This document shows, piece by piece, positions 1-60,481 of a stretch of DNA of 60,481 nucleotides. The DNA lies in the NCBI RefSeq assembly GCF_004353825.1, contig NZ_SMNA01000017.1, positions 1 to 60,481 of the forward strand, in the 5' to 3' direction. This DNA comes from Occultella glacieicola (GTDB taxonomy: Bacteria > Actinomycetota > Actinomycetes > Actinomycetales > Beutenbergiaceae). The notes below the pieces were generated by a model. The model ran no database searches. It worked only from the letters and a program-made list of their open reading frames with translations, and was not told the DNA's origin. Position 1 is the stretch's first letter; each line of letters begins with the position of its first letter. The translations under genes and the position numbers were made by a program.

Positions 1-1
1 G

Positions 2-151
2 GCGCCGGCACCTTCGCCGGCGGCACCGGCACCGGCACCGGCGCCGGCACCCGCGCCGTCCGCGCCGTCGCCGGTGGCGCAGGCCTCGCCGGTGTCCGCC
101 GCCTCGCCCGCGTCCGCCGTCTCCGCCGCGTCCGCGGACTCGGGCGACTGA
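2..151 (+). CDS. 3' end of a Pro/Ala/Ser-rich protein (partial, runs off left edge)
   Basis: Frame 2 reads APAPSPAAPAPAPAP...SAASADSGD then TGA at 149-151; low complexity, no family assignable. Confidence 0.5.
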   Translation, partial: APAPSPAAPAPAPAPAPAPSAPSPVAQASPVSAASPASAVSAASADSGD

Positions 152-246
152 GGCGAACGGGACGATCGCGGCGACGTCCACCGTCTCCACCGGGTCCGCG
201 TCGACGCCGGGTGGCCACCCGTCGGGCCGCCCGGCGTCGGTGCGCC

Positions 247-906
247 TCAGCGCAGCCGGTACCCCATGCCGCGCACCGTCTCGAAGCGCTCGGCGCCGAG
301 CTTCTTGCGCAGATAGCGCACATAGACGTCGACGACGTTCGAACCCGGGTCGAAGTCGTAGCCCCAGACCCGTGAGAGCAACTGCTCGCGGGTGAGCACC
401 TGCCCGGGGTTGCGGAGGAACGTCTCGGCGAGGGTGAACTCCCGGGCCGACAGGTCCACCTCGGCACCCCCGGCGCGGGCCCGGCGGGTCCGCAGGTCGA
501 GGGAGAGGTCGCCGTGCACGAGCGTGGTCGGCTCGGCGGCGCCCGCCTCCGAGCGGAGCCGCAGACGGACCCTGGCCAGCAACTCCTCGAACCGGAACGG
601 CTTCGCCATGTAGTCGTCGGCGCCGCTCTCGAGACCGGCCACGGTGTCCGTCACCGAGTTCCGGGCGGTCAGGATGATCACGGGAATCGTGATGTTCATC
701 GCCCGGACCTGGCGCAGCACCGCGAAGCCGTCGATGTCTGGCAGCCCGAGGTCGAGGACCATCAGGTCGAAGTCACCGGTGCTCGCGAGGTCCACCGCCT
801 CCCGGCCGGTGGTGACGGCGGTGGGTGCGTACCCGGCGGAGCGGAGCCCCTTCGCGACGAAGGACGAGATCCGGACCTCGTCCTCAGCGATCAGGATCTG
901 GCTCAT
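247..906 (-). CDS. OmpR/PhoB-family two-component response regulator
   Basis: Receiver motifs (ILIAEDE, DLMVLDLGLP, GADDYMAKPF) and winged-helix end (VDVYVRYLRKKLG, TVRGMGY). Confidence 0.95.
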   Translation of the reverse strand: MSQILIAEDEVRISSFVAKGLRSAGYAPTAVTTGREAVDLASTGDFDLMVLDLGLPDIDGFAVLRQVRAMNITIPVIILTARNSVTDTVAGLESGADDYMAKPFRFEELLARVRLRLRSEAGAAEPTTLVHGDLSLDLRTRRARAGGAEVDLSAREFTLAETFLRNPGQVLTREQLLSRVWGYDFDPGSNVVDVYVRYLRKKLGAERFETVRGMGYRLR

Positions 907-2465
907 CTGTTCTCCAGGGTGGTGGTGCTCGGCTCGCCGCCGGCGTGGTGGGAGGGCTCGGAAGGGTGGTCCGGGCTGGGGGACTCGTCCGGCGCCGGGT
1001 CGGTCGGGCCATCGGGGTCGGCTGGGTCAGGCAACATCTCGGGCGCGGCCACGAGGGGCAAGTGGATACTGACGGTCGTGCCGTGACCGAGCCTGGACTC
1101 GGCGCTCGCGCGGCCGTGGTGCGCCGTGGCGATGGAGCGCACGATGGTCAGGCCGAGCCCGGAACCCTCGGCGGGGCTGCCCGCACGCTCGAAGCGGTCG
1201 AAGATCCGGCCCAGGTCCTCCTCGGCGATGCCGACGCCCTCGTCGCGGACCCAGAGCCGGACCTCGGTGTTCGTCGCCGAGCTCCCCAGTGCGATCGTGG
1301 ATCCCGGCTCGGAGAACTTCACCGCGTTCGAGGCGAGCTGGAGCAGCGCCTGCGTGATCCGGCGCGGGTCGATCTCGGCCGTGACGTCGGCGAGGCCGTC
1401 CAGGGTCCAGCGCCGGTCCCCGAGCGGTCGGGCCTTGGTAAGGACCTCGTCGGTGAGCAGGGCGACGTCCGTGGGCTCGGGGCTGACGAAGTCGGGCCGG
1501 CTCGCCTTCGCCAGCGTGACCAGGTCCTCCACGAGCCCGTTCATCCGGTCGAGCTCGTCGAGTGCGAGGTCCTTGGTACCCGCGGCGTCGACCGGGTCGG
1601 TGGGGTCCATCAGTTCGAGGTGACCCCGGATGATGGTCAGCGGGGTGCGCAGCTCATGACCGACGTCGTCGAGCAACTGGCGCTGGGACGCGAACGCCTC
1701 CTCGAGTCGGGCCAGCATCCCGTTGATGGTCTCGGTGAGCACGGCGAGGTCGTCGTTGCCGACCACCGGGATCCGCCGGGACAGGTCGCTGGACGTGGCG
1801 ATCTCGTCCGCCGCGGTGCGCAGCAGCTTGATCGGTTCGAGCAGACCACCGACCACGAACCAGCCGATCAGGGCCATCCAGGCGATCGCACCGAGGGCCA
1901 CGAGGGCGTAGGTGCGGAACGTCTCGCCCAGTTCCGCGTGCTCGGCGTCGAGGTTCCAGGCGAGCACGAGGGCGCCGGGCGTGCCGCCGGGCTCCGGGGC
2001 GACCGGCACCGCCGCCACGTAGTAGGTCCGCACCTGCGTGCTGACCTGCCAGAACCGGCTCCGCTCCCAGTTGGCGGCGTCGGCGACGGCGGCGACGAGT
2101 TCGGGGTCCTCGGTGATCCACTGCTGGGTCGGACCCGCATCGGCCACCAGGGCCACCTCGGTGCCCAGCATCGAGAACATGGCCTCGTTCGGCTGCACGA
2201 CCATCCTGCTCAGGGCGGTGCGCAGCAGGGCTTCCGCCGACGCGAAGGGCTCGCCCGTGGTGGGATCGATACCGTCGGTCGCGAGCTTGTCGAACTCGGC
2301 CCTCGAGTCCTGCAGGACGGCGCGGATGCGGTCGTCGACCCGGTTGGTCTCCAGGACGTAGGCGATGGTGCCGGCCAGGGCCACCGTGAGGGTCGTGAGG
2401 AGTACGAGCGCGACCATCACGCGGGTGCGCACCGAGGCGCGCAGGCGGAGTCGACGAAGGCCCAT
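903..2465 (-). CDS. Membrane sensor histidine kinase (HAMP-HisKA-HATPase)
   Basis: Two hydrophobic segments, H-box GHELRTPL, N-box NAVKFS, DEGVGI, GSGLGL; ATG at 2465 lies 6 nt after a GATAAT -10 (probably leaderless); stop overlaps the regulator start. Confidence 0.92.
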   Translation of the reverse strand: MGLRRLRLRASVRTRVMVALVLLTTLTVALAGTIAYVLETNRVDDRIRAVLQDSRAEFDKLATDGIDPTTGEPFASAEALLRTALSRMVVQPNEAMFSMLGTEVALVADAGPTQQWITEDPELVAAVADAANWERSRFWQVSTQVRTYYVAAVPVAPEPGGTPGALVLAWNLDAEHAELGETFRTYALVALGAIAWMALIGWFVVGGLLEPIKLLRTAADEIATSSDLSRRIPVVGNDDLAVLTETINGMLARLEEAFASQRQLLDDVGHELRTPLTIIRGHLELMDPTDPVDAAGTKDLALDELDRMNGLVEDLVTLAKASRPDFVSPEPTDVALLTDEVLTKARPLGDRRWTLDGLADVTAEIDPRRITQALLQLASNAVKFSEPGSTIALGSSATNTEVRLWVRDEGVGIAEEDLGRIFDRFERAGSPAEGSGLGLTIVRSIATAHHGRASAESRLGHGTTVSIHLPLVAAPEMLPDPADPDGPTDPAPDESPSPDHPSEPSHHAGGEPSTTTLENR

Positions 2466-2643
2466 CGAACGATTATCCCGTAGTTGCCCGTGCCCGCCGG
2501 GATCCTGGACGGTGAGCCTCGGCACACGGGTTCGACCCATGGCGCCGACTCCCGTACACTCATCCGAGGTGGTTGACGCCCGCCATGATGGATCGTGCCC
2601 GAGTGGCCCTGGTCCACCGGCACCCGGGCGGCACTCATCGCGA

Positions 2644-2716
2644 AGGGTAGTGGCGCAATTGGTAGCGCACCGGTCTCCAAAACCGGCGGTTGAGGGTTCG
2701 AGTCCCTCCTGCCCTG
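2644..2716 (+). tRNA. tRNA-Trp (CCA)
   Basis: Acceptor stem AGGGTAG/CTGCCCT, anticodon arm CCGGT-CTCCAAA-ACCGG, T-loop GGTTCGAGTCC; canonical position before secE; 3' CCA not encoded. Confidence 0.97.
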
Positions 2717-2774
2717 CACAGTCCGTCGATCGCCCGTCGAGCCGCCATCCACACGAACGAGTTGGGGAACACCT

Positions 2775-3353
2775 GTGAGCACACCCACGAACCCGGAGTC
2801 GGGCGAACCCGACGGCGGCGAACGTGGCGACGTCACCGGCCCCACCGACCCCGTCGACGAGGTCTCCTCGGCGGAGGTGGCCGACGCCGACGACGTGGGC
2901 TCCGACTCCGACGAGAACGCGAGCGACGCCGTCGACGAGCCCGCGACCGACTCCTCGACGGAGGCGGCCGCCACGACCGGGAGCGCGAGCCGGTCCACCT
3001 CCCGGCGGGCCTCCTCGGACGCGGGCGGGCGGTCCGTGAGCAAGTCGGGGTCCGCGAAGCCCACGTCGGCCAGGGCGGACAAGGCCGTGGCCGCGACCGC
3101 GGGAGCCGGCAAGGGTCGCGCGACCCGGAGCCGTGCGGAGGCCGAGCGCGAGGTGCGGCTGAACGTCTTCCAGCGGATCGCGCTCTTCGTCCGCCAGGTG
3201 ATCGCCGAACTCCGGAAGGTCGTCACCCCGACCCGGTCCGAACTGCTGACCTACATCGCGGTGGTGGTCGTGTTCGTGCTGATCATCATGGCGTACGTCG
3301 GAGTGCTGGACTTCGCGATCGGCAAGCTGGTGCTCTGGGCGTTCGGCTCCTAG
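2775..3353 (+). CDS. secE: Preprotein translocase subunit SecE with long N-terminal extension
   Basis: C-terminal FVRQVIAELRKVVTPTRSEL plus one TM helix; between tRNA-Trp and nusG; exact start uncertain. Confidence 0.9.
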   Translation: MSTPTNPESGEPDGGERGDVTGPTDPVDEVSSAEVADADDVGSDSDENASDAVDEPATDSSTEAAATTGSASRSTSRRASSDAGGRSVSKSGSAKPTSARADKAVAATAGAGKGRATRSRAEAEREVRLNVFQRIALFVRQVIAELRKVVTPTRSELLTYIAVVVVFVLIIMAYVGVLDFAIGKLVLWAFGS

Positions 3354-3508
3354 CGCCGCAGGCTCCCACCACGATGCCCCGGGGGGCGTCACCGGCGATG
3401 TGACGCCAGTTGCGCGAAGCGGGACAATGACGAGGTCGGACGGTTCCGATTCTCGATGAAGCATGCAGGATCAACGAGCAGGACAAGACGAGGGAAGCAG
3501 GTCAGGAC

Positions 3509-4279
3509 GTGTCTGAAGAGACCCGCGACACCGGCGAGGCGGTCGACGTCGTCGAGGAGGTCGGCGCCGACGGCGTGGACTCCGGCGACGGTACGGACCC
3601 CGCGGGCATCGCCGAGGACTCGGCCGTGTCCGAGCAGGATTCCGCCGAGGCCGGCGTCGACGCCACCGACGAGGACGAGGACCCGCTCGTCGCCTTCCGG
3701 CGCGAACTGCGGATGCTGCCCGGCGACTGGTACGTGATCCACTCCTACGCCGGCTACGAGAACCGGGTGAAGGTCAACCTCGAGTCCCGGATCCAGTCAC
3801 TCAACATGGAGGACTACATCTTCCAGGTCGAGGTGCCCATGGAGGAGGTCGTCGAGATCAAGAACTCCGTCCGCAAGGTGGTCCGCCGGGTGCGGATCCC
3901 CAGCTACGTGCTGGTGCGGATGGACCTCACCGACGAGTCCTGGGGCGCCGTGCGGCACACCCCGGGCGTCACCGGCTTCGTCGGGCACACGCACTCGCCG
4001 GTCCCGCTGAGCATGGACGAGGTCATGTCGATGCTCGCCACCACGGTGGAGCAGAAGGCCCCGGCCGCGACCGGTGGTCGCGCCCCGGCCGCCACTCCCG
4101 CCGTGCAGGTCGACTTCACCGTGGGCGAGTCGGTCACCGTCACCGACGGCCCGTTCGACACCCTGCCGGCCACCATCTCCGAGATCAATGCCGAGGCCCA
4201 GAAGCTCAAGGTGCTGGTCTCGATCTTCGGCCGCGAGACGCCCGTCGAGCTGTCGTTCAACCAGGTCGCCAAGATCTGA
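3509..4279 (+). CDS. nusG: Transcription termination/antitermination factor NusG
   Basis: [36 protein letters not shown]. Confidence 0.97.
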
Positions 4280-4381
4280 TCCCGCTCATCCGAGCAAGGG
4301 TCCGGACCGGGCCCTGACCGCAAGGTCGTGCAACCGGGTCATCGCCCACGGCGTAGGCCCATCAACAGAAAGCAGCAAGGC

Positions 4382-4813
4382 ATGCCCCCCAAGAAGAAGG
4401 TCACCGGCCTCATCAAGCTCCAGATCCAGGCCGGCGCGGCCAACCCCGCGCCGCCGATCGGCCCCGCGCTCGGTCAGCACGGCGTGAACATCATGGAGTT
4501 CTGCAAGGCCTACAACGCGGCCACCGAGTCGCAGCGCGGCAACGTGATCCCGGTCGAGATCACCGTCTACGAGGACCGCTCGTTCACGTTCATCACGAAG
4601 ACGCCGCCGGCCGCCGAGCTCATCAAGAAGGCCGCCGGTGTGGCCAAGGGCTCCGGTACCCCGCACACGACCAAGGTCGGTTCGCTGACCAAGGAGCAGG
4701 TCCGCGAGATCGCCCAGACCAAGTTCGAGGACCTCAACGCCAATGATCTCGACGCCGCGTCGCTGATCATCGCCGGCACCGCCCGTTCCATGGGCATCAC
4801 CGTCACGGACTGA
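4382..4813 (+). CDS. rplK: 50S ribosomal protein L11
   Basis: [29 protein letters not shown] at 4382. Confidence 0.98.
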
Positions 4814-4860
4814 ACCGTCCCTGACCCACAACCCGCTGCGGGCGCCACGCCCGCCGCACA

Positions 4861-4895
4861 GTGGAAGGGTCCGCGCGGGCCCGCACCACGACTGC
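4861..4895 (+). promoter_or_regulatory. Putative L1-binding autoregulatory hairpin upstream of rplA
   Basis: GTGG-AA-GGGTCC...GGGCCC-GCA-CCAC stem with internal loop just before the rplA RBS; assignment to L1 is inference. Confidence 0.45.
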
Positions 4896-4914
4896 TCAGT
4901 CGAAGGAGAAGCAG

Positions 4915-5616
4915 ATGACCACGCGCAGCAAGGATTACCGCAAGGCCGCCGAACTCGTGGAGGCCGACCACGTCTACGCCCCAGCGGAGGCGATCGAGGT
5001 CGCCCGCAAGGGTGCCGCGACGAAGTTCGACTCGACCGTCGAGGTCGCGTTCCGGCTCGGGGTCGACCCCCGCAAGGCCGACCAGATGGTTCGCGGCACC
5101 GTGAACCTCCCGCACGGCACCGGCAAGACGGCCCGGGTGCTGGTCTTCGCGACCGGTGACCGCGCGGAGCAGGCCATCGCGGCCGGTGCCGACGAGGTCG
5201 GCGGCGACGAACTCATCGAGAAGGTCGCCGGCGGCTACACCGACTTCGACGCGGCCGTCGCCACGCCGGACCTGATGGGCAAGGTCGGTCGACTCGGCCG
5301 TGTGCTCGGGCCCCGTGGCCTGATGCCGAACCCGAAGACCGGCACCGTCACCATGGACGTCACCAAGGCCGTCACCGACATCAAGGGCGGCAAGATCGAC
5401 TTCCGGGTGGACAAGCACGCCAACCTGCACTTCATCATCGGGAAGGTCTCGTTCAGCCCCGAGAAGCTGCTGGAGAACTACACGGCCGCCTACGAGGAGG
5501 TCATGCGCCTGAAGCCGGCCTCCTCCAAGGGCCGCTACATCACCAAGGCCGTGCTCAGTACGACCATGGGCCCCGGCATTGCGATCGACCCGGCGAAGCT
5601 GTCCGCGGAGGTCTGA
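4915..5616 (+). CDS. rplA: 50S ribosomal protein L1
   Basis: [48 protein letters not shown] before ATG 4915. Confidence 0.98.
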
Positions 5617-5637
5617 GACCCGCCCGTTGCACGACCA

Positions 5638-5672
5638 TCGGCCCGGCCCCTGAAGACGGGGGGCCGGGCCGA
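5638..5672 (+). terminator. GC-rich hairpin after rplA
   Basis: TCGGCCCGGCCCC...GGGGCCGGGCCGA inverted repeat. Confidence 0.6.
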
Positions 5673-5768
5673 CGTGTGAGCGTCGAGTCCGGCCGGTCAC
5701 GCCGTGGCCCATCCCACAGGCCCGGGATTTGGCCCGGTCGCCGACGCTGTGTAAACTTGTGCCTGCCC

Positions 5769-5900
5769 AAGACCGCCGGTCGCCCGTCACACGACGGGGC
5801 CAAGTCCGCAGATGCGGAGCCAGCGCAGGTGAACGAGTTCGATCAGTGCCGGAACGTCAGTTCCGAATTCGAACCCCGTGCATCTGCGCGGGGTTCTTTC
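5769..5900 (+). promoter_or_regulatory. Ribosomal protein L10 leader (autoregulatory RNA)
   Basis: AAGACCGCCGGT...GCGCAGGTGA elements and a closing GAACCCCGTGC/GCGCGGGGTTC hairpin upstream of rplJ; TAAACT -10 at 5752. Confidence 0.7.
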
Positions 5901-5948
5901 CGTATGTGCGCCCCTCGACCTTCGCGGCACATCTCGGAAGGAGGGCCC

Positions 5949-6476
5949 ATGGCACGGCCTGACAAGGCGGCAGCAGTTGCCGAACTGACGGAGAAGTTCC
6001 GCCAGTCCACGGCCGCTGTGCTGACCGAGTACCGCGGGCTCACGGTGGCCCAGCTCAAGTCGCTGCGCACCGATCTCGGCGGTACCACCAGCTTCGCCGT
6101 GGTGAAGAACACGCTCACCGGCATCGCGGCCAAGGAGGCCGGCATCGACGCGTTCGATGGCGAGCTCACCGGTCCGTCGGCCATCGCCTTCATCTCCGGT
6201 GACCCGGTCGAGGCGGCCAAGAGCCTGCGTGACTTCGCCAAGGCGAACCCCAAGCTGGTCATCAAGGGTGGTGTCCTCGACGGGCGCGCCCTGACGTCCG
6301 AGGACGTCACCAAGCTCGCGGACCTCGAGTCCCGCGAGGTGCTCCTGGCCAAGGCGGCCGGTGCGTTCAAGGCGAAGCTGCACCAGGCGGCCTACGTCTT
6401 CAACGCCCCTGCCTCCAAGGCGGTGCGCACCATCGAAGCCCTGCGTGAGAAGCAGGCGACGGAGGCCGCGGCCTGA
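5949..6476 (+). CDS. rplJ: 50S ribosomal protein L10
   Basis: [23 protein letters not shown]. Confidence 0.97.
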
Positions 6477-6542
6477 GGCCCGGTCTTCGACCAACCACCC
6501 ACTGCTTCTCCGCAAGCAGGACCAACAGGAAGGAACGCCATC

Positions 6543-6935
6543 ATGGCGAAGCTCAGCACCGACGAGCTCATTGACGCTTTCAAGGAGCTCACCCTCATCG
6601 AGCTCTCCGAGTTCGTGAAGCAGTTCGAGGAGACCTTCGAGGTCACCGCCGCCGCCCCGGCCGCCGTTGCGGTCGCCGCCGGCCCGGCCGCCGGTGGCGG
6701 CGCCGCTGACGAGGCCGAGGAGCAGACGGAGTTCGACGTCATCCTCGAGTCGGTCGGCGACAAGAAGATCCAGGTCATCAAGGAGGTGCGCGCCCTCACG
6801 AGCCTCGGCCTGAAGGAGGCCAAGGACCTCGTCGACAGCGCCCCCAAGGCGATCGTCGAGGGCGTGGCGAAGGACGCCGCCGACAAGGCGAAGGAAGCCC
6901 TCGAGGGCGCCGGCGCCACCGTCACCGTCAAGTGA
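6543..6935 (+). CDS. rplL: 50S ribosomal protein L7/L12
   Basis: [30 protein letters not shown]. Confidence 0.98.
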
Positions 6936-7052
6936 TCTGACGGCGGGTGCCCGGCTCCGCCACGTCGCGCCGCGAGCGATGACGAGGTGGAGCGCGGCGG
7001 CCCGCCTGCGGTACCAGGCCACGGCATCGACAGATGTCGGCGCGGCCACAAT

Positions 7053-7088
7053 GACGAGGCCCGCACCGGACACGGTGCGGGCCTCGTC
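7053..7088 (+). terminator. 16-bp hairpin after rplL
   Basis: GACGAGGCCCGCACCG-GACA-CGGTGCGGGCCTCGTC perfect stem. Confidence 0.7.
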
Positions 7089-7093
7089 GCCAC

Positions 7094-7122
7094 TGGACAA
7101 GCGTAGCCAAAGTGGCTATGCT
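7094..7122 (+). promoter_or_regulatory. Housekeeping-sigma promoter for rpoBC
   Basis: TGGACA-17 bp-TATGCT. Confidence 0.6.
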
Positions 7123-7279
7123 GTCGCTTTGCGCTGTCTTCTGCCCCCAGCACATGCTTCCCGAACCGGGTTCATCGTTCACGTCCACGTGTGCGATGTC
7201 GGTCCCGGGCGAAGTTCGGGCGGGGTTTGTTCGGGGTGGTCCGGCGCGCGTGCACACAATTCGTAGGGAAGGACCCCTC

Positions 7280-10804
<3,525 letters not shown>

Positions 10805-10903
10805 GCGGCACCGTCGGTGACCGGGTCCACGTGACCCGGCCACCGACGGCCCCCTCATCCTGATTTGGTTCCACACGGTGTTCCACCGAAGGAAGTAGGA
10901 AAA

Positions 10904-14794
<3,891 letters not shown>

Positions 14795-14819
14795 GTCGCA
14801 TGGCCTGAGCCACCAGCGA

Positions 14820-14853
14820 AGGGCCCGGCATCCCGCAAGGGGTGCCGGGCCCT
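14820..14853 (+). terminator. Hairpin terminator after rpoC
   Basis: AGGGCCCGGCATCCC-GCAA-GGGGTGCCGGGCCCT. Confidence 0.75.
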
Positions 14854-14944
14854 CGTTCGTGTACGGGCTCGGGCCGCGGTGTGAGGCCCGGCACACTCGG
14901 CCACCGAATGGAATATGGTTGAAGATTCAGGCATTGTTTCGTGC

Positions 14945-15490
14945 ATGCATTCACACAAGATCGGAATCATCGTCAGTTCCTCCCGCCCGACCCGGATCGG
15001 CACCAAGGTCGCCACGTGGGTCGGCGGGCTGGCACCGCACGGGGCCGAGGTCGAGATCATCGACCTGGCCGAGGTGGCCCTGCCCTTCCTCGCCGAGGCC
15101 GAGCTGCCGGCCACCGGCAACTACGCCGAGGCCAGCACGGTCGCCTGGGCCGAGCGGGTGCGCACCTATGACGCCCTCATCGTCACCCTGCCCGAGTACA
15201 ACGCCGGCTACCCGGCCGTCGTGAAGAACGCCATCGACACCCTCCACGCCGAGTGGAACGAACTGCCGATCGGCATCGTGGGCTACGGTTGGGGCGGCGC
15301 CGCGGGATCCGCCCGGCAGTTCGGCGAGGTCCTCGACCGCGTCAAGGCGCTGCGCCTCGACGGTCCAGGCCTCAGTTTCGGCCAGGACCTCACGCCCGAC
15401 GGCGACTTCCTCGACGCCGCTCCGGCCGACGACGTGCGTGGCCTCTACGACCAACTCGTCGCCGCCGTGCGCGAGAAGGTGGCCGCCTGA
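14945..15490 (+). CDS. NADPH-dependent FMN reductase family protein
   Basis: SSRPTRIG, PEYNAGYPAVVKNAID, GYGWGG motifs of the flavodoxin-like FMN_red family. Confidence 0.9.
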   Translation: MHSHKIGIIVSSSRPTRIGTKVATWVGGLAPHGAEVEIIDLAEVALPFLAEAELPATGNYAEASTVAWAERVRTYDALIVTLPEYNAGYPAVVKNAIDTLHAEWNELPIGIVGYGWGGAAGSARQFGEVLDRVKALRLDGPGLSFGQDLTPDGDFLDAAPADDVRGLYDQLVAAVREKVAA

Positions 15491-15604
15491 CCCGCCGGCC
15501 CTGACCCGTTCCGACCGCAGCGGCGGTGGCGCTCGGCGCCACCGCCGCTCGTCTGCCCGGCCTCGGTGGCGGCACCGGGCAAGGGGCCGAGGATGGCTGC
15601 CGGC

Positions 15605-16573
15605 TCAGGCCCCGCTGGCGTACAGCCGTCGGACCACGTCCTCGATGTCCGGCTCCTCGATCGTCAGGTCGCGCACCGAGGCCCGTGCCGACACCTGCGC
15701 GAGGACCGCGGCCGCCGTCGTCGATCCGGGTGTGAAGGCCAGCCGCTGACGTAGCCCGTCGGCCTCGACGCCGAGCAGCCGGGTGCCGGCGACGTCATCG
15801 AGTGGGGCCGCGTTCTCCTCCAGGTCGACGACGATCACCCGGTCGGCACCGACCCGCCGGACGAGGCCGGCGAGGGTGCCGTCGTAGGCCATCCGCCCGT
15901 GGTCGACCACGATGATCCGGTCGGTCAGGCGCTGCACGTCGTCCATGTCGTGCGTGGTCAGCAGGAGCGTGGTGTCGGACGTGGCGCGTTCCTCGAGCAG
16001 GAACTGGCGCAGCCGCTCCTTGCTGAGCACATCGAGCCCGATGGTCGGCTCGTCGAGGATGAGGAGGTCGGGGGAGTGCAGCAGCGCCGCCGCGATCTCA
16101 CCCCGGATGCGCTGCCCGAGGCTCAACTGGCGCACCGGTGTCTCGAGGAAGTCGCCGAGGTCGAGCCGCTCGACGAGCGTGTCGCGCCGCGCCCGCAGCG
16201 CCTGGGGCCCGAGCCGGTGGATCGCCGCCAGGGCGCGGTAGGACTCCGAGAGTGGCAGGTCCCACCACAGCTGGGACCGCTGCCCGAACACCACCCCGAT
16301 CCGCCGCGCCAGTTCCCGGCGGTGGCGGTGCGGGTCGAGGCCACAGGTGCGGACCCGTCCGCTGGTGGGCACCAGGATGCCGGTGAGCATCTTGATCGTG
16401 GTGGACTTCCCGGCGCCGTTGGCGCCGATGTAGCCGACGGCGGCGCCCGCCTCGATCGTGAAGGCCAGGTCGGCGACCGCGCGGGTGACCGAACGCCGTC
16501 GGCGCAGGCCGCGACCGGTGTGGACGACGAAGTCCCGGCTCAGGTCCGTCGCGCTGATGATCGGTTCGGTCAT
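15605..16573 (-). CDS. ABC transporter ATP-binding subunit (ABC-2 exporter type)
   Basis: Walker A GANGAGKST, signature LSLGQ, Walker B LILDEPTIGLD; ATG at 16573 overlaps the upstream permease stop. Confidence 0.93.
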   Translation of the reverse strand: MTEPIISATDLSRDFVVHTGRGLRRRRSVTRAVADLAFTIEAGAAVGYIGANGAGKSTTIKMLTGILVPTSGRVRTCGLDPHRHRRELARRIGVVFGQRSQLWWDLPLSESYRALAAIHRLGPQALRARRDTLVERLDLGDFLETPVRQLSLGQRIRGEIAAALLHSPDLLILDEPTIGLDVLSKERLRQFLLEERATSDTTLLLTTHDMDDVQRLTDRIIVVDHGRMAYDGTLAGLVRRVGADRVIVVDLEENAAPLDDVAGTRLLGVEADGLRQRLAFTPGSTTAAAVLAQVSARASVRDLTIEEPDIEDVVRRLYASGA

Positions 16574-17373
16574 GATCCCGCTCCCGTGTAGTGACGCAGG
16601 CCCGCCCGCCAGCCGAGCAGGGCGACGGTCCAGATCCCCGCGGCCGCAACCGGCGCGAACCAGCCAAGCACCGCCGGGGTCCAGGCCGGGCCGGAGTGGC
16701 CCAGCAGGACCAGGGTCGGTAGGTACGCGGTGAACGCGGCCGGCACCACGAACGTGAACAGCACCCGCATCGGCAGCGTGAAGATCGAGGTCGGGTACGA
16801 GGCCGCATAGTTGCCGCCGTAGGTGAACGCGTTCGCGAACTCCCCGCCCTCCACGAGCCAGAACTGCACGCCGGCCGCGCACACGAACAGCGCTGCGAAG
16901 ATCACCGCGCTGAACACCGGCGTGAGGACGGCCAGGGCCACCAGCGCCGGCGACCACGCGATCGTGTTCATCGACAGGGCGACCACCAGGACCACCACGG
17001 CCACGGCCGTGCGGCCGAGTCGGCGTAGCTGCAGGTCGCTGGTGATGAGCTGGGCCAGCACCGGCAGCGGTCGCAGCAGGAACGCGTCCAGTGTTCCGGT
17101 GCGCAGGTACCGGGGTAGCGAGTCCACGTGCCCGACCACCATGTCCGCGGTTGAGAAGCCGATCCCGGCGAAGGAGAACAGCAGCAACGCCCCGGCCAGA
17201 TCCAGCTCGCCGAGCACGCTGATCGAGGAGAAGATTACGAGCACCTCGGCGAGCTCGAGGACCCCGATCCCGGCCGCGCCGACGAGGTCCATGGCGAAGG
17301 ACCGTCGGTAGGCCAGCTGGGCGCGCAACCGCGAGGCGAGCAGCGCCCGGTAGGGCCTCAGCAGCTCAGCCAC
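16570..17373 (-). CDS. ABC-2 family transporter permease
   Basis: Multiple TM segments, GTLDAFLLRP and YPTSIF motifs; coupled to the ATPase. Confidence 0.85.
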   Translation of the reverse strand: MAELLRPYRALLASRLRAQLAYRRSFAMDLVGAAGIGVLELAEVLVIFSSISVLGELDLAGALLLFSFAGIGFSTADMVVGHVDSLPRYLRTGTLDAFLLRPLPVLAQLITSDLQLRRLGRTAVAVVVLVVALSMNTIAWSPALVALAVLTPVFSAVIFAALFVCAAGVQFWLVEGGEFANAFTYGGNYAASYPTSIFTLPMRVLFTFVVPAAFTAYLPTLVLLGHSGPAWTPAVLGWFAPVAAAGIWTVALLGWRAGLRHYTGAGS

Positions 17374-18160
17374 CCTGCACCACCACCTTCCGGGCCCCGA
17401 CCTCGAACACCACGCGACCGATCACGAGCAGGCCGATCGCCCAGGCGACCTGCTCACCGAGCAGGATGAACGCCTCCGGCCCGTCGGCCCGGCCCATGAT
17501 GATGTCGATCGGGTGCTGCAGCATCGCCGGGAACGGCGTCCACGCCGCGATCGTCGCCAGCCAGGGCGGGAACCAGTGCACCGGGACGACCAGGCCGCAG
17601 AGGAGGTTGGAGGCGACCAGGTAGAGCGTCGTCACCCCGCGCAGCTCGAGGAGCCAGAAGGCCGCCAGATTCATGAGCCAGCGGCACGCGAACGACACCA
17701 CGACGGCGAGGGTCACCGAGACGAGGCCGAGCAGGTAGGGGAGAGCCTCGGCGGGCAGTGCCAGTCCGGTCACGAGCGCGCCGACCAGCAGCGGTGGCGC
17801 ACCTCGTGGTAGGAGTTGGAACGCGGCCCGGCCCAGATCCGCGGCGAGATAGCCGGCCTGAGGGTCGATCGGGCGAGCCAGGTCGATGGCGATGTCGCCG
17901 GTCCGGATCCGCTCCGCGAGCTCGGTCCAGGTGAACACGTTCACGGGGCCGATCAGGGCCTGGGCGAGCCAGGCGTAGGTCGCACCGGTGAGCGCGTCGT
18001 AGCCCGCCAGCGTGCCGCCCGCGGCCCCGATCGCCCCCATGGTGATGGCCGCCTTGATGAGGCCGAACACCGAGTTCGTGAACGCCCCGGCGGCGGCTGC
18101 GGAGCGGTACGCGGACCACCTGCGCCAGCCGAGACCGGCGTAGACGGCGAGTGCGGACAC
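17366..18160 (-). CDS. ABC-2 family transporter permease
   Basis: Multiple TM segments, IRTGDIAIDLARP, C-terminal VVQGG. Confidence 0.85.
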   Translation of the reverse strand: MSALAVYAGLGWRRWSAYRSAAAAGAFTNSVFGLIKAAITMGAIGAAGGTLAGYDALTGATYAWLAQALIGPVNVFTWTELAERIRTGDIAIDLARPIDPQAGYLAADLGRAAFQLLPRGAPPLLVGALVTGLALPAEALPYLLGLVSVTLAVVVSFACRWLMNLAAFWLLELRGVTTLYLVASNLLCGLVVPVHWFPPWLATIAAWTPFPAMLQHPIDIIMGRADGPEAFILLGEQVAWAIGLLVIGRVVFEVGARKVVVQGG

Positions 18161-18195
18161 AAGAGCGAGAACTTACTCGCGCCCCCGGACGGGCG

Positions 18196-18972
18196 TCAAG
18201 GCCCGGCTCCCTCCTGGGGCGATGCCCCGTGCGCGGCCCAGCTGGTCGGCACGACCCCCGCCGCCTCGAGGCGCGCCCGCAGCAGGCCGTCCCGGAGCAG
18301 TTCGAACTCCCAGACGCGCTTGGCGCCCAGTCCGTCGATCTCGGCGACGGCCGGATGCAGGAAGAACTCGCTGACCCCGGCCGGGAGCGTCCCCACGGCA
18401 GCGGCGTAGGTGCGTGCCGCGTCCCGCGGGCCGTCGATCGCCGCCACTGGCCGCGGGTCGGTGTGGATCGTCTCCGGAAGCCGGACCCCGGAGTCGTCCG
18501 CCAGGGCGACGGCGAGCCGATGTGCGGCAGGTGCTCCGGTGCCGTCGGGCAGACGTCTGGGCAACCGGAGCGGCAGGCGGTGCCGGGCGGCCACGGCGAT
18601 GGCCTCCATGAGGACCCCGCCCGGCCGGGTCGCCTCCGGGCCAAGGCCGTAGAGAGCCTCCGTGTGCAGGTCGAGGTGGGTGGGCGGAGCGGCGCGGGTG
18701 CGCATCCAGTCCACCTGGTCCTCGATCGCGGCCTCGATCTCGGCGTGGCCCGCCGTGGCGAGCCAGGCCGGCTCGAACTCCACGTGGAGCCCGACGGCGA
18801 TCGGCAGTTCGAGCTCGAGGGCCGCCTGTGCGTGGTCCCGCCCGACCAGCAACGAGGTCGCCGTGACGGTGCCGGACGCGGCCAACTCCGCGACGGCGTC
18901 GTTGACCGCGGGGGACAGGCCCAGGTCGTCCGCGGTGATGATGGCACGGATGGCACGGACGTCTCCGCTCAT
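18196..18972 (-). CDS. ChbG/YdjC (HpnK)-family carbohydrate deacetylase
   Basis: IITADDLG, VGLHV, THLDLH, EFFLHP; ATG overlaps the MFS stop (ATGA). Confidence 0.8.
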   Translation of the reverse strand: MSGDVRAIRAIITADDLGLSPAVNDAVAELAASGTVTATSLLVGRDHAQAALELELPIAVGLHVEFEPAWLATAGHAEIEAAIEDQVDWMRTRAAPPTHLDLHTEALYGLGPEATRPGGVLMEAIAVAARHRLPLRLPRRLPDGTGAPAAHRLAVALADDSGVRLPETIHTDPRPVAAIDGPRDAARTYAAAVGTLPAGVSEFFLHPAVAEIDGLGAKRVWEFELLRDGLLRARLEAAGVVPTSWAAHGASPQEGAGP

Positions 18973-20498
18973 GCGCGGGGAGGCTCGCCGGCCTGACGGG
19001 GCGCGGCGGGCGGGTCGTCGTCGCTCACCCGGGCGCCGGTGTTCGGGTCGTGGACCGCCGCCGCCTCTGCGACCTCCGCGCCGGCGGGGCCATCGATGGT
19101 CCCCGTCGGGACGATCTCGGCTGCTGCGCCGCGGTCGAACCGGACGAACCGGGACAGGATCGCGGCGCAGGTCACCAGGACGAACGGGAAGGTGGAGAGC
19201 AGGAACCGGGCCGCCTCGTCCGGGCGAGTGCCCGTGTCGTCGCCGCTGTGGAACCCGAACAGGGCGGCCACGGCGAGGAAGCCGAGGGACTTCACGAACG
19301 CGTTCAGCCGGTTGAAGAAGCCGAACGCGGACAGGAACATGCCCTCCCGGCGGACCCCGGTGCGCGCGGTGTCCTCGTCGAGGAGTCTGGCCACGATCAG
19401 GTCCATGGTGGCCATCACCCCGCTGTAGCCGAGGCCGACCAGGGCTCCGCAGACGATCGCGGTGGCCAGCGAGTTCGCCAGCGACATCGACGCCAGCGCG
19501 AGCGCGAGCACGATCAGGGCGATCCGCCAGATCGGTTCCGGGCCGTACCGCCGGACCAGCCGGGTCCACAGCAGCAGGCACATGGCGGAGATGCCGATGA
19601 CCGTGGCGAGCAGGTACGTGGCGTTGCCCTCGGGCAGGCGCAGCGTGTACTTGACGAAGAACGCGACGGCGGCGATCACCAGCGCCATGCCGGCGGAGTA
19701 GAGCCCGCTGGTGACGGCGATCAGCCAGAACTTCCGGTTCGCGACGATGACCCGCAGCGAGTCGAGCAGCCGAGGCTGCTCGGCGGACAGGGCCCGTGGA
19801 TCCTCACGGGCACCGAGCGCGCAGAAGATGATCACCACGGCCGCGACGGCCCCGAAGATCATGGCCGTCCGGGAGTAGCCGATCGCGGTCGTGATCATCG
19901 GGGTCAGCGCCACCGAGATGATCATCGCGACCAGCTGGAAGCCCTGCCGGAGCGAGTTCGCGACCGCGCGGCGGCGCTCGTTCGGGAACAGTTCCGGCAG
20001 CAGAGCACCGTAGTTGGCGTTCACAAGGGAGTCGGAGGTACCGGTCAGCACGGTGAAGACGGCGAACCAGACGATCAGGGTGGTGCCCTCGAGGCCGGTG
20101 GGCGGCGAGAAGAACAGGATGAACGAGATCGCGAGGATCGGTGCGGCCAGGATCATCCACGGGCGGCGGCGGCCCCACCGGCTCCGGGTCCGGTCGGAGA
20201 GATAGCCGTAGACCGGGTTGTCGATCGCGTCGATGACCGCGTAGACGCCCATGACCGCCGCGTAGGCGCGCCCGTCCATGCCGAGTTCGACGATGTAGAA
20301 GTACGCCATGAAGGCCGTGAACATGTTGATCGGGATCGACGTGCCGAACATCCCGACCGCGTAGCGGGCCGGCGGGGTGCCCGGTCGTCCGGAGGTCTCG
20401 GGCAGCCCGGTCGGGCGGGCTCCCGCGGGCGTCCCCGGCATCGGCGCGACCGCCGTCGCGGACTCGACCGCGCCGTCGTGATCGCCGTGTGTCGTCAT
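18969..20498 (-). CDS. MFS transporter, glycoside-pentoside-hexuronide (MelB-like) family
   Basis: DAIDNPVYGYLSDRTRSRWGRRRPW, RREGMF, about 12 TM segments. Confidence 0.9.
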   Translation of the reverse strand: MTTHGDHDGAVESATAVAPMPGTPAGARPTGLPETSGRPGTPPARYAVGMFGTSIPINMFTAFMAYFYIVELGMDGRAYAAVMGVYAVIDAIDNPVYGYLSDRTRSRWGRRRPWMILAAPILAISFILFFSPPTGLEGTTLIVWFAVFTVLTGTSDSLVNANYGALLPELFPNERRRAVANSLRQGFQLVAMIISVALTPMITTAIGYSRTAMIFGAVAAVVIIFCALGAREDPRALSAEQPRLLDSLRVIVANRKFWLIAVTSGLYSAGMALVIAAVAFFVKYTLRLPEGNATYLLATVIGISAMCLLLWTRLVRRYGPEPIWRIALIVLALALASMSLANSLATAIVCGALVGLGYSGVMATMDLIVARLLDEDTARTGVRREGMFLSAFGFFNRLNAFVKSLGFLAVAALFGFHSGDDTGTRPDEAARFLLSTFPFVLVTCAAILSRFVRFDRGAAAEIVPTGTIDGPAGAEVAEAAAVHDPNTGARVSDDDPPAAPRQAGEPPRA

Positions 20499-20693
20499 CG
20501 TCGACCCCTTCTCCTGCCGTTCCCGCCACCTGCGAGCGGCCGACCGTCACCTGCCTCGAGCGTAGTGCGCGTCCGGAACGTGGACTCCGCGAACGAGGTC
20601 CCACCATGAACCTCCGATCGGCGCTAGGTTGGTGCCGCAGACCAGCGGCCGGGTCGGTGGAGGGTGTTTCGCACCACACCATGCCGCCCGCCT

Positions 20694-20723
20694 TTGACGC
20701 CCTCGTCGCGCGGAGAGTACTCT
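20694..20723 (+). promoter_or_regulatory. Promoter of the str operon
   Basis: TTGACG-18 bp-TACTCT, about 300 nt upstream of rpsL. Confidence 0.6.
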
Positions 20724-20905
20724 GGTCGGCAGTGCCCGCTCTGTCGGGCTCTCGCGTGCGCGCTCCTCACCAGGCCGCGGCTCCGAAGGGGGCTCGACCA
20801 AGGACGAGCGTGCGGTGGGTTCGCCCCCGTCCGGCACGCACACCGACCACCACTACATCCCGTGATGGGCCTGTGATGGGCGAGGTGTGTGTGAAGAACC
20901 GGGGC

Positions 20906-20928
20906 CGACACGCCCGAGCGCGGGGGTC
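20906..20928 (+). repeat. 23-nt leader element, copy 1 (rpsL leader)
   Basis: CGACACGCCCGAGCGCGGGGGTC, identical to 26431-26453. Confidence 0.85.
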
Positions 20929-21024
20929 ACGTCGGGGTGGAATACGCCGGGCGCGAGCAGTGTTCCGGTCCTGATCGGCACCCCGATCACCAACGAGCAG
21001 TCAGACTTTCGAGACGGAGATGTA

Positions 21025-21399
21025 GTGCCCACCATTCAGCAGCTGGTCCGCAAGGGTCGCAGCGCCAAGGTCGGCAAGACCAAGACGCCTGCCCTCAAGG
21101 GCAGCCCCCAGCGTCGCGGCGTGTGCACCCGCGTGTACACGACGACCCCCAAGAAGCCGAACTCGGCCCTGCGCAAGGTTGCCCGCGTGAAGCTGTCCAG
21201 CCAGATCGAGGTCACGGCCTACATCCCCGGCGTCGGTCACAACCTGCAGGAGCACTCCATCGTGCTCGTGCGCGGTGGCCGTGTGAAGGACCTCCCGGGT
21301 GTCCGTTACAAGATCGTGCGTGGCGCCCTCGACACCCAGGGCGTTCGCGGCCGTCAGCAGGCTCGCAGCCGCTACGGCGCGAAGAAGGAGAAGAAGTAA
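21025..21399 (+). CDS. rpsL: 30S ribosomal protein S12
   Basis: [31 protein letters not shown] start after GGAGA. Confidence 0.99.
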
Positions 21400-21869
21400 T
21401 GCCTCGTAAGGGTCCGGCCCCGAAGCGGCCGCTCGCGATCGATCCCGTCTACGGCTCGCCGACGGTCACCCAGCTGGTGAACCGGGTGCTGCTGGACGGC
21501 AAGAAGTCCACCGCCGAGCGGATCGTCTACGGCGCCCTCGAGGGCGTCCGCGAGAAGACGCAGTCCGACCCGGCGGTCGTGCTCAAGCGCGCGTTGGAGA
21601 ACGTCCGTCCGACCCTCGAGGTCCGGTCCCGCCGCGTCGGCGGTGCGACGTACCAGGTGCCGATCGAGGTCCGCGCCTCGCGTCAGACCACGCTGGCCCT
21701 GCGGTGGCTCGTCGACTACGCGCGCGCCCGCCGCGAGAAGACGATGACCGAGCGACTCATGAACGAGATCCTCGACGCCTCGAACGGCCTCGGTGCCGCG
21801 GTCAAGCGCCGCGAGGACACCCACAAGATGGCCGAGTCGAACAAGGCCTTCGCGCACTACCGCTGGTAG
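21399..21869 (+). CDS. rpsG: 30S ribosomal protein S7
   Basis: [31 protein letters not shown]. Confidence 0.99.
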
Positions 21870-21947
21870 TCGACCCGGTCGTGGCGCCGGCACCCCCGGC
21901 GCCATGACCCACCTGATCACGCTCGTATCGACCAGAAGAGAGCAACT

Positions 21948-24062
21948 GTGGCACTCGACGTGCTGACCGACCTCACCAAGGTCCGCAACATCGGCATCAT
22001 GGCCCACATCGACGCCGGCAAGACCACCACCACGGAACGGATCCTGTTCTACACGGGGGTCAACCACAAGCTCGGTGAGACGCACGACGGTGCGTCGACC
22101 ACCGACTGGATGGAGCAGGAGAAGGAACGCGGCATCACGATCACCTCCGCCGCGGTGACCTCCTTCTGGAACGGCAACCAGATCAACATCATCGACACCC
22201 CGGGCCACGTGGACTTCACGGTCGAGGTGGAGCGCTCGCTGCGCGTCCTCGACGGCGCCGTCGCCGTCTTCGACGGCAAGGAGGGCGTCGAGCCGCAGTC
22301 CGAGACGGTGTGGCGTCAGGCCGACAAGTACGACGTGCCGCGCATCTGCTTCGTCAACAAGATGGACAAGCTCGGTGCGGACTTCTACTACACGGTCGAC
22401 ACGATCATCAAGCGTCTCGGTGCCAAGCCGCTGGTCATGCAGCTGCCGATCGGCTCCGAGAGCGAATTCGTGGGCGTCGTCGACCTGGTCACGATGAAGG
22501 CGTTCGTGTGGCCGGGTGACGCCAAGGGTGACGTGAGCATGGGTGCCGCCTACGAGACCCGCGAGATCCCCGAGGACCTCCTCGAGCGCGCGCAGTCCTA
22601 CCGCGCCCAGCTGATCGAGGACGTCGCCGAGTCGTCCGACGAGCTCATGGAGAAGTTCCTGGAGGGCGAGGAGATCAGCAACTCCGAGCTCAAGGCCGGC
22701 ATCCGCAAGATGACGATCAACTCCGAGGCCTACCCCGTGTTCTGTGGCTCGGCCTTCAAGAACCGTGGCGTGCAGCCGATGCTGGACGCGGTCATCGACT
22801 ACCTGCCGTCCCCGATCGACGTGCCGCCGATGATCGGTCACGACCCGAAGGACGAGGCGGTCGAGCTGACCCGCGCGCCCTCGGAGGAGGAGCCGTTCTC
22901 CGCCCTCGCGTTCAAGATCGCGGCGCACCCGTTCTTCGGGACGCTGACGTTCATCCGCGTCTACTCCGGCGTCGCCCACCCCGGCGACCAGGTCATGAAC
23001 ACGACCAAGGGCCGCAAGGAGCGCATCGGGAAGCTGTTCCAGATGCACGCCAACAAGGAGAACCCGGTCGAGGAGGCCCACGCCGGCCACATCTACGCCG
23101 CGATCGGCCTCAAGGACACCACCACCGGTGACACCCTGTCGGCCCTCGATGCGCCGATCGTGCTCGAGTCGATGTCCTTCCCGGACCCGGTCATCTTCGT
23201 GGCCATCGAGCCGAAGACGAAGGGTGACCAGGAGAAGCTGTCCACGGCCATCCAGAAGCTCTCGGCCGAGGACCCGACGTTCACCGTCTCGCAGAACGAG
23301 GACACCGGCCAGACCGAGATCGGCGGCATGGGCGAGCTCCACCTGGACATCCTGGTGGACCGCATGCGTCGCGAGTTCCGCGTCGAGGCGAACGTCGGCA
23401 AGCCGCAGGTCGCCTACCGCGAGACGATCCGCCGCAAGGTGGAGAAGCTCGACTACACCCACAAGAAGCAGACCGGCGGCTCCGGCCAGTTCGCGAAGGT
23501 CCAGATGACCTTCGAGCCCCTCGACAGCGAGTCGGGCGAACTGTACGAGTTCGACAACAAGGTCACCGGTGGCCGCGTCCCGCGGGAGTACATCCCGAGC
23601 GTCGACGCCGGTGTGCAGGACGCCCTGCAGGTCGGCGTGCTCGCCGGCTACCCGCTCGTGGGTATCAAGGCCACCCTCCTGGACGGCGCGTACCACGACG
23701 TCGACTCCTCCGAGATGGCCTTCAAGATCGCCGGCTCGATGGCCCTCAAGGAAGGCGTCAAGCGCGCCGACCCGGTGCTGCTGGAGCCGGTCATGGACGT
23801 CGAGGTGCGCACGCCCGAGGAGTACATGGGCGACGTCATCGGCGACCTGAACTCCCGCCGTGGCCAGATCCAGTCGATGGAGGACGCCAGCGGCGTTAAG
23901 GTGGTTCGCGCCTTGGTGCCGTTGTCGGAGATGTTCGGCTACATCGGTGACCTGCGGTCCAAGACCCAGGGTCGTGCGGTGTACTCGATGCAGTTCAGCA
24001 ACTACGCCGAAGTGCCTCGGAATGTCTCCGAGGAGATCATCAAGAAGACCCGGGGCGAGTAG
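21948..24062 (+). CDS. fusA: Elongation factor G
   Basis: [34 protein letters not shown]. Confidence 0.99.
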
Positions 24063-24185
24063 TCCCACAGGTCGACCCTGTTTCACCATCACCAAACCGA
24101 CCCGTAGGATCACTCAGTCTCAGTGGGGCGACAGCCAGTCACCTCAGATGCTGCGTATAACTACCCAAGTTCCAGGAGGAACCCA

Positions 24186-25376
24186 GTGGCGAAGGCCAAG
24201 TTCGAGCGGACCAAGCCGCACGTCAACATCGGCACGATCGGTCACGTCGACCACGGCAAGACGACGCTGACGGCTGCCATCTCCAAGGTGCTCGCTGACA
24301 AGTACCCGGACCTGAACGAGTTCACCCCGTTCGACCAGGTCGACAACGCTCCCGAGGAGCGTCAGCGCGGCATCACGATCAACGTCTCCCACGTGGAGTA
24401 CCAGACGGAGAAGCGCCACTACGCGCACGTTGACGCCCCCGGTCACGCTGACTACATCAAGAACATGATCACCGGTGCCGCGCAGATGGACGGCGCGATC
24501 CTGGTGGTCGCGGCGACCGACGGTCCGATGGCCCAGACGCGTGAGCACGTGCTGCTCGCCCGCCAGGTGGGTGTGCCCTACCTGCTCGTCGCGCTCAACA
24601 AGTCCGACATGGTCGACGACGAGGAGATCCTCGAGCTCGTCGAGATGGAGGTCCGCGAGCTGCTGTCGAGCCAGGAGTTCGACGGCGACGAGGCGCCGGT
24701 CGTGCGCGTCTCCGGTCTGAAGGCCCTCGAGGGCGACCCGGTCTGGGTCAAGTCCATCGAGGACCTCATGGAGGCCGTCGACGAGAACGTCCCGGACCCG
24801 GTCCGCGACATCGAGAAGCCCTTCCTCATGCCGATCGAGGACGTCTTCACCATCACCGGCCGCGGCACCGTCGTCACCGGTCGGGTGGAGCGTGGCCAGC
24901 TGAAGGTCAACGAGGAGGTGGAGATCGTCGGTATCCGCGCCCCGCAGAAGACGATCGTCACCGGCATCGAGATGTTCCGGAAGCTGCTCGACACCGCTGA
25001 CGCGGGCGAGAACGTCGGGCTGCTGCTGCGTGGCACGAAGCGTGAGGACGTCGAGCGCGGCCAGGTCGTCTCCAAGCCGGGTTCGATCACGCCGCACACC
25101 GACTTCGAGGCCCAGGTCTACATCCTGGCCAAGGACGAGGGCGGCCGTCACAACCCGTTCTACGCGAACTACCGTCCGCAGTTCTACTTCCGCACCACCG
25201 ACGTCACCGGCGTCATCACGCTGCCCGAGGGCACCGAGATGGTCATGCCGGGCGACAACACCGAGATGACGGTCGAGCTGATCCAGCCGATCGCCATGGA
25301 GGAGGGCCTCGGCTTCGCCATCCGTGAGGGTGGCCGGACCGTCGGCTCCGGTCGAGTGGTCAAGATCATCAAGTGA
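24186..25376 (+). CDS. tuf: Elongation factor Tu
   Basis: [34 protein letters not shown] after AGGAGG. Confidence 0.99.
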
Positions 25377-25409
25377 TCCACCGCCGGGCGCGAGCCCGGC
25401 GCGGGACAT

Positions 25410-25450
25410 GACGAAGGGCCCGACGGCGTCACGCCGGCGGGCCCTTCGTC
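25410..25450 (+). terminator. Hairpin terminator after tuf
   Basis: GACGAAGGGCCCG...CGGGCCCTTCGTC. Confidence 0.7.
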
Positions 25451-25568
25451 GTCCCCGCTCGGGCCCGAGCGGCCGCCGGGACCGGTGGTTGCCGGGCGCT
25501 CCGGACGTGGCAGAGGTCCCCATGTCCCCGCGACCGGCCGGGCCCGGGTGCCGGATAGGCTGGTCCGC

Positions 25569-25940
25569 ATGGGATGGTTCACACAGGGGAATGACGCCAA
25601 GGGTCCGACGCCAGCCGAGGCGGAGGCGCTGTGGGACGCCGAGGCGCCTGAGGCCGGGCCGGGTGCGGCCACGCTGAAGCTCACCGACGCGTTCCAGGTG
25701 CCCGGCAGCGGTGTCGTGTTCACCGGTCGCGTCGAGAGCGGCACGTTCCGGGTCGGCCAGCAGGTCATCGTCACGGGGAGGTCGGGCTTCGCCCGCGGTA
25801 CCATCGGCGACATCTCGCTCGGCCAGGAGCGGCCCGCGTCCGTGGGCGCCGGCAAGTACATCAGCTTCAACGTGGCGAACCTGAGCCTGCGGGTCGAGAT
25901 CCTCGGGCTGGACGAGAACGCGAAGATCGTCGGTCTCTGA
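25569..25940 (+). CDS. Small protein (123 aa) resembling a stand-alone EF-Tu/EF-1A domain II
   Basis: [31 protein letters not shown] aligns by eye to EF-Tu domain [41 protein letters not shown] -10 lies 7 nt before the ATG. Confidence 0.75.
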
Positions 25941-26430
25941 GCCGCGCCGCTGGACGGCGGACGCGGTCCGAGGGCGGCCTCCGGGCCGACGGCGATGTCG
26001 AACTCGGCCGCCGTCCGTCCCGCGTTCCCGGCTCGTGCCCGGCGGGACCGGCTCGCGTCCGGGCGAGCCCTCCCGTGCGGCCTCGAGTCCTGCTGGTACG
26101 GTGACGGAGGCCATCCGAGGGGTGCGGCCCCCGGCCGACGTGACCTCCGGCGTCGGGCCGTGTGGTGCAGGCCACCGGTGCCCGAGTTGGGATCTGCCCA
26201 TGACCTGTGGCAGACTGTTCAGGTTGCCTCGTGCGAGGGGTGCAGGACACGCGTGTGCGTGGGTCGGAGGTTTCCGGCCGGGCGCAGACACGACGAGTCC
26301 GGCCATCGACGCGGCAGCCGACCCAGACCGATCCGATTTGACTGGCCCGCGGGGCAGGCGAACGGATCACACAAGTCATCTTCCGACCCAACACCAACCG
26401 GTGTACGGCGGTGGGGTGCGCCGCACAGCG

Positions 26431-26453
26431 CGACACGCCCGAGCGCGGGGGTC
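26431..26453 (+). repeat. 23-nt leader element, copy 2 (rpsJ leader)
   Basis: Identical to 20906-20928. Confidence 0.85.
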
Positions 26454-26490
26454 GGTCAGTTGGTACTAAGAGAGAGAGTCAGACGACGCC

Positions 26491-26799
26491 ATGGCGGGAC
26501 AAAAGATCCGCATCCGGCTCAAGTCCTACGACCACGAGGTCATCGACAGTTCGGCGCGCAAGATCGTCGACACGGTGACTCGCGCTGGTGCGACGGTCGT
26601 GGGCCCGGTGCCGCTGCCAACCGAGAAGAACGTGTTCTGCGTCATCCGTTCTCCGCACAAGTACAAGGACAGCCGCGAGCACTTCGAGATGCGCACGCAC
26701 AAGCGGCTGATCGACATCGTGGACCCGACGCCGAAGGCCGTGGACTCGCTCATGCGACTCGACCTGCCGGCCGACGTCAACATCGAGATCAAGCTCTGA
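26491..26799 (+). CDS. rpsJ: 30S ribosomal protein S10
   Basis: [35 protein letters not shown]. Confidence 0.99.
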
Positions 26800-26809
26800 G
26801 GACTCAGTC

Positions 26810-27475
26810 ATGACTTCTACTCCCCAGCAGTCCGAGCGCGCCGTCAAGGCGATCCTCGGCACGAAGCTCGGCATGACCCAGGTGTGGGACGACGCCGGTC
26901 GTCAGCTCCCGGTCACCGTCGTGCAGGTGGGCACCAACGTCGTGACCCAGATCCGCACGGTGGATAAGGACGGCTACTCCGCTGTCCAGCTCGGCTTCGG
27001 CCAGATCGACCCGCGGAAGGTCACCCAGCCCCTCCGGGTGCGCGCCGACAAGGCGGGCGTGACCCCGCGCCGGCACGCAGCCGAGTTCCGCACCTCCGAC
27101 GCCGAGTCCTACGAGGTCGGCCAGGAACTGACCGCGGAGACGTTCGAGGCCGGTGCCCTGGTCGACGTGATCGGCACCACCAAGGGCAAGGGCACCGCCG
27201 GTGTCATGAAGCGGCACGGCTTCTCCGGGGTGGGCGCCTCCCACGGTGCGCACCGCAACCACCGCAAGCCGGGCTCGATCGGTGGGGCCTCTACCCCGTC
27301 GCGCGTGTTCAAGGGCCTGCGCATGGCCGGCCGGATGGGCCACGACCGCCAGACCACCCAGAGCCTGACCATCCACGCCGTGGACGCCGAGAAGGGCCTG
27401 GTGCTGATCACCGGCGCCGTCCCCGGTCCCAAGGGCGGACTGGTCGTCGTTCGCACCGCCGTGAAGGGGGCGTGA
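26810..27475 (+). CDS. rplC: 50S ribosomal protein L3
   Basis: [27 protein letters not shown]. Confidence 0.98.
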
Positions 27476-27480
27476 GAGTC

Positions 27481-28173
27481 ATGACCGACGCAACCGTGAT
27501 CGACGTCATCGACGCCAAGGGCAAGAAGTCCGGGTCGGTGGATCTCCCCGCTGAGATCTTCGACGTCCAGACCAACGTGCCGCTGATCCACCAGGTCGTC
27601 GTCGCCCAGCTCGCGGCGGCCCGCCAGGGGACGCACAAGACCAAGACCCGCGGAGAGGTCCGCGGCGGTGGTCGCAAGCCCTACAAGCAGAAGGGCACCG
27701 GCCGCGCCCGTCAGGGCTCGACCCGCGCGCCGCAGTTCGCCGGCGGTGGCATCGTCCACGGGCCGGTTCCGCGCGACTACAGCCAGCGGACCCCCAAGAA
27801 GATGAAGGCCGCCGCCCTGCGCGGTGCGCTCTCCGACCGCGCTCGCGCCGGCCGCCTGCACGTGGTGAGTTCCTTCGTGACCGGCGACACGCCGTCGACC
27901 GCCACCGCGGTGTCGGTACTCGTCGGGGTCGCCTCCTCGCGCCACGTCCTCGTGGTGCTCGAGCGAGCGGACGAGCTCAGCTGGAAGAGCCTGCGCAACG
28001 TGCCCTCGGTGCACCTGATCTACCCGGACCAGCTCAACACCTACGACGTGCTGGTGAGCGACGACGTGGTCTTCACGTCGGGCGCCTACGAGGCATTCGT
28101 GGCCGGCCCCGCAGCGGGCCGTGGCGCGACCGCCGTCGCCAGCTCTGCCGAGGTCGAGGAGGAGCAGAAGTGA
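27481..28173 (+). CDS. rplD: 50S ribosomal protein L4
   Basis: [33 protein letters not shown]. Confidence 0.98.
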
Positions 28174-28472
28174 GCGCAGCACTCAAGGACCCGCGCGACG
28201 TCGTGATCTCCCCGGTCGTCTCCGAGAAGAGCTACAACCTTCTCGACGAGGGCAAGTACACCTTCGTGGTGGACCCGCGCTCGAACAAGACCGAGATCAA
28301 GATCGCCATCGAGCAGATCTTCAACGTCAAGGTCGCGTCGGTGAACACGATCAACCGCAAGGGCAAGACGCGGCGCACGCGCTTCGGGATGGGCAAGCGC
28401 AAGGACACCAAGCGCGCCATCGTCACGTTGCGCGAGGGCAGCATCGACATCTTCGGCGGAGCGGTCGGCTGA
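28170..28472 (+). CDS. rplW: 50S ribosomal protein L23
   Basis: [24 protein letters not shown]. Confidence 0.98.
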
Positions 28473-28512
28473 CGCCGACTCTCGGACCAGAACAGATTGA
28501 GGATCTAATCCC

Positions 28513-29349
28513 ATGGGAATCCGTAAGTACAAGCCGACGACGCCGGGCCGCCGCGGTTCGTCCGTTGCCGACTTCGTCGAGATCACCCGCACGACGCCGG
28601 AGAAGTCGTTGGTCCGTCCGCTCACCAAGAGCGGCGGCCGCAACTCCTCGGGCCGGATCACGGCGCGGCACATCGGCGGTGGCCACAAGCGCGCCTACCG
28701 CGTGATCGACTTCCGTCGTCACGACAAGGACGGCGTGCCCGCGAAGGTCGCGCACATCGAGTACGACCCGAACCGCACCGCGCGTATCGCTCTGCTGCAC
28801 TACGCCGACGGCGAGAAGCGCTACATCCTCGCCCCGGTCCGCCTGAAGCAGGGTGACCGTATCGAGAACGGCGCGGGCGCCGACATCAAGCCGGGCAACA
28901 ACCTCCCGCTGCGCAACATCCCGGTCGGTACCGTCATCCACGCCGTCGAGCTCAAGCCCGGCGGCGGTGCGAAGATCGCCCGGTCGGCCGGCTCCTCGGT
29001 GCAGCTCGTCGCGAAGGACGGCCCGTACGCACAGCTGCGGATGCCCTCCGGTGAGATCCGCAACGTCGACCTCCGCTGCCGCGCCTCCATCGGTGAGGTG
29101 GGCAACGCCGAGCAGTCCAACATCAACTGGGGCAAGGCCGGCCGGATGCGGTGGAAGGGCAAGCGCCCGACCGTCCGTGGTGTCGCCATGAACCCGGTCG
29201 ACCACCCCCACGGTGGTGGTGAAGGCAAGACCTCCGGTGGACGTCACCCGGTCAGCCCCTGGGGCCAGACCGAGGGCCGTACCCGCCGTCCGAACAAGCC
29301 GAGCGACAAGCTCATCGTGCGCCGTCGCCGTACCGGCAAGAAGCGCTGA
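28513..29349 (+). CDS. rplB: 50S ribosomal protein L2
   Basis: [26 protein letters not shown]. Confidence 0.99.
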
Positions 29350-29367
29350 TAGGGAGACGACGACGAG

Positions 29368-29649
29368 ATGCCTCGCAGTCTGAAGAAGGGTCCCTTCGTG
29401 GACGGCCACCTGCAGAAGAAGGTGGACGTGCAGAACGAGAAGGGCACGAAGAACGTCATCAAGACCTGGTCCCGTCGGTCGGTCATCACCCCCGACTTCC
29501 TGGGTCACACCTTTGCAGTTCACGACGGTCGCAAGCACGTCCCGGTGTTCGTCACCGAGTCGATGGTCGGCCACAAGCTGGGGGAGTTCGCCCCGACCCG
29601 CACGTTCCGTGGGCACGAGAAGGACGACCGCAAGGCGCGTCGTCGCTGA
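29368..29649 (+). CDS. rpsS: 30S ribosomal protein S19
   Basis: [21 protein letters not shown]. Confidence 0.99.
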
Positions 29650-29701
29650 TCTCGCGGCACGCGAACTCACCAAGCACACTCTTTGAGAAGGCAGGACATC
29701 G

Positions 29702-30070
29702 ATGGAAGCCAAGGCGCAGGCGCGGTTCGTGCGCGTCACGCCCCAGAAGGCCCGGCGCGTCGTGGACATCATCCGCGGCAAGCAGGCCGATGAGGCCGTG
29801 GCCGTGCTCCGCTATGCCCCCCAGGCGGCGGCGGAGACCGTGCGCAAGGTAGTGGAGAGCGCGGTCGCCAACGCCCGCGTGAAGGCCGAGCAGGCCTCGG
29901 TCGCCTTCAACGAGGGCGACCTGGTCATCGCGGAGGCGTTCGTGGATGAAGGTCCCACGCTGAAGCGGTTCCGGCCGCGTGCCCAGGGACGGGCCAACCA
30001 GATCCTCAAGCGCACCAGCCACATCACCGTGATCGTGGCTGAGCGACAGACCAAGGGAGGGGCTCGCTGA
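29702..30070 (+). CDS. rplV: 50S ribosomal protein L22
   Basis: [23 protein letters not shown]. Confidence 0.98.
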
Positions 30071-30879
30071 TGGGCCAGAAGGTCAACCCCACAGGGTTCC
30101 GGCTCGGCATCACCACCGACCACCGGTCCCGCTGGTTCGCTGACTCCACCAAGGAGGGGCAGCGCTACCGCGACTACGTCCGCGAGGACGTCGAGATCCG
30201 CAAGCTGATGGCCACCGGCCTGGAGCGGGCCGGAATCTCCAAGGTGGAGATCGAGCGCACCCGCGACCGGGTCCGCGTCGACCTGCACACCGCCCGCCCG
30301 GGCATCGTCATCGGACGCCGCGGCGCCGAGGCCGACCGCCTGCGCGGTGAGCTCGAGAAGCTCACCGGCAAGCAGGTGCAGCTGAACATCCTCGAGGTGA
30401 AGAACCCCGAGATCGACGCCCAGCTCGTCGCCCAGGGCATCGCCGAGCAGCTCGCCTCGCGGGTCTCCTTCCGTCGTGCGATGCGCAAGGGCATGCAGTC
30501 CGCGCAGCGCGCCGGTGCCAAGGGCATCCGGGTGCAGTGCTCCGGTCGCCTCGGTGGTGCCGAGATGAGCCGGAGCGAGTTCTACCGCGAGGGTCGCGTG
30601 CCGCTGCACACCCTGCGGGCGTACGTGGACTACGGCTTCTTCGAGGCGCGCACCACCTTCGGACGCATCGGCGTCAAGGTGTGGATCTACAAGGGCGACC
30701 AGACCGAGAAGCAGTTCGCTGCCGACCAGGTCAACTCCGGTCCCCGACCGCGTGGTCGTGGCGACCGTGGCGACCGCCCCCGCGGTCGTCGCAACGACGC
30801 CCCTTCGGCGCCCGCCGCCGAAGCCCCCGCAACCACCCCCGCCGCGGCTCCGGCCGGCGGCTCCGAGACGGAGGCCTGA
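30070..30879 (+). CDS. rpsC: 30S ribosomal protein S3
   Basis: [32 protein letters not shown]. Confidence 0.99.
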
Positions 30880-30882
30880 GCC

Positions 30883-31302
30883 ATGCTCATCCCCCGGCGC
30901 ACCAAGCACCGCAAGCAGCACCACCCCACCCGGCGTGGCGCGGCCAAGGGCGGAACGAACGTCACGTTCGGCGACTTCGGCATCCAGGCCGTCGAGCCCG
31001 CGTACGTCACGAACCGCCAGATCGAGGCTGCTCGTATCGCCATGACCCGTCACATCAAGCGTGGCGGCAAGGTGTGGATCAACATCTTCCCCGACCGCCC
31101 GCTCACCAAGAAGCCGGCCGAGACCCGCATGGGTTCCGGCAAGGGTTCGCCGGAGTGGTGGGTCGCCAATGTCAAGCCCGGTCGAGTTCTCTTCGAGCTC
31201 GCCGGAGTGAACGAAGAGCTTGCTCGCGAGGCCCTGCGCCGCGCGCAGCACAAGCTCCCGATGAAGACGCGTTTCGTGCGTCGCGAGGGTGGTGACGCGT
31301 GA
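30883..31302 (+). CDS. rplP: 50S ribosomal protein L16
   Basis: [12 protein letters not shown]. Confidence 0.99.
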
Positions 31303-31544
31303 TGGCTATCGGATCCAAGGAACTGGCGCCGTCCGAGCTCGACGGCATGGACAGCGAGCGCCTGGTCGCCGAGCTGAAGAAGGCCAAGCAGGAGCTGTTC
31401 AACCTGCGGTTCTCCTCGGCCACCGGCCAGCTCGAGGACCACGGCCGGCTGAAGACGGTGCGTCGCGACATCGCCCGCATCTACACGATCCTGCGCGAGC
31501 GCGAGCTCGGGATCCGTACCGAGCCCACCGCCGACGCGAAGTGA
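31302..31544 (+). CDS. rpmC: 50S ribosomal protein L29
   Basis: [16 protein letters not shown]. Confidence 0.97.
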
Positions 31545-31558
31545 ACGAGGCAACGACA

Positions 31559-31852
31559 ATGAGCACCCCCACCACCCCGGAGACCGGGGCCGACGAGGCC
31601 ACGCGGGCCGACCGCAAGGTCCGCCGCGGTTATGTGGTCAGCGACAAGATGGACAAGACCGTCGTGGTCGAGGTCGAGGACCGGGTCAAGCACCCGCTCT
31701 ACGGCAAGGTCATGCGTCGCACCAACAAGGTCAAGGCCCACGACGAGGCGAACGAGGTCGGCATCGGTGACCTCGTGCTGATCATGGAGACCCGTCCGCT
31801 GTCCGCCAGCAAGCGGTGGCGCGTCGTCGAGATCCTCGAGAAGGCCAAGTAG
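31559..31852 (+). CDS. rpsQ: 30S ribosomal protein S17
   Basis: [31 protein letters not shown]. Confidence 0.98.
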
Positions 31853-31960
31853 AACCGCCTGAGCCCGGGTGCGCGCATCCGGGCCGGGCACCTGACAACC
31901 ATCCGTTCGGCAAGGCTCGCTCGAGAGCGAGAACCGGCACGACGACAGGAGTAGATCCAC

Positions 31961-32329
31961 ATGATCCAGCAGGAGTCGCGACTCAAGGTCGCCGACAACA
32001 CGGGTGCCAAGGAGATCCTTTGCATCCGCGTTCTCGGCGGTTCCGGTCGTCGCTACGCCGGCATCGGCGATGTCATCGTCGCCAGCGTCAAGGACGCGAT
32101 CCCCGGCGGCAACGTGAAGAAGGGCGACGTCGTCAAGGCGGTCGTGGTTCGTACGGTGAAGGAGCGCCGGCGTCCGGATGGCTCCTACATCCGATTCGAC
32201 GAGAACGCAGCAGTGATCCTCAAGGCCGACGGCGAGCCGCGCGGCACGCGCATCTTCGGCCCCGTGGGCCGCGAGCTGCGTGACAAGAAGTTCATGCGCA
32301 TCGTCTCGCTCGCACCGGAGGTGCTGTAA
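31961..32329 (+). CDS. rplN: 50S ribosomal protein L14
   Basis: [24 protein letters not shown]. Confidence 0.99.
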
Positions 32330-32331
32330 CC

Positions 32332-32676
32332 ATGGCAAAGGTCAAGAAGGGCGACCTGGTGGTCGTCATCGCGGGCCGCGACAAGGGCCAGCAGGGGCGG
32401 GTCCTCGAGGTCCTGGTCGACTCCGACCGGGTGATCGTCGAGGGTGTGCAGCGCGTGCAGCGCCACACCAAGGTCGCGCAGTCCCAGCGGGGCTCGCGCA
32501 CCGGCGGCATCGAGACCGTCGAGGCCCCGATCCACATCAGCAACGTGATGGTGGTGGACGCCGAGACCAAGAAGGGCACCCGGGTCGGCTACCGCACGGA
32601 AGAGGTCGAACGTGACGGCCGCACCCGCACGCAGCGGGTCCGCGTCGCCAAGCGTTCCGGTAAGGACATCTCATGA
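32332..32676 (+). CDS. rplX: 50S ribosomal protein L24
   Basis: KOW motif [24 protein letters not shown]. Confidence 0.98.
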
Positions 32677-33257
32677 GCACCGTCACCGAAACGTCGGCGG
32701 ACGCCCCCGTCGCGCTGCCCCGGCTCAAGCAGAAGTACCGCGAGGAGATCATTGCGGGACTTCGCGAGGAGTTCTCGCACGCGAACGTCAACCAGGTGGC
32801 GGGTCTGACCAAGATCGTCGTCAACATGGGCGTCGGGGACGCCGCTCGCGACTCCAAGGTCATCGAGGGCGCCATCCGCGACCTGACCGCGATCACCGGC
32901 CAGAAGCCCCAGACCACCCGGGCCCGCAAGTCGATCGCGCAGTTCAAGTTGCGCGAGGGTCAGCCGATCGGCGCGCACGTGACGCTCCGGGGCGACCGCA
33001 TGTGGGAGTTCCTGGACCGGCTCCTGACGTTCGCGCTGCCGCGGATCCGTGACTTCCGCGGGCTGTCCCCGAAGCAGTTCGACGGGAACGGCAACTACAC
33101 CTTCGGCCTCACGGAGCAGTCGATGTTCCACGAGATCGACGTGGACAAGATCGACCGTGTCCGCGGCATGGACATCACGGTCGTCACGACCGCTACCACG
33201 GACGAGGAGGGTCGTTCGCTGCTGCGTCGACTCGGCTTCCCGTTCCAGGAGGCCTGA
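32673..33257 (+). CDS. rplE: 50S ribosomal protein L5
   Basis: [25 protein letters not shown]. Confidence 0.99.
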
Positions 33258-33263
33258 GCGCAG

Positions 33264-33449
33264 ATGGCGAAGACCGCGCTGATCCAGAAGGCGAACCGCA
33301 AGCCGAAGTTCGGTGTGCGGGCCTACACCCGGTGCAACCGTTGCGGCCGTCCGCACTCGGTGTACCGCAAGTTCGGCCTGTGCCGAGTGTGCCTGCGGGA
33401 GATGGCCCTTGCCGGCCAGCTCCCCGGCGTGACCAAGAGCAGCTGGTAA
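33264..33449 (+). CDS. rpsN: 30S ribosomal protein S14, short Zn-binding (type Z) form
   Basis: 61 aa with CNRC and CRVC pairs, ending KSSW. Confidence 0.98.
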
Positions 33450-33506
33450 AACGACTACGTCGCAGGTCCCGATGAGGAAACCGCGGCGAGGAAGGGCAAC
33501 AGCCCA

Positions 33507-33905
33507 ATGACAATGACAGACCCGATCGCCGACATGTTGACGCGTCTGCGCAACGCGAACTCGGCGTATCACGAGTCGGTTCCGATGCCGTACTCCAAGC
33601 TCAAGTCCCACATCGCGGAGATCCTCCAGGCGGAGGGCTACATCACCGGTTGGTCCGTCGAGGACGCCGAGGTGGGCAAGACCCTGAACCTCTCGCTGAA
33701 GTTCGGCCCGAACCGTGAGCGCTCGCTCGCGGGGGTGCGTCGTGTCTCGAAGCCGGGGCTCCGGGTCTACGCGAAGTCGACCAACCTGCCGAAGGTGCTC
33801 GGCGGCCTGGGCGTGGCGATCCTGTCCACCTCCTCGGGCCTGCTCACCGACCGTCAGGCGGCCAAGAAGGGCGTGGGTGGGGAAGTCCTCGCCTACGTCT
33901 GGTGA
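33507..33905 (+). CDS. rpsH: 30S ribosomal protein S8
   Basis: [30 protein letters not shown]. Confidence 0.99.
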
Positions 33906-33929
33906 CCAGGGAATCAGGAGGAGAACCCC

Positions 33930-34469
33930 ATGTCTCGAATCGGTAAGGTTCCGGTCACCGTTCCCAGCGGCGTCGATGTCAACATCGACGGCGCCGAGGT
34001 CACGGTCAAGGGTCCCAAGGGCACCCTTGCACACACCATCCCCGCGCCCATCACCGTCGCCCGCGACGACGACGGCGCGCTCGTGGTCAGCCGCCCGAAC
34101 GACGAGCGCGAGTCGCGTTCGCTGCACGGCCTGACCCGCACCCTGCTCGCCAACCTGGTGCAGGGCGTCACGCAGGGCTATGAGAAGAAGCTCGAGATCG
34201 TCGGTACCGGGTACCGCGTGGTCGCCAAGGGTTCCACCCTGGAGTTCGCGCTCGGCTTCTCCCACCCGGTCTCCGTGACCGCCCCGGAGGGCATCACCTT
34301 CGCCGTCGAGTCCCCGACCAAGTTCTCGGTCGCGGGCATCGACAAGCAGCAGGTCGGCGAGGTCGCCGCGAACATTCGGAAGATCCGCAAGCCCGAGCCC
34401 TACAAGGGCAAGGGCGTGCGGTACGCGGGCGAGCAGGTCCGCCGCAAGGTCGGAAAGGCTGGTAAGTAG
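33930..34469 (+). CDS. rplF: 50S ribosomal protein L6
   Basis: [17 protein letters not shown]. Confidence 0.99.
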
Positions 34470-34471
34470 CC

Positions 34472-34843
34472 ATGGCTCTGTCCATCAAGGGAACGGGCAA
34501 GCGCGTCGCCCGGTCGCGGCGTCACCTCCGGGTGCGCAAGCGCGTCACCGGCACTCCCGAGCGTCCCCGCCTGGTCGTGAACCGATCGGCTCGCCACATG
34601 GTGGCGCAGCTGGTCGACGACACCACCGGCACGACGCTGGTGTCCGCCTCGACGCTCGAGGCAGACCTGCGCAGCGGCGACGGTGCGAAGACCGACAAGG
34701 CTCGCCAGGTCGGCGAGCTCGTCGCCGAGCGTGCGAAGGCCAAGGGCGTCGACGCCGTCGTGTTCGATCGTGGCGGCAACAAGTACCACGGACGGGTCGC
34801 AGCGGTCGCCGAGGGCGCCCGCGAGGGGGGACTGTCCCTGTGA
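34472..34843 (+). CDS. rplR: 50S ribosomal protein L18
   Basis: [22 protein letters not shown]. Confidence 0.98.
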
Positions 34844-34877
34844 CCACGGCCCAGCATTCCGACAAGCAAAGGATCGC

Positions 34878-35573
34878 ATGATGGCTGCTCCACAGCGCAG
34901 CAGGACCGGCGGGACCGCCGGCACCGCCGGTGGCGGCACCGGCGAGCGTTCGAACGAGCGCTCCAACGATCGCCGCGACCGCCGCGGCGGGGACAACCGT
35001 CGCGGGAACGACGCCGACAAGAACGCCTACGTCGAGCGCGTCGTGACCATCAACCGCGTCTCGAAGGTCGTCAAGGGCGGGCGGCGGTTCAGCTTCACCG
35101 CCCTGGTCGTCGTCGGCGACGGTGAAGGCACCGTGGGCGTCGGCTACGGCAAGGCCAAGGAGGTGCCCGCGGCGATCGCCAAGGGTGTCGAGGAGGCCAA
35201 GAAGAACTTCTTCAAGGTTCCGATGATCCAGCGCACCATCCCGCACCAGGTGCAGGGTGAGGCGGCGGCCGGCGTGGTGTTCCTGCGCCCGGCGTCGCCG
35301 GGTACCGGGGTCATCGCCGGCGGTCCGGTCCGCGCCGTCCTGGACTGCGCCGGGATCCACGACGTGTTGTCCAAGTCGCTCGGGTCCGAGAACGCGATCA
35401 ACATCGTGCACGCCACGGTGGCCGCGCTCCAGGGTCTCGAGCAGCCCGAGGCCGTCGCCGCCCGGCGCGGACTCCCGCTCGAGGACGTCGCCCCGGCGGC
35501 GTTGCTGCGGGCGCAGGCCGCCGGACGCAGCGAGGCCGCTGAGGCTTCGACCTCCGGGGCGGTGGCATCATGA
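34878..35573 (+). CDS. rpsE: 30S ribosomal protein S5
   Basis: [32 protein letters not shown]. Confidence 0.98.
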
Positions 35574-35752
35574 CGCAGCTCAAGGTCACCCAGAAGAAGT
35601 CCGTCATCGGCGGCAAGCAGAACCAGCGCGACACGCTGCGCTCGCTCGGTCTGAAGCGCATTGGCGACACCGTCGTCAAGGAGGACCGTCCCGAGATCCG
35701 CGGCATGGTCACCACGGTGGCGCACCTGATCACCGTCGAGGAGGTCGACTGA
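35570..35752 (+). CDS. rpmD: 50S ribosomal protein L30
   Basis: [22 protein letters not shown]. Confidence 0.97.
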
Positions 35753-35753
35753 C

Positions 35754-36287
35754 ATGGCTGAGAAGGCTGTGAAGGCGGAGAACAAGGCCGACAAGGCCGT
35801 GGCGGAGAAGTCCGCGAAGTCGGAGGCGGCCACCGAGTCGCGTCCGGGCACCCTCAAGGTGCACCACCTGCGTCCCGCCCCGGGTGCCAGGACCGCGAAG
35901 ACCCGTGTGGGTCGCGGTGAGGGATCCAAGGGCAAGACCGCCGGTCGCGGCACCAAGGGCACGAAGGCGCGTTACCAGGTGCCGGCGCGGTTCGAAGGTG
36001 GTCAGACGCCGCTGCACATGCGGCTGCCGAAGCTGCGCGGGTTCCGGAACCCGTTCCGTACCGAGTACCAGGTGGTGAACCTGGACAAGTTGTCGGCGCT
36101 CTACCCCGAGGGTGGCGCGGTCAGCGTGTCCGACCTGGTCGCGAAGGGTGCCGTGCGTGACGGCCACCCGGTCAAGGTGCTCGGCACCGGCGAGGTCAGC
36201 GTGAAGCTGGACGTCACCGCGCACGCGTACTCCGCGTCCGCGAAGGACAAGATCGTCGCAGCAGGCGGAAGCATCGAGCAGGCCTGA
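35754..36287 (+). CDS. rplO: 50S ribosomal protein L15
   Basis: [27 protein letters not shown]. Confidence 0.98.
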
Positions 36288-36299
36288 GGCACCCAAGGT

Positions 36300-36340
36300 G
36301 TACGGCGGCGCAGGAAACAATGGTTCCTGCGCCGCCGTAC
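36300..36340 (+). terminator. 17-bp hairpin between rplO and secY
   Basis: GTACGGCGGCGCAGGAA-7nt-TTCCTGCGCCGCCGTAC. Confidence 0.65.
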
Positions 36341-36441
36341 GCCGTTACCGGCCCGACGACCGTTAAGGTCGGACGGTACCCATCGGGCGAACCGGTGTGC
36401 GCGAGATGCGCACCGACCCGTTGACCCAAGCAGGAGGACCT

Positions 36442-37743
36442 TTGCTCGGCGCATTCGCTCGCGCGTTCCGGACCCCGGACCTGCGGAAGAAGTTGCTCTT
36501 CACGCTGGCCATGATGGCCCTGTTCCGGCTCGGTTCGTTCGTCCCCACGCCCGGCGTCGACTACGTCAACGTCCAGCAGTGCATCGGCACCGCAGGCGAT
36601 GGCCAGGACGTCCTCGGCCTGGTCAACCTCTTCAGTGGTGGCGCACTGCTCCAGCTGTCGGTGTTCGCCCTCGGGATCATGCCGTATATCACCGCGAGCA
36701 TCATCATCCAGCTCCTGCGGGTGGTCATCCCACGGTTCGAGGCCCTGCACAAGGAGGGCCAGTCCGGCACCGCGGTGCTGACCCAGTACACCCGCTACCT
36801 GACCATCTTCCTGGCAGTCCTCCAGGCGACCACGATCATCACGGTCGCCCGGACCGGCAACCTGTTCCCGGACTGCGGGGTCCCGATCATCCCGAACGAC
36901 TCGGCCGTCACGATGATCCTGATGATCGTCACGATGACCGCCGGGACCGGCCTGATCATGTGGATGGGTGAGCTCATCACCGAGCGCGGTGTCGGCAACG
37001 GGATGTCGCTGCTGATCTTCACCTCGATCGCGGCGTCGTTCCCGAGCGCGATGTGGCAGATCGCCACCTCGGACAACGGGATCGTCAACTTCACGATCTT
37101 CCTCGTCATCGCGATCCTGGTCGTCGGCCTGATCGTCTTCGTCGAGCAGTCCCAGCGCCGGATCCCGGTGCAGTACGCGAAGCGCATGGTCGGCCGACGC
37201 ATGTACGGGGGCTCGAGCACGTACATCCCGATCAAGATCAACATGTCCGGTGTGATCCCGGTGATCTTCGCCTCATCCCTTCTCGCGCTCCCGACCCTCG
37301 CGGCGCAGTTCGTCGAGGACCAGACCACCCCATGGGTGCAGTGGGTCGCGGTGAACCTCATGGACCCCGGCGCGAACATCCACATCGCGATCTACATCGT
37401 GCTGATCATCTTCTTCGCGTACTTCTACACCTCGATCACGTTCAACCCGGACGAGGTCGCGGACAACATGAAGCGCTACGGCGGGTTCATCCCGGGCATC
37501 CGCGCCGGCCGGCCCACCGCTGAGTACCTGCAGTTCGTCATCTCGAGGATCACCGCCGCCGGCGCGATCTACCTCGCCCTGGTCGCGCTGATCCCGACGA
37601 TCGCGTTCAAGCTCATGAACATCAGCACCCAGATCCCCTTCGGTGGCGTCTCCCTGCTGATCGTCGTGGGTGTCGGTCTGGAGACCGTCAAGCAGATCGA
37701 CGCGCAGCTCCAGCAGCGCCACTACGAAGGGTTCCTCCGATGA
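36442..37743 (+). CDS. secY: Preprotein translocase subunit SecY
   Basis: FALGIMPYITASII, GVGNGMSL, FIPGIRAG; TTG after AGGAGG. Confidence 0.99.
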   Translation: MLGAFARAFRTPDLRKKLLFTLAMMALFRLGSFVPTPGVDYVNVQQCIGTAGDGQDVLGLVNLFSGGALLQLSVFALGIMPYITASIIIQLLRVVIPRFEALHKEGQSGTAVLTQYTRYLTIFLAVLQATTIITVARTGNLFPDCGVPIIPNDSAVTMILMIVTMTAGTGLIMWMGELITERGVGNGMSLLIFTSIAASFPSAMWQIATSDNGIVNFTIFLVIAILVVGLIVFVEQSQRRIPVQYAKRMVGRRMYGGSSTYIPIKINMSGVIPVIFASSLLALPTLAAQFVEDQTTPWVQWVAVNLMDPGANIHIAIYIVLIIFFAYFYTSITFNPDEVADNMKRYGGFIPGIRAGRPTAEYLQFVISRITAAGAIYLALVALIPTIAFKLMNISTQIPFGGVSLLIVVGVGLETVKQIDAQLQQRHYEGFLR

Positions 37744-38309
37744 CTCGACTCGTCCTCCTCGGTCCGCCCGGAGCCGGCAAGGGCACCCAGGCCGCGCGCG
37801 TCGCCGAGCGCCTCGGCGTGCCGGCCATCTCCACCGGTGACATCTTCCGTGCCAACGTTGCCGAGGGCACCGACCTCGGCAAGCTGGCCCAGCGGTACAT
37901 GGACTCGGGCGAGTACGTCCCGGACGAGGTGACCAACGAGATGGTCGCCGACCGCCTGACCCAGCCGGACGCCGTCGGCGGCTTCCTGCTCGACGGTTAT
38001 CCGCGCACCGAGGCCCAGGTGCGCGAGCTGGACGACATGCTGGCCGGTGCCGGCACCGCGCTGACCCGCGTCGTGGAACTGACGGCGGACCCCGAGGAGG
38101 TCGTAGCCAGGCTGTTGAACCGGGCCCAGGAGCAGGGCCGCGCCGACGACACCGAGGACGTCATTCGACGCCGTCTTGAGGTGTACGCCGAGCAGACCGC
38201 ACCGCTGGTCTCGCTCTACTCCGAGCGCGGGCTGCTGGTCCGCGTGGACGGCATGGGCGATGTCGTCGAGGTCACCCAGCGTCTGCTGGCCGCGCTCGAC
38301 GCCGACTGA
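37740..38309 (+). CDS. adk: Adenylate kinase (short form)
   Basis: GPPGAGKGTQ, ISTGDIFR, LLDGYPR. Confidence 0.98.
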   Translation: MTRLVLLGPPGAGKGTQAARVAERLGVPAISTGDIFRANVAEGTDLGKLAQRYMDSGEYVPDEVTNEMVADRLTQPDAVGGFLLDGYPRTEAQVRELDDMLAGAGTALTRVVELTADPEEVVARLLNRAQEQGRADDTEDVIRRRLEVYAEQTAPLVSLYSERGLLVRVDGMGDVVEVTQRLLAALDAD

Positions 38310-38317
38310 GCCGCGTC

Positions 38318-39136
38318 GTGTTCGGCCGCGACCGGATCGAGTACAAGACCCCCGATCAGATGCGCATCATGCGCCGAGCGGGGCTCGTGGTCGCGGACCT
38401 GCTCGACGCGGTACGGGAGCGGATCCGGCCCGGGGTGACCACGGGCGAGCTCGACGAGGTGGCCGCCCGGGTGATCGCCGACGCCGGCGCCACCTCGAAC
38501 TTCCTGCACTACCACGGCTTCCCGGCCCGGATCTGTGTGTCGGTCAACTCCGAGGTGGTGCACGGCATCCCGGGGGAGCGGGTGATCGAGCCCGGTGACG
38601 TGGTCGCGGTCGATGGCGGCGCCATCGTGGACGGATGGCATGGTGACTCGGCGTTCTCGGTCGTGGTGCCGGACGCCGATCCCGCGGACCTCGACCTCGT
38701 GCGGGTCACGGAGGAGTCGATGTGGGCGGGGATCGCGGCACTCGCCACGGCGGAGCGCCTCGGTCAGGTGGGCGAGGCCATCGACGACGTCGTCACCGCC
38801 GCCGGTGGGCTGGGGATCGTCGCCGAGTACGTCGGCCACGGGATCGGTTCGGCCATGCACCAGCCGCCGGACGTGCTCAACTATCGCTCCGGCCACCGCG
38901 GACCTCGGGTCCGCGCCGGCATGTGCCTCGCCGTCGAGCCGATGCTCGTGCGGGGTGAGCCGGCGACGGCGGTCCTCGCCGACGACTGGACGGTGGTCAC
39001 CGTGGATGGTTCCCGTGCCGCCCACTTCGAGCACACGGTCGCGGTCCACCCGGGTGGAATCTGGGTTCTGACGGCCCGGGACGGGGGCGTGGAGGGCCTC
39101 GCCCGGCACGGGGTGAGGGTGGCTCCGCTCGGCTGA
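38318..39136 (+). CDS. map: Methionine aminopeptidase type I
   Basis: VVHGIP, GWHGDSA, GHGIG, EPM, AHFEHT. Confidence 0.97.
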   Translation: MFGRDRIEYKTPDQMRIMRRAGLVVADLLDAVRERIRPGVTTGELDEVAARVIADAGATSNFLHYHGFPARICVSVNSEVVHGIPGERVIEPGDVVAVDGGAIVDGWHGDSAFSVVVPDADPADLDLVRVTEESMWAGIAALATAERLGQVGEAIDDVVTAAGGLGIVAEYVGHGIGSAMHQPPDVLNYRSGHRGPRVRAGMCLAVEPMLVRGEPATAVLADDWTVVTVDGSRAAHFEHTVAVHPGGIWVLTARDGGVEGLARHGVRVAPLG

Positions 39137-39191
39137 TCGAGCGTTCCGAGCACGCCCGTTCGGCCTGCCACATGCTTGGAACGATCAACTC

Positions 39192-39271
39192 CCACCCCGT
39201 CGTGGGACGCCTCACCCTCGCCTCACCCGCCACGTGAATCTGGTTCACCCACGGCCACCTCGCAATCATCC
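39192..39271 (+). promoter_or_regulatory. Array of helically phased TCACCC-like direct repeats
   Basis: CCACCC 39192, TCACCC 39212/39223/39245, CCACCT 39255, TCATCC 39266; spacings 20,11,22,10,11. Confidence 0.55.
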
Positions 39272-39469
39272 CTCGAACTCCTTACCGCGCCCGAACCCAG
39301 GTGGTTGAGTTCCACACAGCCGGGGATGTCAGAGGCGGCCGATCCCGCCCCTCGCTTCGCGGGAAGCCACCAGGTTGACGGAGGACGGGGCAGTGTTGAT
39401 TCGTGTCATCACCGATGCGGCGAGGACGATCTCCTGCGCGCACGGAGCACAGGACGACGAGGTAGACCG

Positions 39470-40948
39470 GTGGCACTGACAACCGACCGTCCCTCTCGGA
39501 TCCGCTCGGGCCGCGGGGAGCTCCTCGCCAGCCTGATCTCGCGGATCGCGTCGCCGGTTCCCGCTGAGGAGGAGCCGACCTGGGCGGAGGCCTCCCGTCG
39601 GTACCGGGCGATCGCGATCGCGTCGGACGCGGTGATCGCCGTGGCCGTCACCTGGCCCGCCGCCGCGTTGATGTACCCGGGCGGCCTCGCGCTCGCCATC
39701 GGAGTCGTCGTGGCCGCGTTGTTCGTGACGACCGTCGCCCTGCACGACGGTTACGACACTCGTCGAGCCGCATCGGGCGCCGCCGAACTCACCGCCATCG
39801 CGCGCAGCGGATTGCTGCTGGCCGTCGGGGTGATGGCCCTGGTCTTCGTGAACGTGGACCTGCCCCGGGTGGCGGTGATCACCAGCCTCGTCCTGATGAC
39901 CGGCGGCGCTCTCGCGCTGCGACTCGGACAGCGCTCCGTGGTTCGGCACGCCCGCTCACGGGGCAGGATGTTGCGGCGCACCCTCCTCGTCGGTTCGCCG
40001 GAGCGGCTCGCACCGGTCCTCGCCGAACTCGCCCGCGAGCCTCGGCACGGCTTCGCGATCACCGGGATCTGCCCGCCCGCCGGCAGCGGTGCCGAGGACT
40101 CCGACGCGCCCGTGGTCGGCACCGTCGAGGAGGTGCCCGACCTCATCCGGAGCCTGCGGGTGGAGACCCTGGTGATCGCCGGGGACGGCATGAGCGTCGA
40201 GGAGCTGACGAGGTTCCGGCGTCGGATCGAAGGGCTCGACGTCGAGTTGCTGGTGGCCCCGAACGTGGCCCGGGCCGGCTCGACCAGAGTGTCGCTGCGG
40301 GGCCTGACGGACACCCCGGTGCTGAGCGTGACCACCGGCCCGGGCCGGCGGCACCACTGGGGCAAGGCGGTCCTCGATCGAGGGCTCGCCGCCGTCCTCC
40401 TGCTGCTCGCCATGCTGGTGCTCGTCCCTGCTGCGATCGCGGTCCGGCTGACCTCCCGGGGGGCCGCGCTGTTCCGGCAGACTCGCGTGGGTCTGAACGG
40501 CCGACCGTTCACGATGTACAAGTTGCGGTCGATGTACCCGGATGCGGAGGCGCGCCTGGCGGCCCTCGAGGGTCGCAGTGACGGCAACGGCACACTGTTC
40601 AAGATGCGTCGCGACCCCCGGACCACGCCGGTCGGCCGGTTCCTGCGCCGCTTCTCCATCGACGAACTCCCGCAGCTGTGGAACGTGCTTCGCGGTGACA
40701 TGTCCCTCGTCGGTCCCCGGCCGCCGCTGGTCAGCGAGGCCGCCGGATACGACGACGCGAGTCGCCAACGGCTGCAGGTCCGTCCCGGGCTCACCGGACT
40801 GTGGCAGGTGAGTGGCCGCTCGGACCTGTCCTGGGAGGAGTCCATCCGGCTCGACCTGCGCTATGTCGACAACTGGACCCTGACCATGGATCTGACGATC
40901 CTCTGGCGCACCGCACGCGCCGTCCTCGGAGGCCGCGGTGCCTATTGA
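39470..40948 (+). CDS. Polyprenyl-phosphate sugar phosphotransferase (priming glycosyltransferase, WcaJ/WbaP-like)
   Basis: N-terminal TMs, central cytoplasmic domain, C-terminal Bac_transf motifs FRQTRVG, KLRSM, DPR, IDELPQLWNVLRGDMSLVGPRP, PGLTGLWQVSGR. Confidence 0.93.
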   Translation: MALTTDRPSRIRSGRGELLASLISRIASPVPAEEEPTWAEASRRYRAIAIASDAVIAVAVTWPAAALMYPGGLALAIGVVVAALFVTTVALHDGYDTRRAASGAAELTAIARSGLLLAVGVMALVFVNVDLPRVAVITSLVLMTGGALALRLGQRSVVRHARSRGRMLRRTLLVGSPERLAPVLAELAREPRHGFAITGICPPAGSGAEDSDAPVVGTVEEVPDLIRSLRVETLVIAGDGMSVEELTRFRRRIEGLDVELLVAPNVARAGSTRVSLRGLTDTPVLSVTTGPGRRHHWGKAVLDRGLAAVLLLLAMLVLVPAAIAVRLTSRGAALFRQTRVGLNGRPFTMYKLRSMYPDAEARLAALEGRSDGNGTLFKMRRDPRTTPVGRFLRRFSIDELPQLWNVLRGDMSLVGPRPPLVSEAAGYDDASRQRLQVRPGLTGLWQVSGRSDLSWEESIRLDLRYVDNWTLTMDLTILWRTARAVLGGRGAY

Positions 40949-41044
40949 ACCAGCGGGTTGGTGCCGGGTGGAGGGGGTGCGCCCTCGTACCCCCGACGGG
41001 GGCGCATCCCCGCCTCCCGGCACCACGTCGCGCGTGGTGCGTCG

Positions 41045-41830
41045 ATGATCGCCGGACGGGCGCCCGTCGCGGCGACGATGGAGGCAGACGTCGACGACCT
41101 GCACCTCGCCCAGGTGCTGGCCGGTTCGACCGGCGACCTCCTCGAGGAGTTGCGCGCCGACTGTGCAGGGCTCGAGCCTTCCGAACTCGGCCGTCGCGCC
41201 CGGGCGCGGGCGGGCAGTTTCCTGGCGTCCCAACTGATCGCACGATGCCCGATGGACTCGGTGCTGTCCGGCGTGAACGCGGGCAGTTCGGACCCGCGGG
41301 CCAGACGCACGTGGTTGATCGGCGCACTGGACGGCGCCGAGGAGTTCGCGACCGGCCGCCGGGACTGGGGGGTCAGCGTCGCCCTCCGGTCCGGGGGCGT
41401 CGTGACGGCGGCCGCCGTGGCTCTCCCGGGGCTGGACATGCTGCTCAGCATCGATTCGAGGACCCCGCCGTATCCCGGTGAGGCGCAGCGGCGCCTGGTC
41501 GTCGAGCGGGGCGCCAGCGCGGCGCTGGTGGACGCGGTGGCCGTGGCGATCGGCGGTCGCGCTGTCCGGGCCGGGTCCGTCGCGTACCGCACCGCGGCCG
41601 TCGTGCGGGGTGAGGCGGACGCGCACCTGCACCTGGGCCGACTGCCGGTCTGGGACGTCGCGGCTCCGGTTGCCGTGGCACGCGCGGCCGGGCTCCACAC
41701 GAGCCTACTGAACGGCAGCGAGGTCCCACTCGACCGGCCCGACCACGTGGTGCCCGACCTGATCATCTGCCGCAGGGAACTGGCGCCGGAACTCCTCCGG
41801 ATCGTCAGCGCCATGCCGCTGACCGAATGA
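41045..41830 (+). CDS. Inositol monophosphatase/CysQ-superfamily protein with degenerate active site
   Basis: Fold motifs DSVLS, WLIGALDGA, DWGVSVAL, AAVALP, GS, WDVAAP, HTSLLNGS resemble actinobacterial CysQ; start may be 41045 or 41078. Confidence 0.8.
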   Translation: MIAGRAPVAATMEADVDDLHLAQVLAGSTGDLLEELRADCAGLEPSELGRRARARAGSFLASQLIARCPMDSVLSGVNAGSSDPRARRTWLIGALDGAEEFATGRRDWGVSVALRSGGVVTAAAVALPGLDMLLSIDSRTPPYPGEAQRRLVVERGASAALVDAVAVAIGGRAVRAGSVAYRTAAVVRGEADAHLHLGRLPVWDVAAPVAVARAAGLHTSLLNGSEVPLDRPDHVVPDLIICRRELAPELLRIVSAMPLTE

Positions 41831-42165
41831 CCGGGCCAGGGCCGGCTCCGCGAGCGGCGCAGCGAAGCCGGGTTCGCGGCGTGTCCTAGCCGGCCAGGAC
41901 CGGCGCGAGTGTGGTAACGAGCAGGTCTCGATCTAGATCATTCACTGACATGATCGCGACCTTCTCGTTATCCTCGGGTGGTCAACCCAGTGTGAGATCG
42001 TCTGCGAGCCGCGTTCGAGCCCGTAACGGTGTGTCAGGGGGGCCTCATCGTCGCTATGCCCGACTCGTTCGGTGGCTTGATCGCTCGGAACGCGCACAGT
42101 GGTGCGCGAAGGTCGTGCTGCCTGCGTGACACGCCGTGGAACCGGATGCCTGCCGGAGGGGCCCG

Positions 42166-44625
42166 GTGACGGCCGAGACCGCGTCGCTCCCTCCTGGCCT
42201 GCCGCGGATCCCACGTGACACCCAGATCAGCGAGCACGTGCTCAACACGCTTGCGGGCGAGCACCCGCTCACGGTCCTGCGTGGGCCGCGGGGGTACGGG
42301 AAGACCAGTGCCATCGTGACCTGGATGCGCAGCGCCGACCGCCCGCACGCGACCGTCTACGTCACCCTCAGCATCGCCAGCAACGAACTGGACGGATACT
42401 GGGCGGAGCTACGGTCGGGGCTCGAGCGAGCGGAACTCCTGGGCCCTGCGGCACCGGGTTCCGACCCGCATGCGGACGTGACCGTGCTGCTCGCGGAGCG
42501 GCGGGAGCCACTGGTCCTGATCATCGACGACTTCCACGAGGCCGGGCTCAAACACGGCGCCGCGACGATCGACGACGAGATGGTCGACCTCGTGCGGCAG
42601 AACGACCAGCTGTTCCTGGTGGTCGGTTCACGGACCCTGCGAGCACTCGAGACCACCGGTGCCCTGTCCGTCGAGGCCGCGATGATCGGTCCGGCCGACC
42701 TGCGGATGACCGGGCCGCAGGTGCACGACCTGGCGTCCCGGCTCGGGCTCACGATCACGATGGACCAGGCCCAGCAGATCGCCGTCGACCTGGGTGGTTG
42801 GCCCTCGGCGATCCGGGCCGGGCTGATGCGTGCCGTGTCCGGCTCCGACGGCATCGACGGGCCGCTGGTCGACGGGAGCCTCGTCGATGGTTACATCGCC
42901 ACGATGGTGCGCGACCTGCGGTTCGAGAACGTGCGTTCGTTCCTGCTGCGCACGGCGATCCCCGAGCAGTTCGACATCGAGATGGCCCGCGCGATCGCAC
43001 CCGAGGGCAACACCGTCCGGATCCTGCGGAACGTGCGGGCGGCCGGGCTGCTCAGTGAGCGGCACACCGTCGAGGGGCAGATGTACTCCTACGCCCCGGC
43101 GATCCGCAACGCACTGATCCGGGTCATGCGGGAGTCACGCCCCGAGCTGTTCCGGGAGGTGCATCTGGCGCTGATGCATCTCTCGGCTGCCAACCGGGAC
43201 CCCGGCGAGACGCTGACACATGCGGTGCACGCGGCCCAGTGGGCCACTGCGATGGACGTCATCGAACGGCAGTGGGCGCGCCTGCTCACGCACCAGCCGC
43301 TGACCCTGATCGCCGCGGCGCGGCGGTTCCCCGACGACATGGTCGCGCAGAACGCCCGGCTCCGGGTGGCCGTCGACTACGTCGAGGGCGCACTCGACCC
43401 ACACTCACCGGACACGAACATCTGGGCGGTCCCGGACTACAGCGCCATCAACGCCATCGTCGAGGAGAACCGGTCGGAGGCAGGGGATCCCGAGCGCGAC
43501 GAGAGCCTCGTGCTCCTGCAGTGGGGCATCTCCAGTCTGCTCGGCGGCAACCTGGACACGGCCATCTACGCCTTCGGCCGTGCCCGTGAGCGCGGACTGA
43601 TCTCGCCGGCGGACACCGGCGCGCTCCAGATGGGGACCGTCGGCCTCGCCCTGGTGCACGCCGTGAACGGCGAGCCGGACCTGGCCCTGCGCTGGCTGGA
43701 GGACTCCACCCTCCAGGACCGGATCCAGCACGCCCAGCCCGAGGATGCCCGGGACATCTCGCTGGTCGCGGCCAGCATCGCCCGGGCACTCGCCATGGCC
43801 GACGCAGCCCACCCCGGCGCCGACGAGGCGGTCGCCACGATGATCGAACCACGGCACCGGGACGAGCTCTGGGCACTGACCGTGTTCATCCGAGCCCACC
43901 ACGTGGTGCTCCACGGCACTCCGGACCGGATGTTCCGGCAGACCAACCACCTGCGCGCCGCGCTGCGCCACATCGCCCGCGGGAGCCTGGTCGAAGCGGT
44001 CCTCAGCTCGACCCTCGTGGAGTTGCTCCTGGTGGCCCAGATGCCGGGGGTGGCCCGTGAGGTCGCGGACCGCTACGACGGAAACCCGGTGGCCTGGGCC
44101 GCGATCGCGAAGGTGCATCTGACCGACCGGACGTTCGGGGAGGCGATCGCCTACGCGACGAAGTCGCTCGACTCCGGAGGGTCGCGGCGCGCGGCCATGG
44201 AGTGCCAGGTCATCCTGGCCAGCGCCCACCACGCGTTGGGCAACCTCACCGAGGCCAGGCGGGCGTTCGCCGACGCCGTACGGCTGGGGCAGGCGACCGG
44301 GCAGCGGCGACCGTTCTTCCTGATGCAGCGGTACGTCTTCGACACCCTCGCCGGCGACGACCCCCGGATCCACCAGCTCTGGCCGGGCGCCGAGGGTGCG
44401 CCGGTGCAGCCGCCAGCGCCGCTGGCGGACGAGATGCAGACGCTGACCATGCGGGAGGCGCAGGTGCTGCGGGCGCTCGAGGTCCACGCCGGGCCGGTGG
44501 GCATCGCCCACGACCTCGGACTGTCGGTGAACACCGTGAAGACACACCTGCGCACCATCTACAAGAAGTTCGGCGTCTCGAACCGGAACGAGGCGCTCGC
44601 CGTGGCGGAGCGCGGCCTGCACTGA
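42166..44625 (+). CDS. MalT-like STAND ATPase-LuxR transcriptional regulator (copy 1)
   Basis: Walker A GPRGYGKT, Walker B LIIDDFH, GWP motif, C-terminal LuxR HTH (LTMRE...SVNTVKTHLRTIYKKFGV); GGAGG RBS before GTG 42166. Confidence 0.92.
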   Translation: MTAETASLPPGLPRIPRDTQISEHVLNTLAGEHPLTVLRGPRGYGKTSAIVTWMRSADRPHATVYVTLSIASNELDGYWAELRSGLERAELLGPAAPGSDPHADVTVLLAERREPLVLIIDDFHEAGLKHGAATIDDEMVDLVRQNDQLFLVVGSRTLRALETTGALSVEAAMIGPADLRMTGPQVHDLASRLGLTITMDQAQQIAVDLGGWPSAIRAGLMRAVSGSDGIDGPLVDGSLVDGYIATMVRDLRFENVRSFLLRTAIPEQFDIEMARAIAPEGNTVRILRNVRAAGLLSERHTVEGQMYSYAPAIRNALIRVMRESRPELFREVHLALMHLSAANRDPGETLTHAVHAAQWATAMDVIERQWARLLTHQPLTLIAAARRFPDDMVAQNARLRVAVDYVEGALDPHSPDTNIWAVPDYSAINAIVEENRSEAGDPERDESLVLLQWGISSLLGGNLDTAIYAFGRARERGLISPADTGALQMGTVGLALVHAVNGEPDLALRWLEDSTLQDRIQHAQPEDARDISLVAASIARALAMADAAHPGADEAVATMIEPRHRDELWALTVFIRAHHVVLHGTPDRMFRQTNHLRAALRHIARGSLVEAVLSSTLVELLLVAQMPGVAREVADRYDGNPVAWAAIAKVHLTDRTFGEAIAYATKSLDSGGSRRAAMECQVILASAHHALGNLTEARRAFADAVRLGQATGQRRPFFLMQRYVFDTLAGDDPRIHQLWPGAEGAPVQPPAPLADEMQTLTMREAQVLRALEVHAGPVGIAHDLGLSVNTVKTHLRTIYKKFGVSNRNEALAVAERGLH

Positions 44626-44832
44626 GGCTGGGTTCCGTTCCGTCAGGAACGCGGCAGGAGGAGCCTGTCGAAGCCGCACGTAATGGCATCCAATGGCACG
44701 AAGTCCGGTCGCGACGTCGCCAGTTCGTCGTCGGAAGGCTGACGTACGGCCGCGGGGTCGACCATGATGGTGACTTGTTCGAGGTCACCAGCGCCCCCGA
44801 TGGGCGATCGGGTGACCGGGGAGGAGCGGACG

Positions 44833-47412
44833 ATGATCTCACCGGCCGGCCAGGGCGCAGGCGACGGCTTCGGCATGCCCCGGGTCCCGATCGGGTTCAT
44901 CGCCGCGCCCGAGGTGCGTCGCCAGCTGGGTTCGGTTCCGTCCCTGGTGGTCTTCCGCAGCCCCAGGGGCTGGGGGAAGACCAGCACGGCGTCGCACTGG
45001 CTGCGCCGACACGGCTCCGGGTACGACCGGATCTGGATCAACGTGCCCAGTCGCGACGTCGACCGGGAGGAGTTCTGGCGGATCGTGTATCGGCGCATCA
45101 GCGACGCCGGCCTGGGGGATCTGACGGGATCGGACACCTGGGACGACGTCCATGGCGCGATCTGGAAGCGGGGCCGGGACCTGATCATCGCGATCGACGG
45201 GCTGCACCACGTCACCGACCTCGGTGTCGACGAGGAGCTTCTCGCGCTCGTGAACGCGAACGAGTCGTTCCACCTGTTCGTGACGGCGCGCAGCGAGCGC
45301 CCGATCGAGACGCTCGCGAAGATCACCGCCGACGGCATGGTGTTCCGCGTGGCCCAGCTGACGCTCGGCACGGCGGAAGTGGCGGAGCTGGCCGAGGCGG
45401 TGGGCCTACCGGTCAGCCTCGCCGAGGCCCAACGGCTGCGGACCGAGCTCGGTGGGTGGCCCGCGCTCGTGCGGGCGGTCCTGGGTGACTCGAGCCGCGG
45501 CCCCGACGGTGAGCTACGGATCGACTGGTCCGCCGTCGAGAAGTACACACGCCTGGTCCTGAGTGACCCCGACGTGGCGGCGACCGCCGCGTTCGTGATG
45601 GCGATCGCCGTCCCACGGGAGTTCACCGAGGACATCGCCGCCCATGTCCTCGGGCGAGGCGTGGCAGACCTGGCGTTCGACTACCTGACCGGTTCGGGCC
45701 TGCTCACCAGGTCGGCCGCGCCCGGCCCGCCCGCCTTCCACTATTCGAGCGTGGTGCGCCATGCCATCCTGCGGGTGTACGCCGAGCGGGATCCCGAGGG
45801 CTACCAACGGGCCAACCGGGACATGGCCGCGTGGTACCGGGAGCGCGGCGTCGCCGATGCCGCGCTGGAACACGCGGTTCGCGCGGAGGACTGGCCCTCG
45901 ACCGCGTCGCTGATCGAGGCCTTCTGGGTCGAGCTCGTCTCGGGCCATCCCGACCAGGTGCGGGACGCGCTGGGACGACTGCCGGCGGCGCTGGTCCGGG
46001 GGAGCGCCCGGCTGCTGGTCGCGCGGGACTACATCCTCAACGTGGACACCTCCGAACGCTCGTTGTCGGCGCTCAGGGCGGGGCTGCTGGACGTCGACTC
46101 CGACCTCGGCCGCACGGGCGAGCTGAGACTGTCGCTGGGTCAGGTCCTGTCGCTGCGGTCCACGGGCCAGTACGAGGTGGCCCGGGAGATCGTCGAACGG
46201 CAACGGGTCGACCTGCTCACCGCGGAGGGGGACTGGACCGAGGACGTCCTCTCCGAGATGCCCGAACTGCTCCTTCAATGGAGCATCACCCGGCTGTTCG
46301 GTGCGGACACGGTGGGTGCCGCGTACGCGTTCCGGGAGGCCTACCGGTGGGCCGGCGAACGCGGGCTGACCCCGGCTAAGCGGGAGGCGGGCGCCGGCCT
46401 GGCGCTCTCATTGGCGGTACTCGGACACACCCTCGGCGCCCAGCGGTGGTTGGCGCGTGTCGAAGGCCTCGCCCGCTCCGACGACACCGAGCCGACCACC
46501 CTCGAGCACCTGAGCGTCCGGTTCGTGCAGGAGATCATCGACCTGGACTCCCTCCGGCTCGAGGTCGGACCGCAATGGTGCGATCCCAAGGTCCCGGTCG
46601 CGCTCGGCGACCTGAGGGCCATCGCGCTCCAGCTCCACGCGAGCCGGTCGATGCACGCGGGCAGCCGGTTCGACTCCATCGGCATGCTGGAGAGTTACCG
46701 GCAGCAGTTGCAGGAGCAGGGCCGGGGACCGGGTCTGGCCGACAACGTGGTGGTCACCGCGCTCGTGGACCTGCTGATCCAGACCGGCCAGTCCGACCGT
46801 GCCCGGGCGATGCTCGCCCACGCCGATCCGGCGAGCTCGTGGCAACGGCTGGCCCTCGCCCGTCATTCGCTGTACGCGGGGGAGTTCGAGGACGCGATCG
46901 CCTTCACGGACAACGCGGTCCCCCAGGCCGGCGTCCGGCCACGCACCGCCCTGCACCTGGCGCTGATCCGAGCCAGCGCGTCCCACCGCGCCGGACTCGC
47001 CGATCAGGCCGCCGATGCCCTGCACCTTGCGATCGCGGTCGCCGAGCAGAGCGGGCAGTTGCGGCCGTTCCTGATGGTGCCGCGGGCGGACCTGGAGGAG
47101 ATCGGTGCATCGATGCCCCAGGCCGCGGAGTTCCTCTACCGCCCGGAACTGGTGGACGCACCGGAGCTGTTCCCGGCCCCGCACGAGGCGATCCGGCTCA
47201 GCGAACGCGAGCTGAGGGTCCTCACGGAGATCGCCCCCGGCCTGTCGCTGAGCCACGCGGCCCGACGTCTGTACGTCTCGGAGAACACGATCAAGACCCA
47301 GATGCGCAACATCTACCGGAAGTTGGGCGTGCACACCCGCGAGGACGCCATCGACCGCGCGCGTGAACTCGGTCTGCTGGCACCCCTGGCGGACGTCGAC
47401 TCCGTCGACTGA
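44833..47412 (+). CDS. MalT-like STAND ATPase-LuxR transcriptional regulator (copy 2)
   Basis: Walker A SPRGWGKT, Walker B IAIDGLH, GWP motif, LuxR HTH (LSERE...SENTIKTQMRNIYRKLGV); GAGGAG RBS before ATG 44833. Confidence 0.92.
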   Translation: MISPAGQGAGDGFGMPRVPIGFIAAPEVRRQLGSVPSLVVFRSPRGWGKTSTASHWLRRHGSGYDRIWINVPSRDVDREEFWRIVYRRISDAGLGDLTGSDTWDDVHGAIWKRGRDLIIAIDGLHHVTDLGVDEELLALVNANESFHLFVTARSERPIETLAKITADGMVFRVAQLTLGTAEVAELAEAVGLPVSLAEAQRLRTELGGWPALVRAVLGDSSRGPDGELRIDWSAVEKYTRLVLSDPDVAATAAFVMAIAVPREFTEDIAAHVLGRGVADLAFDYLTGSGLLTRSAAPGPPAFHYSSVVRHAILRVYAERDPEGYQRANRDMAAWYRERGVADAALEHAVRAEDWPSTASLIEAFWVELVSGHPDQVRDALGRLPAALVRGSARLLVARDYILNVDTSERSLSALRAGLLDVDSDLGRTGELRLSLGQVLSLRSTGQYEVAREIVERQRVDLLTAEGDWTEDVLSEMPELLLQWSITRLFGADTVGAAYAFREAYRWAGERGLTPAKREAGAGLALSLAVLGHTLGAQRWLARVEGLARSDDTEPTTLEHLSVRFVQEIIDLDSLRLEVGPQWCDPKVPVALGDLRAIALQLHASRSMHAGSRFDSIGMLESYRQQLQEQGRGPGLADNVVVTALVDLLIQTGQSDRARAMLAHADPASSWQRLALARHSLYAGEFEDAIAFTDNAVPQAGVRPRTALHLALIRASASHRAGLADQAADALHLAIAVAEQSGQLRPFLMVPRADLEEIGASMPQAAEFLYRPELVDAPELFPAPHEAIRLSERELRVLTEIAPGLSLSHAARRLYVSENTIKTQMRNIYRKLGVHTREDAIDRARELGLLAPLADVDSVD

Positions 47413-47432
47413 GCCCGGCGCGGTCGACGAGG

Positions 47433-47495
47433 TCACCCTCCTCCCTCACCCGCACCACCCGTAGTCGCGGCTGCCGATTCACCAGCCGATCACCA
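47433..47495 (+). promoter_or_regulatory. TCACC[C/A] box array upstream of putative sRNA unit 1
   Basis: TCACCC 47433/47446, CCACCC 47455, TCACCA 47479/47490. Confidence 0.5.
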
Positions 47496-47539
47496 CGCGG
47501 GTGGCTACGCGGCCCGTCCGGATCTGGTGATCTTGTTCC

Positions 47540-47760
47540 GGTCCCGCCTCCGCGTCGAGTAGCCCATGACGCCGGTCGTGCCGGATCCAGACGACCGATC
47601 GCCGAGGCTGGGGGAGACACGTGAGCCACACAGCGGGATAGGACATGCGGTGGCCGATCGGCCACCGCCACAGACGCGGCCGCCGTTTCGCTCCCCCCGG
47701 GACGACGCCGCACCACACAGGGGCCTCGGTCGTCTCCCCCACGGCCGGGGCCTCTGTGCT
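47540..47760 (+). ncRNA. Putative 6C-like small RNA, unit 1 (two adjacent hairpins with CUCCCCC loops); 5' end uncertain
   Basis: Hairpins 47676-47711 and 47716-47758 (18-bp stem), both with CTCCCCC loops; 22-bp palindrome 47647-47668 upstream; G-U pairs form only on the + strand. Confidence 0.6.
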
Positions 47761-47778
47761 CCGTCCGGCCCTCGCGTC

Positions 47779-47830
47779 TCACCCCCTCCGGGTCAGGAGT
47801 CACCCCGGCACGATCACCACCCGTTCATCT
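47779..47830 (+). promoter_or_regulatory. TCACC[C/A] box array upstream of putative sRNA unit 2
   Basis: TCACCC 47779/47800, TCACCA 47814, TCATCT 47825. Confidence 0.45.
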
Positions 47831-47877
47831 GTCGGGGGCATTGGTCCGGGCCGGGGGATCTGGTCAGATTGATCATG

Positions 47878-47985
47878 TTCGGACCGGTACACCGGTCCGG
47901 GTTCCGCACCCGCGACTCCAAGCGCGGATCCGCGGTAACGAGCAGGGGCTCCGGTCGTTTCCCCCACGGCCGGGGCCCCTGCTTC
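47878..47985 (+). ncRNA. Putative 6C-like small RNA, unit 2 (paralog of unit 1); ends uncertain
   Basis: Hairpins 47880-47899, 47901-47939 (ACTCCAAG loop) and 47941-47983 (18-bp stem, TTCCCCC loop); the last is homologous to 47716-47758 with pairing-preserving changes. Confidence 0.55.
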
Positions 47986-48185
47986 GACGTTCGGCGCCGG
48001 TCGGTGTGAGCGAGACCGCAGTGGGGTCGCTTCCCCGCGGTTACCGCAACTGTCGGCGATGCCGTACGATAGACCGTTGGGCGTGGCATGTCGCGGGTTC
48101 TCCCGCGCGCACCGTGTCGCGCCCGGTTCGGACCAGCAGGTCGGCGGGCACGTCGGCATGCACAGCACAGCAGTTAGCGGAGGAC

Positions 48186-48407
48186 ATGGCAAAGAAGGAC
48201 GGTGTCATCGAGATCGAGGGCAACGTGGTCGAGGCGCTGCCGAACGCGATGTTTCGCGTGGAGCTCACCAACGGTCACAAGGTTCTCGCTCACATCTCGG
48301 GCAAGATGAGGCAGCACTACATCCGGATCCTCCCCGAGGACCGGGTCGTGGTCGAACTCAGCCCGTACGACCTGTCCCGCGGACGCATCGTCTACCGCTA
48401 CAAGTAA
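48186..48407 (+). CDS. infA: Translation initiation factor IF-1
   Basis: [26 protein letters not shown]. Confidence 0.99.
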
Positions 48408-48482
48408 CCCCCCTCTCGATCAAGCCGTCGCGAGCAAACCCCACGGGGCGTTGTTCCCGCGCGCGGCGGCAAAGGAAGAGCC

Positions 48483-48596
48483 ATGAAGGTCAAGCCGAGC
48501 GTCAAGAAGATCTGCGACAAGTGCAAGGTGATCCGCCGTAACGGAAGCGTGCGCGTCATCTGCGACAACCCGCGGCACAAGCAGCGCCAGGGCTGA
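48483..48596 (+). CDS. rpmJ: 50S ribosomal protein L36 (Zn-ribbon form)
   Basis: [37 protein letters not shown] read directly (below the ORF-track size cutoff). Confidence 0.98.
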
Positions 48597-48687
48597 ACCC
48601 CTGACGCGTCCGGCGCACCCGACCAGGGTGACGCCACCAGCGCATCATCAGCTCCGCCGTCGCCCATGAGGGCGTACGCGGCGCAAC

Positions 48688-48743
48688 CCCCGGTCGGAGG
48701 CCGGGGCCCGGAACACCGGGACGATGGTGCGGCAGACCTCCGA
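48688..48743 (+). promoter_or_regulatory. Putative pseudoknotted ribosomal leader upstream of rpsM
   Basis: Stem CCCCGG/CCGGGG whose loop TCGGAGG pairs with CCTCCGA at 48737-48743. Confidence 0.6.
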
Positions 48744-48765
48744 TACTCACAGGAGTGAGAAGAAG

Positions 48766-49143
48766 TTGGCACGAATCGTCGGCGTCGACCTCCCCCGCGA
48801 AAAGCGGCTCGAGGTTGCGCTCACCTACATCTTCGGCGTCGGGCGTACCCGGGCAGCCGAGACCCTGACCTCCACCGGCCTGAGCCCCGACCTGCGGGTC
48901 AAGGACCTCACCGACAACGAGATCGTCGCCCTGCGTGACTTCCTCGAGGGCAACTACAAGCTCGAGGGTGACCTCCGCCGCGAGATCGCCGCGGACATCC
49001 GCCGCAAGGTCGAGATCGGCTGCTATCAGGGCCTGCGGCACCGCCGCGGCCTGCCCGTGCACGGGCAGCGCACCAAGACGAACGCTCGCACCCGCAAGGG
49101 TCCGAAGCGCACCGTGGCCGGCAAGAAGAAGGCCGCCCGCTAG
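48766..49143 (+). CDS. rpsM: 30S ribosomal protein S13
   Basis: [36 protein letters not shown] start. Confidence 0.99.
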
Positions 49144-49212
49144 CAGTAGTCCGTCGACCGGCACACCGCCGGTCCGGATCGACGACCTCACCGAAGAAGA
49201 AGGAACCCCAGA

Positions 49213-49620
49213 ATGCCTCCCAAGACTCGCCAGGCAGCCGGTGCGCGCAAGCCGCGCCGCAAGGAGAAGAAGAACGTCTCCGCGGGCAACGCCTACATCA
49301 AGTCCACGTTCAACAACACCATCGTCTCGATCACCGACCCCTCGGGTGCGGTCATCTCCTGGGCCTCCTCCGGCCAGGTCGGCTTCAAGGGGTCGCGCAA
49401 GTCCACCCCGTTCGCCGCCCAGCTCGCCGCCGAGGCCGCTGCCCGCAAGGCGCAGGAGCACGGCATGAAGAAGGTCGACGTGTTCGTCAAGGGTCCGGGT
49501 TCGGGCCGCGAGACCGCGATCCGCTCCCTCCAGGCCACCGGCCTCGAGGTCGGCTCCATCCAGGACGTGACGCCGCAGGCACACAACGGGTGCCGGCCGC
49601 CCAAGCGCCGCCGCGTCTGA
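49213..49620 (+). CDS. rpsK: 30S ribosomal protein S11
   Basis: [33 protein letters not shown]. Confidence 0.99.
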
Positions 49621-49668
49621 GTCGGCATGTGTCGGCATGAGCCGGCATGAGCCGGCATGAGCCGACAC
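49619..49668. repeat. 10-bp tandem repeat x5 (consensus GAGCCGGCAT)
   Basis: GAGTCGGCAT GTGTCGGCAT GAGCCGGCAT GAGCCGGCAT GAGCCGACAC. Confidence 0.85.
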
Positions 49669-49819
49669 TGAAGGGCCGGGCCGAGGCGGCGACCGTCGCC
49701 GCGGCCCGGCCCCGCACAGCACGCACCACAGCAGTACCGCACGACCCCCTCGACCGGACCGATGGGCGAGGGGCTTTGCATGGCGTCATATGGCGGACGC
49801 CTGCCGAAAGGACACATCC

Positions 49820-50824
49820 GTGCTCATCGCACAGCGCCCCTCCCTGACCGAGGAAGTCGTCGACGACTACCGTTCGCGGTTCGTCATCGAGCCTCTCGAG
49901 CCGGGCTTCGGGTACACCCTCGGTAACTCCCTGCGTCGGACCCTGCTCTCCTCCATCCCGGGAGCTGCGGTCACGAGCATCCGGATCGACAGCGTGCTCC
50001 ACGAGTTCTCGACGATCACCGGTGTCAAGGAGGACGTCACCGAGATCATCCTGAACATCAAGAACATCGTGGTGTCCTCGGAGAACGACGAGCCAGTCGT
50101 GATGTACCTGCGCAAGCAGGGCCCCGGCACCGTGACCGCTGCCGACATCACCCCGCCGGCTGGCGTCGAGATCCACAACCCGGACCTGCACATCGCGACC
50201 ATCAACGCCAAGGGCAAGCTCGAGATCGAGCTCACCGTCGAGCGTGGCCGCGGGTACGTCTCGGCCGCCCAGAACAAGAACTTCGACGCTGAGATCGGGC
50301 GCATCCCGATCGACTCGATCTACTCGCCGGTGCTCAAGGTCACCTACAAGGTCGAGGCCACCCGTGTGGAGCAGCGCACCGACTTCGACAAGCTCATCGT
50401 CGACGTCGAGACGAAGCGCTCGATGGCCCCGCGCGACGCGCTCGCGTCCGCCGGGAAGACCCTCGTCGAGCTGTTCGGCCTGGCCCGTGAGCTGAACACC
50501 GAGGCGGAGGGTATCGAGATCGGCCCGTCGCCGACCGACGCCGCCGTCGCCGAGGACCTCGCTCGCCCGATCGAGCAGCTGGACCTGACCATCCGGTCCT
50601 ACAACTGCCTCAAGCGCGAGGGCATCCACACCGTGGGTGAACTCGTGGCGCGCAGCGAGGCGGACCTGCTCGACATCCGGAACTTCGGTGCGAAGTCGAT
50701 CACCGAGGTCAAGGAGAAGCTGGTCGGCCTGGGCCTCTCGCTCAAGGACAGCCCCGCGGACTTCGACCCGACGCTCGTGGCGAACGCCTACGACGACGGC
50801 GACGACTTCGACGCCTACAACTGA
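49820..50824 (+). CDS. rpoA: RNA polymerase alpha subunit
   Basis: [37 protein letters not shown]. Confidence 0.99.
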
Positions 50825-50865
50825 CCTGCCGGTCTTCCCATCTCGTTAGGAACTGAGGAAACACA

Positions 50866-51468
50866 ATGCCCAAGCCCACGAAGGGTCCCCGCCTCGGAGG
50901 CGGACCGGCGCACGAGCGGTTGATCCTGGCCAACCTGGCCCAGTCGCTGTTCGAGCACCAGCGGATCACGACGACGGAGGCCAAGGCCAAGCGGCTGCGT
51001 CCTCTGGCCGAGCGCCTGATCACCAAGGCCAAGCGCGGCGACCTGCACGCCCGCCGTCAGGTCCTCGCCGTGCTCTCCCGCAAGGACGTGGTGCACACGC
51101 TGTTCGCCGACATCGCTCCGGCGATGGCCGAGCGCGAGGGCGGCTACACGCGGATCACGAAGATCGGCCCCCGCAAGGGCGACAACGCCCCCATGGCGGT
51201 CATCGAGCTCGTGATGGAGCCGGTCAGCCCGAAGCAGGCCACGGTCCGCGAGGCCGAGGCCGCCACGAAGCGGGACGTCAAGGAGAAGGCCGCCAAGGCC
51301 GAGGCCGCCGAGGCCGCCGTGGCGGACGACGAGGCTGACGCCGTCGAGGACGTCGACAGCGACGCCGTCGACGCCGACGAAGCCACCACGGATGACGCCG
51401 CCCCCGCGGAGGACGCGGCCGAGGATTCCGACGAGGCCGACGCCGACGAGGCTGCGACCGAGAAGTAG
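50866..51468 (+). CDS. rplQ: 50S ribosomal protein L17 with acidic C-terminal tail
   Basis: [24 protein letters not shown]. Confidence 0.98.
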
Positions 51469-51527
51469 AACCTCCTCTTCGGAGGACGAGACACCCGCCG
51501 CGGCACGACCTGCCGCGCCCGTCTCAA

Positions 51528-51574
51528 CGAGGGGCCCGCCGGTCCAGGACAACCTCCTGGACGCGGGCCCCTCG
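51528..51574 (+). terminator. Hairpin terminator after rplQ
   Basis: CGAGGGGCCCGC..GTCCAGGA-loop-TCCTGGAC-GCGGGCCCCTCG. Confidence 0.65.
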
Positions 51575-51628
51575 CCTGTGTCCCCACCTCCGCCGTCGCG
51601 GATCTGACCGGGGACCCGCTGCCACCGG

Positions 51629-51658
51629 TGATCGGCGGGTGATCGGCAGATGATCGGC
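51629..51658 (+). repeat. TGATCGGC direct repeat x3 with 11-bp period
   Basis: Copies at 51629, 51640, 51651, just upstream of a TACCCT -10 (51675-51680). Confidence 0.7.
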
Positions 51659-51686
51659 AGGGCGACCTTCCACGTACCCTGGATGG

Positions 51687-52406
51687 GTGAGCACACCGTC
51701 GATCGTCTTCCTGCACGGGATCCGGACCTCGTCCACGATGTGGCGCCGACAGGTCGAGATCCACGAGGCCGCCGGGCGCCGCGTCGCGGCCGTCGACCTG
51801 CCCGGTCACGGGAGCAGGATGGGCGAGCCGTTCTCGCTCGAGGCGGCTCGTGACGTCCTTGACGAGGCGGTCGCGTCGCTGCCCGGGCCGCACGTCGTGG
51901 TCGGGCTCTCCCTCGGTGGGTACCTCGCGCTGCACTGGGCGGCCCGCACGGATCGGCCGCCGGCGGCGGTCCTGGCCGCGTCCTGCTGCACGCAGCCGCG
52001 CGGCGCGGCGCTCGCCGGCTACCGCGCGGTCGCCGGGGCGATCGAGCGGTTGCCCGACCGGGGCCGGTTCCTCGGCAACACCATGGCGAGGCTGACCCTC
52101 ACGCCGGAGTCCGCTCTGGACGTCAACGCCGGCGGCGTGCCGTGGGGAGTGATGGGTCCGGCGCTGGCCGCGATGGCCGAGGTGGACACGCTCGCCGATC
52201 TGGAGACCATCGAGGCACCGATCTGGTTCGTGAACGGCGCCTGGGACCACTTCCGCACCCAGGAACGCCGGTTCGTGCGCGCCGCGCAATACGGACAGTT
52301 GTGCGTCGTGCCGGGCGCCGGGCACCTGGTCAGCCTCGATCAGCCCGAGGCGTTCGCGCGCCTGACCGGCCTGCTCGCCGAACGGACCAGGCTGGTCGCG
52401 GTCTGA
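51687..52406 (+). CDS. Alpha/beta-fold hydrolase
   Basis: FLHG, DLPGHG, nucleophile elbow GLSLGG, GAWD, GAGH. Confidence 0.9.
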   Translation: MSTPSIVFLHGIRTSSTMWRRQVEIHEAAGRRVAAVDLPGHGSRMGEPFSLEAARDVLDEAVASLPGPHVVVGLSLGGYLALHWAARTDRPPAAVLAASCCTQPRGAALAGYRAVAGAIERLPDRGRFLGNTMARLTLTPESALDVNAGGVPWGVMGPALAAMAEVDTLADLETIEAPIWFVNGAWDHFRTQERRFVRAAQYGQLCVVPGAGHLVSLDQPEAFARLTGLLAERTRLVAV

Positions 52407-52415
52407 GCCGACGGG

Positions 52416-53177
52416 TCACTCGGTGCGCAGGGACCAGGCCCGCACCCCGCCGATGATCCCGGCGCTGTTGGGCACGATGACGACGTCGTCCCCCAGCTTT
52501 TCGAGGACGGTCGGGGTGAGCCGTCGCGAGTTCCCGCCGCCGATGTACAGCCGGTCCCAGAGGTAGACCGGTCGCAGTGCCTCCACCACTCGGCGGATCC
52601 GCCGCGACCACTGCGAGTCGCCCAGTCGGAGCCGTTCGTGCTCACCGACGTACTCGTCGTAGGTCAGTCCCCACCGGACCGGCCCCTGGGACAGTTCCTG
52701 GTGCGGGGCGAGCATGCCCCCGTCGAACAGGGCGTTGCCGAGTCCGGTTCCGAATGTCAGCATCAGCTCCAGGCCGGCGCCGGCGATCACCCCGGCGCCG
52801 TGCACCTCGGCGTCGTTGAGCACCAGAGCCGGCTGCCCGAGCTGCCCGCTGACCGCGGCCCTCATGTCGAAACCGGACCAAGCGTCGACGAGTTCGGGGA
52901 GCACCCGGGTCCGCGGGCCGGCCTTCGTGATGTAGTGCGGGGTGTGGACCACCACGCCGTGCCGGATCATCCCGGGCATGCCGACCGTCACGCGTCCCGC
53001 CGGGGGGAGCCGGCCGGCCAGGTCGGCGATCAGGGACAGCAGGCGCTCCGGTGGCAACGGATAGGGCGTCGCCGCCCGGACCGGTTGGGCGTGCATGGTA
53101 CCGGCGGCGTCGAGCACGGACGCCTTGATGCCGCCGCCGCCACAATCGACCGCCAGCGTCGCTGGTGTGTCCTGCAC
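52416..53177 (-). CDS. ROK-family sugar kinase (polyphosphate glucokinase-like)
   Basis: [37 protein letters not shown]. Confidence 0.85.
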
Positions 53178-53220
53178 GAGCGTGACTCTACCGGCGGCCC
53201 GGTCGTGGTGGACTTGGGTG

Positions 53221-54177
53221 GTGGTCCCCGACAGTGACGCAACGATCCCGCCCGCCCGGCACGCCCTCGCGCCGGCGCCTCGGTCGCGTGCCGCGGGAGG
53301 CGACCCGACTGCTCCCGCGCGCGACGCCGTCGTACGGGTGCGACTGGACGTCGCCTACGACGGCACGGGCTTCTCCGGCTGGGCCACCCAGCCAGGACTG
53401 CGCACCGTCCAGGGTGAGATCGAGGCAGGGCTGGCCCGGGTGCTCCGGCTGGCCGAGCCTGCCCGCCTGACCGTCGCGGGCCGGACCGACGCGGGCGTGC
53501 ACGCCCGCGGGCAGGTGGCCCATGTGGACCTGCCCGGGACCGCGTGGGCAGCCACCCCCGGGCGCAGCGACCGGGTGCCCGCGGAGGCCCTGCGGCGCAG
53601 GCTGGCGGCGGTGCTCGCGCCCGACGTCGTGGTGCGCGGTGTCGCTCCCGCGCCGACCGGTTTCGATGCGAGGTTCTCCGCGATCTGGCGGCGCTACTGC
53701 TACCGGCTCGTCGACACGATCGGTGCCCGGGACCCATCGACCCGCGCCGCAGTGACATGGCACGGGCGTGGGCTGGACGTCGACGCCATGGATGCCGCGG
53801 CCCGGGACCTCGTCGGCGAGCACGACTTCGCCTCGTACTGCAAGCCCCGCCCTGGGGCCACGACGATCCGGACCCTGCAGGAGTTCTCCTGGCGGCGCGA
53901 CCGTGCCTCCGGGGTGATCGAGGCCAGGGTGCGCGCCGACGCGTTCTGCCACTCGATGGTCCGAGCCCTCGTCGGCGGGTGCCTCGTGGTGGGGGAGGGA
54001 CGTGCAGCGCCGGACTGGCCCGGGCTCGTGCTCGCGGCTCAGCGTCGCGATCCCCGGGTCACGGTCGCACCCGCGCGCGGGCTCACCCTCGAGGAGGTCG
54101 CCTACCCGCCCGACGGCGAACTCGCCGCCCGCGCACGCGTCGCCAGGGCGGTGCGAACCCTGGCACCGAAGGACTGA
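53221..54177 (+). CDS. truA: tRNA pseudouridine(38-40) synthase (start uncertain)
   Basis: [38 protein letters not shown]. Confidence 0.95.
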
Positions 54178-54224
54178 CCGCGTCCCTGCCGCGTCCTGCC
54201 GGCCTCGCTCGCGGCGCTCGCGGG

Positions 54225-54761
54225 TCAGGACCGGCTGCTCCTGGGGCGGTCGGAGTCGTCGTCACGGTCCGGGCGGGACTCGTCCGGCAACCCGTCCTCG
54301 TCACCACGCACGTAGGCGACCACACCCTCGGGATCCGGCTCGCCGTCGTCGTCCTCGTCCTCGCCGACCACGATGTGGATCGCTGCCTCCTCCGCAGAGG
54401 CCGCACCGCCCGCGATGCCGGCGTCCCGGCCCCACCCGTCCTGCTCCCGGGCGCCGTCGCGGATGTCCTCGAGGCGCCCGGCCCGGTCGGCCTGGCGGTA
54501 CTCGGTCGCGCCGGTCTCCTGCCACGCCTCCGGCCGCTCCTGAGCCAGGTGCTGGTCGTGACTCTCGCCGCGGGACTCCTCATAGGCGGTCTCGCCCCAG
54601 TGGTTGGTCCGCTCCCGGTCGGGGGGTGAGTAGCCCTCGTCCAGCAGGTCGTCCACGGCCCGCGACTCCAGCGTGTCCTCACGAGCCAGCTGATCGTTGT
54701 CACCCTCGCCGGGCAGCTCGGGATCGGCGCTGGTGCCCGGGGTCTCCTCGGTTCCGCTCAT
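54225..54761 (-). CDS. Acidic actinobacterial protein, DUF5709-like
   Basis: LDEGYSPPDR, RAGRL, GGAASAEEAAIHIV motifs recalled for this family. Confidence 0.7.
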   Translation of the reverse strand: MSGTEETPGTSADPELPGEGDNDQLAREDTLESRAVDDLLDEGYSPPDRERTNHWGETAYEESRGESHDQHLAQERPEAWQETGATEYRQADRAGRLEDIRDGAREQDGWGRDAGIAGGAASAEEAAIHIVVGEDEDDDGEPDPEGVVAYVRGDEDGLPDESRPDRDDDSDRPRSSRS

Positions 54762-54912
54762 GCCCTCAGACTGGCACCTCCGGCCCGAGCGCGCACCAGT
54801 TCCCGTCCTGGACGGAGCATCGGTGGGACCCGACCCGCCACGAAACGGCACTTCGCGCCGGCCCCGGTGGAATCAAGTTGGTCCAGGGCCGCGCTGGCAG
54901 CATGCTGGGACC

Positions 54913-56595
54913 GTGGCACATCTGGAACTGGCCGGGATCGGCTTGAGCCTGCCTGACGGGCGGGCCCTGCTCGATGACGTCTCGCTGCGCGTCGGTGAGG
55001 GTGCGCGGATGGCGCTGATCGGCCCGAACGGCGCCGGTAAGTCGACCCTCCTGCGGATCGCCACGGGGCGGTTGGCATCGCATGCCGGGACGGTGACGCA
55101 CTCCGGCTCGCTGGCGGTCATGGACCAGTGGGTGGGCCGGGACGCGGACGAGCGGACCGTCCGCGACCTGCTCGTCGAGCACGCGCCACCGATGCCAGCC
55201 GCCGTTGCCCGCCGGGTCGACGCGGCGGAGGAGGCGATGATGCTCGCCGACGACGAGTCCACGCAGCTCGCCTATGCGCAGGCGCTCGCCGACTGGGCCG
55301 ACATCGGCGGGTATCAGCTCGAGGCCGAATGGGACGAGATCTGCATGTCGGTGCTCGCCCAGCCGTTCGAGCGGGCCCAGTGGCGCCGTGCGGACACCCT
55401 CTCCGGTGGTGAGGCGAAGCGACTCGTGCTGACCGCGCTGCTGCGCGGCCCCAGTGACATCCTGGTGCTGGATGAGCCGGACAACTCCCTGGACGTGCCC
55501 GCGAAGCGGTGGCTCGAGGGGCAGCTCCGAGCCAGCGGCAAGGCCATCCTCTTCATCAGTCACGATCGCGAACTCCTGGCCGCGACCGCCACGCAGATCG
55601 CGACCCTCGAGCCGGCCGCGTCCGGGTCCACCCTCTGGATCCACGGGGGTGGCTTCGGCAACTACGCGCAGGCCCGTGCCGACCGGATGGCGCGACTGGA
55701 GGACCTGCGCCGCCGGTGGGACGAGGAACACCAGAAGCTGCGCACCCTGATGCTGATGTACAAGCAGAAGGCGTCCTACAACGCCGACATGGCCTCGCGC
55801 TATCAGGCGGCACGGACCCGGCTGGAGAAGTTCGAGCGGGCCGGCCCTCCGCAGGAGGTCACCCGGGACCAGCACGTGAGCATGCGACTGACCGGCGGCC
55901 GGACGGCGAAGCGGGCCGTGGTGTGCACCTCGCTCGCCCTCCGGGGGCTGACCGAGCCGTTCGATCTCGAGATCTGGTTCGGTGAACGGGTCGCGGTGCT
56001 CGGGGCGAACGGCACCGGCAAGTCCCACCTGCTCCGGCTGCTGGCCGGCGGTGGCACCGACCCGGACGTGGCGCACCGGCCGGTCACCGACGTGCTGCCG
56101 GAGCCGGTCGCGCACACCGGCAGGGCCGTACTGGGTTCGCGCGTGCTGCCGGGCTGGTTCACGCAGCAGGCTCTCCCGCCGGCGCTCGTCGGGCGCACAC
56201 TCGTGGAGATCCTCGGCCGTGGCGAGGGCCGCCGGCACGGCATCCCGCGCGAGCAGGCCGGCCGGGTCCTGGACCGCTACGAACTGGCCGCCGCCGCGGA
56301 GCAGCGCGTGGAGACGCTGTCCGGTGGACAGGTCGCCCGACTGCAGATCCTCCTGCTAGAACTGGCCGGAGCGACCTTGCTCCTGCTCGACGAGCCCACG
56401 GACAACCTCGACCTGCACTCGGCGCAGGCCCTCGAGGCCGGCCTCACGGCGTTCGAGGGCACCGTGATCGCGGTGACCCACGACCGCTGGTTCACGCGCA
56501 CCTTCGACCGGTTCGTGCAGGTGCGCGCCGATGGTCGGGTCGTGGAGACCGATGAACCCGTGTGGGACGATGACGGGGCGATGCGGGTGCGCTGA
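54913..56595 (+). CDS. ABC-F family ATP-binding protein (tandem ATPase, no TM segments)
   Basis: GPNGAGKST/LSGGE/LDEPDN and GANGTGKS/LSGGQ/LDEPTDN, SHDR and THDR motifs, helical linker. Confidence 0.92.
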   Translation: MAHLELAGIGLSLPDGRALLDDVSLRVGEGARMALIGPNGAGKSTLLRIATGRLASHAGTVTHSGSLAVMDQWVGRDADERTVRDLLVEHAPPMPAAVARRVDAAEEAMMLADDESTQLAYAQALADWADIGGYQLEAEWDEICMSVLAQPFERAQWRRADTLSGGEAKRLVLTALLRGPSDILVLDEPDNSLDVPAKRWLEGQLRASGKAILFISHDRELLAATATQIATLEPAASGSTLWIHGGGFGNYAQARADRMARLEDLRRRWDEEHQKLRTLMLMYKQKASYNADMASRYQAARTRLEKFERAGPPQEVTRDQHVSMRLTGGRTAKRAVVCTSLALRGLTEPFDLEIWFGERVAVLGANGTGKSHLLRLLAGGGTDPDVAHRPVTDVLPEPVAHTGRAVLGSRVLPGWFTQQALPPALVGRTLVEILGRGEGRRHGIPREQAGRVLDRYELAAAAEQRVETLSGGQVARLQILLLELAGATLLLLDEPTDNLDLHSAQALEAGLTAFEGTVIAVTHDRWFTRTFDRFVQVRADGRVVETDEPVWDDDGAMRVR

Positions 56596-56642
56596 GCAGC
56601 GCGGGGCGTGATGAACGTCGCTCTGCGGGTCCCTGCCTCGCT

Positions 56643-56672
56643 TTGACCGTGACGGCACGCTCGGAGTACTCT
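56643..56672 (+). promoter_or_regulatory. Promoter of rplM-rpsI
   Basis: TTGACC-18 bp-TACTCT. Confidence 0.6.
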
Positions 56673-56854
56673 GGGGAGTCGTTGTGCGTCCGCGTTCGCT
56701 GGTCGGTGCCTCCCACTCACCGCATCGCGCGTGATGATGACGCGCACCACCACCGAAGTGACCATCCGGTCCACTGTGTGTCCGCGCCCCGCCGGGGCCG
56801 AGGGGGCAGGCAGTGTGCCGCAAGCAGACCAGCAGAGAAACGAAGGCTACGACC

Positions 56855-57298
56855 GTGCGTACGTACACCCCCAAGGCAGGCGAGACCGAGCGCAACTGGT
56901 ACGTCATCGACGCTGCCGACGTCGTCCTCGGCCGCCTGGCCACCCAGGTCGCCACCTTGCTCCGGGGCAAGCACAAGGCGACCTTCGCCCCCCACGTGGA
57001 CGGCGGCGACTTCGTCATCGTCGTCAACGCGGACAAGATCGCGCTGACCGGTGCGAAGCGGGAGAACAAGCTCGCCTACCGCCACTCGGGCTACCCGGGT
57101 GGACTGCGGGCGACGAACTACGCCGAGCTGCTCGAGAAGCACCCGGAGCGGGCCGTCGAGATGGCCGTCCGGGGCATGATCCCCAAGACCCGCCTGGGCC
57201 GCGCCCAGATGCGCAAGCTGAAGGTCTATGCCGGCGCCGAGCACCCGCACTCGGCGCAGCAGCCCACGACCTTCGAGATCACCCAGGTCGCGCAGTAA
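56855..57298 (+). CDS. rplM: 50S ribosomal protein L13
   Basis: [27 protein letters not shown]. Confidence 0.99.
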
Positions 57299-57341
57299 CG
57301 CGCACCGCGCTCACTGCCGCGAAGAAGAACTTAGGAGAATC

Positions 57342-57836
57342 GTGTCCGAGACCATCACCGAGATCGAAGACCTCGAGGGCGACGCCCCCTCGTCGTACAC
57401 CACCGAGTCGGCCGCCGCCGCCACGACCGGCGCCGGCCGCTCGCTGACTGCTCCGGGCGCCGCCCTGGGTCGCCGCAAGGAGGCCATCGCCCGCGTGCGA
57501 CTGGTTCCCGGCACCGGCACCTGGAAGGTCAACGGCCGTACCCTCGAGGAGTACTTCCCGAACAAGCTGCACCAGCAGCTGGTCAGCGCGCCGTTCACGC
57601 TGCTCGACCTCGGCGGGCGCTTCGACGTCATCGCCCGGATCACCGGTGGTGGGGTGTCCGGCCAGGCCGGCGCGCTGCGCCTGGCGATCGCGCGAGCGCT
57701 GAACGAGATCGACGCGGAGTCGAACCGGGCCACGCTCAAGCGGGCCGGCTTCCTCACCCGCGACGCTCGGGTCACCGAGCGTAAGAAGGCCGGCCTCAAG
57801 AAGGCCCGTAAGGCCCCCCAGTACTCCAAGCGCTGA
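57342..57836 (+). CDS. rpsI: 30S ribosomal protein S9
   Basis: [28 protein letters not shown]. Confidence 0.99.
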
Positions 57837-57863
57837 CCGCCCGCCGGTTCGACGCAGTACTAC

Positions 57864-57905
57864 CATCGGCCCCGAGCGACCCATGTGGTCCGCTCGGGGC
57901 CGATG
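57864..57905 (+). terminator. Hairpin after rpsI
   Basis: CATCGGCCCCGAGCG...CGCTCGGGGCCGATG. Confidence 0.6.
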
Positions 57906-57953
57906 TCATGTCGCCCACCGACGGGGCGTTGGCAGCACAGAGAGGCACGATCG

Positions 57954-59306
57954 ATGGCACGACTTTTCGGCACGGACGGGGTCCGAGGTCTGGCGAACCG
58001 GGAGGTGACCGCCGAGCTCGCGCTGCAGTTGGGCACCGCCGCGGCGCACGTCCTCGGCGAGCGGGGTACGTTCGGCGACCACCGACCGCGGGCGATCGTG
58101 GGCAGGGACCCGAGGGTCTCCGGGCAGTTCCTCGCGGCGGCCGTGATCGCGGGGCTCGCCAGTGCGGGCGTTGACACCGAGGACCTCGGGGTACTTCCGA
58201 CTCCCGCCGTGGCGTACCTGACCGCCGCCGAGAACGCCGACCTCGCCGTGATGATCTCCGCATCCCACAACCCGATGGCGGACAACGGCATCAAGTTCTT
58301 CGCACGGGGTGGGGTCAAGCTCGACGACGCGGTCGAGGACGCCATCGAGAGCGAACTGGGTAACTCCTGGGAGTTGCCCACGGGCGCCGACGTCGGACGC
58401 ATCACGCTCGACCGCGGCGTCGGCGGCGACCGGTATGTCCAACATCTGCTGAGCACGATCGGGCACGACCTGACCGGACTGCGGATCGCCGTCGACTGCG
58501 CGAACGGAGCGGCCAGCGAGGTCGGTCCCGAGGTCCTCCGGGCCGCCGGCGCCGACGTCGTGGTCATCAACGCCTCACCCGACGGCCGCAACATCAACGA
58601 GAAGTGCGGCTCGACGCATCCCGAACAGCTCCAGGCCGCCGTGGTGGCGTCCGAGTCGCACCTCGGGGTCGCGTACGACGGCGACGCCGATCGGTGCCTT
58701 GCCGTCGACCACACCGGTGCCCTGGTGGACGGGGACCAGATCATGGGCCTGCTCGCGCTGGCGTTGGCGGAGGAAGGCCGGCTCGCGCACAACACCCTGG
58801 TCGTCACCGTGATGAGCAACCTCGGTCTGATCCTCGCGATGCGGGAGGCAGGCATCCGCACCGAACAGACCGGTGTCGGTGACCGTTACGTGCTCGAGGC
58901 GATGCGCGCCGGCGGGTTCAGCCTCGGGGGTGAGCAGTCCGGCCACGTGATCATGTCCGACCACGCGACCACCGGTGACGGCGTCCTGACCGGCCTGCAC
59001 CTCGCCGCCCGGGTGGCCGCCACCGGTCGGACCCTGGCCGACCTGGCCTCGGTGGTCCGGCGCCTGCCCCAGGTGCTGATCAACGTGCCGGGCGTGGACA
59101 AGGCCCGTGTGGACTCCGACGAGGGGGTCGCGTCCGCGGTCACTGCGGCGCAGGCCCGGCTCGGCGAGACCGGTCGGGTGCTGCTGCGTTCCTCCGGGAC
59201 CGAGCCACTGGTGCGGGTCATGGTCGAGGCGGCCGAGCAGGGGCAGGCCGAGTCGGAGGCGCGCACGCTCAGCGACGTCGTCCTGGCCAGGCTCGCTCTC
59301 GCCTGA
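57954..59306 (+). CDS. glmM: Phosphoglucosamine mutase
   Basis: [40 protein letters not shown]. Confidence 0.97.
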
Positions 59307-59311
59307 GTCGA

Positions 59312-59965
59312 ATGGGCCACGAGACGGCCGGGCCGTTGGCGGCGCGGGTCCGGGAGTTGCTCGACCACGCCCAGGACGGCGTCGTGCCGATCGTGCGGGC
59401 CGGCGAGCCGGTCCTACGGCGACGGGCACCGGCCTACCGGGGCGAGCTCGACGCCGGCCTGCTGAACGACCTGATCGCGTCGATGTTCGCCACGATGCGC
59501 GCGGCCCCGGGTGTCGGACTGGCCGCGCCGCAGATCGGCCTACCCCTGGCGCTCGCCGTCATCGAGGACCCGGGCGCGGCCGATCCGGACGTGGCGCAGA
59601 CGCGCGAGCGGTATCCGGTTGCGCCGATGGTCCTGGTGAACCCGCGCTACGAGCCCGTGGACACCGATGTCGCCGAGTTCTACGAAGGCTGCCTGTCCAT
59701 CCCCGGCTGGGTCGCGGTGCGTCGCCGCCGCCGCACGGTTCGGCTGCGGGCAGAGACCCTCGACGGCACATCCACCGTGGCGACCACGTCCGGGTGGCTC
59801 GCGAGGATCGTGCAGCACGAGACCGACCACCTGGCCGGCGAGCTGTTCCTCGACCGGGCCGAACCGAGGTCGCTCGCGCACGAGAGTCTGGCCGCGCGTT
59901 GGGCCGGCCCGGCCGACCCGACGCTGGCCGCGGAGGCACTCGGGTTCGACCTGTCCGGGCCATGA
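59312..59965 (+). CDS. def: Peptide deformylase
   Basis: GVGLAAPQIG, EGCLS, QHETDHL. Confidence 0.95.
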   Translation: MGHETAGPLAARVRELLDHAQDGVVPIVRAGEPVLRRRAPAYRGELDAGLLNDLIASMFATMRAAPGVGLAAPQIGLPLALAVIEDPGAADPDVAQTRERYPVAPMVLVNPRYEPVDTDVAEFYEGCLSIPGWVAVRRRRRTVRLRAETLDGTSTVATTSGWLARIVQHETDHLAGELFLDRAEPRSLAHESLAARWAGPADPTLAAEALGFDLSGP

Positions 59966-60134
59966 TGTGTTCCGCCCCACAGGTGTGGCCGCAGCCCGGC
60001 CGGACGAGGTCATCCGAGTGACCCGCGAACCCCTCTCCAAGGGGGCGGAATCGGCGAGATCGCGCGGCTCGCACGGGTGTCGTGCATGGGGCGGGATGGC
60101 CGTCCACGAGCGTGCCGGGAGGCACCGACACGAT

Positions 60135-60163
60135 TTGACCCCCTACCCGGAGCCGCGTAGTGT
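60135..60163 (+). promoter_or_regulatory. rRNA operon promoter P1
   Basis: TTGACC-17 bp-TAGTGT followed by GTTGCCCC. Confidence 0.65.
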
Positions 60164-60331
60164 TACATCTCGTTGCCCCGACAGGGAGGAACGGACACCG
60201 CGAGGTGGCCAGTCCCCGGTCAGGCAGCCCCTGGATCCGGTCCGGCCGGCGCGAAGCGCATGGAAGGCCAGGAAGCGGAACCCAAACCAGATCGGTCACG
60301 ATCGGTGTCGGCGCACATTGGCCGGCTCGAT

Positions 60332-60361
60332 TTGGAAGACTCGGACTGGATGGGCTAGGGT
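60332..60361 (+). promoter_or_regulatory. rRNA operon promoter P2
   Basis: TTGGAA-18 bp-TAGGGT followed by the same GTTGCCCC start motif. Confidence 0.55.
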
Positions 60362-60409
60362 AGAGAGGTTGCCCCAGCGAGGATCTTGGTTGGTCTGGTG
60401 TTGGTGCGC

Positions 60410-60481
60410 GTCCGCTCCTTGAGAACTCAACAGTGTGTCATATGATCGATGCCGAATAGTTTGTTTATTTGGTTTGACCAG
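60410..60481 (+). promoter_or_regulatory. rrn leader (boxA/processing-stem-like); 16S gene expected beyond the window
   Basis: CTCCTTGAGAACTCAACAGTGTG, typical of actinobacterial 16S leaders; sharp drop in GC. Confidence 0.75.

Follow-up and report, generated by a model that had tools for sequence, protein, structure and literature searches.

The two tandem MalT-like regulators encoded upstream of infA in Occultella glacieicola probably act together as an activator of surface-matrix genes, through TCACCC direct repeats placed upstream of predicted -10 elements; we put the probability of this reading at about 0.6. On the sequence evidence, we judge the system to be an undescribed form of MalT-type regulon. 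In the preliminary description of the locus, the regulators, the boxes and their neighbors had been modeled as one inserted unit. The comparisons below support the part of that model in which the box arrays have the properties of activator sites for the pair and flag promoters of polysaccharide genes; they do not support the single-island part. We found no paper in the open-access literature on such control of capsule, pilus and adhesin genes in the family (Beutenbergiaceae).

The window analyzed was positions 1 to 60,481 of contig NZ_SMNA01000017.1. As originally described, map is followed by a priming glycosyltransferase (GT) gene, a CysQ-like gene, regulator 1, regulator 2, the non-coding units and infA, all on the + strand (Table 1).

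Table 1. Features of the map-infA region, numbered by position in the window.
Feature	Position	Strand	Remarks
map	38318-39136	+	
Box array before GT	39212..39271	+	TCACCC at 39212, 39223, 39245; TCATCC at 39266; gaps 11, 22, 21
Predicted extended -10 of GT	39302..39310	+	TGG-TTGAGT; putative, 33 nt after last box
Priming polyprenyl-phosphate GT	39470..40948	+	start chosen by comparison with orthologues; open frame reaches back to 39176
30-bp hairpin between GT and CysQ-like gene	40959..41025	+	possible terminator or mRNA stabilizer
CysQ-like IMPase-fold protein, predicted pseudo-phosphatase	41045..41830	+	lacks Glu and first Asp metal ligands and motif Thr
Regulator 1, STAND-LuxR	42166..44625	+	Walker A and Walker B DD intact; frame open from 42136, putative start
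Regulator 2, STAND-LuxR	44833..47412	+	Walker A, Walker B DG; frame open from 44764, putative start from RBS and orthologues
Unit 1 predicted promoter	47433..47533	+	boxes 47433, 47446, 47479, 47490 (last two TCACCA variants); -10-like TGG-TGATCT ends 47533
Unit 1 predicted RNA	47540..47762	+	variable 5' part, 6-codon ORF remnant; C-loop HP1 47676-47711, HP2 47716-47758
Unit 2 predicted promoter	47779..47869	+	boxes 47779, 47800, 47814, 47825 (last two variants); -10-like TGG-TCAGAT ends 47869
Unit 2 predicted RNA	47876..47987	+	three hairpins, last is C-loop HP3 47939-47986
infA own promoter region	48005..48070	+	presumed CRP/GlxR-like TGTGA-N6-CCGCA; -10 TACGAT at 48065-48070
infA	48186-48407	+	

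Both regulators have the build of MalT-like STAND-LuxR (LAL) proteins, with an N-terminal NOD, a TPR-like sensor and a C-terminal LuxR HTH, and they are 27% identical to each other. The second Asp of the Walker B motif has a role in ATP hydrolysis. The DD of the Walker B hhhhDD motif is present in 19 of 25 regulator 1 orthologues, including that of our genome, and in 4 of 24 regulator 2 orthologues. A Ruania regulator 1 orthologue aligns with E. coli MalT over the NOD (8BOB, E 7e-15). Where the pair has relocated, it stays next to polysaccharide, adhesin, TasA/SipW-like or sortase-pilus genes, several with box arrays.

TCACC occurs four times in the 344 nt before GT (shuffle mean 0.87, p 0.009) and seven times in 775 nt of the non-coding stretch (shuffle mean 1.9, p 0.004), which bears out the earlier statement that these boxes precede GT and both non-coding units. 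The gaps of the GT array are identical in 4/4 congeners. We defined an array as three or more same-strand TCACCY or TCATCC boxes within 100 nt; the motif and its spacing were noticed first and counted afterwards. Arrays precede 16 of 20 priming-GT genes (16/18 genomes) where the regulators are present, and none of the six such genes in the five genomes where the pair was not found, which represent three genera and may reflect one loss. The array test was passed by 5/7 non-congeneric genomes that had not been used for motif spotting. The pooled distances between boxes have their maximum at 11.0 bp (mean cosine 0.52). In 10 of 21 promoters the last box is followed at 33 nt by a T-N4-T hexamer, in three more at 34 nt and in four at 23 nt, compared with 0.82 expected per spacing. 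Reverse-complemented, the box differs from the MalT core GGA(T/G)GA at a single base, and some boxes match it exactly. In sequence, phasing and spacing the boxes are compatible with a MalT-type series of GGA(T/G)GA-like repeats whose last copy would overlap the -35, relative to a -10 that is itself predicted. A reading of TCACC as an anti-Shine-Dalgarno RNA element, with reference to the 16S tail, was set aside: the boxes are helically phased and precede the predicted -10.

The GT itself scores 388.8 bits against TIGR03025 (cut-off 295.55) and falls under the WcaJ and WbaP equivalog cut-offs; no second priming GT copy was found in the genome. Arrays are present at 6 of the 4,623 called genes, as against 3, 1 and 3 for scrambled words and 9 for the reverse orientation, and GT ties for the top count. 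Two of the six belong to a distant Wzy-type polysaccharide cluster on contig C19, where arrays precede two promoters; three have no evident polysaccharide link. Under the strict definition no array was found at 3/7 examined cluster loci of relatives (L056-L062), or in one half of the genome's own polysaccharide cluster (L075).

The 773-nt non-coding stretch before infA contains a 39-nt repeat with 90% identity between its copies, consistent with the two repeated units first noted; with only two copies in the genome, a dispersed REP-like repeat is ruled out. Both units share a 32-33 nt box-to--10 layout. Their proximal boxes, however, depart from the motif at position 6, and the A normally found at position 2 of a -10 is missing from their -10-like hexamers. 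Scans for a sigma-70 consensus and a U-tail terminator gave no match in the units. HP1 and HP2 (z -4.4) are adjacent hairpins with unpaired C-rich loops, and unit 2 has one such loop; its segment 47916-47987 is 92% identical among congeners. Genome-wide there are 20 C-loop candidates, only two of which, both unrelated, have stems of at least 12 bp. Neither a 147-aa ORF nor a leaderless one at unit 2 was accepted as protein-coding, because the corresponding lengths in five genomes vary (44, 113, 54, 20 and 100 aa) and frameshifts occur. A canonical 6C RNA is likewise ruled out, since the covariance scores (RF01066; 26.9 and 19.7 bits) are under the gathering score of 47, which none of the 36 family genomes reached.

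We think it somewhat better than an even bet that the hairpin units are transcribed from box-controlled promoters. They could instead be relics, promoters and G+C-rich terminator hairpins left after the loss of target genes and now insulating the infA promoter. Unit 1 of one comparison genome, G003, holds an ORF of 52 aa, preceded by an RBS, whose product has a hydrophobic stretch and a basic tail; our genome keeps the 6-codon remnant of this ORF, and G001 and G002 have deleted it. In genus g7 an adhesin gene occupies the slot of the units, and in G010 no boxes separate the hairpins from the CysQ-like gene, which they directly follow. A terminator, however, needs no fixed loop, and the HP2/HP3-type loops are kept as (C/U)UCCCCC in 9/9 copies, with 94/96 stem cells paired. 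The hairpin segments are also 84-92% identical among congeners, compared with 60-68% for several neighboring stretches, and we regard the relic explanation as unlikely. By a tentative analogy with 6C RNA, the hairpins might act as repressors at G-rich ribosome-binding sites. The loop complement TGGGGGAGA occurs 40 times in the genome, never within 25 nt of a start called by our own gene caller; three occurrences lie just before plausible starts. A local scan found no enriched target set and no polysaccharide enrichment among the loop-complement targets.

If the arrays are true activator sites, they might be read by another LuxR-type protein, such as a different MalT-like paralogue, with the pair a mere neighbor. 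TCAYCC is a generic MalT-family half-site, and at least four further MalT-like loci in the genome could read it. Genomes without the pair, however, keep weak MalT-like matches yet have no arrays, and in G005 the pair is divergent from GT with an array between them, while a second pair with an array stands immediately before a pilus operon. We consider another reader improbable. Slightly less probable again is that only one regulator activates, while its paralogue can be dispensed with or acts against it. The model for this is the Actinoplanes MalT region, where deletion of the second MalT-like gene is described as having slight effects only (PMC7567727). G010, in which one regulator accompanies a GT array of four boxes, fits such an arrangement; purifying selection on both genes (dN/dS 0.03-0.10) does not, nor does the regulator 1-regulator 2 order, which holds across five genera at the junction and also after relocation.

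Joint action of the pair might proceed as in MalT. An inducer would drive ADP/ATP exchange and oligomerization of the pair, and the HTH domains would bind the boxes cooperatively, with the last box placed around -41 to -36 or a helical turn farther upstream. ATP turnover would come from regulator 1, with regulator 2, usually lacking the second Walker B acid, as co-subunit; targets in this genome would be the lone priming GT and the two C19 promoters. A broader proposal, which we regard as a long shot, is that a hetero-oligomeric STAND switch of an ATP-hydrolyzing and a hydrolysis-dead subunit is the family's master biofilm-matrix activator, in some genera driving new 6C-like C-loop sRNAs that travel with a dead CysQ. 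If the regulon holds, the capsule, pilus and adhesin genes of the family would have a named activator and an operator that is simple to scan for. Bacteria would also offer a test case in which an active STAND protein is paired with a degenerate one, and two candidate C-loop RNAs could be placed in a defined promoter class.

Comparison with known systems places these features in context. Like E. coli MalT (8BOB), the regulators have a NOD-sensor-LuxR architecture with Walker motifs that align, and the boxes are direct repeats near the -35 in the same inferred orientation, with a core one base off GGA(T/G)GA (PMC10427625, PMC4381067). Unlike MalT, there are two tandem paralogues, one usually without the Walker B DD; they score 113.4 and 88.4 bits against the MalT profile NF003420 (curated cut-off 537), and they are predicted to control polysaccharide, pilus and adhesin genes. 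The MalT regulon (MRLGR) of Actinoplanes sp. SE50/110 similarly has two MalT-like genes, a TCATCC half-site over the -35, which MalT boxes are reported to overlap, and non-maltose targets; there, the site is reported to be palindromic, TCATCC-N5-GGATGA, and a single regulator to be enough (PMC7567727), whereas here same-strand arrays are phased at 11 bp and the predicted surface-gene targets are dispersed. In the 6C (B11) sRNA of high-GC Gram-positives, stable hairpins are described as lying side by side, their unpaired C-runs being able to base-pair with G-rich ribosome-binding sites (PMC6486639). Our candidates share this plan and differ in their five-C loops, their presence at 6/30 junctions and their predicted placement under a MalT-like activator. 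In logic only, the system recalls enterobacterial RcsAB, reported as a LuxR-type pair that activates capsule genes (PMC5829831). RcsAB proteins are phosphorelay response regulators rather than STAND ATPases, and the box is unrelated. As in the system predicted here, a small RNA, RprA, belongs to that regulon.

The CysQ-like protein scores above the IMPase-family Pfam cut-off (PF00459, 63.3 bits) and below that of TIGR01331 (40.8 bits; cut-off 228.8). Active IMPase/CysQ enzymes are described as needing four acidic Mg ligands: the Glu of a GEEG-like motif, two Asp of DPxDGT and the Asp of WD (PMC2080633). Two of the four, the Glu and the first Asp, are gone, and the second Asp and WD are kept, in line with the degeneracy originally claimed. 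The best structural relative is the M. tuberculosis CysQ PAP phosphatase (5DJF; 249 residues, E 4e-31); in place of its SEE and DPLDGT motifs, 4/4 congeners have SGV and GALDGA/V. The genome yielded no CysD/CysH-type or full APS-kinase match, and the ancestral pathway therefore appears gone; the gene is probably a kept, inactive remnant of a sulfated-polysaccharide cys block. It follows GT in 6/6 junction cases, and most likely serves the GT pathway rather than the regulators. The least probable of the alternatives is that it is an inhibitory or ligand-sensing partner of the regulators, as MalY or Aes is for MalT: loss of ligands under purifying selection (dN/dS 0.07-0.18), loss of the pathway and the reported control of MalT by moonlighting enzymes (PMC10427625) would suit a partner, yet the gene tracks GT and not the regulators and so gives no evidence for the ligand-sensing link first proposed, is matched in 8/36 family genomes when the pair is far more widespread, has two homologues neighboring cysD/cysN or cysD/cysC, and lost different ligands in g1 and g8. 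A complex prediction for the regulator 1 NOD and the CysQ-like protein scored 0.00, which carries no weight either way.

The interval had been viewed as an insertion into a normally tight map-infA junction. Among 30 informative family genomes, map and infA are directly adjacent in one only (G005), map is missing at the junction in five, and a MalT-like gene precedes infA in 24. The GC of the interval (0.69-0.73) is like that of its flanks, and in comparisons with our genome dS is 0.56-0.75 for interval genes vs 0.38-0.56 for adk and map. Host-like GC, the presence of a MalT-like gene across most of the family and dS rule out an island or recent insertion. As previously stated, the interval shows neither an integrase or transposase ORF nor a repeat at its flanks; of the marks of a mobile genomic island, neither mobility genes and att repeats nor atypical composition and sporadic presence were found. 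Nor are the 9 kb co-inherited as one piece: MalT-like regulators stand at the junction without GT, the CysQ-like gene or hairpins in 18/24 genomes, those three patchy elements all co-occur in the same 6/30, and two genomes with the regulator pair lack the priming GT altogether. GT, the CysQ-like gene and the C-loop hairpins form a second, patchy module beside the widespread regulator pair. Beyond the units, infA has its own promoter region, with an element that we take to be CRP/GlxR-like.

Comparison of the map-infA locus across the family Beutenbergiaceae suggests a MalT-type regulon for surface structures, a reading to which we assign a probability of about 0.6. The stretch between the two genes, housed in the spc-alpha ribosomal cluster, contains a priming glycosyltransferase gene (GT; TIGR03025 score above cut-off, and no second copy in a search of the genome), an IMPase-fold CysQ-like gene, two STAND-LuxR regulator genes with 27% mutual identity, and 773 non-coding bases. 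Among named organisms, regulator 1 has its closest relatives in Occultella gossypii and O. aeris (91%), followed by Ruania albidiflava (54%).

Coordinates of features in the window and at other loci
Feature	Location	Strand
map	38318-39136	
GT	39470-40948	+
CysQ-like gene	41045-41830	+
G-rich motif, regulator 1 leader	42030-42046	
Regulator 1	42166-44625	+
Regulator 2	44833-47412	+
Unit 1 predicted RNA (hairpins HP1, HP2)	47540-47762	
RBS of ORF remnant	47609-47618	
Unit 2 predicted RNA (HP3)	47876-47987	
Site 5' of infA promoter	48005-48020	
infA	48186-48407	
Wzy-type cluster, own contig C19	L075:4865-19532, L076:86-7890	
Patatin-like gene locus	L076:12740-18029	
TPR-rich gene locus	L078:7710-13350	
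TPR-LuxR paralogue	C18:102451-104076	
Broken regulator 1, G016	L028:9608-12234	

The preliminary description of this stretch as a ~9-kb island did not survive comparison: its GC is similar to that of its flanks, and in 24 of 30 informative junctions the ~4 kb upstream of infA include a MalT-like gene (infA was found in 31/36 family genomes, one on too short a contig). The regulator pair occupies 23 junctions, in two of which contig ends divide it; G010 has a single regulator, as does G038, a genome of another family. In G005, map adjoins infA and two pairs sit elsewhere, and genera g4, g5 and g10 (five genomes; L039-L042, L051) have adk adjoining infA, with map missing between. The proposed co-conservation held in part: GT and the CysQ-like gene occur together at 6/30 junctions (four in g1, the Occultella congeners, plus g2 and g8); all six, and none of the other 24, also carry T-C5 loop hairpins, but the pair is far more widespread. 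The junction thus has two layers: the regulator pair, which is old, and a module of GT, CysQ-like gene and hairpins, which is patchy. In G016, frameshifts break up regulator 1.

Neither regulator reached the MalT profile cut-off. The regulator 1 orthologue of a Ruania genome aligns with the MalT NOD, and the alignment takes in Walker A as well as the Walker B DD. The second Asp of this DD is the hydrolytic residue in STAND proteins. The DD is kept in 19/25 regulator 1 sequences versus 4/24 for regulator 2, and dN/dS values of 0.03-0.10 indicate strong constraint on both genes. STAND proteins are reset by ATP hydrolysis (PMC4381067). A shorter TPR-LuxR paralogue in the O. glacieicola genome lacks the NOD; several relatives have similar 548-627 aa matches.

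Neighbours of the pair point to surface structures. In genus g9 the upstream position is taken not by map but by polysaccharide genes (Wzz/Wzc, glycosyltransferases, flippase); in g7 a DUF11 adhesin gene lies 3' of the pair, joined in G041 by a VWA/camelysin/signal-peptidase cluster. One G005 pair is divergent from GT and the other precedes a sortase pilus operon, while three Ruania-group genomes carry GT and a polysaccharide cluster ~5 kb downstream. Against this link, the G014 pair has no surface gene among the neighbours scanned, and in G020 and G024 the pair occurs without a priming GT.

Four boxes (same-strand TCACCY/TCATCC) with gaps of 11, 22 and 21 precede GT in 4/4 congeners. Arrays (at least three boxes within 100 nt) precede 16/20 priming-GT genes in 18 regulator-bearing genomes, of which 8 were the source of motif discovery and 3 are close kin; 5 of the remaining 7 pass. 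The exceptions are G011 and G022 (two boxes each) and two second GT copies (one each). In five genomes without the pair, representing three genera and perhaps one loss, arrays precede 0/6 priming-GT genes; G013 has no GT. The earlier proposal that the pair acts through TCACC arrays thus gains support from their distribution. Pooled box spacings peak at 11.0 bp. A T-N4-T hexamer, often TG-preceded, follows the last box by 33 nt in 10/21 promoters, 34 in 3 and 23 in 4 (expected 0.82 per spacing; nominal P 2e-9, post hoc and with kin not independent). Taken as a -10, this hexamer would position a box around -41 to -36, or one turn further upstream. The 5' end of the MalT core, GGA(T/G)GA, is near -35 (PMC7567727); on the coding strand the core becomes TC(A/C)TCC in the same place.

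In the O. glacieicola genome, 6 of the 4,623 genes called here have an array upstream. Besides the priming GT, these are a GT4 and a PqqD gene of a Wzy-type cluster, one gene 10 kb beyond it, and two more. With scrambled words the scan gave 3, 1 and 3 genes, and with reverse orientation 9; therefore weight rests on gene identity and phasing, not on the count. Regulator 1 has no box upstream. The Wzy-type cluster, with arrays at two promoters, also encodes C-methyltransferases, a 992-aa secreted protein with fibronectin repeats, and a PqqD/HprK-like/nucleotidyltransferase module. An array with a good -10 precedes a short ORF that is followed by genes for an AAA ATPase, a protein of unknown type and a patatin-like protein, and another array precedes three uncharacterised genes, the last TPR-rich.

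Among solved structures, the CysQ-like protein is closest to M. tuberculosis CysQ. It had been called degenerate, correctly: measured against the IMPase ligand list (PMC2080633), 4/4 congeners have lost Glu and the first Asp, together with the motif Thr. The G004 protein retains the acids; the G010 copy instead lacks Glu and the WD Asp. The gene, matched in 8/36 family genomes, has a dN/dS of 0.07-0.18. The two copies off the infA junction adjoin cysD/cysN or cysD/cysC; one is beside Wzz. In O. glacieicola, PF01507 had no match and APS kinase matched only over a 41-residue fragment. We infer a sulfation-block remnant, probably retained for a non-catalytic role tied to GT.

Both non-coding units share a layout of boxes, 32-33 nt, a TGG-led T-N4-T hexamer and hairpins; the strict array scan missed them because their proximal boxes are variants. 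Fold z-scores are -4.4 for HP1+HP2 and -6.7 for unit 2, and the box stretches lack such folding. Among congeners, hairpin segments are 84-92% identical versus 60-68% for several neighbouring stretches. Pairing holds in 94/96 stem cells across six distinct HP2/HP3 copies, mostly through G-C/G-U changes, with double changes contributed chiefly by G004, where the register is uncertain. The (C/U)UCCCCC loops resemble those of 6C RNA, which represses G-rich 5' UTRs through C-rich loops (PMC6486639), yet the units score below the 6C cut-off, which no family genome reaches. By analogy with 6C, the anti-Shine-Dalgarno role presumed for the candidate RNAs is plausible, but a search for enriched loop targets found none. 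That the units are relics is a live alternative, since unit 1 holds a 6-codon ORF remnant; at its position G003 has a 52-aa ORF, and G001 and G002 a deletion. The remnant's RBS and the HP2 loop are perfectly complementary. The leader of regulator 1 carries a G-rich motif, conserved as far as G004, that could pair with C-loops or be a protein site.

A MalT-type regulon of this kind would differ from known ones in its targets, in the pairing of an active with a degenerate regulator and in its linked candidate C-loop RNA; open-access listings of papers on MalT-like/LuxR exopolysaccharide control in actinobacteria, on Ruania and Occultella, and on LAL heterodimers showed no description of such a system. 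Downstream of the hairpin units, infA retains its own promoter family-wide. In 13/30 family junctions a CRP/GlxR-like site precedes that promoter at constant spacing (55-56 nt to an anchor motif).

What the first reader, a model, noticed from the sequence alone, without database searches (positions are those of the whole stretch)
47433..47985. Tandem duplicated non-coding units with 6C-like anti-SD hairpins downstream of the LuxR pair
Two units share one layout: TCACC array, GGATCTGGT..TGTTC motif, a (near-)palindromic hairpin (47647-47668; 47880-47899), a hairpin with a CTCC-containing loop (47676-47711; 47901-47939), and an 18-bp terminal hairpin with a [C/T]TCCCCC loop (47716-47758; 47941-47983). 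The terminal hairpins differ only by pairing-preserving stem changes (CA/TG vs AG/CT, G-C vs G-U) and one loop base. The G-U pairs form only on the + strand, which points to selection on RNA structure. Two adjacent C-rich-loop hairpins is the architecture of the actinobacterial 6C RNA, whose loops pair with G-rich mRNA sites. A tandem, regulator-linked set of such RNAs is not something I recognise as described.
Basis: partly seen in the sequence, partly recalled or inferred. Interest (0 to 1): 0.85.

Follow-up and report, generated by a model that had tools for sequence, protein, structure and literature searches.

The report
Candidate small RNAs from emptied genes
Two conserved RNA-like hairpin units beside a regulator gene in an actinobacterium look like small regulatory RNAs; one is clearly what remains of a surface-protein gene that lost its coding part, and it could switch off the regulator that turns it on, though no transcript has been seen yet.

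Summary
The hairpins are real, + strand-biased and conserved (85-94% across three congeners versus about 60% at 4-fold sites of the neighbouring gene). They are not Rfam 6C (at most 32.6 of 47 bits) and not a whole-unit duplication: only the terminal hairpin is shared. Unit 1 is an emptied LPXTG surface-protein cassette. Its TCACC promoter, leader, GGGGGAG ribosome site, start codon and first two hairpins align with an intact LPXTG gene in two congeners; the ORF survives as 52 codons, 6 codons (window) or none. TCACC(C) arrays resemble MalT boxes, are phased at 11 bp and precede surface/EPS genes. Best model (0.55): MalT-like-activated sRNAs whose C-loops block G-rich ribosome sites. Unit 1's middle hairpin pairs 14 bp with the RBS of the adjacent activator lux2 (rank 5 of 4614), giving negative feedback. 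Another family shows the same cassette emptying with a different loop (UUGUGAUC) matched to a different leader (GAUCACAA). Expression is untested. The terminal stems are also generic terminators, and target ranks are post hoc.

The parts
39212..39250 (+). Three TCACCC boxes (spacing 11, 22) before a bacterial sugar transferase gene; same box type as in the units
   Evidence: Pfam Bac_transf
42136..44625 (+). lux1, MalT-like AAA/TPR/LuxR regulator (start uncertain)
   Evidence: MalT model E 8e-33, below its cut-off
44816..44832 (+). lux2 ribosome-binding region (GGGGAGGAG); predicted main target of unit 1 hairpin H2
   Evidence: pairing predicted, not shown
44833..47412 (+). lux2, MalT-like regulator; ATG 44833 is the likelier start than 44764 or 44809
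   Evidence: G004 ortholog starts at the equivalent position
47433..47495 (+). Unit 1 activator boxes, TCACC at 47433, 47446, 47479, 47490 (last two 11 apart); homologous to the promoter of an LPXTG gene in G002/G003
47521..47533 (+). GATCTGG and T(G/C)ATCT; the latter is conserved with the LPXTG promoter, possible -10-like element, no canonical TANNNT 22 nt after the last box
   Evidence: role inferred
47540..47609 (+). Remnant 5' leader of the parent LPXTG gene
47610..47641 (+). Vestigial SD GGGGGAG (47610-47616) and 6-codon ORF (47621-47641); 52 codons in G003, absent in G001 and G002
47647..47668 (+). H1, perfect 22-nt palindrome; homolog holds the stop codon of the LPXTG gene
47676..47711 (+). 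H2, loop CTCCCCC (47691-47697); homolog follows the LPXTG stop; predicted to pair with the lux2 RBS
47716..47758 (+). H3, 18-bp terminator-type stem with loop CTCCCCC (47734-47740); copy of the unit 2 terminal hairpin
47779..47819 (+). Unit 2 activator boxes, TCACC at 47779, 47800, 47814
47857..47880 (+). GATCTGG...TGTTC stretch before H1'; promoter core unresolved
47880..47899 (+). H1' near-palindromic hairpin
47901..47939 (+). H2' hairpin, loop GACTCCAA (47914-47921); missing in G004
47941..47983 (+). H3', 18-bp terminator-type stem with loop TTCCCCC (47959-47965); also present in G004
48005..48069 (+). Family-wide conserved motifs upstream of infA (likely its own promoter); not part of the units
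48186..48407 (+). infA (translation initiation factor IF-1; named from its sequence and position before rpmJ/rpsM by recall; no Pfam call on the correct frame)

Best explanation
The two units are small regulatory RNA genes in the regulon of the adjacent MalT-like activators. Step 1 (inferred, good support): the activators bind TCACC(C) boxes and switch on surface-protein and exopolysaccharide genes and both units. Step 2 (shown by homology): unit 1 is an LPXTG gene cassette whose ORF was deleted, keeping promoter, leader and 3' hairpins H1-H2, and carrying a copy of unit 2's terminal hairpin. Unit 2 is older (one copy in G004) and of unknown origin. Step 3 (inferred): the transcripts end at H3/H3' and expose 7-nt C-rich loops. 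Step 4 (predicted only): the loops pair with GGGG(G)AG ribosome sites and block initiation. The best-fitting target is lux2 itself, via H2, which gives negative feedback. Some regulon genes (a PqqD-family gene, a 79-aa ORF, and the LPXTG gene where present) are secondary targets.
For: Conservation 85-94% in H2-H3 and H3' versus 59-61% at 489 4-fold sites of lux2. Terminal hairpin, 9 sequences: 97.5% of cells paired, 5 of 18 pairs changed on both sides. Unit 1 5' half aligns with the LPXTG promoter-leader-SD-start (score 99, shuffle max 45 of 200; alignment). H1-H2 align with the LPXTG 3' end (0 of 1000 shuffles for window and G003, 6-8 of 1000 for G001/G002). The G003 52-aa ORF resembles the sorting-signal tail (pairwise E 3e-4). 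Intergenic TCACCC pairs fall at 11/22/33/44 nt in 15 of 51 pairs, against at most 4 for any letter permutation. They lie before the sugar transferase and a C19 EPS locus and follow lux homologs before LPXTG/EPS genes in other genera. The Actinoplanes MalT motif is TCATCC-5-GGATGA at -35 (PMC7567727). H2 pairs 14 bp plus one bulge with the lux2 RBS, rank 5 of 4614; orthologous H2 rank 14-16; the LPXTG 3' hairpin rank 6-25. Net energy with opening costs: -11.7 for lux2, -11.0 for PqqD, -1.5 kcal/mol for an infA control. Unit 1 persists in G000 and G001, where the LPXTG gene was not found. Parallel case in family f3: G117 unit B is an emptied form of a full LPXTG gene in G411 (0 of 500 shuffles for both ends). 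In G117 and G214 a hairpin loop UUGUGAUC downstream of a TCACCC-driven LPXTG gene is complementary to GAUCACAA just before its SD; in 19 kb each motif occurs only there, and GATCACAAG occurs 4 and 5 times per genome.
Against: No expression data were obtained. No canonical -10 was found for either unit. The H3 stem is of a widespread terminator type: 42 of 45 weaker model hits inspected had no C-rich loop, so stem covariation can reflect termination alone. For unit 1 alone, covariation did not beat shuffles (86 of 500). Target ranks are post hoc: lux2 was spotted by eye, 4 seeds x 14 targets were scored, and probe length was then extended. The H3 loops rank lux2 only 240-412 of 4614, and unit 2 binds it weakly (-6.0). 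The sugar transferase, the nearest TCACCC-driven gene, ranks 2780-4046; only 2 of 6 genes behind 11-nt-spaced boxes have GGGGAG (my count). 9 of 14 lux-infA gaps read had no unit. G268/G193 have a GGGGGAG lux RBS without units at the locus, while G010 has C-loop hairpins without a G-rich lux RBS. In G411 gene 2 the TTGTGATC motif is coding (L-V-I), so its first origin may be incidental. The G214 3' element does not align significantly with G117 unit A (97 of 500). The gene set is my own script's calling and missed some C19 genes.
Confidence: 0.55

Rival explanations
1. Decayed gene cassettes whose hairpins are kept only as terminators or insulators that stop read-through from lux2 and the activated promoters into the infA-rpmJ-rpsM operon; the C-loops are incidental.
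For: H3 stems match generic terminator-like stems across the order. The ORF and leader are visibly decaying. No clear -10. Most relatives manage without the units.
Against: Loops are invariant or nearly so while stems drift. H2 is internal and still conserved. The activator boxes of both units are kept in four genomes. One terminator would suffice. The loop-leader match recurs with another sequence in family f3.
Confidence: 0.2
2. Cis-acting 3'UTR-to-SD fold-back (icaR-like, or like the fold-back inhibition of type I toxin mRNAs) controlling the small ORF inside unit 1, with no trans role.
For: The vestigial SD is a perfect 9-nt complement of the H3 loop (rank 5 of 4614). G003 keeps a 52-aa ORF with a hydrophobic, basic-ended tail. 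The parent LPXTG gene has both a GGGGGA SD and a C-loop 3' hairpin.
Against: SD and ORF are deleted in G001 and G002 yet the loops are conserved; the window has only 6 codons; unit 2 has no ORF; the predicted fold does not pair the SD with either loop; no Pfam match for the small ORF.
Confidence: 0.1
3. Unit 1 is a diverged, relocated member of the 6C RNA family.
For: The G003 copy aligns over the whole 6C model at 32.6 bits with both loops in register. No 6C over the cut-off in 36 family genomes, and none beside the own genome's TIGR03815 gene.
Against: All scores are below 47, and the C. glutamicum control also stays below the cut-off, so the score is not decisive either way. H2 traces to an LPXTG gene end and H3 to unit 2. 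The locus differs.
Confidence: 0.07
4. The hairpins act as DNA (cruciforms or protein-binding palindromes) or are a repeat element.
For: H1 is a perfect palindrome.
Against: G-U pairs and + strand folding bias; only two copies per genome.
Confidence: 0.04

Closest known systems
6C RNA (Rfam RF01066; M. tuberculosis B11/ncRv13660c, S. coelicolor scr3558; PMC6486639, passages and Introduction read)
   Same: Two adjacent hairpins with exposed C-rich loops (unit 1 H2+H3); predicted chaperone-free pairing with G-rich ribosome sites.
   Different: Scores 24.8-32.6 against 47; loops are U plus 5-6 C; other locus; derived from an LPXTG gene end; tied to MalT-like boxes; narrow distribution.
OxyS origin from a peroxidase mRNA (bioRxiv 10.1101/2021.10.18.464853, passages read)
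   Same: Erosion of a regulon gene next to its activator leaves an sRNA that keeps the activator-bound promoter and the 3' end.
   Different: Actinobacterial, MalT-like and LPXTG; intermediate stages (52, 6, 0 codons) coexist in one genus; the same emptying recurs in another family with a different seed; predicted feedback on the activator's own RBS.
S. aureus icaR 3'UTR UCCCCUG/SD pairing (PMC3868564, passages read) and RsaE-class UCCC sRNAs (PMC2790875, abstract read)
   Same: Unpaired UCCCC motif in a 3' region complementary to a G-rich SD; control of a cell-surface/exopolysaccharide circuit.
   Different: Here the motif sits in hairpin loops and survives without its ORF; no sequence relationship.
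Actinoplanes MalT regulon, ACSP50_3915 (PMC7567727, passages read)
   Same: Pair of MalT-like regulators; 6-bp half-site TCA(T/C)CC with 11-bp period near -35; three C19 promoters have a plausible -10 22 nt after a box (read by eye).
   Different: Here mostly direct repeats TCACCC, some palindromic; targets are LPXTG/EPS genes; no sRNA was mentioned in that paper (0 occurrences of 'sRNA').

Membership tests
6C RNA (RF01066) | Covariance-model score at or above 47 bits | tested here: not met
   26.9 (window unit 2), 32.6 (G003 unit 1), 24.8 (G002); window unit 1 not reported at E up to 10
6C RNA (RF01066) | Two adjacent stem-loops, each with a C-rich loop | tested here: met
   Met by unit 1 (H2, H3); not by unit 2
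6C RNA (RF01066) | Position next to the Rv3660c/ssd-type gene (name ncRv13660c; Rv3660c = ssd/TIGR03815 is recalled) | tested here: not met
   Units lie between lux2 and infA; no C-loop hairpin upstream of the own TIGR03815 gene
6C RNA (RF01066) | Expressed as a discrete RNA that represses G-rich RBS targets | not testable with these tools
   No read data obtained; pairing only predicted
sRNA derived from an eroded protein-coding gene (OxyS type) | Homology to the 3' end of an intact gene in relatives | tested here: met
   Unit 1 H1-H2 versus LPXTG 3' end; G117 unit B versus G411 gene 2. Not shown for unit 2.
sRNA derived from an eroded protein-coding gene (OxyS type) | Keeps the parent's activator-bound promoter | tested here: met
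   Sequence homology of the promoter; binding itself untested
sRNA derived from an eroded protein-coding gene (OxyS type) | Functional regulatory transcript | not testable with these tools
   Purifying selection only
Type I toxin-antitoxin | Conserved small hydrophobic toxin ORF plus antisense antitoxin | tested here: not met
   ORF present in 1 of 4 genomes at 52 aa, 6 codons in the window, absent in two; resembles an LPXTG tail
REP/MITE-like repeat | Many dispersed copies | tested here: not met
   2 copies in the genome
MalT box-type activator site | 6-bp half-site, about 11-bp phasing, near -35 of regulated genes | tested here: inconclusive
   Motif and phasing met; start sites unknown; binding not testable

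The most novel reading that the evidence does not exclude
A recurrent design in this order: surface-protein cassettes activated by MalT-like regulators carry a 3' hairpin whose loop is antisense to a ribosome site of their own circuit, and the ORF has been deleted independently in at least two families to leave stand-alone sRNAs. Seed and target have changed together (UCCCCC/GGGGAG versus UUGUGAUC/GAUCACAA). The window and its congeners capture the gene-to-sRNA transition at successive stages (full gene, 52 codons, 6 codons, none), ending in a 6C-like RNA by convergence that feeds back on its own activator.
Probability: 0.4. Interest if true: 0.8.

Novelty: new variant of a known kind. Interest (0 to 1): 0.63.

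Why it matters
How new sRNAs arise and join a regulon is an open question with few worked cases. Here the intermediates stand side by side in one genus and a parallel case exists in another family, so the question is directly testable by comparing parent mRNA and ORF-less RNA. It would also give actinobacteria, which lack Hfq (PMC6486639), a defined negative-feedback loop on a MalT-like regulon for surface proteins and exopolysaccharide, and show that the 6C architecture can arise by convergence.

Tried and rejected
Rfam: no family over its gathering score in the region. Loose TCACC pattern over 36 genomes: coding noise. Unit 1 promoter 20-mer over 401 order genomes: 27 matched; outside the genus 23 of 24 listed matches share one GA(G/A)CACC variant that I took as coding without reading the loci. 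Terminal-hairpin model R1: at least 54 bits only in G000-G004 among 36 family genomes, nothing else above 46 bits in 151 order genomes; only 150 or 36 candidates per genome were scored, so it can miss copies and did miss G010's. L094, L098 and L120 have C-loop hairpins in unrelated contexts. H1-H2 model R2: only the genus and the two LPXTG ends; a 33.7-bit G001 hit had no C-loop. Metagenome search with lux2: 2 irrelevant loci. Unit 2 promoter versus sugar transferase promoter: not significant (12-32 of 500). Search for a matching loop in G268/G193: pattern too common. The 'G193 lux' row picked the wrong site and was dropped. Transcript evidence could not be obtained, so expression stays open. 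Literature searches that returned no description of this system; the library lacks most subscription papers and no supplements were read. Earlier scan notes: two unrelated notes, none used.

Full report
Setting. The region lies between the second of two MalT-like regulators (lux2, ending 47412) and infA (48186) in a 71% GC actinobacterium. Named records of two Occultella species carry the same arrangement with about 90% identical lux2 (L043, L069), so the window is probably from that genus or very near it (inference).

Observation. The terminal pair are the two longest-stem YTCCCCC-loop hairpins among 1159 such sites in the genome and have no further copies. Unit 1 folds far better on + (z -4.8 versus -1.2); unit 2 only slightly better (-5.6 versus -4.2). 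The units align with each other only over the terminal hairpin, so they are not a whole duplication.

Conservation. Three congeners (G001-G003) keep both units and G004, another genus, keeps one that matches unit 2. Of 14 lux-infA gaps read, 9 are short (204-315 nt) and lack units. Identity to the window is 85-89% over H2-H3, 94% over H3', 77-85% over H1'-H2' and 71-77% over the unit 2 boxes, against 59-61% at 489 4-fold sites of lux2 and 52-57% in the spacer after unit 2. For 9 terminal hairpins 97.5% of cells pair and 5 of 18 pairs change on both sides (the sequences are related, so this is not a probability). For unit 1 alone the covariation is not above shuffles (86 of 500). A model of the terminal hairpin finds strong hits only in G000-G004; 42 of 45 weaker hits inspected are similar long stems without C-loops, i.e. 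generic terminator-type hairpins. The stem therefore probably terminates transcription, and the conserved loop is the distinctive part.

6C. Scores are 24.8-32.6 bits against 47. The G003 unit 1 aligns over the whole model with both loops in register. No 6C passes the cut-off in 36 family genomes (a control that has 6C also stays below it), and none was seen beside the TIGR03815 gene. It may work like 6C, whose C-loops bind G-rich ribosome sites without chaperones (PMC6486639, passages and Introduction), but it is not a member.

Origin of unit 1. The DNA search found a second match to unit 1's upstream part in G002 and G003, in front of a 670-aa LPXTG-anchored protein. The window's 5' half aligns colinearly with that gene's boxes, leader, GGGGGA SD and start codon (score 99; 200 shuffles max 45; 500 random genome pieces max 53). 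The same gene ends in an H1-like palindrome holding its stop codon and an H2-like hairpin with a CTCCCCCC loop. Searched against whole intergenic regions this 3' match is marginal (2 of 200 shuffles for window, G001 and G003; 28 of 200 for G002). Restricted afterwards to the H1-H2 stretch it gives 0 of 1000 for the window and G003 and 6-8 of 1000 for G001/G002. Between SD and H1, G003 has a 52-codon ORF whose end resembles the sorting-signal tail (pairwise E 3e-4), the window has 6 codons, and G001/G002 have lost SD and ORF. The named record L069 also shows the 52-codon ORF. Unit 1 is thus an emptied cassette with H3 added. The intact gene was not found in G000, G001, G004 or G010 with this query. 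This is the route described for OxyS (bioRxiv 10.1101/2021.10.18.464853, passages). Unit 2's origin is unresolved.

The boxes. Using my own gene calls (4615 genes), intergenic TCACCC pairs fall at 11, 22, 33 or 44 nt in 15 of 51 cases; the best letter permutation gives 4 and overlaps the same sites (8 of the 51 are 36-nt pairs from a tandem repeat). Clusters lie before the window's sugar transferase and in a C19 locus with glycosyltransferases, an O-antigen ligase-like gene, a flippase-like ORF (by its sequence, no family call) and a PqqD-family gene. In other genera such boxes follow lux homologs and precede large LPXTG or sugar genes (L222-L224, L236, L237), and arrays are missing where lux abuts infA (L225, L226, L228). 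The Actinoplanes MalT motif is TCATCC-5-GGATGA ending 34.4 nt before the start site, and the E. coli box is quoted there as GGGGA(T/G)GAGG (PMC7567727, passages). Three C19 promoters show TAGATT, TACTTT or CAAGAT 22 nt after a box, as that geometry predicts (by eye). The two units show no such -10, which is unexplained.

Targets. GGGGAG or GGGGGA stands before 130 of 4615 called genes. These include lux2 (ATG 44833), the PqqD-family gene and a 79-aa ORF behind TCACCC clusters. H2 (loop plus upper stem) pairs 14 bp with one bulge across the lux2 RBS, rank 5 of 4614. Congener H2 forms rank 14-16 and the LPXTG gene's own 3' hairpin 6-25, all scored against the G000 background. With opening costs the net values are -11.7 (lux2), -11.0 (PqqD) and -1.5 (infA) kcal/mol; unit 2 on lux2 gives -6.0. 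Against: the choice was post hoc (4 seeds x 14 targets, then longer probes); H3 loops rank lux2 240-412; the sugar transferase ranks 2780-4046; only 2 of 6 genes behind 11-nt-spaced boxes have GGGGAG; G268/G193 have such a lux RBS without units at the locus; and G010 has two TTCCCCC-loop hairpins before infA without a G-rich lux RBS. The vestigial SD is itself a perfect complement of the H3 loop, which fits an ancestral icaR-like 3'-5' pairing (PMC3868564, passages), but the predicted fold does not form it.

A parallel case. In family f3, G117 has lux, a TCACCC pair, a 2482-aa LPXTG gene, then two homologous ORF-less units before infA. Its congener G411 has a full second LPXTG gene (read as two ORFs) where G117 has unit B; both ends align (0 of 500 shuffles each). 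These units expose UUGUGAUC in a hairpin loop, and the LPXTG leader has GAUCACAA just before its SD. G214, another genus, has the same leader motif and the same loop about 110 nt after the stop (10 bp). Each motif occurs nowhere else in the 19 kb read per genome; GATCACAAG occurs 4 and 5 times per genome. Of 29 other loci with the leader motif across the class, none had boxes and 1 had the loop motif nearby. Caveats: the G117 and G214 leaders are homologous (0 of 500), so this is conservation, not two independent events; the motif is coding in G411 gene 2; and a DNA-site reading (GATCACA resembles GATCACC) is not excluded. These elements do not align with the window's units (450 of 500): the design is shared, the sequence is not.

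Verdict. A real, selected RNA element; a new variant of known kinds (C-loop anti-SD regulation, OxyS-type birth), with an unusually well-preserved series of intermediates and a concrete feedback prediction. Expression and targets remain untested. Ten literature searches found no description; the library is incomplete and no supplements were read. The scan's earlier notes held nothing related.

Noticed in passing
window 44764-44835: lux2 probably starts at ATG 44833 behind GGGGAGGAG, not at the longest-ORF start 44764.
   Followed up: yes
window 48005-48075: Motifs TGTGAGCNAGACCGC and GATGCCGTANGAT..ACCGTTGGG recur upstream of infA across the family; the first resembles a CRP/GlxR half-site (recalled). 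Likely the infA promoter and a regulator site.
   Followed up: no
G000:C19:208000-256000 (L269-L271): Exopolysaccharide/surface locus with at least four phased TCACCC promoters, some palindromic (TCACCCCGGGGTGA); candidate remote regulon of the MalT-like pair; includes a PqqD-family gene and a 79-aa ORF of no known family.
   Followed up: partly
window 39137-47412: The map-infA interval is an insertion hot spot: sugar transferase, inositol monophosphatase-family gene and lux pair here; LPXTG or EPS genes in relatives; empty in genera g3, g4, g5, g10, g11.
   Followed up: partly
L251 reverse strand 3130-3330 (G010): Two TTCCCCC-loop hairpins flank three short hairpins before infA; a third form of C-loop unit, preceded by ACCAGATC, the reverse complement of the window's GATCTGGT.
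   Followed up: partly
L120 (G066), just 3' of rnpB on the opposite strand: Hairpin with nearly the same TCTCCCCCAC loop behind a small helix-turn-helix-like ORF; unrelated context.
   Followed up: no
L094 (G046) and L098 (G024): Homologous hairpins with a CTCCCCCGAA loop in genus g6, no lux or boxes nearby.
   Followed up: no
G000:C21:159000 and C21:36675: Terminator-like hairpins with CTCCCCC loops after short ORFs, one behind a 16-codon Phe/Gly-rich ORF with a strong SD.
   Followed up: no
G000:C23:430-930 and C21:186400-187300: 36-nt tandem repeats and longer repeats containing TCACC; they inflate the 36-nt spacing count.
   Followed up: no
L292 reverse strand about 1870-2000 and 2480-6090 (G411): A duplicated stretch with an N at the end of LPXTG gene 1 (likely an assembly artefact), and LPXTG gene 2 split into two ORFs within a Pro/Thr repeat.
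   Followed up: no
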